From: a virus
Lineage: Duplodnaviria > Heunggongvirae > Uroviricota > Caudoviricetes
Length of the DNA: 18,998 nucleotides
Direction: 5' to 3' (one strand)
IMG/VR virus record: IMGVR_UViG_2850808358_000002
Shown here: positions 1 to 18,998 of the stretch, piece after piece
How positions within the stretch are numbered: position 1 is the stretch's first letter
How the letters are laid out: each line of letters opens with the position of its first letter
Position numbers and translations under genes: made by a program
Notes under the pieces: generated by a model
The model's input: only the letters and a program-made list of their open reading frames with translations
Told to the model about the DNA's origin: nothing
The model's database searches: none

Positions 1-1245
1 CTACGATAACCGCGCATTCAACATGGCTATCTGTTCGTCGTTCATGTCATCAATCCACATACCGTAAATTTCATACACCATTTGCGCAGTTTCATGCCCC
101 ATCTGGCTGGCTATAAATGCCGGGTTCGCTCCTGCCGTCAACAGCCAGCAGGCAAAAGTATGTCGCGTATGGTACGGATTACGGCGGCGAATACCAGCAC
201 GTTTTACTGCTGCATTCCATCTTGCACCCAAACTGCTTACCGAGTAATAAGGTTTCTGTTTTTCGTTACACACCCTGGGCATGAAAACAAAATGCAGTTT
301 TTGCTTTTCAGTTCTGCCGTACTCCCGATGATAAAAAGTGATTTCGCTTTTGCGATGATGCCCGGTCAGTTTGTATTGCTCCTTCAGTGCTTCAAGAGCC
401 GGCTGCAGTAATGTTACCGTCCGGATCCCGGCATTTGTTTTTGGGGGACCGAACATATCAAGTATCGTCAGGTTTCTTCTGACATTCACAATTCCCTTCT
501 CGAAATCCACATCCTCCCACGCCAGAGCTGCCAGTTCCCCGTGACGAAGCCCGGAGTAAACGGCAAATTTCCACAAGTTTTGGCTCTGTCCTTTTTCACT
601 TTCCATTAATGCATTGAATTCTGTTTTAGATAACGGGTCAGGCTTTATTCTGTTTCGCTGTAATTTTTTTACTCCTTCAAATGGTTTGGTTGATATAAAT
701 CCCGACTGATACGCAAAACGTAACAACGAACAGAGCAGGGCGATATAGTTATCAACTGTGCGCACGGTTCTTCCTTTTTTGTTGGATCTTGGATTATCTA
801 GGTAAAGCGTTTCTCCATGCAGCAGTTCATTCCGGTAGTTGAAGATATCGCTATAACGAATATGCGATATCGGGGTACTCTCACAAATTATTATCCTGAG
901 TGTTTTTAATTGTGATTTCGTTTTCTTCATTGTGTTTGTTGTTAACTCTGTCTCTTTAATTTTTGTCCAGATATCACAAAGCTCCCCGAATGTTTTTATG
1001 ACCCTCGTTGTCACCATTTTTGCCCCAGTGCTGGACTGGGGCAAACGTCTTAAATACTCAAATTCACCGGAACTGATTTCATGAACTATCAACGCTCTTA
1101 AATTCCCGGCCTTTTTAATGTTACTGTTAGTAATCTCCCAGCCTTTCAATGTTTCCCGACATCGTTTTCCTCGAAACATGAACCAGATGCGAATGTTGAG
1201 GTAGCCTGAGTTTAACGGACACTCCTTCCTGAAATAGAATGGCAT
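1..1245 (-). CDS. int: Phage tyrosine integrase, 5' end interrupted by IS600 (ORF as drawn starts at an ATG inside the IS600 left end)
   Basis: 414-codon minus-strand ORF ending with TAG at 3..1. C-terminal region has the tyrosine-recombinase pattern (NPYHTRHTFACWLL ... MVYEIYGMW). Native sequence stops at 1196; the first 16 codons (MPFYFRKECPLNSGYL) are encoded by the IS600 end. First native Met is at 1179..1177. Confidence 0.8.
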   Translation of the reverse strand: MPFYFRKECPLNSGYLNIRIWFMFRGKRCRETLKGWEITNSNIKKAGNLRALIVHEISSGEFEYLRRLPQSSTGAKMVTTRVIKTFGELCDIWTKIKETELTTNTMKKTKSQLKTLRIIICESTPISHIRYSDIFNYRNELLHGETLYLDNPRSNKKGRTVRTVDNYIALLCSLLRFAYQSGFISTKPFEGVKKLQRNRIKPDPLSKTEFNALMESEKGQSQNLWKFAVYSGLRHGELAALAWEDVDFEKGIVNVRRNLTILDMFGPPKTNAGIRTVTLLQPALEALKEQYKLTGHHRKSEITFYHREYGRTEKQKLHFVFMPRVCNEKQKPYYSVSSLGARWNAAVKRAGIRRRNPYHTRHTFACWLLTAGANPAFIASQMGHETAQMVYEIYGMWIDDMNDEQIAMLNARLS

Positions 1246-1260
1246 CAGAAGGAGCTAATA

Positions 1261-1563
1261 ATGAGCAGAAAAACCCAACGTTACTCTAAAGAGTTCAAAG
1301 CCGAAGCTGTCAGAACGGTTCTTGAAAATCAACTTTCGATCAGTGAAGGCGCTTCCCGATTATCCCTTCCTGAAGGCACTTTAGGACAATGGGTTACCGC
1401 CGCCAGAAAAGGGCTCGGTACTCCTGGTTCCCGCACGGTGGCTGAACTGGAATCTGAAATTCTGCAACTGCGTAAGGCGTTAAATGAAGCTCGCCTTGAG
1501 CGAGATATATTAAAAAAAGCAACAGCGTATTTTGCACAGGAGTCGCTGAAAAATACGCGTTAA
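1261..1563 (+). CDS. IS600 OrfA (helix-turn-helix transposase subunit)
   Basis: 100-aa ORF with ribosome-binding site GGAGC 7 nt upstream; IS3-family OrfA architecture ending at the A7 slippery site. Confidence 0.9.
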   Translation: MSRKTQRYSKEFKAEAVRTVLENQLSISEGASRLSLPEGTLGQWVTAARKGLGTPGSRTVAELESEILQLRKALNEARLERDILKKATAYFAQESLKNTR

Positions 1564-1598
1564 TCGAACAATGGCGACAACAATTTCCCATTGAAGCG

Positions 1599-2417
1599 AT
1601 GTGTCAGGTATTTGGTGTATCCAGGAGCGGTTATTACAACTGGGTACAGCATGAACCCTCAGACAGAAAACAAAGTGATGAGCGGCTAAAACTGGAGATT
1701 AAGGTGGCACATATCCGCACTCGCGAAACATATGGAACCCGGCGGCTCCAGACGGAGCTGGCAGAGAATGGCATCATCGTTGGTCGTGACCGACTGGCAC
1801 GTCTTCGTAAGGAGCTAAGGCTACGCTGTAAGCAGAAACGCAAGTTCAGAGCGACTACGAACCCGAACCACAATCTGCCAGTTGCGCCAAATCTGCTGAA
1901 CCAGACGTTCGCTCCTACAGCACCAAATCAGGTCTGGGTGGCGGACCTGACGTATGTTGCCACACAGGAGGGATGGTTGTACCTCGCTGGCATCAAAGAT
2001 GTTTATACGTGCGAAATTGTCGGCTACGCCATGGGAGAGCGCATGACAAAAGAGCTGACAGGTAAAGCCCTGTTTATGGCGCTCAGGAGCCAGCGCCCAC
2101 CTGCCGGGCTAATCCACCACTCTGATCGAGGTTCACAGTACTGCGCATACGATTACCGGGTCATACAGGAGCAGTTTGGTCTGAAAACATCAATGTCGCG
2201 TAAAGGTAACTGTTACGACAACGCTCCGATGGAAAGCTTCTGGGGAACGCTGAAAAATGAGAGCCTGAGCCACTATCGTTTTAATAACCGGGATGAAGCC
2301 ATCTCAGTAATACGGGAATACATTGAGATTTTCTACAATCGTCAGCGTCGTCACTCTCGTCTGGGGAATATCTCCCCGGCAGCCTTCAGGGAAAAATATC
2401 ATCAGATGGCTGCTTAA
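1599..2417 (+). CDS. IS600 OrfB (DDE catalytic domain; normally made as OrfAB by -1 frameshift)
   Basis: 272-aa ORF in the -1 frame relative to orfA; DDE-type integrase core typical of IS3-family OrfB (…HSDRGSQY…, …[12 protein letters not shown]…). Confidence 0.9.
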   Translation: MCQVFGVSRSGYYNWVQHEPSDRKQSDERLKLEIKVAHIRTRETYGTRRLQTELAENGIIVGRDRLARLRKELRLRCKQKRKFRATTNPNHNLPVAPNLLNQTFAPTAPNQVWVADLTYVATQEGWLYLAGIKDVYTCEIVGYAMGERMTKELTGKALFMALRSQRPPAGLIHHSDRGSQYCAYDYRVIQEQFGLKTSMSRKGNCYDNAPMESFWGTLKNESLSHYRFNNRDEAISVIREYIEIFYNRQRRHSRLGNISPAAFREKYHQMAA

Positions 2418-2457
2418 AAAAAGAACAAATGGTAGTGTCCGCTATTGCCAGTACACC

Positions 2458-2583
2458 TCACACAGTGAATGGGGTTTCTTTATTTTCTGTCTTAATCACG
2501 TAGCCAATACGCTTTCCTTCCAGATTAACCTCGTGAACAATGTCATCAGTAGTTACAACAGTGGCTTCATAACTGGTAATCAT
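2458..2583 (-). CDS. Small hypothetical protein (41 aa as found); stop codon supplied by the IS600 terminus, possibly 3'-truncated
   Basis: ATG at 2583..2581 preceded by AAGGAG 6 nt upstream; translation MITSYEATVVTTDDIVHEVNLEGKRIGYVIKTENKETPFTV, then TGA from the IS600 end sequence (2460..2458). Confidence 0.35.
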   Translation of the reverse strand: MITSYEATVVTTDDIVHEVNLEGKRIGYVIKTENKETPFTV

Positions 2584-2667
2584 GTTTTTCTCCTTAATTA
2601 AGGTTGAGCGAACCCCTGCCATTGCTGGCATATAAGAATGAAACCGGATATTTATTACGGAACTGTT

Positions 2668-2853
2668 TTAAAGACCTGCCGGGATTTCGTCATGGTGAAT
2701 AACTTTATCGACCGGATAACAGTCACCGGGAATTTTCTGTTTCGCTGCGGCAGTCATACATTCTTTCATTGAGCTGTATACGCCAGTAACCATGTCAACC
2801 GGTTCACCGGAAACAAGAAAAACCGTCAGAACGAGTGCAAATACTGTATTCAT
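2668..2853 (-). CDS. Small hypothetical protein with N-terminal hydrophobic segment (61 aa, two Cys)
   Basis: ATG at 2853 with AGGA 7 nt upstream; MNTVFALVLTVFLVSG... hydrophobic N-terminus then a polar tail with Cys at two positions. Start overlaps the upstream ORF stop (ATGA). AT-rich. Confidence 0.5.
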   Translation of the reverse strand: MNTVFALVLTVFLVSGEPVDMVTGVYSSMKECMTAAAKQKIPGDCYPVDKVIHHDEIPAGL

Positions 2854-3038
2854 TGTGCACATCCTTTTGGCATCAGACGTAAACGAGCCAGCATTGAAAC
2901 AATGCATATTTTATTTAATAGCTCCCGTTCGTGTTTTCTCTTGTTAATGGCATCTTCAGTAAATACAGGGTTACTGATAGTGACACCAATTTCAAAACAA
3001 CCTTCAGACGTATTAACGTTTGGTAATAACGTCTCCAT
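2850..3038 (-). CDS. Small hypothetical protein (62 aa)
   Basis: ATG at 3038 with GAGGA about 10 nt upstream; stop overlaps the next start (ATGA), suggesting translational coupling. No recognisable family. Confidence 0.45.
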   Translation of the reverse strand: METLLPNVNTSEGCFEIGVTISNPVFTEDAINKRKHERELLNKICIVSMLARLRLMPKGCAQ

Positions 3039-3048
3039 TATTGCGTCC

Positions 3049-3600
3049 TCAACAATGAATTTTGAGTAATTGTTCCACAGTCATATTTTTAATTGCGCCC
3101 CGGTTAACAAGAGTCCATCCCTGTTTTTCCAGATAAAACCGGAAAGTCTCCAGGGTACAGACCAGTGCGCCATCAGGAACGGTTTCGGTGAATTCGACAT
3201 TGCCGAATTTGTCGAAGTGAACAACCAGAGTGCGACCATCACCCGGAATCATCTTGTCAGCAGGTGGGGGGTTATTCTGGCGCAGTTCGGCCTCCATGCG
3301 GTCGAACTCAGCAATGTAGGCTTCTTTGAATGCAGCGGCTTTTTTGCCAGTGAATCCCATAACCAGGAAAACGAAGCCGTTTTTGGTGATTTGGTACATT
3401 GGGAGTTTGCGCCCGGTTGAGTCGGTGTATTCGCTCGCCTCAAAATTGAGGGCAGTAAATTTATCTGAGCATTCAATATTTGCGATGGCACGTAACACAT
3501 TGTCGTGTCGTTTGTGGAAGAACTCTGCAACCGCAACAGACGTAGTGACAGCGCGACCGTTTTCTACGGTTACACAAGGGTGAGAAAGGGTAGTAGCCAT
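3049..3600 (-). CDS. Rha-family phage regulatory protein
   Basis: N-terminal region VTVENGRAVTTSVAVAEFFHKRHDNVLRAI... matches the Rha domain pattern. Start chosen at ATG 3600..3598 (GGAGG about 10 nt upstream) so that the domain sits near the N-terminus; the six-frame ORF extends to GTG at 3696. Confidence 0.7.
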   Translation of the reverse strand: MATTLSHPCVTVENGRAVTTSVAVAEFFHKRHDNVLRAIANIECSDKFTALNFEASEYTDSTGRKLPMYQITKNGFVFLVMGFTGKKAAAFKEAYIAEFDRMEAELRQNNPPPADKMIPGDGRTLVVHFDKFGNVEFTETVPDGALVCTLETFRFYLEKQGWTLVNRGAIKNMTVEQLLKIHC

Positions 3601-3692
3601 GATGGCAGCCTCCGCGATGAATTTGATTAACTCACCACCGGAGGTAGCAATCTCATGGGTGGTGAGACGTACAGGGTTGCTACAACCGGTCA

Positions 3693-3893
3693 TCACGGAA
3701 CCCGGCCAGTCTTGCGACTGCCCGCACGCCCCACCATAATTTGAATGTGGCTGTGCATTACGTATAAAAAAACCGCCTGAGCGCGGTTATGCGCCGTGAA
3801 TGACTTCGGGGTAGCAATCCCGGCACCCGTTTTATGAGGTGCAGGTGCACTATAATTCCACCCGTTCTGGTTTTCAATAGCTACATTCAACAT
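3693..3893 (-). CDS. Hypothetical 66-aa ORF (doubtful)
   Basis: ATG with AGGAAAG upstream, but the ORF contains a terminator-like hairpin plus U-run (3766..3788); may be non-coding leader instead. Confidence 0.2.
   Translation of the reverse strand: MLNVAIENQNGWNYSAPAPHKTGAGIATPKSFTAHNRAQAVFLYVMHSHIQIMVGRAGSRKTGRVP
3766..3788 (-). terminator. Candidate intrinsic terminator (minus strand)
   Basis: On the minus strand AACCGC-gctcag-GCGGTT (6-bp stem, 6-nt loop) followed by a run of 7 T. Confidence 0.3.
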
Positions 3894-4056
3894 TTTCTCT
3901 TTCCTTTCATCACCGAAGTGAACTTTGTTGATGCGGTGCCTGGTGCCTCCAGGTGACGTTAACCAGTTAACAATTAACGCCGGAATAAGGGATTTTCCTT
4001 ACTGTTTTAACTGTTCCGCGTGCGCTGAGCCGCATTCACCGCATCACAAAATTCAC

Positions 4057-4100
4057 TTTAAAAAGGGCGGACATCAGCCAGCAATTAAACCGATGCCGCC
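4057..4100 (-). terminator. Candidate intrinsic terminator (minus strand)
   Basis: On the minus strand GGCGGCATC ... GATGTCCGCC (about 9 bp stem with one bulge, 16-nt loop) followed by CTTTTTAAA; lies about 30 nt downstream of a 35-codon minus-strand ORF tail (4127..4236) that runs out of the IS600 end. Confidence 0.3.
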
Positions 4101-4236
4101 AACTGGTACTTCACACAGCAATGTCGTTATTTACAACCGGAGGCGCACTCCCACCATTTAAATTTAACAGACAAGACCGACTCTTTATGGATACCGGAAA
4201 TGCGCCTTCGTGTTGTGCCCGGTTTTATTTCACCAC

Positions 4237-5501
4237 TGAGGTGTACTGGCAATAGCGGACACTACCATTTGTTCTTTTTTTAAGCAGCCATCTGATGATA
4301 TTTTTCCCTGAAGGCTGCCGGGGAGATATTCCCCAGACGAGAGTGACGACGCTGACGATTGTAGAAAATCTCAATGTATTCCCGTATTACTGAGATGGCT
4401 TCATCCCGGTTATTAAAACGATAGTGGCTCAGGCTCTCATTTTTCAGCGTTCCCCAGAAGCTTTCCATCGGAGCGTTGTCGTAACAGTTACCTTTACACG
4501 ACATTGATGTTTTCAGACCAAACTGCTCCTGTATGACCCGGTAATCGTATGCGCAGTACTGTGAACCTCGATCAGAGTGGTGGATTAGCCCGGCAGGTGG
4601 GCGCTGGCTCCTGAGCGCCATAAACAGGGCTTTACCTGTCAGCTCTTTTGTCATGCGCTCTCCCATGGCGTAGCCGACAATTTCGCACGTATAAACATCT
4701 TTGATGCCAGCGAGGTACAACCATCCCTCCTGTGTGGCAACATACGTCAGGTCCGCCACCCAGACCTGATTTGGTGCTGTAGGAGCGAACGTCTGGTTCA
4801 GCAGATTTGGCGCAACTGGCAGATTGTGGTTCGGGTTCGTAGTCGCTCTGAACTTGCGTTTCTGCTTACAGCGTAGCCTTAGCTCCTTACGAAGACGTGC
4901 CAGTCGGTCACGACCAACGATGATGCCATTCTCTGCCAGCTCCGTCTGGAGCCGCCGGGTTCCATATGTTTCGCGAGTGCGGATATGTGCCACCTTAATC
5001 TCCAGTTTTAGCCGCTCATCACTTTGTTTTCTGTCTGAGGGTTCATGCTGTACCCAGTTGTAATAACCGCTCCTGGATACACCAAATACCTGACACATAG
5101 CTTCAATGGGAAATTGTTGTCGCCATTGTTCGATTAACGCGTATTTTTCAGCGACTCCTGTGCAAAATACGCTGTTGCTTTTTTTTAATATATCTCGCTC
5201 AAGGCGAGCTTCATTTAACGCCTTACGCAGTTGCAGAATTTCAGATTCCAGTTCAGCCACCGTGCGGGAACCAGGAGTACCGAGCCCTTTTCTGGCGGCG
5301 GTAACCCATTGTCCTAAAGTGCCTTCAGGAAGGGATAATCGGGAAGCGCCTTCACTGATCGAAAGTTGATTTTCAAGAACCGTTCTGACAGCTTCGGCTT
5401 TGAACTCTTTAGAGTAACGTTGGGTTTTTCTGCTCATTATTAGCTCCTTCTGATGCCATTCTATTTCAGGAAGGAGTGTCCGTTAAACTCAGGCTACCTC
5501 A
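4237..5501 (-). mobile_element. IS600 copy 2 (inverted), 1265 bp, with orfA-orfB fused
   Basis: Same terminal sequences as copy 1 in reverse complement. Slippery run is 8 nt here (T8 on plus strand, 5179..5186) versus 7 in copies 1 and 3. Confidence 0.85.
4280..5437 (-). CDS. IS600 OrfAB fusion transposase (single 385-aa ORF)
   Basis: Continuous ORF: ...[41 protein letters not shown]..., exactly the product expected from the -1 frameshift of copy 1. Also carries R-to-C in ...SMSCKGNCYDN. Confidence 0.85.
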   Translation of the reverse strand: MSRKTQRYSKEFKAEAVRTVLENQLSISEGASRLSLPEGTLGQWVTAARKGLGTPGSRTVAELESEILQLRKALNEARLERDILKKSNSVFCTGVAEKYALIEQWRQQFPIEAMCQVFGVSRSGYYNWVQHEPSDRKQSDERLKLEIKVAHIRTRETYGTRRLQTELAENGIIVGRDRLARLRKELRLRCKQKRKFRATTNPNHNLPVAPNLLNQTFAPTAPNQVWVADLTYVATQEGWLYLAGIKDVYTCEIVGYAMGERMTKELTGKALFMALRSQRPPAGLIHHSDRGSQYCAYDYRVIQEQFGLKTSMSCKGNCYDNAPMESFWGTLKNESLSHYRFNNRDEAISVIREYIEIFYNRQRRHSRLGNISPAAFREKYHQMAA

Positions 5502-5532
5502 CTTACGCTACGTACTTCTCGGGGCGCTTACG
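5502..5532 (+). repeat. 31-bp copy of the IS66-family right terminus, orphan (abuts IS600 copy 2)
   Basis: CTTACGCTACGTACTTCTCGGGGCGCTTACG is identical to 9765..9795, which lies just after the IS66-family transposase stop. Reverse complement begins GTAAGCG, as I recall IS66-family inverted repeats do. Confidence 0.5.
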
Positions 5533-5735
5533 GTTTTGCCATGATTATGCTTCCTGTGATTTACTGTTATCGCTGCCTGTCACAATAGGTTGCTTTAATT
5601 CTTCCTCATCACTCACTCCTGCCACGCTCCGTGGCAGGCCCCCCACAGGAGTACCTTGTAAATGTAAGGTGTTTAAGCCTAAATTAAGTCGTATCACGGT
5701 TAAATAGCAAAGAAAAATTCACAGAAGGAAAGACA

Positions 5736-6247
5736 TTGATGGAGTGGATAAATGCTTTGATGAACTATTTTGTACTTCATCCATATCGCCTATGGGGGCT
5801 TCTTTTTATAATAGCGTTCACAAAATCCACTTTACTCATTTCGGCGATATTGCCACCAGCATCAATTATGATGGCCACTATAATTACAGTCAGCAAGACG
5901 ACTCTTTCACCATGGGAAGCTGGAATCACGGTCATGAGTGGCGCATGGTGCGGTACTATCGTTAATTACCATCTTGGTATAATAATTGGGCATATCCTCA
6001 ACTTGCATGTATAATATCGAGTCGTTCCAATACAATAGAACGGGTTCGCCTTCAGTTGCAAAATAACTCTGTGTCAATACTTTTCACTTCGCGCTTTATC
6101 GCCGTGCTGCGTTATATTGCTCCTTTGGTGGCAGGAATGTTGCAACTTCATCCAGTGAAAGTGTATACAGTGAGTCTGATTTCAGCTGCTAGCTGGTCAG
6201 CACTTTATGTTGGTAGTTTTAGCTTCGTGTTGCCTTTTTTTAGCTAA
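5736..6247 (+). pseudogene. DedA/YqaA-like small membrane protein gene, apparently frameshifted
   Basis: Two ORFs in different frames (5736..6014 and 6056..6247) whose translations resemble the two halves of YqaA/DedA-type proteins (...SPWEAGITVMSGAWCGTIVNYHLG... and ...FTSRFIAVLRYIAPLVAGMLQL...); the second frame is open from 5987. AT-rich region. Confidence 0.4.
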
Positions 6248-6335
6248 ACTGCCCATAAAAAGCTCTTGCGAATCCAGCTTCCCCCATTCCTCTGACAACA
6301 GAATCTGATTTGAAGGATAATGAGTAAAATTACCG

Positions 6336-7361
6336 CCCCGTTACTTTATTCGTACCCCTTATAATGGGGTGTTAGCCAGCCAGACCCGGCATGATTACTG
6401 CCCCCAGTCGTCCATGATCCGGGGGGGGATGTCACCGGGTCTGGTGGGGCGCTGGTAACCGCTAATAGGGGTCAGGTCAGGCACTTTTGCCGGGACCGTC
6501 TGTAACGTGGATGCCGGTACCTGCTCCCCGTGGTTATCTGGTTAACCCATATACAAGGGAGACAGAATGACCGAATCCAGCGATTACGAATCCGTCCAGG
6601 TCTTTATCGGCGTTGATGTCGGTAAAGATACGCATCACGCTGTTGCCATTAATCGTTCAGGTAAACGCCTGTTCGATAAAGCATTACCCAACGACGAAAA
6701 CAAACTCAGGTCGCTAATATCTGACCTGAAACAACATGGTCAGATACTGCTGGTTGTTGATCAGCCAGCTACCATCGGTGCGTTACCTGTCGCCGTTGCC
6801 CGCTCAGAAGGAGTCCTTGTCGGATACCTCCCTGGACTGGCCATGCGCCGCATAGCCGACTTACACGCCGGTGAAGCTAAAACTGATGCTCGTGACGCTG
6901 CCATCATTGCCGAAGCTGCCCGTACCCTGCCTCACGCGCTACGCACGCTGAAACTGGCTGACGAGCAAATCGCCGAACTCTCCATGCTCTGCGGCTTCGA
7001 TGATGATCTTGCCGCACAGACAACGCAGGCCAGCAACCGTATCCGCGGCCTTCTGACCCAGATACATCCGGCACTGGAGCGCGTTCTCGGTCCGAGACTT
7101 GAGTACCCGGCGGTACTCGATCTTCTCCAGCGATATCCCTCACCAGAAAAACTCGCTTCGCTGGGTGAGAAGAAGCTGGCAGCCCAGCTCTGCAAACTTG
7201 CGCCTCGTCTGGGTAAACGCCTTGCAGCAGACATTGCTCAGGCACTGGCCGAACAAACCGTCGTCGTTCCCGGCACGAATGCCGCTGCCGTAGTACTGCC
7301 ACGTCTGGCACTCCAGCTCATCACGCTGCGTAAGCAAAGAGACGAGGTGGCGCTTGAAGTT
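6336..7361 (+). mobile_element. IS110-family element copy 1, 3'-truncated
   Basis: Left end and 5' non-coding region match the reverse complement of 15123..15348; transposase frame matches the full copy up to about 7358, then diverges. Confidence 0.7.
6340..6566 (+). ncRNA. 5' non-coding region of IS110-family element; candidate bridge RNA locus
   Basis: About 227 nt between the element left end (GTTACTTTATTCG...) and the transposase ATG, GC-rich with several inverted-repeat stretches. IS110-family elements are reported to encode a structured guide RNA here. No structure or covariation was computed. Confidence 0.35.
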
Positions 7362-7385
7362 GCATGTATGGTAATGCGGCCATAA
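6567..7385 (+). pseudogene. IS110-family transposase, C-terminally truncated
   Basis: First 266 aa match the 398-aa copy at 13926..15122; ends ...EVALEV then unrelated ACMVMRP and stop. Confidence 0.75.
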
Positions 7386-7542
7386 TTGCCCCGTATGATG
7401 CTGCCCGGTTGCTTAGAATAAGCACAAACAGCATGGAAACTTTTGCTTAATGAACAATGACAGAATCGTCGGAAGACCTGAGGTAGCCTGAGTTTAACGG
7501 ACACTCCTTCCTGAAATAGAATGGCATCAGAAGGAGCTAATA

Positions 7543-7845
7543 ATGAGCAGAAAAACCCAACGTTACTCTAAAGAGTTCAAAGCCGAAGCTGTCAGAACGG
7601 TTCCTGAAAATCAACTTTCGATCAGTGAAGGCGCTTCCCGATTATCCCTTCCTGAAGGCACTTTAGGACAATGGGTTACCGCCGCCAGAAAAGGGCTCGG
7701 TACTCCTGGTTCCCGCACGGTGGCTGAACTGGAATCTGAAATTCTGCGACTGCGTAAGGCGTTAAATGAAGCTCGCCTTGAGCGAGATATATTAAAAAAA
7801 GCAACAGCGTATTTTGCACAGGAGTCGCTGAAAAATACGCGTTAA
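7543..7845 (+). CDS. IS600 OrfA
   Basis: 100 aa, near-identical to 1261..1563. Confidence 0.9.
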   Translation: MSRKTQRYSKEFKAEAVRTVPENQLSISEGASRLSLPEGTLGQWVTAARKGLGTPGSRTVAELESEILRLRKALNEARLERDILKKATAYFAQESLKNTR

Positions 7846-7880
7846 TCGAACAATGGCGACAACAATTTCCCATTGAAGCG

Positions 7881-18434: not shown

Positions 18435-18998
18435 GTGGAAATTAAAAAAATCATTAATCCCCGTTATACCGAAAGTGGCGCAGTAGACTGTGACGTTTTT
18501 TTTGACGACAGGGACCAGGCAGTCCCCTACACAGCCACCGCTGATGATGTCGCTCCGACGGGTCAGCAAATCTGGCAGGAACTGCAAAGCGGCAAATGGG
18601 GTGAGATAGCCCCATTCACTGTGACACCAGAAATGCTGGAAGCGGCCAGAGAGGCCAGACGTCAGGGAATTGAAGCATGGCGCACAGAACAGGAGGCGAA
18701 GCCGTTCACGTTTGAATGGAACGGTCGTATCTGGGATGCTGGCCCCAACTCACTGGGCCGCCTTTATCCGGTGGTAATGGCGGCGAAATCCGACATTGTA
18801 CGGGACGTGATGACGTGGGGTGATGCCGATAATCAGCAGGTGAAACTGTCGATGCCGGAACTGGAAGAACTGGCGGCAGCAATGGCTCAGGCACAGGTTG
18901 AGCGCAATGACGAGATTTATCGCCGTCAGCGGGAGCTGAAGGAAGAGCTGAATAGTCTGAAGGATTTGAATTCGGTTAGGAATTTTATCGTGGAATAA
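18435..18998 (+). CDS. Putative tail fibre assembly/chaperone-like protein
   Basis: Start proposed at GTG 18435 (GAGGAA 6 nt upstream, just after the stf stop); the six-frame ORF begins at 18381 inside stf. Assignment by position and loose resemblance only. Confidence 0.45.
   Translation: MEIKKIINPRYTESGAVDCDVFFDDRDQAVPYTATADDVAPTGQQIWQELQSGKWGEIAPFTVTPEMLEAAREARRQGIEAWRTEQEAKPFTFEWNGRIWDAGPNSLGRLYPVVMAAKSDIVRDVMTWGDADNQQVKLSMPELEELAAAMAQAQVERNDEIYRRQRELKEELNSLKDLNSVRNFIVE

Follow-up and report, generated by a model that had tools for sequence, protein, structure and literature searches.

Which proteins are encoded by the two small overlapping genes at positions 2668-3038 of the window, i.e. 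of the whole stretch of 18,998 nucleotides that was analysed, and might these genes still be expressed and active? Both are found on the minus strand. The first, ORF1 (3038→2850, 189 nt), codes for a protein of 62 aa reading METLLPNVNTSEGC...KGCAQ, and the second, ORF2 (2853→2668, 186 nt), for one of 61 aa reading MNTVFALVLTVFLVSGEP...IPAGL; the ATGA at 2853..2850, which can be read directly from the sequence, combines the start codon of ORF2 with the TGA stop codon of ORF1. Shine-Dalgarno motifs precede both genes, with GAGGA located 7 nt 5' of the first ATG and AAGGA 8 nt 5' of the second. In the program-made ORF list ORF2 is given as 79 aa from an upstream ATG at 2907; the start yielding 61 aa corresponds to the one in the K-12 annotation of ydfD and leads, in 85 of 86 related loci, to the overlap by ATGA (see below). 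With a G + C content of 0.410 across 2668-3038, compared to 0.486 in the neighbouring Rha gene and 0.504 over the window as a whole, the pair is indeed AT-rich, if only modestly so.

These features had already been recognised in a sequence-only reading of the same DNA. The two ORFs of 62 and 61 aa with their ribosome-binding sites and ATGA overlap are all present, on the minus strand and at exact coordinates; the base composition differs from that of the flanking genes as claimed; the gene upstream, which was named as a Rha regulator, matches PF09669 and TIGR02681; and the hydrophobic N-terminal segment of ORF2 is found again as an uncharged stretch at residues 3-16, along with exactly two cysteines, C32 and C45. 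The statement that no family could be assigned holds for inspection by eye only, since both ORFs match curated families over their full length and RefSeq names the genes dicB and ydfD / DUF1482, as outlined in the following.

Identity of the two coupled genes

By homology, ORF1 is DicB. It matches the Pfam family PF05358 (DicB) over positions 1-62 of 62 with E = 3.8e-40 and 135.8 bits (cut-off 27) and, likewise over its full length, the NCBIfam model NF049927 (cell division inhibition protein DicB) with 134.6 bits at a cut-off of 100. Compared to DicB of the K-12 Qin prophage (b1575), 60 of 62 residues are identical (97%) in a gap-free alignment of two proteins of equal length, the only differences being the substitutions K2E and Q36H, and the exact DicB sequence of the window occurs on 512 contigs, where it is named DicB. 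In K-12, too, ydfD directly follows dicB and overlaps it by 4 nt, and the leader sequence is shared for 26 nt upstream of dicB. In addition, the gene is found where a member of this family should reside, namely in a lambdoid early-left operon that is collinear with K-12 Qin and with phage Tritos apart from a Rha cassette, with a DicF-like element about 1 kb upstream. A search of the PDB returned no sequence relative of either DicB or YdfD at E ≤ 1, and in a search of PADLOC-DB (E ≤ 0.1) no model matched DicB, YdfD, Rha or the truncated ORF described below; the role of DicB in phage exclusion is known from experiments and not from the PADLOC catalogue.

ORF2, in turn, is a YdfD-type DUF1482 protein as judged by profile and pairwise comparisons. 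Its residues 4-59 match positions 1-57 of 57 of PF07358 (DUF1482) with E = 9.6e-23 and 80.3 bits (cut-off 25), and the match to phrog_1092 has an E value of 8.1e-34. With K-12 YdfD (b1576), which RefSeq annotates as 'lysis protein', 46 of 63 positions are identical (73%), and both the position and the 4-nt overlap with dicB show the gene to be an orthologue of K-12 ydfD. The two proteins share the hydrophobic N-terminus LVLTVFLVSGEPVD, the two cysteines, the C-terminal EIPAGL and the coupling to dicB, but belong to different allele groups as indicated by MVTGVYSS versus IAVSVHRT at residues 21-28. PF07358 also carries the RefSeq label YebW family. The profile searches which the sequence-only reading had proposed as a check have thus provided a family for each ORF (PF05358 and PF07358, respectively).

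Whereas K-12 YdfD comprises 63 aa, the protein of the window has 61 aa through a private in-frame deletion of 6 nt in the region 2677-2685 (ydfD codons 55-56), by which HHDNNEIPAGL has become HHDEIPAGL. Apart from these two lost asparagine codons, the sequence equals the common 63-aa allele of Shigella, and it is also from Shigella that the nearest named protein relatives of the prophage remnant come. The 63-aa allele was found on 382 contigs, as compared to a single contig for the exact 61-aa version (CP026877.1, the one from which the window itself derives). Both ends of the protein, MN at the N-terminus and EIPAGL at the C-terminus, are retained, with the deleted NN located just before the latter, and the allele of phage vB_EcoM-606R7 is also length-variable at this site (HQDN-EIPAGF).

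The IS-bounded prophage remnant and its upstream cassette

The pair is part of a prophage fragment of 1,776 bp (2461-4236) that is enclosed by two inverted copies of an IS3-family element, which we take to be IS600. The copy on the integrase side (1197..2460, plus strand) contains orfA and orfB with HTH_Tnp_1 and rve domains, and the copy on the upstream side (4237..5501, minus strand) forms with it the inverted repeats I1 and I3, whose arms are 1776 nt apart; these two copies are 100% identical. A third copy is found at 7479..8742 on the plus strand, and across the three copies of about 1264 bp the repeat arms are 99-100% identical. In the middle copy orfA and orfB are fused into a single frame of 385 aa (4280..5437), apparently by a 1-nt difference at the frameshift site, and the outer two copies have separate ORFs of 100 and 272 aa.

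The element at 4237-5501 takes the place of the region which in intact relatives contains ydfC, ydfB, ydfA and the repressor, i.e. of ydfABC, the repressor and the PL-type promoter region, and in comparison with K-12 Qin the DicA/DicC immunity region is gone. On the opposite side, homology to K-12 and to E. coli VL7S7 ends at window position 2598, and what follows is the truncated beginning of a small phage gene of the PRK09790 / phrog_4778 type on the minus strand (2458..2583), of which only the first 41 codons are left (NF007306, E = 5.3e-24, positions 1-41 of 91; phrog_4778, E = 2.5e-24) and whose stop codon is located within the IS terminus ending at 2460. As a candidate for the N-terminus of exonuclease VIII or ydfE this ORF was rejected, because BLASTP comparisons with the exonucleases of Tritos and VL7S7 and with K-12 ydfE found nothing. 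Beyond the IS copy there is an integrase ORF (1-1245, minus strand) whose initial 16 codons (MPFYFRKECPLNSGYL) are derived from the IS end (1197-1245), and the IS copy at 5453 encodes an identical peptide. The match to the Arm-DNA-binding domain begins only at profile position 11, and therefore, together with the IS-derived codons, the 5' end of the integrase is considered to be disrupted by the IS.

In K-12, dicF is located directly 5' of dicB, but no dicF gene reaching the Rfam gathering score could be found anywhere in the window. About 1 kb upstream of dicB there is only a sub-threshold element (4065..4115, minus strand) that matches RF00039 over model positions 1-52 of 52 with 28.6 bits (gathering score 48; E = 0.0012) and might represent a DicF-like sRNA remnant or variant. 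Its terminator hairpin (4097..4070) is followed by CGCCCTTTTT, and it is this 3' half that can be aligned with K-12 dicF, the 5' half having diverged. In one related locus (L008, 1729-1778) the DicF score amounts to 43.3 bits. Next to this element lies a counterpart of the dicF–dicB spacer (3924..4053, minus strand), which is about 82% identical to the K-12 spacer and has a match to RF02076 (STnc100-like) of 33.7 bits, below the gathering score; the same weak match is present between dicF and dicB in Tritos.

While in K-12 Qin dicF is located 175 nt upstream of dicB, an 854-bp cassette containing a promoter-like site, isrK, a C4 RNA and Rha (3065..3918, minus strand) intervenes in the window, as delimited by blastn against K-12 Qin and by comparison with Tritos. 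In the blastn alignments window positions 4102..3919 correspond to 5396..5592 of the K-12 locus (L001), i.e. to the 3' part of dicF and the dicF–dicB spacer, and positions 3064..2598 to 5584..6056, i.e. to the dicB leader, dicB and ydfD, and for 3065-3918 blastn returned no K-12 counterpart at all. The E. coli VL7S7 locus (L002) is collinear across the whole stretch. These alignments place the insertion point of the cassette between dicB and the dicF–dicB spacer, some 26 nt before the start codon of dicB. The cassette is present in a minority of the loci, namely eight of the 86, as well as in E. coli VL7S7, with its RNA elements conserved there, and the block Rha–dicB–DUF1482 can be found in at least 246 complete E. 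coli genomes.

Within the cassette and all on the minus strand, the promoter-like site (3877..3849; TTGAAA-17-TATAGT, 10/12) is followed by a full-length isrK-type sRNA (3766..3842; RF01394, 64.8 bits at a gathering score of 50), which is conserved in related loci and contains a terminator-like hairpin of its own at 3788..3771, and by an equally full-length C4-type antisense RNA (3655..3741; RF01695, 68.8 bits at a gathering score of 45), which is conserved in each of the five related loci of the Rha type that were scanned. The Rha-family, antirepressor-like regulator itself is found at 3049..3696 (PF09669, E = 2.2e-32; TIGR02681, E = 1.3e-33; phrog_995, E = 1.2e-94). Its final codons and stop extend into a dicB leader that existed before the insertion, such that the stop lies inside the ribosome-binding region of dicB. 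Translation of Rha probably starts from the ATG at 3601 with a GGAGG in front of it, and the portion of the ORF that lies 5' of 3601 overlaps with the C4 RNA match. In RefSeq relatives a 'Rha family' protein of 284 aa is annotated whose first approximately 95 codons read through the isrK and C4 RNA genes (L002 5458-6312), and in the window the corresponding region (3601-3893, minus strand) contains two frames instead, a 66-aa ORF (3893..3693) and, beginning at 3696, the Rha ORF, which overlap by TGATG. The long annotation is thus probably an over-extended ORF.

The cassette resembles two known antirepressor modules. Like the isrK–orf45–anrP region of the Salmonella prophage Gifsy-1 it has full-length matches to isrK and to C4 RNA that are followed by an antirepressor-like gene, here Rha, and it also resembles the immI region (c4–icd–ant) of phage P1, which likewise links a C4 RNA to the division inhibitor icd and to an antirepressor. 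In both cases the likeness is confined to the cassette: downstream of the antirepressor the window has dicB and ydfD instead, and no AntQ-like gene was found within its prophage fragment. A tentative and rather improbable idea suggested by this arrangement is that the cassette may put the division inhibitor and the lysis protein under an antirepressor module gated by antisense RNA, in a manner similar to P1 c4–icd–ant, and that it could be the only route by which dicB and ydfD are expressed from the remnant. A search of the accessible literature found no paper pairing dicB with a C4 antisense RNA, and the isrK–C4–Rha cassette abutting dicB is the sole mildly new angle of this locus.

Taken together, it is very probable that the pair consists of dicB and a ydfD-type gene from the distal part of an early-left (PL-type) 'dicBF' operon of a Qin-like prophage, preserved in a remnant of 1.8 kb between two IS elements; by homology, their products are predicted to act through the mechanism described for K-12. 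Of the alternatives, the one that survives best accepts this descent but holds that the genes are the inert contents of a decaying remnant, being untranscribed and/or, in the case of ydfD, inactivated by the two-codon deletion. The state of the locus lends it some weight: IS elements truncate the fragment 2461-4236 at both ends, ydfABC and the repressor/PL-type promoter region are absent, the small gene downstream ends after 41 codons and the 5' end of the integrase is replaced by an IS end. As the repressor-controlled PL-type promoter has been replaced by the IS, any expression would have to start at the isrK-type promoter and read through, or come from the IS itself. Between the two genes and the one promoter-like site there is the isrK-type terminator (3788..3771), and dicB and ydfD may be silent.

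With respect to ydfD, the 61-aa version is a singleton compared to the 63-aa allele on 382 contigs, and the lethality of K-12 YdfD is abolished by changes as small as ΔC1, ΔN1 or L63A at its termini. The lytic activity of the YdfD of the window is uncertain because of its identity of only 73%, its loss of two residues and this sensitivity of K-12 lethality to the termini, and the deletion might attenuate its toxicity; moreover, a related locus elsewhere has already acquired a premature stop codon in dicB. However, both ORFs of the window are intact and have kept their ribosome-binding sites and overlap, its DicB is identical to the allele on 512 contigs, the deletion in ydfD is in frame, leaves both termini in place and affects a site that is also length-variable in vB_EcoM-606R7, and a promoter-like site as well as complete isrK and C4 RNAs are still located upstream. 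An inert remnant is an alternative of appreciable probability, although less likely than not.

Predicted action of the pair and location of YdfD

In K-12, DicB binds MinC and brings it to the septum via ZipA, where MinC depolymerises the FtsZ ring so that the cells filament (PMC6832061). In addition, DicB inhibits the inner-membrane proteins ManYZ in a MinC-dependent manner, by which the entry of DNA from lambda-like phages is blocked (PMC6832061). Over-expression of K-12 YdfD lyses cells provided that division is ongoing, and this lysis is prevented by co-expression of DicB or SulA (PMC8835842). Binding of YdfD to IspG, the sixth enzyme of the MEP pathway of isoprenoid synthesis, was demonstrated with purified YdfD by pull-down, SEC and ITC as well as by in-cell FRET, cysteine-less mutants of YdfD still bind IspG, and lysis is relieved by over-expression of ispG or by HMBPP, the mechanism via IspG being derived from the study of one laboratory without enzyme kinetics (PMC8835842). 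The genes ydfABC-dicF-dicB-ydfD are expressed as a polycistronic transcript from a PL-like promoter that is repressed by DicA (PMC10448788).

By homology with K-12, DicB of the window would take the MinC/ZipA route to the septum and cause loss of the FtsZ ring and filamentation, and it would block the entry of lambda-like phages through MinC-dependent inhibition of ManYZ. YdfD, in turn, would bind IspG and thereby starve envelope synthesis, such that dividing cells would lyse, and the presence of DicB (or SulA) would be expected to prevent this lysis. Since the ATGA overlap is conserved, translation of ydfD is likely to be coupled to that of dicB; synthesis of the lysis protein would thus always accompany and follow that of the division inhibitor by which it is blunted. 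The class of host-modulating, toxin-like or exclusion factors that the sequence-only reading had guessed at proved apt, DicB being a division inhibitor that excludes lambda-type phages and YdfD a lysis toxin.

The second alternative concerns ORF2 only and assumes that the protein is exported or membrane-anchored, with its N-terminal stretch serving as a signal or anchor, a disulfide bond formed in the periplasm by the two cysteines and a site of action in the envelope instead of IspG. Residues 3-16 form a run of 14 uncharged and very hydrophobic residues, with a Kyte-Doolittle value of 3.17 over 11 residues, which is followed by G-E-P; both this stretch and the two cysteines are conserved throughout the family, and the rest of YdfD is acidic. 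Masuda and colleagues are said to have predicted, in 2016, the N-terminus of YdfD as a transmembrane segment. A low-confidence structural model also places a helix at residues 3-15, which might be in line with such an anchor; the AlphaFold2 prediction based on an alignment of 34 YdfD sequences is, with a mean pLDDT of 59.5 and a pTM of 0.30, too poor for topology or for a fold search. The MEP pathway with IspG is taken to operate in the cytoplasm, and a target located there does not obviously explain the conserved N-terminus and cysteines.

However, the hydrophobic run comprises no more than 14 residues and no basic residue precedes it. In addition, K-12 YdfD could be obtained in purified form and its binding to IspG was detected by pull-down, SEC, ITC and in-cell FRET, cysteine-less mutants retained the binding, and lysis was relieved by over-expression of ispG or by HMBPP (PMC8835842). 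Export is thus unlikely, and the assignment of ORF2 as a membrane-anchored or exported peptide, which the sequence-only reading had derived from the same hydrophobic segment and cysteines, could not be established given the short stretch without a preceding positive charge and the IspG binding by the cysteine-less mutants. A cytoplasmic YdfD acting on IspG as in K-12 would be the preferred reading.

Conservation across genomes and phages

At a coverage of at least 80%, the 371-bp pair is present in 3,978 of 5,426 complete E. coli genomes (about three quarters), with up to six copies per genome that are annotated as dicB along with 'ydfD: lysis protein YdfD' or 'DUF1482'. For a comparison of gene order and sequence, 85 related loci were retrieved by similarity to YdfD, comprising 80 viral contigs and five loci fetched separately, which together with the window results in a set of 86. 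In all 85 retrieved loci dicB lies directly upstream of ydfD; as the loci were retrieved via YdfD, this count gives no frequency for dicB genes that lack a ydfD partner. In some PPompW-type phages the match is confined to the 5' part of dicB. The ATGA overlap and a DicB of 62 aa are each found in 85 of 86 loci, the single exception being the same in both cases, namely a locus with a premature stop codon in dicB. Pooled Nei-Gojobori dN/dS ratios of 0.37 for dicB and 0.27 for ydfD, which were taken solely as a sign of purifying selection because the pairwise comparisons are not independent, are a clear sign in the sequences that both genes have been subject to such selection. Neither a lack of conservation in related prophages nor homology to a structural protein, each of which would have spoken against the sequence-only reading, was found; the ORFs are conserved and non-structural.

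The gene order varies around the constant pair. In K-12 Qin it is dicF – dicB – ydfD – ydfE – IS – int, with the same 4-nt overlap, in phage Tritos cI – three ydfABC-like genes – dicF – dicB – ydfD – exoVIII – xis – int, and in E. coli VL7S7 Rha – dicB – DUF1482 – exonuclease – xis – int. The dicB-ydfD DNA of Tritos, mEp460_ev081, HannyBb and other intact lambdoid phages is 87-89% identical to the pair of the window and resides between dicF and the exonuclease/xis/int genes. These phages differ in that they are complete and have dicF directly 5' of dicB, whereas the window contains an IS-bounded fragment with the Rha cassette.

That the two frames are open merely by chance in AT-rich DNA, or that the true feature is located on the plus strand, where short ORFs overlap the region at 2638..2772, 2792..2947 and 2902..3069, has a vanishingly small probability, because the ORFs of the minus strand match curated families over their full length (E = 3.8e-40 and 9.6e-23), are conserved in thousands of genomes, keep their length and overlap in related loci, have dN/dS ratios well under 1 and have orthologues that have been characterised experimentally.

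Both dicB and ydfD are already known, named, experimentally studied and widespread, and as a discovery the pair matters little because most E. coli genomes contain these named and studied genes. What is useful is rather the annotation, in that two unassigned ORFs can be described as a division inhibitor with phage exclusion that is coupled to a lysis protein. With respect to cryptic prophages, the locus is of interest for a pair that survives in an IS-eroded remnant, for an sRNA-controlled antirepressor cassette between dicF and dicB, and for the deletion in ydfD.

Apart from the lambdoid fragment, the window contains further IS debris of the IS110 and IS66 families at 6567-7385, 8605-9762 and 13926-15122. 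The IS110-family transposase is present in one truncated (272 aa) and one full copy (398 aa), and the IS66-family gene is joined at its 5' end to the terminus of the third IS3-family copy. From 10014 to 18998 on the plus strand there is a separate tail and baseplate module (Pfam E217_GP41 and Sheath_initiator, along with tail-fibre-like ORFs), which appears to be unrelated to the lambdoid dicB fragment and is broken by the IS110-family element at 13926-15122.

What the first reader, a model, noticed from the sequence alone, without database searches (positions are those of the whole stretch)
4280..5437. IS600 copy with orfA and orfB permanently fused by a +1 A in the slippery run
Copies 1 and 3 have A7 at the frameshift site and separate orfA/orfB; copy 2 has A8 (T8 at 5179..5186), giving one 385-aa ORF identical to the predicted frameshift product. 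In the related IS911, fused OrfAB alone drives transposition while OrfA moderates it, so this copy could be deregulated and lacks its own OrfA. It could equally be a homopolymer sequencing error.
Basis: partly seen in the sequence, partly recalled or inferred. Interest (0 to 1): 0.6.

Follow-up and report, generated by a model that had tools for sequence, protein, structure and literature searches.

The report
Naturally fused-frame IS600 transposase copy
One copy of the jumping gene IS600 carries an extra A that joins its two overlapping genes into one transposase gene. The change is very probably real, because three more copies in the same Shigella genome share it together with a private marker base, so a variant that no longer needs ribosomal frameshifting has multiplied there.

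Summary
IS600 copy 2 (4237-5501, minus strand) has A8 (T8 at 5179-5186). Copies 1 and 3 have A7. Copy 2 therefore carries one 385-aa ORF (4280-5437). This ORF equals the simulated -1 frameshift product of copy 1 except for R314C.

I first favoured a sequencing error. The source (GenBank CP026877.1, probably a PacBio Shigella boydii assembly) differs from a sister assembly by 11 private one-base indels, and the sister's orthologous copy has A7. But 10 of those 11 indels are G/C-run deletions, and A8 is the only A/T insertion.

The decisive result is that the same genome holds three more directly fused IS600 copies at unrelated loci. All four carry both A8 and a silent G>T change 87 nt downstream. 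That base was not found in the A7 copies examined, and the A8+T combination was absent from about 8,600 IS600 places in E. coli genomes and plasmids. Two of the copies have perfect 3-bp target duplications.

So A8 is a heritable allele that has spread within the genome. It mimics the engineered fused-frame OrfAB mutants of IS911 and IS2. Higher activity is inferred, not shown. OrfA can come in trans from A7 copies or from slippage on the A8 run. This is a new variant of a known kind, of moderate interest.

The parts
4237..5501 (-). IS600 copy 2, 1265 bp, member of the A8 (fused-frame) subfamily. It has TG...CA ends and no target-site duplication (flanks AAG / GTG in element orientation).
4280..5437 (-). 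Single 385-aa orfAB ORF (stop included). It has HTH_Tnp_1, HTH_21 and rve domains and scores 410 bits against NCBIfam IS3 family transposase (cut-off 160).
5179..5186 (-). A8 run on the coding strand (T8 on the plus strand). This is the slippery A_AAA_AAA site with one extra A, which puts orfB in frame with orfA.
5099..5099 (-). Silent marker base (element position 402, G>T, GCG>GCT Ala). It is shared by all four A8 copies in the source genome and is absent from the A7 copies examined.
4498..4498 (-). C>T giving R314C, 11 residues upstream of the catalytic E325 in the [15 protein letters not shown] motif. It is specific to copy 2 among the A8 copies. The same base is also seen in an A7 copy in the sister genome.
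5136..5176 (-). Predicted hairpin starting 2 nt after the G that follows the A run, and ending beside the orfA stop codon of A7 copies. It is a candidate frameshift stimulator. Coordinates were transferred from copy 1 (1521-1561).
   Evidence: whole 92-nt stretch -23.1 kcal/mol, z -1.58: not significant on its own
1197..2460 (+). IS600 copy 1. It has A7 at 1512-1518, orfA at 1261-1563 and orfB at 1599-2417. It is the consensus type and is identical in the sister genome.
7479..8742 (+). IS600 copy 3. It has A7 at 7794-7800 and three private non-synonymous changes (L21P, Q69R, W128R). It is inserted in an IS66-family transposase gene.

Best explanation
The extra A is a real, heritable mutation of the IS600 slippery run (A7 to A8). 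It converts the programmed -1 frameshift arrangement (orfA, then orfB in the -1 frame) into one continuous orfAB gene. Ordinary translation therefore makes full-length transposase from every ribosome pass, instead of the minority that frameshift. The allele arose on a consensus-type IS600 that also carries a silent G>T at element position 402. It then spread to at least four loci in this (probably Shigella boydii) chromosome. Copy-out-paste-in transposition accounts for at least some of the spread, because two copies have perfect 3-bp target duplications. Gene conversion or IS-IS recombination probably accounts for copy 2 itself, which has no duplication and whose orthologue in a sister strain is an A7 copy with a different haplotype.

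Shown: the allele, the linkage to the marker base, the multiple loci, the intact ORF and the intact ends.

Inferred from IS911, IS2 and ISSau2 work: OrfAB is raised relative to OrfA, and because transposase of this family acts mainly on the copy that encodes it (own knowledge), self-mobilisation is higher. This is tempered by OrfA and OrfB made by the A7 copies in the same cell. It is also tempered by residual slippage on A8. Loss of one A in the mRNA restores the 100-aa OrfA, and a -1 ribosomal slip gives a 96-aa OrfA-like protein. Copy 2 additionally carries R314C, whose effect is unknown.
For: A8 against A7 and the fused 385-aa ORF are shown. The exact fused product of the consensus type (P0197) is encoded as a direct 1158-nt ORF at three further places in CP026877.1 ('translates to query: yes'). 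All three copies, and copy 2, carry A8 together with 402T. Copies 1 and 3 and a partial copy in the same genome carry A7 with 402G. Target duplications are AGC/AGC at L034 and TCC/TCC at L035. No A8+402T match was found among 7445 IS600 places in E. coli complete genomes or 1228 places in plasmids.

The assembly's other private indels are all G/C-run deletions. None of the other A/T runs of 5 or more bases differs between the two assemblies. The equally noisy sister assembly has no P0197 on record, and the fused form of an S. sonnei copy present in 59 assemblies is not on record. A7-to-A8 miscalls are therefore rare.

The literature agrees on the effect of such a change. A one-base insertion in the frameshift window gives OrfAB alone without changing its sequence (IS911, PMC2909936). 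A6G>A7G gives fused OrfAB as the principal product (IS2, PMC3219604). OrfA and OrfB reduce OrfAB-driven transposition (ISSau2, PMC5771124).
Against: No reads were available, so every A8 call rests on one PacBio-era assembly that demonstrably contains homopolymer errors. I found the three extra copies by searching for fused ORFs, so A7 copies carrying 402T could exist unseen, which would weaken the linkage argument. The unbiased sample of A7 copies from this genome is only three. The orthologous copy in the sister strain is A7. Outside this genome A8 is always a singleton in a long-read assembly. That pattern does not suggest that fused copies generally proliferate. The total number of IS600 copies in the genome is unknown, so four A8 copies is not evidence of hyperactivity. 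R314C replaces a residue that is R in 83 of 114 diverse homologues and is never C.
Confidence: 0.65

Rival explanations
1. Homopolymer consensus error: the true sequence is A7 and the assembly over-called the run.
For: The record belongs to an accession block attributed to a PacBio-only study of 59 historical Shigella strains (attribution of this particular record is an inference). In about 18 kb the window region and the sister assembly differ by 11 private 1-bp indels against about 9 substitutions. The indels break ttcA, a Rha-family gene and a DedA gene differently in the two assemblies. The sister's orthologous copy has A7. A second IS pair in the window also differs by a run length, G8 against G7, and G7 is the best match in only 3 of 1262 E. 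coli records.
Against: Ten of the 11 private indels are deletions in G/C runs, and A8 is the only insertion and the only A/T event. Four copies in one genome share A8. All four also share a private substitution 87 nt away, which an error process cannot track. The sister assembly, with the same kind of noise, has no directly fused consensus ORF on record.
Confidence: 0.08
2. The allele is real but without consequence. The A8 copies are no more active than A7 copies, or are less active. They reached four loci through gene conversion between IS copies, or through mobilisation in trans, and trans-acting OrfA and OrfB from the many A7 copies keep transposition at normal levels.
For: Copy 2 has no target duplication, and its orthologue in the sister strain has a different haplotype at five positions while the flanks are nearly identical. 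This points to conversion or recombination. L036 also lacks a duplication. The L034 and L035 insertion sites are shared with three short-read data sets, so they are not brand-new insertions. Elsewhere A8 copies are singletons. OrfA and OrfB inhibit in trans in related elements.
Against: Two A8 copies have perfect 3-bp duplications and are identical over 1265 bp, as expected for recent transposition of an A8 master. In IS911 and IS2 the equivalent engineered change raises OrfAB and the transposition intermediates (and own knowledge of that literature).
Confidence: 0.25

Closest known systems
Canonical IS600 (IS3 family), as found in Shigella and E. coli
   Same: Copy 2 is 99.8% identical to the A7 copies in the window. 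It has the same TG...CA ends and imperfect terminal repeats, the same 100-aa OrfA region and the same DDE domain. RefSeq annotates matching copies as 'IS3-like element IS600 family transposase, programmed frameshift'.
   Different: It has one extra A in the slippery run, so there is no separate orfA stop in frame and no need for frameshifting. It also carries a marker substitution at position 402, and in copy 2 R314C.
Engineered fused-frame OrfAB mutants of IS911 and IS2 (A6G>A7G)
   Same: The lesion is the same: a one-base insertion in the A run fuses the frames without altering the OrfAB sequence (PMC2909936, PMC3219604). The fused protein here equals the simulated frameshift product.
   Different: The allele arose naturally, sits in the chromosome under its own promoter, and coexists with wild-type copies. 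Its expression and activity have not been measured.
IS3-family elements that rely on transcriptional slippage (IS1447 group)
   Same: They have a long A run in the orfA/orfB overlap. Runs of 7 or more A suffice for RNA-polymerase slippage in both directions (PMC6211511), so A8 here may yield a mixture of mRNAs.
   Different: In IS1447 slippage is needed to make transposase. Here the DNA already encodes the fused frame, and slippage would instead restore OrfA-type products.
Natural single-ORF members of the IS3 family (own knowledge from ISfinder descriptions, not checked here)
   Same: The transposase is encoded by one uninterrupted frame.
   Different: Those are distinct elements fixed in that state. 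Here it is a young allele of an element whose standard form frameshifts.

Membership tests
IS600 / IS3 family insertion sequence | About 1.26 kb element with 5'-TG...CA-3' ends and imperfect terminal inverted repeats | tested here: met
   The element is 1265 bp, with ends TGAGGTAGCC...GTACACCTCA. The first 40 nt of each end show partial complementarity.
IS600 / IS3 family insertion sequence | DDE transposase matching the IS3-family profile | tested here: met
   NF033516 scores 410 bits against a cut-off of 160 and covers profile positions 1-369. Pfam domains are HTH_Tnp_1, HTH_21 and rve. The conserved D320, N321, E325 and K332 are present.
IS600 / IS3 family insertion sequence | Near identity to copies named IS600 | tested here: met
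   The 106-nt query around the A run matches RefSeq-annotated IS600 copies at 99-100%. Full length, copy 2 is 99.8% identical to copies 1 and 3.
IS600 / IS3 family insertion sequence | 3-bp target-site duplication | tested here: not met
   Copy 2 has flanks AAG and GTG, and copies 1 and 3 also lack duplications. Sibling A8 copies L034 (AGC) and L035 (TCC) have them. Absence in copy 2 fits later recombination and does not argue against membership.
IS600 / IS3 family insertion sequence | orfA and orfB in 0/-1 frames joined by programmed -1 frameshifting at an A-rich slippery site | tested here: not met
   This feature is met in copies 1 and 3. In copy 2 the frames are fused by A8. This is the variant character.
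IS600 / IS3 family insertion sequence | Frameshift-stimulating structure downstream of the slippery site | tested here: inconclusive
   A hairpin is predicted that starts 2 nt after the G following the A run and ends beside the orfA stop codon. The whole-stretch z-score is only -1.58.
Fused-frame (constitutive OrfAB) transposase mutant | Single-base insertion in the slippery run giving OrfAB with unchanged sequence | tested here: met
   The simulated +1 A in copy 1 gives the same 385 aa apart from R314C. Three sibling copies encode exactly the simulated product.
Fused-frame (constitutive OrfAB) transposase mutant | Raised OrfAB level, raised figure-eight and circle formation, raised transposition | not testable with these tools
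   This needs western blots, junction PCR and mating-out assays.
Sequencing artefact (homopolymer miscall) | Variant uncorrelated with neighbouring true variants, and not reproducible across copies beyond the error rate | tested here: not met
   Four copies share A8 and the private 402T, while A7 copies have 402G. The error spectrum of the assembly is G/C deletions.

The most novel reading that the evidence does not exclude
The A run of IS600 may work as a mutable switch. Rare A7>A8 slippage creates a frameshift-independent, cis-acting transposase gene whose copy out-replicates its regulated relatives. The A8+402T subfamily in this Shigella boydii lineage would then be such a runaway lineage caught in the act, contributing to the IS600 expansion typical of Shigella. 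The sporadic A8 singletons seen in E. coli, S. flexneri chromosomes and pINV plasmids would be the same switch thrown independently.
Probability: 0.25. Interest if true: 0.7.

Novelty: new variant of a known kind. Interest (0 to 1): 0.5.

Why it matters
Programmed frameshifting is the textbook brake on IS3-family transposition. Its removal has been studied almost only with engineered constructs on plasmids. A natural allele that removes the brake, has reached at least four chromosomal loci and coexists with regulated copies gives a direct way to ask two questions. Does frameshift control limit IS spread in a real genome? Do trans-acting OrfA and OrfB from sibling copies compensate? Shigella genomes are shaped by expansion of IS600 and four other IS (PMC7373316), so a deregulated subfamily would bear on how such expansions start. 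There is also a practical lesson. Automatic annotation hides the difference, because slippage-joined and truly fused copies receive the same product name and length.

Tried and rejected
1. I favoured the sequencing-error explanation until. The grounds were the sister locus with A7, the 11 private indels and the second run-length difference in the IS110-family pair. I rejected it after finding the four-copy A8+402T haplotype and noting that all other indels are G/C deletions.

2. I looked for the same copy in other genomes by exact protein. The fused 385-aa protein with C314 is on one contig only. The 272-aa OrfB with the Cys change is not on record. The Rha-family and 66-aa neighbours are unique to this record. 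DicB and the integrase finally gave the sister genome.

3. I tried to confirm the strain and sequencing method. The accession is absent from the paper library, the data paper (PMC5897796) is not held, and two candidate supplements are not held. Only the neighbouring accession is attributed to the PacBio study.

4. I asked whether the 385-aa 'IS600 family transposase' entries in databases are true fusions. Most are slippage-joined annotations of A7 copies (1157 nt, 'translates to query: no', F85 instead of L85).

5. I asked whether the three E. coli A8 copies share a private marker. They do not, because their A7 orthologues on related plasmids carry the same bases.

6. I asked whether the two S. 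flexneri pINV A8 copies are one inherited locus. They are not: the flanks differ and the elements are 16 mismatches apart.

I got round this through the listing of cluster members ids.

8. I checked the tail-module region for run-length errors. There were none, only a 4-bp repeat-unit deletion.

Full report
**Observation.** The window holds three IS600 copies: copy 1 at 1197-2460 (+), copy 2 at 4237-5501 (-) and copy 3 at 7479-8742 (+). Copies 1 and 3 have A7 at 1512-1518 and 7794-7800, with separate ORFs of 100 aa (orfA) and 272 aa (orfB). Copy 2 has T8 at 5179-5186, which is A8 on its coding strand. It has one ORF of 385 aa at 4280-5437.

Adding one A to copy 1 in silico gives the same protein apart from R314C, caused by C>T at window 4498. 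Copy 2 also has a silent GCG>GCT change at window 5099, which is element position 402. The zero-frame codons are TTA AAA AAA, so the slippery heptamer is A_AAA_AAA. The fused reading ...DILKKSNSV... is what a -1 slip would produce.

The protein is a full IS3-family transposase. It scores 410 bits against NF033516 (cut-off 160) and has HTH_Tnp_1, HTH_21 and rve domains.

**Source and the error hypothesis.** The exact fused protein is on record on one contig only, GenBank CP026877.1 (5.13 Mb). Exact flanking proteins are named Shigella boydii by their sources. [quoted passage not shown] That this record belongs to the same set is my inference.

A sister chromosome from the same accession block, CP026845.1, shares the whole region, including the orthologue of copy 2. 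There the run is A7 and orfA and orfB are separate.

Over about 18 kb the two assemblies differ by about 9 substitutions and 11 private one-base indels, counting one in a further IS600 copy in the sister. I polarised these with outgroups.
- This assembly has G5>G4 in ttcA.
- It has G4>G3 at 3724, which splits a Rha-family gene.
- It has C3>C2 at about 5996, which splits a DedA gene.
- It has G8>G7 at 15261-15267 in an IS110-family copy.
- The sister has six other G/C-run deletions.

G7 in that IS110-family element is the best match in only 3 of 1262 E. coli records, so G8 is the normal state. The chance of such a deletion rises steeply with G/C run length. About 0.4% of 3-mers are affected, about 20% of 5-mers, and half or more of 6- to 8-mers. 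This cannot be real divergence between genomes that differ at about 3 sites per 10 kb. At this stage an artefact looked the better reading of A8.

**Why the artefact reading fails.**
- A8 is the only insertion and the only A/T-run event among the 11 indels. None of the other A/T runs of 5 or more bases differs between the two assemblies.
- The fused product simulated from copy 1 (L85, R314; P0197) is on record. It is encoded as a direct 1158-nt ORF at three more places in the same chromosome, around 1.145, 1.314 and 1.358 Mb. It also occurs once in an unrelated assembly.
- All three extra copies differ from copy 1 at exactly two positions, the extra A and the G>T at position 402 that copy 2 carries. 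Copies 1 and 3 and a partial copy next to L034 have A7 with 402G. A miscall cannot follow a substitution 87 nt away.
- No A8+402T match exists among 7445 IS600 places in complete E. coli genomes or 1228 places in plasmids, so 402T is a private marker of this subfamily.
- A7>A8 miscalls are rare in general. The equally noisy sister assembly has no P0197. The fused form of an S. sonnei copy present in 59 assemblies is not on record.

Caveats remain. The extra copies were found because they are fused, so A7 copies with 402T could exist. The unbiased sample of A7 copies from this genome is three. No reads were seen. I put the probability that A8 is real at about 0.9.

**History of the allele.**
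- L034 (inside an AAA_24 gene) and L035 (at the 3' end of mtfA, cutting it from 265 to 249 aa) have perfect 3-bp duplications, AGC and TCC. They are identical over 1265 bp, as expected for transposition of an A8 master.
- Both insertion sites are also present in three short-read data sets (ERR200316, SRR1811640, QWSJ01), whose contigs stop at the IS edge. The insertions are therefore shared within a lineage, and those reads could test the allele.
- The L034 site is empty in more distant genomes.
- Copy 2 and L036 lack duplications.
- Copy 2 differs from its sister-strain orthologue at five positions while the flanks are almost identical. Its 1003T (R314C) also occurs in another IS600 copy in the sister genome. 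This mosaic points to gene conversion or IS-IS recombination at copy 2.

**Wider occurrence.** Database entries of 385 aa named 'IS600 family transposase' are mostly slippage-joined annotations of A7 copies. They are 1157 nt long, do not translate directly, and read DIFKK instead of DILKK. True A8 copies without 402T occur as singletons:
- three E. coli records; in one of them, plasmid pMBT-5, the orthologues on related plasmids are A7;
- two S. flexneri pINV plasmids, at different loci and in diverged IS600 variants;
- a few other long-read assemblies.

For each of these, error and private mutation cannot be told apart. Only in the present genome is the allele multi-copy.

**Mechanism.** Shown here: an intact 385-aa ORF, intact ends, and the same N-terminal HTH region and DDE motif residues (D320, N321, E325, K332) as the consensus.

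From the literature:
- In IS911, OrfAB alone is obtained by inserting one base pair in the frameshift region without changing the protein, and OrfA is a regulator (PMC2909936).
- In IS2, A6G>A7G makes fused OrfAB the principal product (PMC3219604).
- In ISSau2, OrfA and OrfB each reduce OrfAB-driven transposition (PMC5771124).

Inference: an A8 copy makes transposase on every translation and no OrfA of its own. Because IS911-type transposase acts mainly in cis (own knowledge), such a copy should mobilise itself more often. Three factors would dampen this.
- A7 copies in the same cell supply OrfA and OrfB.
- Runs of 7 or more A support RNA-polymerase slippage in both directions (PMC6211511). 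An A8>A7 transcript restores the 100-aa OrfA.
- The heptamer and the predicted downstream hairpin are retained. A -1 ribosomal slip would therefore give a 96-aa OrfA-like protein ending KQQRILHRSR.

R314C affects copy 2 only. The position is R in 83 of 114 diverse homologues, with A, G, S, K or N in others and never C, so the effect is uncertain.

**Comparison and novelty.** The element is a member of IS600 and the IS3 family by size, ends, protein profile and identity. It fails only the 'two frames joined by frameshifting' feature, which is the point of interest, and in copy 2 the target duplication. It works like the engineered fused-frame mutants. It is not a transcriptional-slippage element of the IS1447 type, because slippage is not needed for transposase. 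I rate it a new variant of a known kind.

Interest is moderate, for two reasons:
- the lesion is predictable;
- activity has not been measured.

Even so, a natural multi-copy loss of the frameshift brake, in a genus known for IS600 expansion (PMC7373316), is directly testable.

**Verdict.** The feature is real and correctly read as a fused orfAB, and the sequencing-error alternative is unlikely (about 0.08). Deregulated transposition is plausible but unproven.

Noticed in passing
window 3724; 5995-5996; 15261-15267; and ttcA just beyond window position 1 (L024 about 11437): This assembly has private one-base deletions in G/C runs. G4>G3 splits a Rha-family gene into 66 + 214 aa. C3>C2 splits a 170-aa DedA gene into 92 + 63 aa. 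G8>G7 lies upstream of the IS110-family transposase gene. G5>G4 shortens ttcA from 311 to 267 aa. The sister assembly has six different ones. These are almost certainly consensus errors, so pseudogene calls in this record should not be trusted at G/C runs.
   Followed up: yes
window 6336-7360 (+) and 14329-15352 (-): This is an inverted pair of an IS110-family element (NCBIfam 'IS110 family RNA-guided transposase'; 398-aa ORF at 13926-15122). The shared repeat ends at 7360, and the copy-1 ORF is only 272 aa. The other copy interrupts the phage tail-fibre region. The two bracket the tail module and could mediate its inversion.
   Followed up: partly
window about 12305: One unit of a (GTCA)3 repeat is missing relative to two E. 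coli homologues. This frameshifts the baseplate J/gp47 gene into 150 + 260 aa. It looks like a genuine repeat-slippage pseudogene rather than a run-length error.
   Followed up: yes
window 5502-5532 and 9765-9795; 8605-9762: A 31-nt direct repeat has GTAAGCG-type ends typical of IS66-family termini (own knowledge). One copy follows the IS66 transposase gene that IS600 copy 3 interrupts. The other abuts the left end of IS600 copy 2. None of the three IS600 copies in the window has a target duplication, which suggests IS600-mediated rearrangements of this prophage remnant.
   Followed up: partly
loci L005-L010, L026, L027 (RefSeq/GenBank annotation): The slippage-joined conceptual OrfAB of IS600 in NCBI annotation reads DIFKKSNSV. 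Direct translation of A8 copies, and the expected A_AAA_AAA slip, give DILKKSNSV. The join appears to be placed one position early, so annotated 'programmed frameshift' products differ by one residue (F85 against L85) from the likely real protein.
   Followed up: partly
window 7604, 7748, 7923 (IS600 copy 3): Copy 3 carries three private transitions, all non-synonymous (L21P and Q69R in OrfA; W128R in the orfB part). L21P also occurs in other copies. This copy may be decaying.
   Followed up: no
L002-L004, L033, L050, L051, L053, L055: Singleton A8 IS600 copies occur in unrelated E. coli and S. flexneri chromosomes and plasmids. There is always one per genome, always in long-read or hybrid assemblies, and they sit on different IS600 sequence backgrounds. 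They represent either recurrent mutation at the run or recurrent miscalls.
   Followed up: partly

What the first reader, a model, noticed from the sequence alone, without database searches (positions are those of the whole stretch)
6340..6566. IS110-family 5' non-coding region present twice, once orphaned beside a truncated transposase
Both IS110-family copies keep about 227 nt of GC-rich, repeat-containing non-coding sequence upstream of the transposase ATG (second copy at 15123..15348 on the minus strand). This is where IS110-family elements are reported to encode a guide (bridge) RNA. Copy 1 retains it although its transposase is truncated, and the two copies differ by a G8 versus G7 homopolymer.
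Basis: partly seen in the sequence, partly recalled or inferred. Interest (0 to 1): 0.55.

Follow-up and report, generated by a model that had tools for sequence, protein, structure and literature searches.

The report
ISEc20 bridge RNA gene, two copies
The 227-base stretch is the guide ("bridge") RNA gene of the known insertion sequence ISEc20/ISSfl4, present once in a complete copy and once in a broken copy; this is an ordinary member of a system described in 2024, and the one extra detail is that the two copies differ by one base inside a guide segment.

Summary
Window 6336-7360 (+) matches 15352-14329 (-) except for G8 (6421-6428) versus G7 (15261-15267). RefSeq annotates the element as ISEc20, an IS110-family element; it is clustered with ISSfl4. 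Copy 2 is complete. Copy 1 breaks off at 7360.

Durrant et al. 2024 (Supplementary Table 5) already list ISSfl4/ISEc20 with a bridge RNA detected at the left end. Here, about 70 relatives share the same layout: a 5' hairpin and two stem-loops. The stems show compensatory changes. A covariance model built only from distant relatives finds both window copies (163 and 158 bits).

The second loop matches the element's own ends and co-varies with the right end. The first loop (ACUG-CCCCC ... GGGGGG-UG) matches the insertion sites, which are poly-C tracts.

The G8/G7 difference lies in the right-target/handshake guide. The usual ISEc20 sequence is GGGGGG-T-G. G8 and G7 alleles occur elsewhere at other sites, so they are real.

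Rfam has no bridge RNA model, so its silence is uninformative. Transcription and function were not tested. The finding is already known in kind, with modest interest.

The parts
6336..6339 (+). Copy 1 left junction CCCC. In the preferred model, 6336-6337 are the last two target bases and 6338-6339 are the CC core.
   Evidence: Junctions compared across independent insertions. Bases 1-3 of this CCCC vary between copies of the same IS.
6340..6566 (+). Copy 1 left-end non-coding region, the bridge RNA gene (G8 allele).
   Evidence: Model R1 hit at 6366-6538, 163.3 bits, E 2e-37.
6292..6321 (+). Promoter-like site CTGACA-N18-GATAAT in the flank just upstream of copy 1. It could read into the orphan bridge RNA gene.
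   Evidence: Consensus scan only, 10 of 12 matches. Not evidence of function.
6342..6347 (+). TACTTT, candidate -10 of a promoter that would form at the circle junction with the right-end TTGACA.
   Evidence: Family-wide TAC[TC][TA]T at this position and TTGAC[AG] at a fixed distance from the right end. Spacing is 18 nt only if the junction holds CC. Inference.
6353..6371 (+). 5' hairpin (UACCCC-UUAUAAU-GGGGUG).
   Evidence: Folding. The hairpin is kept in 52 distinct relatives with different arm sequences.
6379..6446 (+). First stem-loop, the putative target-binding loop. Outer arms are 6379-6395 and 6431-6446.
   Evidence: Outer helix has 6 pairs with compensatory changes.
6397..6405 (+). 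Left target guide ACUG-CCCCC, same sense as the target left side plus core.
   Evidence: The 4 nt before CCCCC are the only variable loop positions in the family. Match to flanks is weak but above permutation. The rtcB site gives ACTG plus a C tract.
6421..6428 (+). G8 run: right target guide (GGGG), core guide (GG) and mutated handshake dinucleotide (GG instead of UG).
   Evidence: The usual GGGGGGUG is the reverse complement of the right-junction CACCCCCC. Handshake position taken from PMC11208158.
6446..6529 (+). Second stem-loop, the putative donor-binding loop.
   Evidence: Outer helix has 8 pairs and inner stem 4 pairs with compensatory changes.
6463..6474 (+). Left donor guide UAAUAGGGG(U)CA, same sense as the right end TAATAGGGGCA.
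   Evidence: 9-mer match, p=0.0125 in shuffles. Loop GGGAC goes with right-end GGGAC in 11 of 11 loci and GGGG with GGGG in 48, with 1 discordant.
6502..6512 (+). Right donor guide GUAAC-GU plus handshake GG(AU), reverse complement of CC(C)CGTTAC at the left end.
   Evidence: Invariant in 61 sequences. Complementary to the left end with one mismatch. On its own the 6-mer is not significant (p=0.18).
6567..7385 (+). Truncated transposase ORF of copy 1. The ISEc20 sequence ends at 7360. The Tnp domain and the right end are missing.
   Evidence: Pfam shows the DEDD domain only. Alignment. Downstream sequence is a ydaT/ydaU fragment.
13896..13900 (-). Copy 2 right junction CCCCC: core CC at 13900-13899, then target C's.
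13901..13921 (-). Right end of copy 2, CTTGACAACTTAATAGGGGCA. TTGACA lies at 13915-13920.
   Evidence: Shared end point in independent insertions. TTGAC[AG] is conserved in relatives.
13926..15122 (-). Intact ISEc20 transposase (bridge recombinase), 398 aa.
   Evidence: Pfam DEDD_Tnp_IS110 7e-49 and Transposase_20 9e-22. The Tnp domain matches solved IS621 and ISCro4 recombinases, 1e-14 and 2e-12.
15123..15348 (-). Copy 2 left-end non-coding region, the bridge RNA gene (G7 allele).
   Evidence: R1 hit at 15322-15151, 158.1 bits, E 4e-36.
15261..15267 (-). G7 run in copy 2, one base shorter than in copy 1.
   Evidence: The same allele occurs in plasmid pCFSAN029787_01 at another site.
15349..15352 (-). 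Copy 2 left junction CCCC. The insertion lies in a poly-C tract of a prophage tail-fibre gene.
   Evidence: The empty site in E. coli CFSAN029787 reads GGCGGTA-C8-GCTGAG inside a tail-fibre CDS.

Best explanation
The 227-nt stretch is the left-end non-coding region of ISEc20 (ISSfl4 in ISfinder naming), an element of the IS110 group of the IS110 family. It most likely encodes the element's bridge RNA (also called seekRNA).

Proposed RNA layout: a 5' hairpin, then a target-binding stem-loop, then a donor-binding stem-loop.

Donor-binding loop: the 5' strand UAAUAGGGG(U)CA has the same sequence as the right end. The 3' strand GUAACGUGG is complementary to the left end (CCCCGTTAC).

Target-binding loop: the 5' strand ACUG-CCCCC has the sense of the target's left side plus core. 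The 3' strand GGGGGG is complementary to core plus right side. The following UG is the 'handshake' dinucleotide, which can pair with the donor's CA after strand exchange.

Preferred recombination model, which is inferred: element = GTTAC...GGGGCA plus a CC core, and target = (A)CTG-CC|CC|CCCC, that is, a poly-C tract of about eight bases.

By analogy with IS621, the 398-aa DEDD/Tnp recombinase of copy 2 would bind this RNA and recombine a circular form of the element into C tracts.

Copy 1 keeps the whole RNA gene but lacks the Tnp domain and the right end. It cannot move. At most it could supply RNA in trans.

Both window copies carry a derived allele of the handshake/right-target segment: usual G6-U-G, then G8 in copy 1, then G7 in copy 2.

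Shown here: identity of the element, conserved structure, and complementarity and covariation with the ends and with targets. Inferred: transcription, binding to the recombinase, the exact register of the guides, and any effect of G8/G7.
For: Identity. RefSeq annotates the element as 'IS110-like element ISEc20 family transposase', and it is present in 1463 of 5426 E. coli genomes. Pfam finds DEDD_Tnp_IS110 plus Transposase_20. The Tnp domain is homologous to the solved IS621 and ISCro4 bridge recombinases. Durrant 2024 Supplementary Table 5 lists 'ISSfl4 | Detected Bridge RNA End: LE | IS110 | ISEc20;ISSfl4'.

Structure. Among 61 distinct sequences from Enterobacteria, Burkholderiales and Microbacteriaceae, 18 pairs carry compensatory changes. 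There are 138 cells with a change on both sides, against 40.9 +/- 6.9 in shuffles and 6-23 in slid controls. These fall in the outer helix of loop 1 (6 pairs), the outer helix of loop 2 (8 pairs) and the inner stem of loop 2 (4 pairs). The proposed guide segments show none. The 5' hairpin is also kept with changed arms.

Independent covariance model. Model R1, built from 57 relatives of 73-82% protein identity and no enterobacterial sequence, hits 6366-6538 at 163.3 bits and 15322-15151 at 158.1 bits. Nothing else in the window is hit above 21 bits.

Donor loop. A 9-mer matches the right end (p=0.0125). Loop ATAGGGAC pairs with right-end ATAGGGAC in 11 of 11 loci, and GGGG with GGGG in 48, with 1 discordant.

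Target loop. All insertions lie in C tracts, with left junction N-CCCC-GTTAC and right junction GGGGCA-CCCCCC. The usual GGGGGGUG is the reverse complement of CACCCCCC. The empty site for copy 2 is a C8 tract. The variable 4 nt match the bases before the C tract better than permuted pairings do (123 versus 104 +/- 6.3, p=0.002). The two alleles with ACUU sit after T (L003, L038).

Geometry of guides and handshake positions comes from PMC11208160 and PMC11208158.
Against: No transcript data are available, and no sigma-70 promoter is found inside the integrated element.

The left side of natural targets matches the guide poorly. In 13 ISEc20 sites, my hand count from the junctions gives 22 of 52 positions matching. 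The permutation test does not control for host base composition.

Taken alone, the 6-mer against the left end and the G-rich 8-mer are not significant (p=0.18 and 0.16).

The left donor guide stops one base (preferred model) to three bases before the core, unlike IS621.

The core position cannot be fixed, because target and donor are both C runs and the tracts vary in length (C6-C12). Copy 2 has 4+5 C's against a C8 empty site, which fits no model exactly.

Rfam gives no support either way.
Confidence: 0.85

Rival explanations
1. The conserved 5' region is not a guide RNA. It would be a leader that controls transposase translation, or a set of DNA sites bound by the transposase at the left end. 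The similarity of the loops to the ends would then reflect repeated protein-binding motifs.
For: No transcript evidence here. The region ends in a Shine-Dalgarno sequence and the ATG. Some matches to the ends are short and not significant alone. The left side of targets is poorly predicted.
Against: Compensatory changes in three helices argue for a folded single strand. The loop co-varies with the right end 1.4 kb away, in the sense expected for a guide. The family's characterised members (IS621, ISEc21) need this RNA. The element is already listed as carrying a bridge RNA.
Confidence: 0.05
2. Copy 1 is an inert fossil, and the G8/G7 difference is neutral homopolymer slippage with no effect on targeting or activity. 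The 'orphan' RNA gene does nothing.
For: Copy 1 lacks the Tnp domain and the right end and sits among prophage and IS debris. Integrated IS621 loci express bridge RNA only weakly (abstract of PMC13626964). G8 and G7 alleles are found at several different sites, so neither abolishes movement. Another IS in the window also differs by one base in a homopolymer.
Against: The changed base is the handshake position, which strongly modulates IS621 efficiency. Bridge RNA works in trans for IS621. A promoter-like site lies just upstream of copy 1. None of this shows function.
Confidence: 0.6
3. The G8 versus G7 difference is a sequencing or assembly error in a homopolymer.
For: It is a single-base length difference in an 8-base run between otherwise identical copies. 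The window has a second case of this kind, A7 versus A8 in the IS3-family copies.
Against: The G7 allele occurs in an independent assembly (pCFSAN029787_01), in a copy differing by only 3 substitutions and sitting at another site. G8 occurs in three other records: L006, L013 and L038.
Confidence: 0.12

Closest known systems
IS621 bridge RNA and recombinase (Durrant et al. 2024; Hiraizumi et al. 2024)
   Same: Same family and same domain pair (DEDD/RuvC plus Tnp with the SGSS serine motif). The RNA gene sits in the left end upstream of the recombinase. The layout is a 5' hairpin plus two stem-loops with internal loops. One loop carries guides for the target and the other for the donor, in the same strand sense. 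A handshake dinucleotide lies just 3' of the core guide.
   Different: The recombinase is 398 aa against 326-328 aa, and the N-terminal domains barely align. No sequence or covariance-model similarity of the RNA was detected: R1 does not hit IS621. The core appears to be CC, not CT. The target is a poly-C tract rather than a REP-type sequence. Only about 4 loop positions vary across the family. The left donor guide does not reach the core. Nothing here has been tested experimentally.
ISSfl4/ISEc20 entry in Durrant et al. 2024 Supplementary Table 5; IS110 cluster (IS110, ISAar2, ISBma3, ISSfl4 and others) in their supplementary file 4
   Same: This is the same element. A bridge RNA was already detected computationally at its left end.
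   Different: In the two supplementary tables I read, the entry gives only the end, the group and the clustered elements, with no guide assignment, target or allele variation. The rest of the supplement was only term-searched for 'ISEc'.
ISEc21 seekRNA (Siddiquee et al. 2024)
   Same: An IS110-family element with an upstream non-coding region that is required for circle formation and transposition. A promoter forms at the circle junction.
   Different: It belongs to a different subgroup (345-385 aa transposases) with a different target (a conserved region of IS3-family transposase genes). A short RNA of 58-74 nt suffices there. No such mapping exists for ISEc20.

Membership tests
IS110 family insertion sequence (IS110 group) | Transposase with an N-terminal DEDD (RuvC-like) domain and a C-terminal Tnp domain (PF02371) carrying a conserved serine | tested here: met
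   Pfam PF01548 7e-49 and PF02371 9e-22. The Tnp domain aligns to IS621 including SGSSxRG. Copy 1 has only the DEDD domain.
IS110 family insertion sequence (IS110 group) | No terminal inverted repeats | tested here: met
   The ends GTTACTTTATTCG... and ...CTTAATAGGGGCA are not reverse complements of each other. No terminal inverted repeat was reported.
IS110 family insertion sequence (IS110 group) | Long non-coding region upstream of the transposase (downstream in the IS1111 group) | tested here: met
   226-227 nt lie upstream, and only 24 nt lie between the stop codon and the right end. Durrant's table lists LE / IS110.
IS110 family insertion sequence (IS110 group) | Site-specific insertion without a target duplication beyond the shared core | tested here: inconclusive
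   All insertions lie in C tracts. Because core and flanks are all C and the tracts vary in length, duplication cannot be counted.
IS110 family insertion sequence (IS110 group) | Circular intermediate with a promoter formed at the junction | not testable with these tools
   Only a sequence hint: TTGACA in the right end and TACTTT in the left end would be 18 nt apart if the junction holds CC.
Bridge RNA / seekRNA | Structured RNA with two stem-loops carrying internal loops, with stems supported by covariation | tested here: met
   18 pairs with compensatory changes in the three stems. R1 hits at 163 and 158 bits.
Bridge RNA / seekRNA | One loop complementary to both ends of the element (donor) | tested here: met
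   UAAUAGGGG matches the right end (p=0.0125). GUAACGUGG is complementary to the left end with 1 mismatch. Loop and right end co-vary.
Bridge RNA / seekRNA | Other loop complementary to the target on both sides of the core | tested here: inconclusive
   The core plus right side (a C run against GGGGGG) fits all sites. The left side fits weakly (p=0.002 in a permutation that does not control for composition).
Bridge RNA / seekRNA | Handshake dinucleotide 3' of the core guide, complementary to the donor bases before the core | tested here: inconclusive
   The usual ISEc20 and all relatives have UG opposite donor CA. The window copies have GG (copy 1) or a shortened run (copy 2). The register depends on the assumed core.
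Bridge RNA / seekRNA | The RNA is transcribed, binds the recombinase and is required for recombination | not testable with these tools
   No expression or biochemical data are available.
Bridge RNA / seekRNA | Match to a curated RNA family model | not testable with these tools
   Rfam 15 gives nothing for the window. It also gives nothing for the IS621 bridge RNA itself, so no such model exists in the library.

The most novel reading that the evidence does not exclude
Single-base changes in the homopolymeric right-target/handshake segment (G6-U-G to G8 to G7) could act as a natural, slippage-driven switch. The switch would retune the efficiency or register of an RNA-guided transposon that itself targets slippage-prone poly-C tracts. 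The orphan G8 RNA gene of copy 1 could then supply a second guide variant in trans to the recombinase of copy 2. Both known G7 copies sit after 'TA' plus a C tract, but that is only two sites.
Probability: 0.08. Interest if true: 0.55.

Novelty: already known. Interest (0 to 1): 0.25.

Why it matters
The finding mainly provides correct annotation. The unannotated 227 nt upstream of ISEc20/ISSfl4 transposase genes, common in E. coli and Shigella, is a guide RNA gene. Broken copies can still carry it.

Three minor points may be useful to people working on bridge recombinases:
- This widespread subgroup, the one that includes IS110 itself, appears to target poly-C tracts through nearly invariant guides.
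- Its handshake dinucleotide is naturally polymorphic.
- Copy 2 disrupts a prophage tail-fibre gene at a C8 tract.

None of this changes the current picture of the system.

Tried and rejected
- **Rfam.** Searches at gathering threshold and at E<=10 gave no relevant hit. The IS621 bridge RNA used as a positive control also gave nothing, so this test is void.
- **Pairing inside the loops.** The minimum-energy fold pairs CCCCC with GGGGG and pairs parts of the donor loop. These pairs never show compensatory change. I read them as guide segments, not helices.
- **Core position from C counts.** I tried to fix the core by comparing C counts in filled and empty sites. This fails because the tracts vary from C6 to C12.
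- **Model with four donor C's.** A model in which the element carries CCCC (donor GGGGCACC-CC-GTTAC) was considered. I set it aside because the UG handshake, the 6-G guide, the left donor guide and the junction promoter spacing all fit the CC-only junction better. It is not excluded.
- **TATAAT as a junction -10.** The TATAAT in the 5' hairpin loop (6360-6365) lies 38 nt from TTGACA and is not conserved outside Proteobacteria. Rejected as a junction -10.
- **Same locus as iraM-ymgK?** Copy 1's flank shares about 16 nt with the flank of the ISEc20 copies at the iraM-ymgK locus. The wider flanks differ, so it is a similar target, not the same locus.
- **Preprint not held.** The preprint on half-match recombination (10.64898/2026.08.31.748434) could not be read.

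Full report
**Observation**

The window holds two copies of one element. Window 6336-7360 (+) equals 15352-14329 (-) apart from one base: G8 at 6421-6428 in copy 1 and G7 at 15261-15267 in copy 2.

Copy 2 has a 398-aa ORF (15122-13926) with Pfam DEDD_Tnp_IS110 and Transposase_20. Copy 1's ORF keeps only the first domain. Copy 1's sequence stops at 7360, where a 121-nt ydaT/ydaU prophage fragment and then an IS3-family element follow.

**Identity**

RefSeq annotates the element as 'IS110-like element ISEc20 family transposase'. It occurs in 1463 of 5426 complete E. coli genomes. The Tnp domain aligns to the solved IS621 and ISCro4 bridge recombinases, including the SGSSxRG serine motif.

Durrant et al. 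2024 cluster ISEc20 with IS110, ISSfl4 and others. Their Supplementary Table 5 lists 'ISSfl4, detected bridge RNA end LE, IS110 group, clustered elements ISEc20;ISSfl4'.

**Ends and targets**

I compared 15 or more independent ISEc20 insertions (L001-L016, L089, L091 and the window). The left junction is N-CCCC-GTTACTTT. The right junction is AATAGGGGCA-CCCCCC, give or take a C.

The empty site for copy 2, found in a prophage of E. coli CFSAN029787, reads GGCGGTA-C8-GCTGAG inside a tail-fibre gene. Empty sites for two other insertions (iraM-ymgK and fadL-yfdF) are poly-C tracts whose length varies between strains from C6 to C12. ISEc20 therefore inserts into poly-C tracts.

**Relatives**

A scan of one genome per species found 385 stretches encoding relatives, of which the best 80 were kept. 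They comprise 8 ISEc20 copies, one 93% relative, and about 70 elements of 73-82% protein identity in Burkholderiales, Microbacteriaceae and others.

Wherever the ends could be read, the relatives share:
- the left end CCCCGTTAC[CT][TA]T;
- the right end TTGAC[AG]-N-ATAGGG[G/A]CA followed by a C run;
- the same 5' region.

**Structure**

I aligned 61 distinct sequences (A2). The consensus fold has a first stem-loop and a second stem-loop, each with a large internal loop.

Counting pairs on that structure gives 18 pairs with compensatory changes. There are 138 cells changed on both sides, against 40.9 +/- 6.9 in shuffles and 6-23 when partners are slid. All 18 lie in three places:
- the outer helix of loop 1 (6 pairs);
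- the outer helix of loop 2 (8 pairs);
- the inner stem of loop 2 (4 pairs).

The pairs that the energy model draws inside the loops (CCCCC with GGGGG, and parts of the second loop) never show compensatory change. A 5' hairpin (6353-6371) is also kept in 52 distinct relatives with different arm sequences.

**Covariance model**

Rfam 15 has no hit in the window. It also has no hit on the IS621 bridge RNA itself, so it holds no such family.

I therefore built model R1 from 57 relatives only, leaving out every enterobacterial sequence. R1 finds 6366-6538 (+) at 163.3 bits and 15322-15151 (-) at 158.1 bits, both full length. Nothing else in the window scores above 21 bits. IS621 and ISSso6 are not hit.

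**Donor loop**

The guide geometry is taken from Durrant et al. and Hiraizumi et al..

The 5' strand of loop 2, UAAUAGGGG(U)CA (6463-6474), has the sequence of the right end TAATAGGGGCA. This 9-mer has p=0.0125 in shuffles. The 3' strand GUAACGUGG (6502-6510) is the reverse complement of CCCCGTTAC with one mismatch. That match alone is not significant (p=0.18).

The stronger evidence is covariation across the family. Loops with ATAGGGAC go with right ends ATAGGGAC in 11 of 11 loci. Loops with GGGG go with GGGG in 48. One locus is discordant.

**Target loop**

In loop 1 the family is almost invariant: GGCAUGAUU-NNNN-CCCCC ... CAUGAUCC-GGGGGG-UG-UU-GUCACC. Only the four N positions vary.

The segment GGGGGGUG is the reverse complement of the right junction CACCCCCC. 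In IS621 terms it comprises the right target guide, the core guide, and a handshake dinucleotide UG that can pair with the donor's CA.

The strand NNNN-CCCCC has the sense of the target's left side plus core. The four variable bases (ACUG in ISEc20) match the bases before the C tract better than permuted pairings do (123 versus 104 +/- 6.3, p=0.002). This test does not control for host base composition, and many natural sites match poorly.

Sites that fit:
- The rtcB site of O145:H28 strains reads ACTG plus a C tract.
- Copy 1's flank reads ATTACCG-CCCC against AUUACUG-CCCCC.
- The two alleles with ACUU sit after T (L003, L038).

**Core**

Between copies of the same IS, the left junction varies at bases 1-3 of CCCC (CCTC, CCAC, CGCC, ACCC). 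The right junction varies from base 3 on (CCTC.., CCCT..).

This fits a CC core flanked by target C's. My preferred model is: element = GTTAC...GGGGCA plus CC, and target = (A)CTG-CC|CC|CCCC.

This model also gives TTGACA-N18-TACTTT at the circle junction. A model with four donor C's is not excluded.

**The G8/G7 difference**

Most ISEc20 copies read GGGGGG-T-G. Copy 1 has T to G (G8). So do L006 (an ETEC plasmid), L013 (Shigella flexneri) and the 93% relative L038.

Copy 2 has lost one G (G7). The same G7 allele occurs in plasmid pCFSAN029787_01, in a copy that differs by 3 substitutions in 1448 nt and sits at another site. The alleles are therefore real and have been mobile.

The changed base is the handshake position. 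In IS621 this position strongly affects strand exchange. Whether it matters here is unknown.

**Expression**

No sigma-70 promoter is predicted inside the integrated element. This agrees with the weak expression reported for integrated IS621. A promoter-like site (6292-6321, 10 of 12 matches) lies just upstream of copy 1. It is only a consensus match.

**Verdict**

The thing is a known kind of element and is already catalogued. The added details are the guide assignment, the poly-C target, and the polymorphic handshake base that is shared by an orphan and an intact copy. All functional statements are inferences from sequence.

Noticed in passing
window 4237-5501 (-) versus 1197-2460 (+) and 7479-8742 (+): There are three copies of one IS3-family element. 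The middle copy has A8 instead of A7 at the slippery run between orfA and orfB. This fuses them into a single 385-aa ORF (4280-5437, -). The other two copies keep separate 100-aa and 272-aa ORFs.
   Followed up: partly
window 3655-3741 (-) and 3766-3842 (-), next to ORF 3049-3696 (-): Rfam finds C4 antisense RNA (68.8 bits) and isrK (64.8 bits) just upstream of a Rha-family phage regulatory protein gene. This looks like a P1/P7-like immunity (immI-type) module inside the prophage.
   Followed up: no
window 7358-7478: The sequence joined to the broken end of copy 1 is a 121-nt piece of the ydaT-ydaU region of Rac-like prophages (100% identical to many E. coli genomes). It is followed at once by the IS3-family element.
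   Followed up: partly
window 5502-5532 and 9765-9795: An exact 31-nt direct repeat (CTTACGCTACGTACTTCTCGGGGCGCTTACG). One copy abuts the end of the inverted IS3-family copy. The other follows an IS66-family transposase fragment (ORF 8605-9762). It may be an IS66-family end. Not examined.
   Followed up: no
window 15385-16536 (+) and 13146-13751 (+): Copy 2 splits the 5' part of a prophage tail-fibre gene at a C8 tract. The uninterrupted gene and the neighbouring baseplate genes (DUF2612, gp47-like) are seen in E. coli CFSAN029787.
   Followed up: yes
L015/L016 and L055, right junctions: In these copies the right end is followed by C-GTTAC... (GGGGCA-C-GTTACCTCATC; GGGGCA-C-GTTACTACAC). That sequence resembles a left end rather than a C tract. 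It may be an insertion next to a left-end-like site or the remnant of a tandem or junction form.
   Followed up: no
L018, L037, L044, L056, right ends: Several relatives have shortened right ends (CATAGGGCCCC.., CATAGCCCC.., CATAGGCCCC..) that run straight into the C tract. Sister copies in the same genomes have the full CATAGGGGCA. These may be products of imprecise recombination or slippage.
   Followed up: no
iraM-ymgK and fadL-yfdF intergenic sites in E. coli: The poly-C tracts used by ISEc20 vary in length among E. coli strains (C7-C12 and C6 to about C11). They are themselves hypermutable.
   Followed up: partly
L089 14927-16054 (plasmid pCFSAN029787_01): A second, unrelated IS110-like element (ISSso6) lies 1.5 kb from the G7 ISEc20 copy on the EIEC invasion plasmid, near virF and ospE2. 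Model R1 does not hit it.
   Followed up: no
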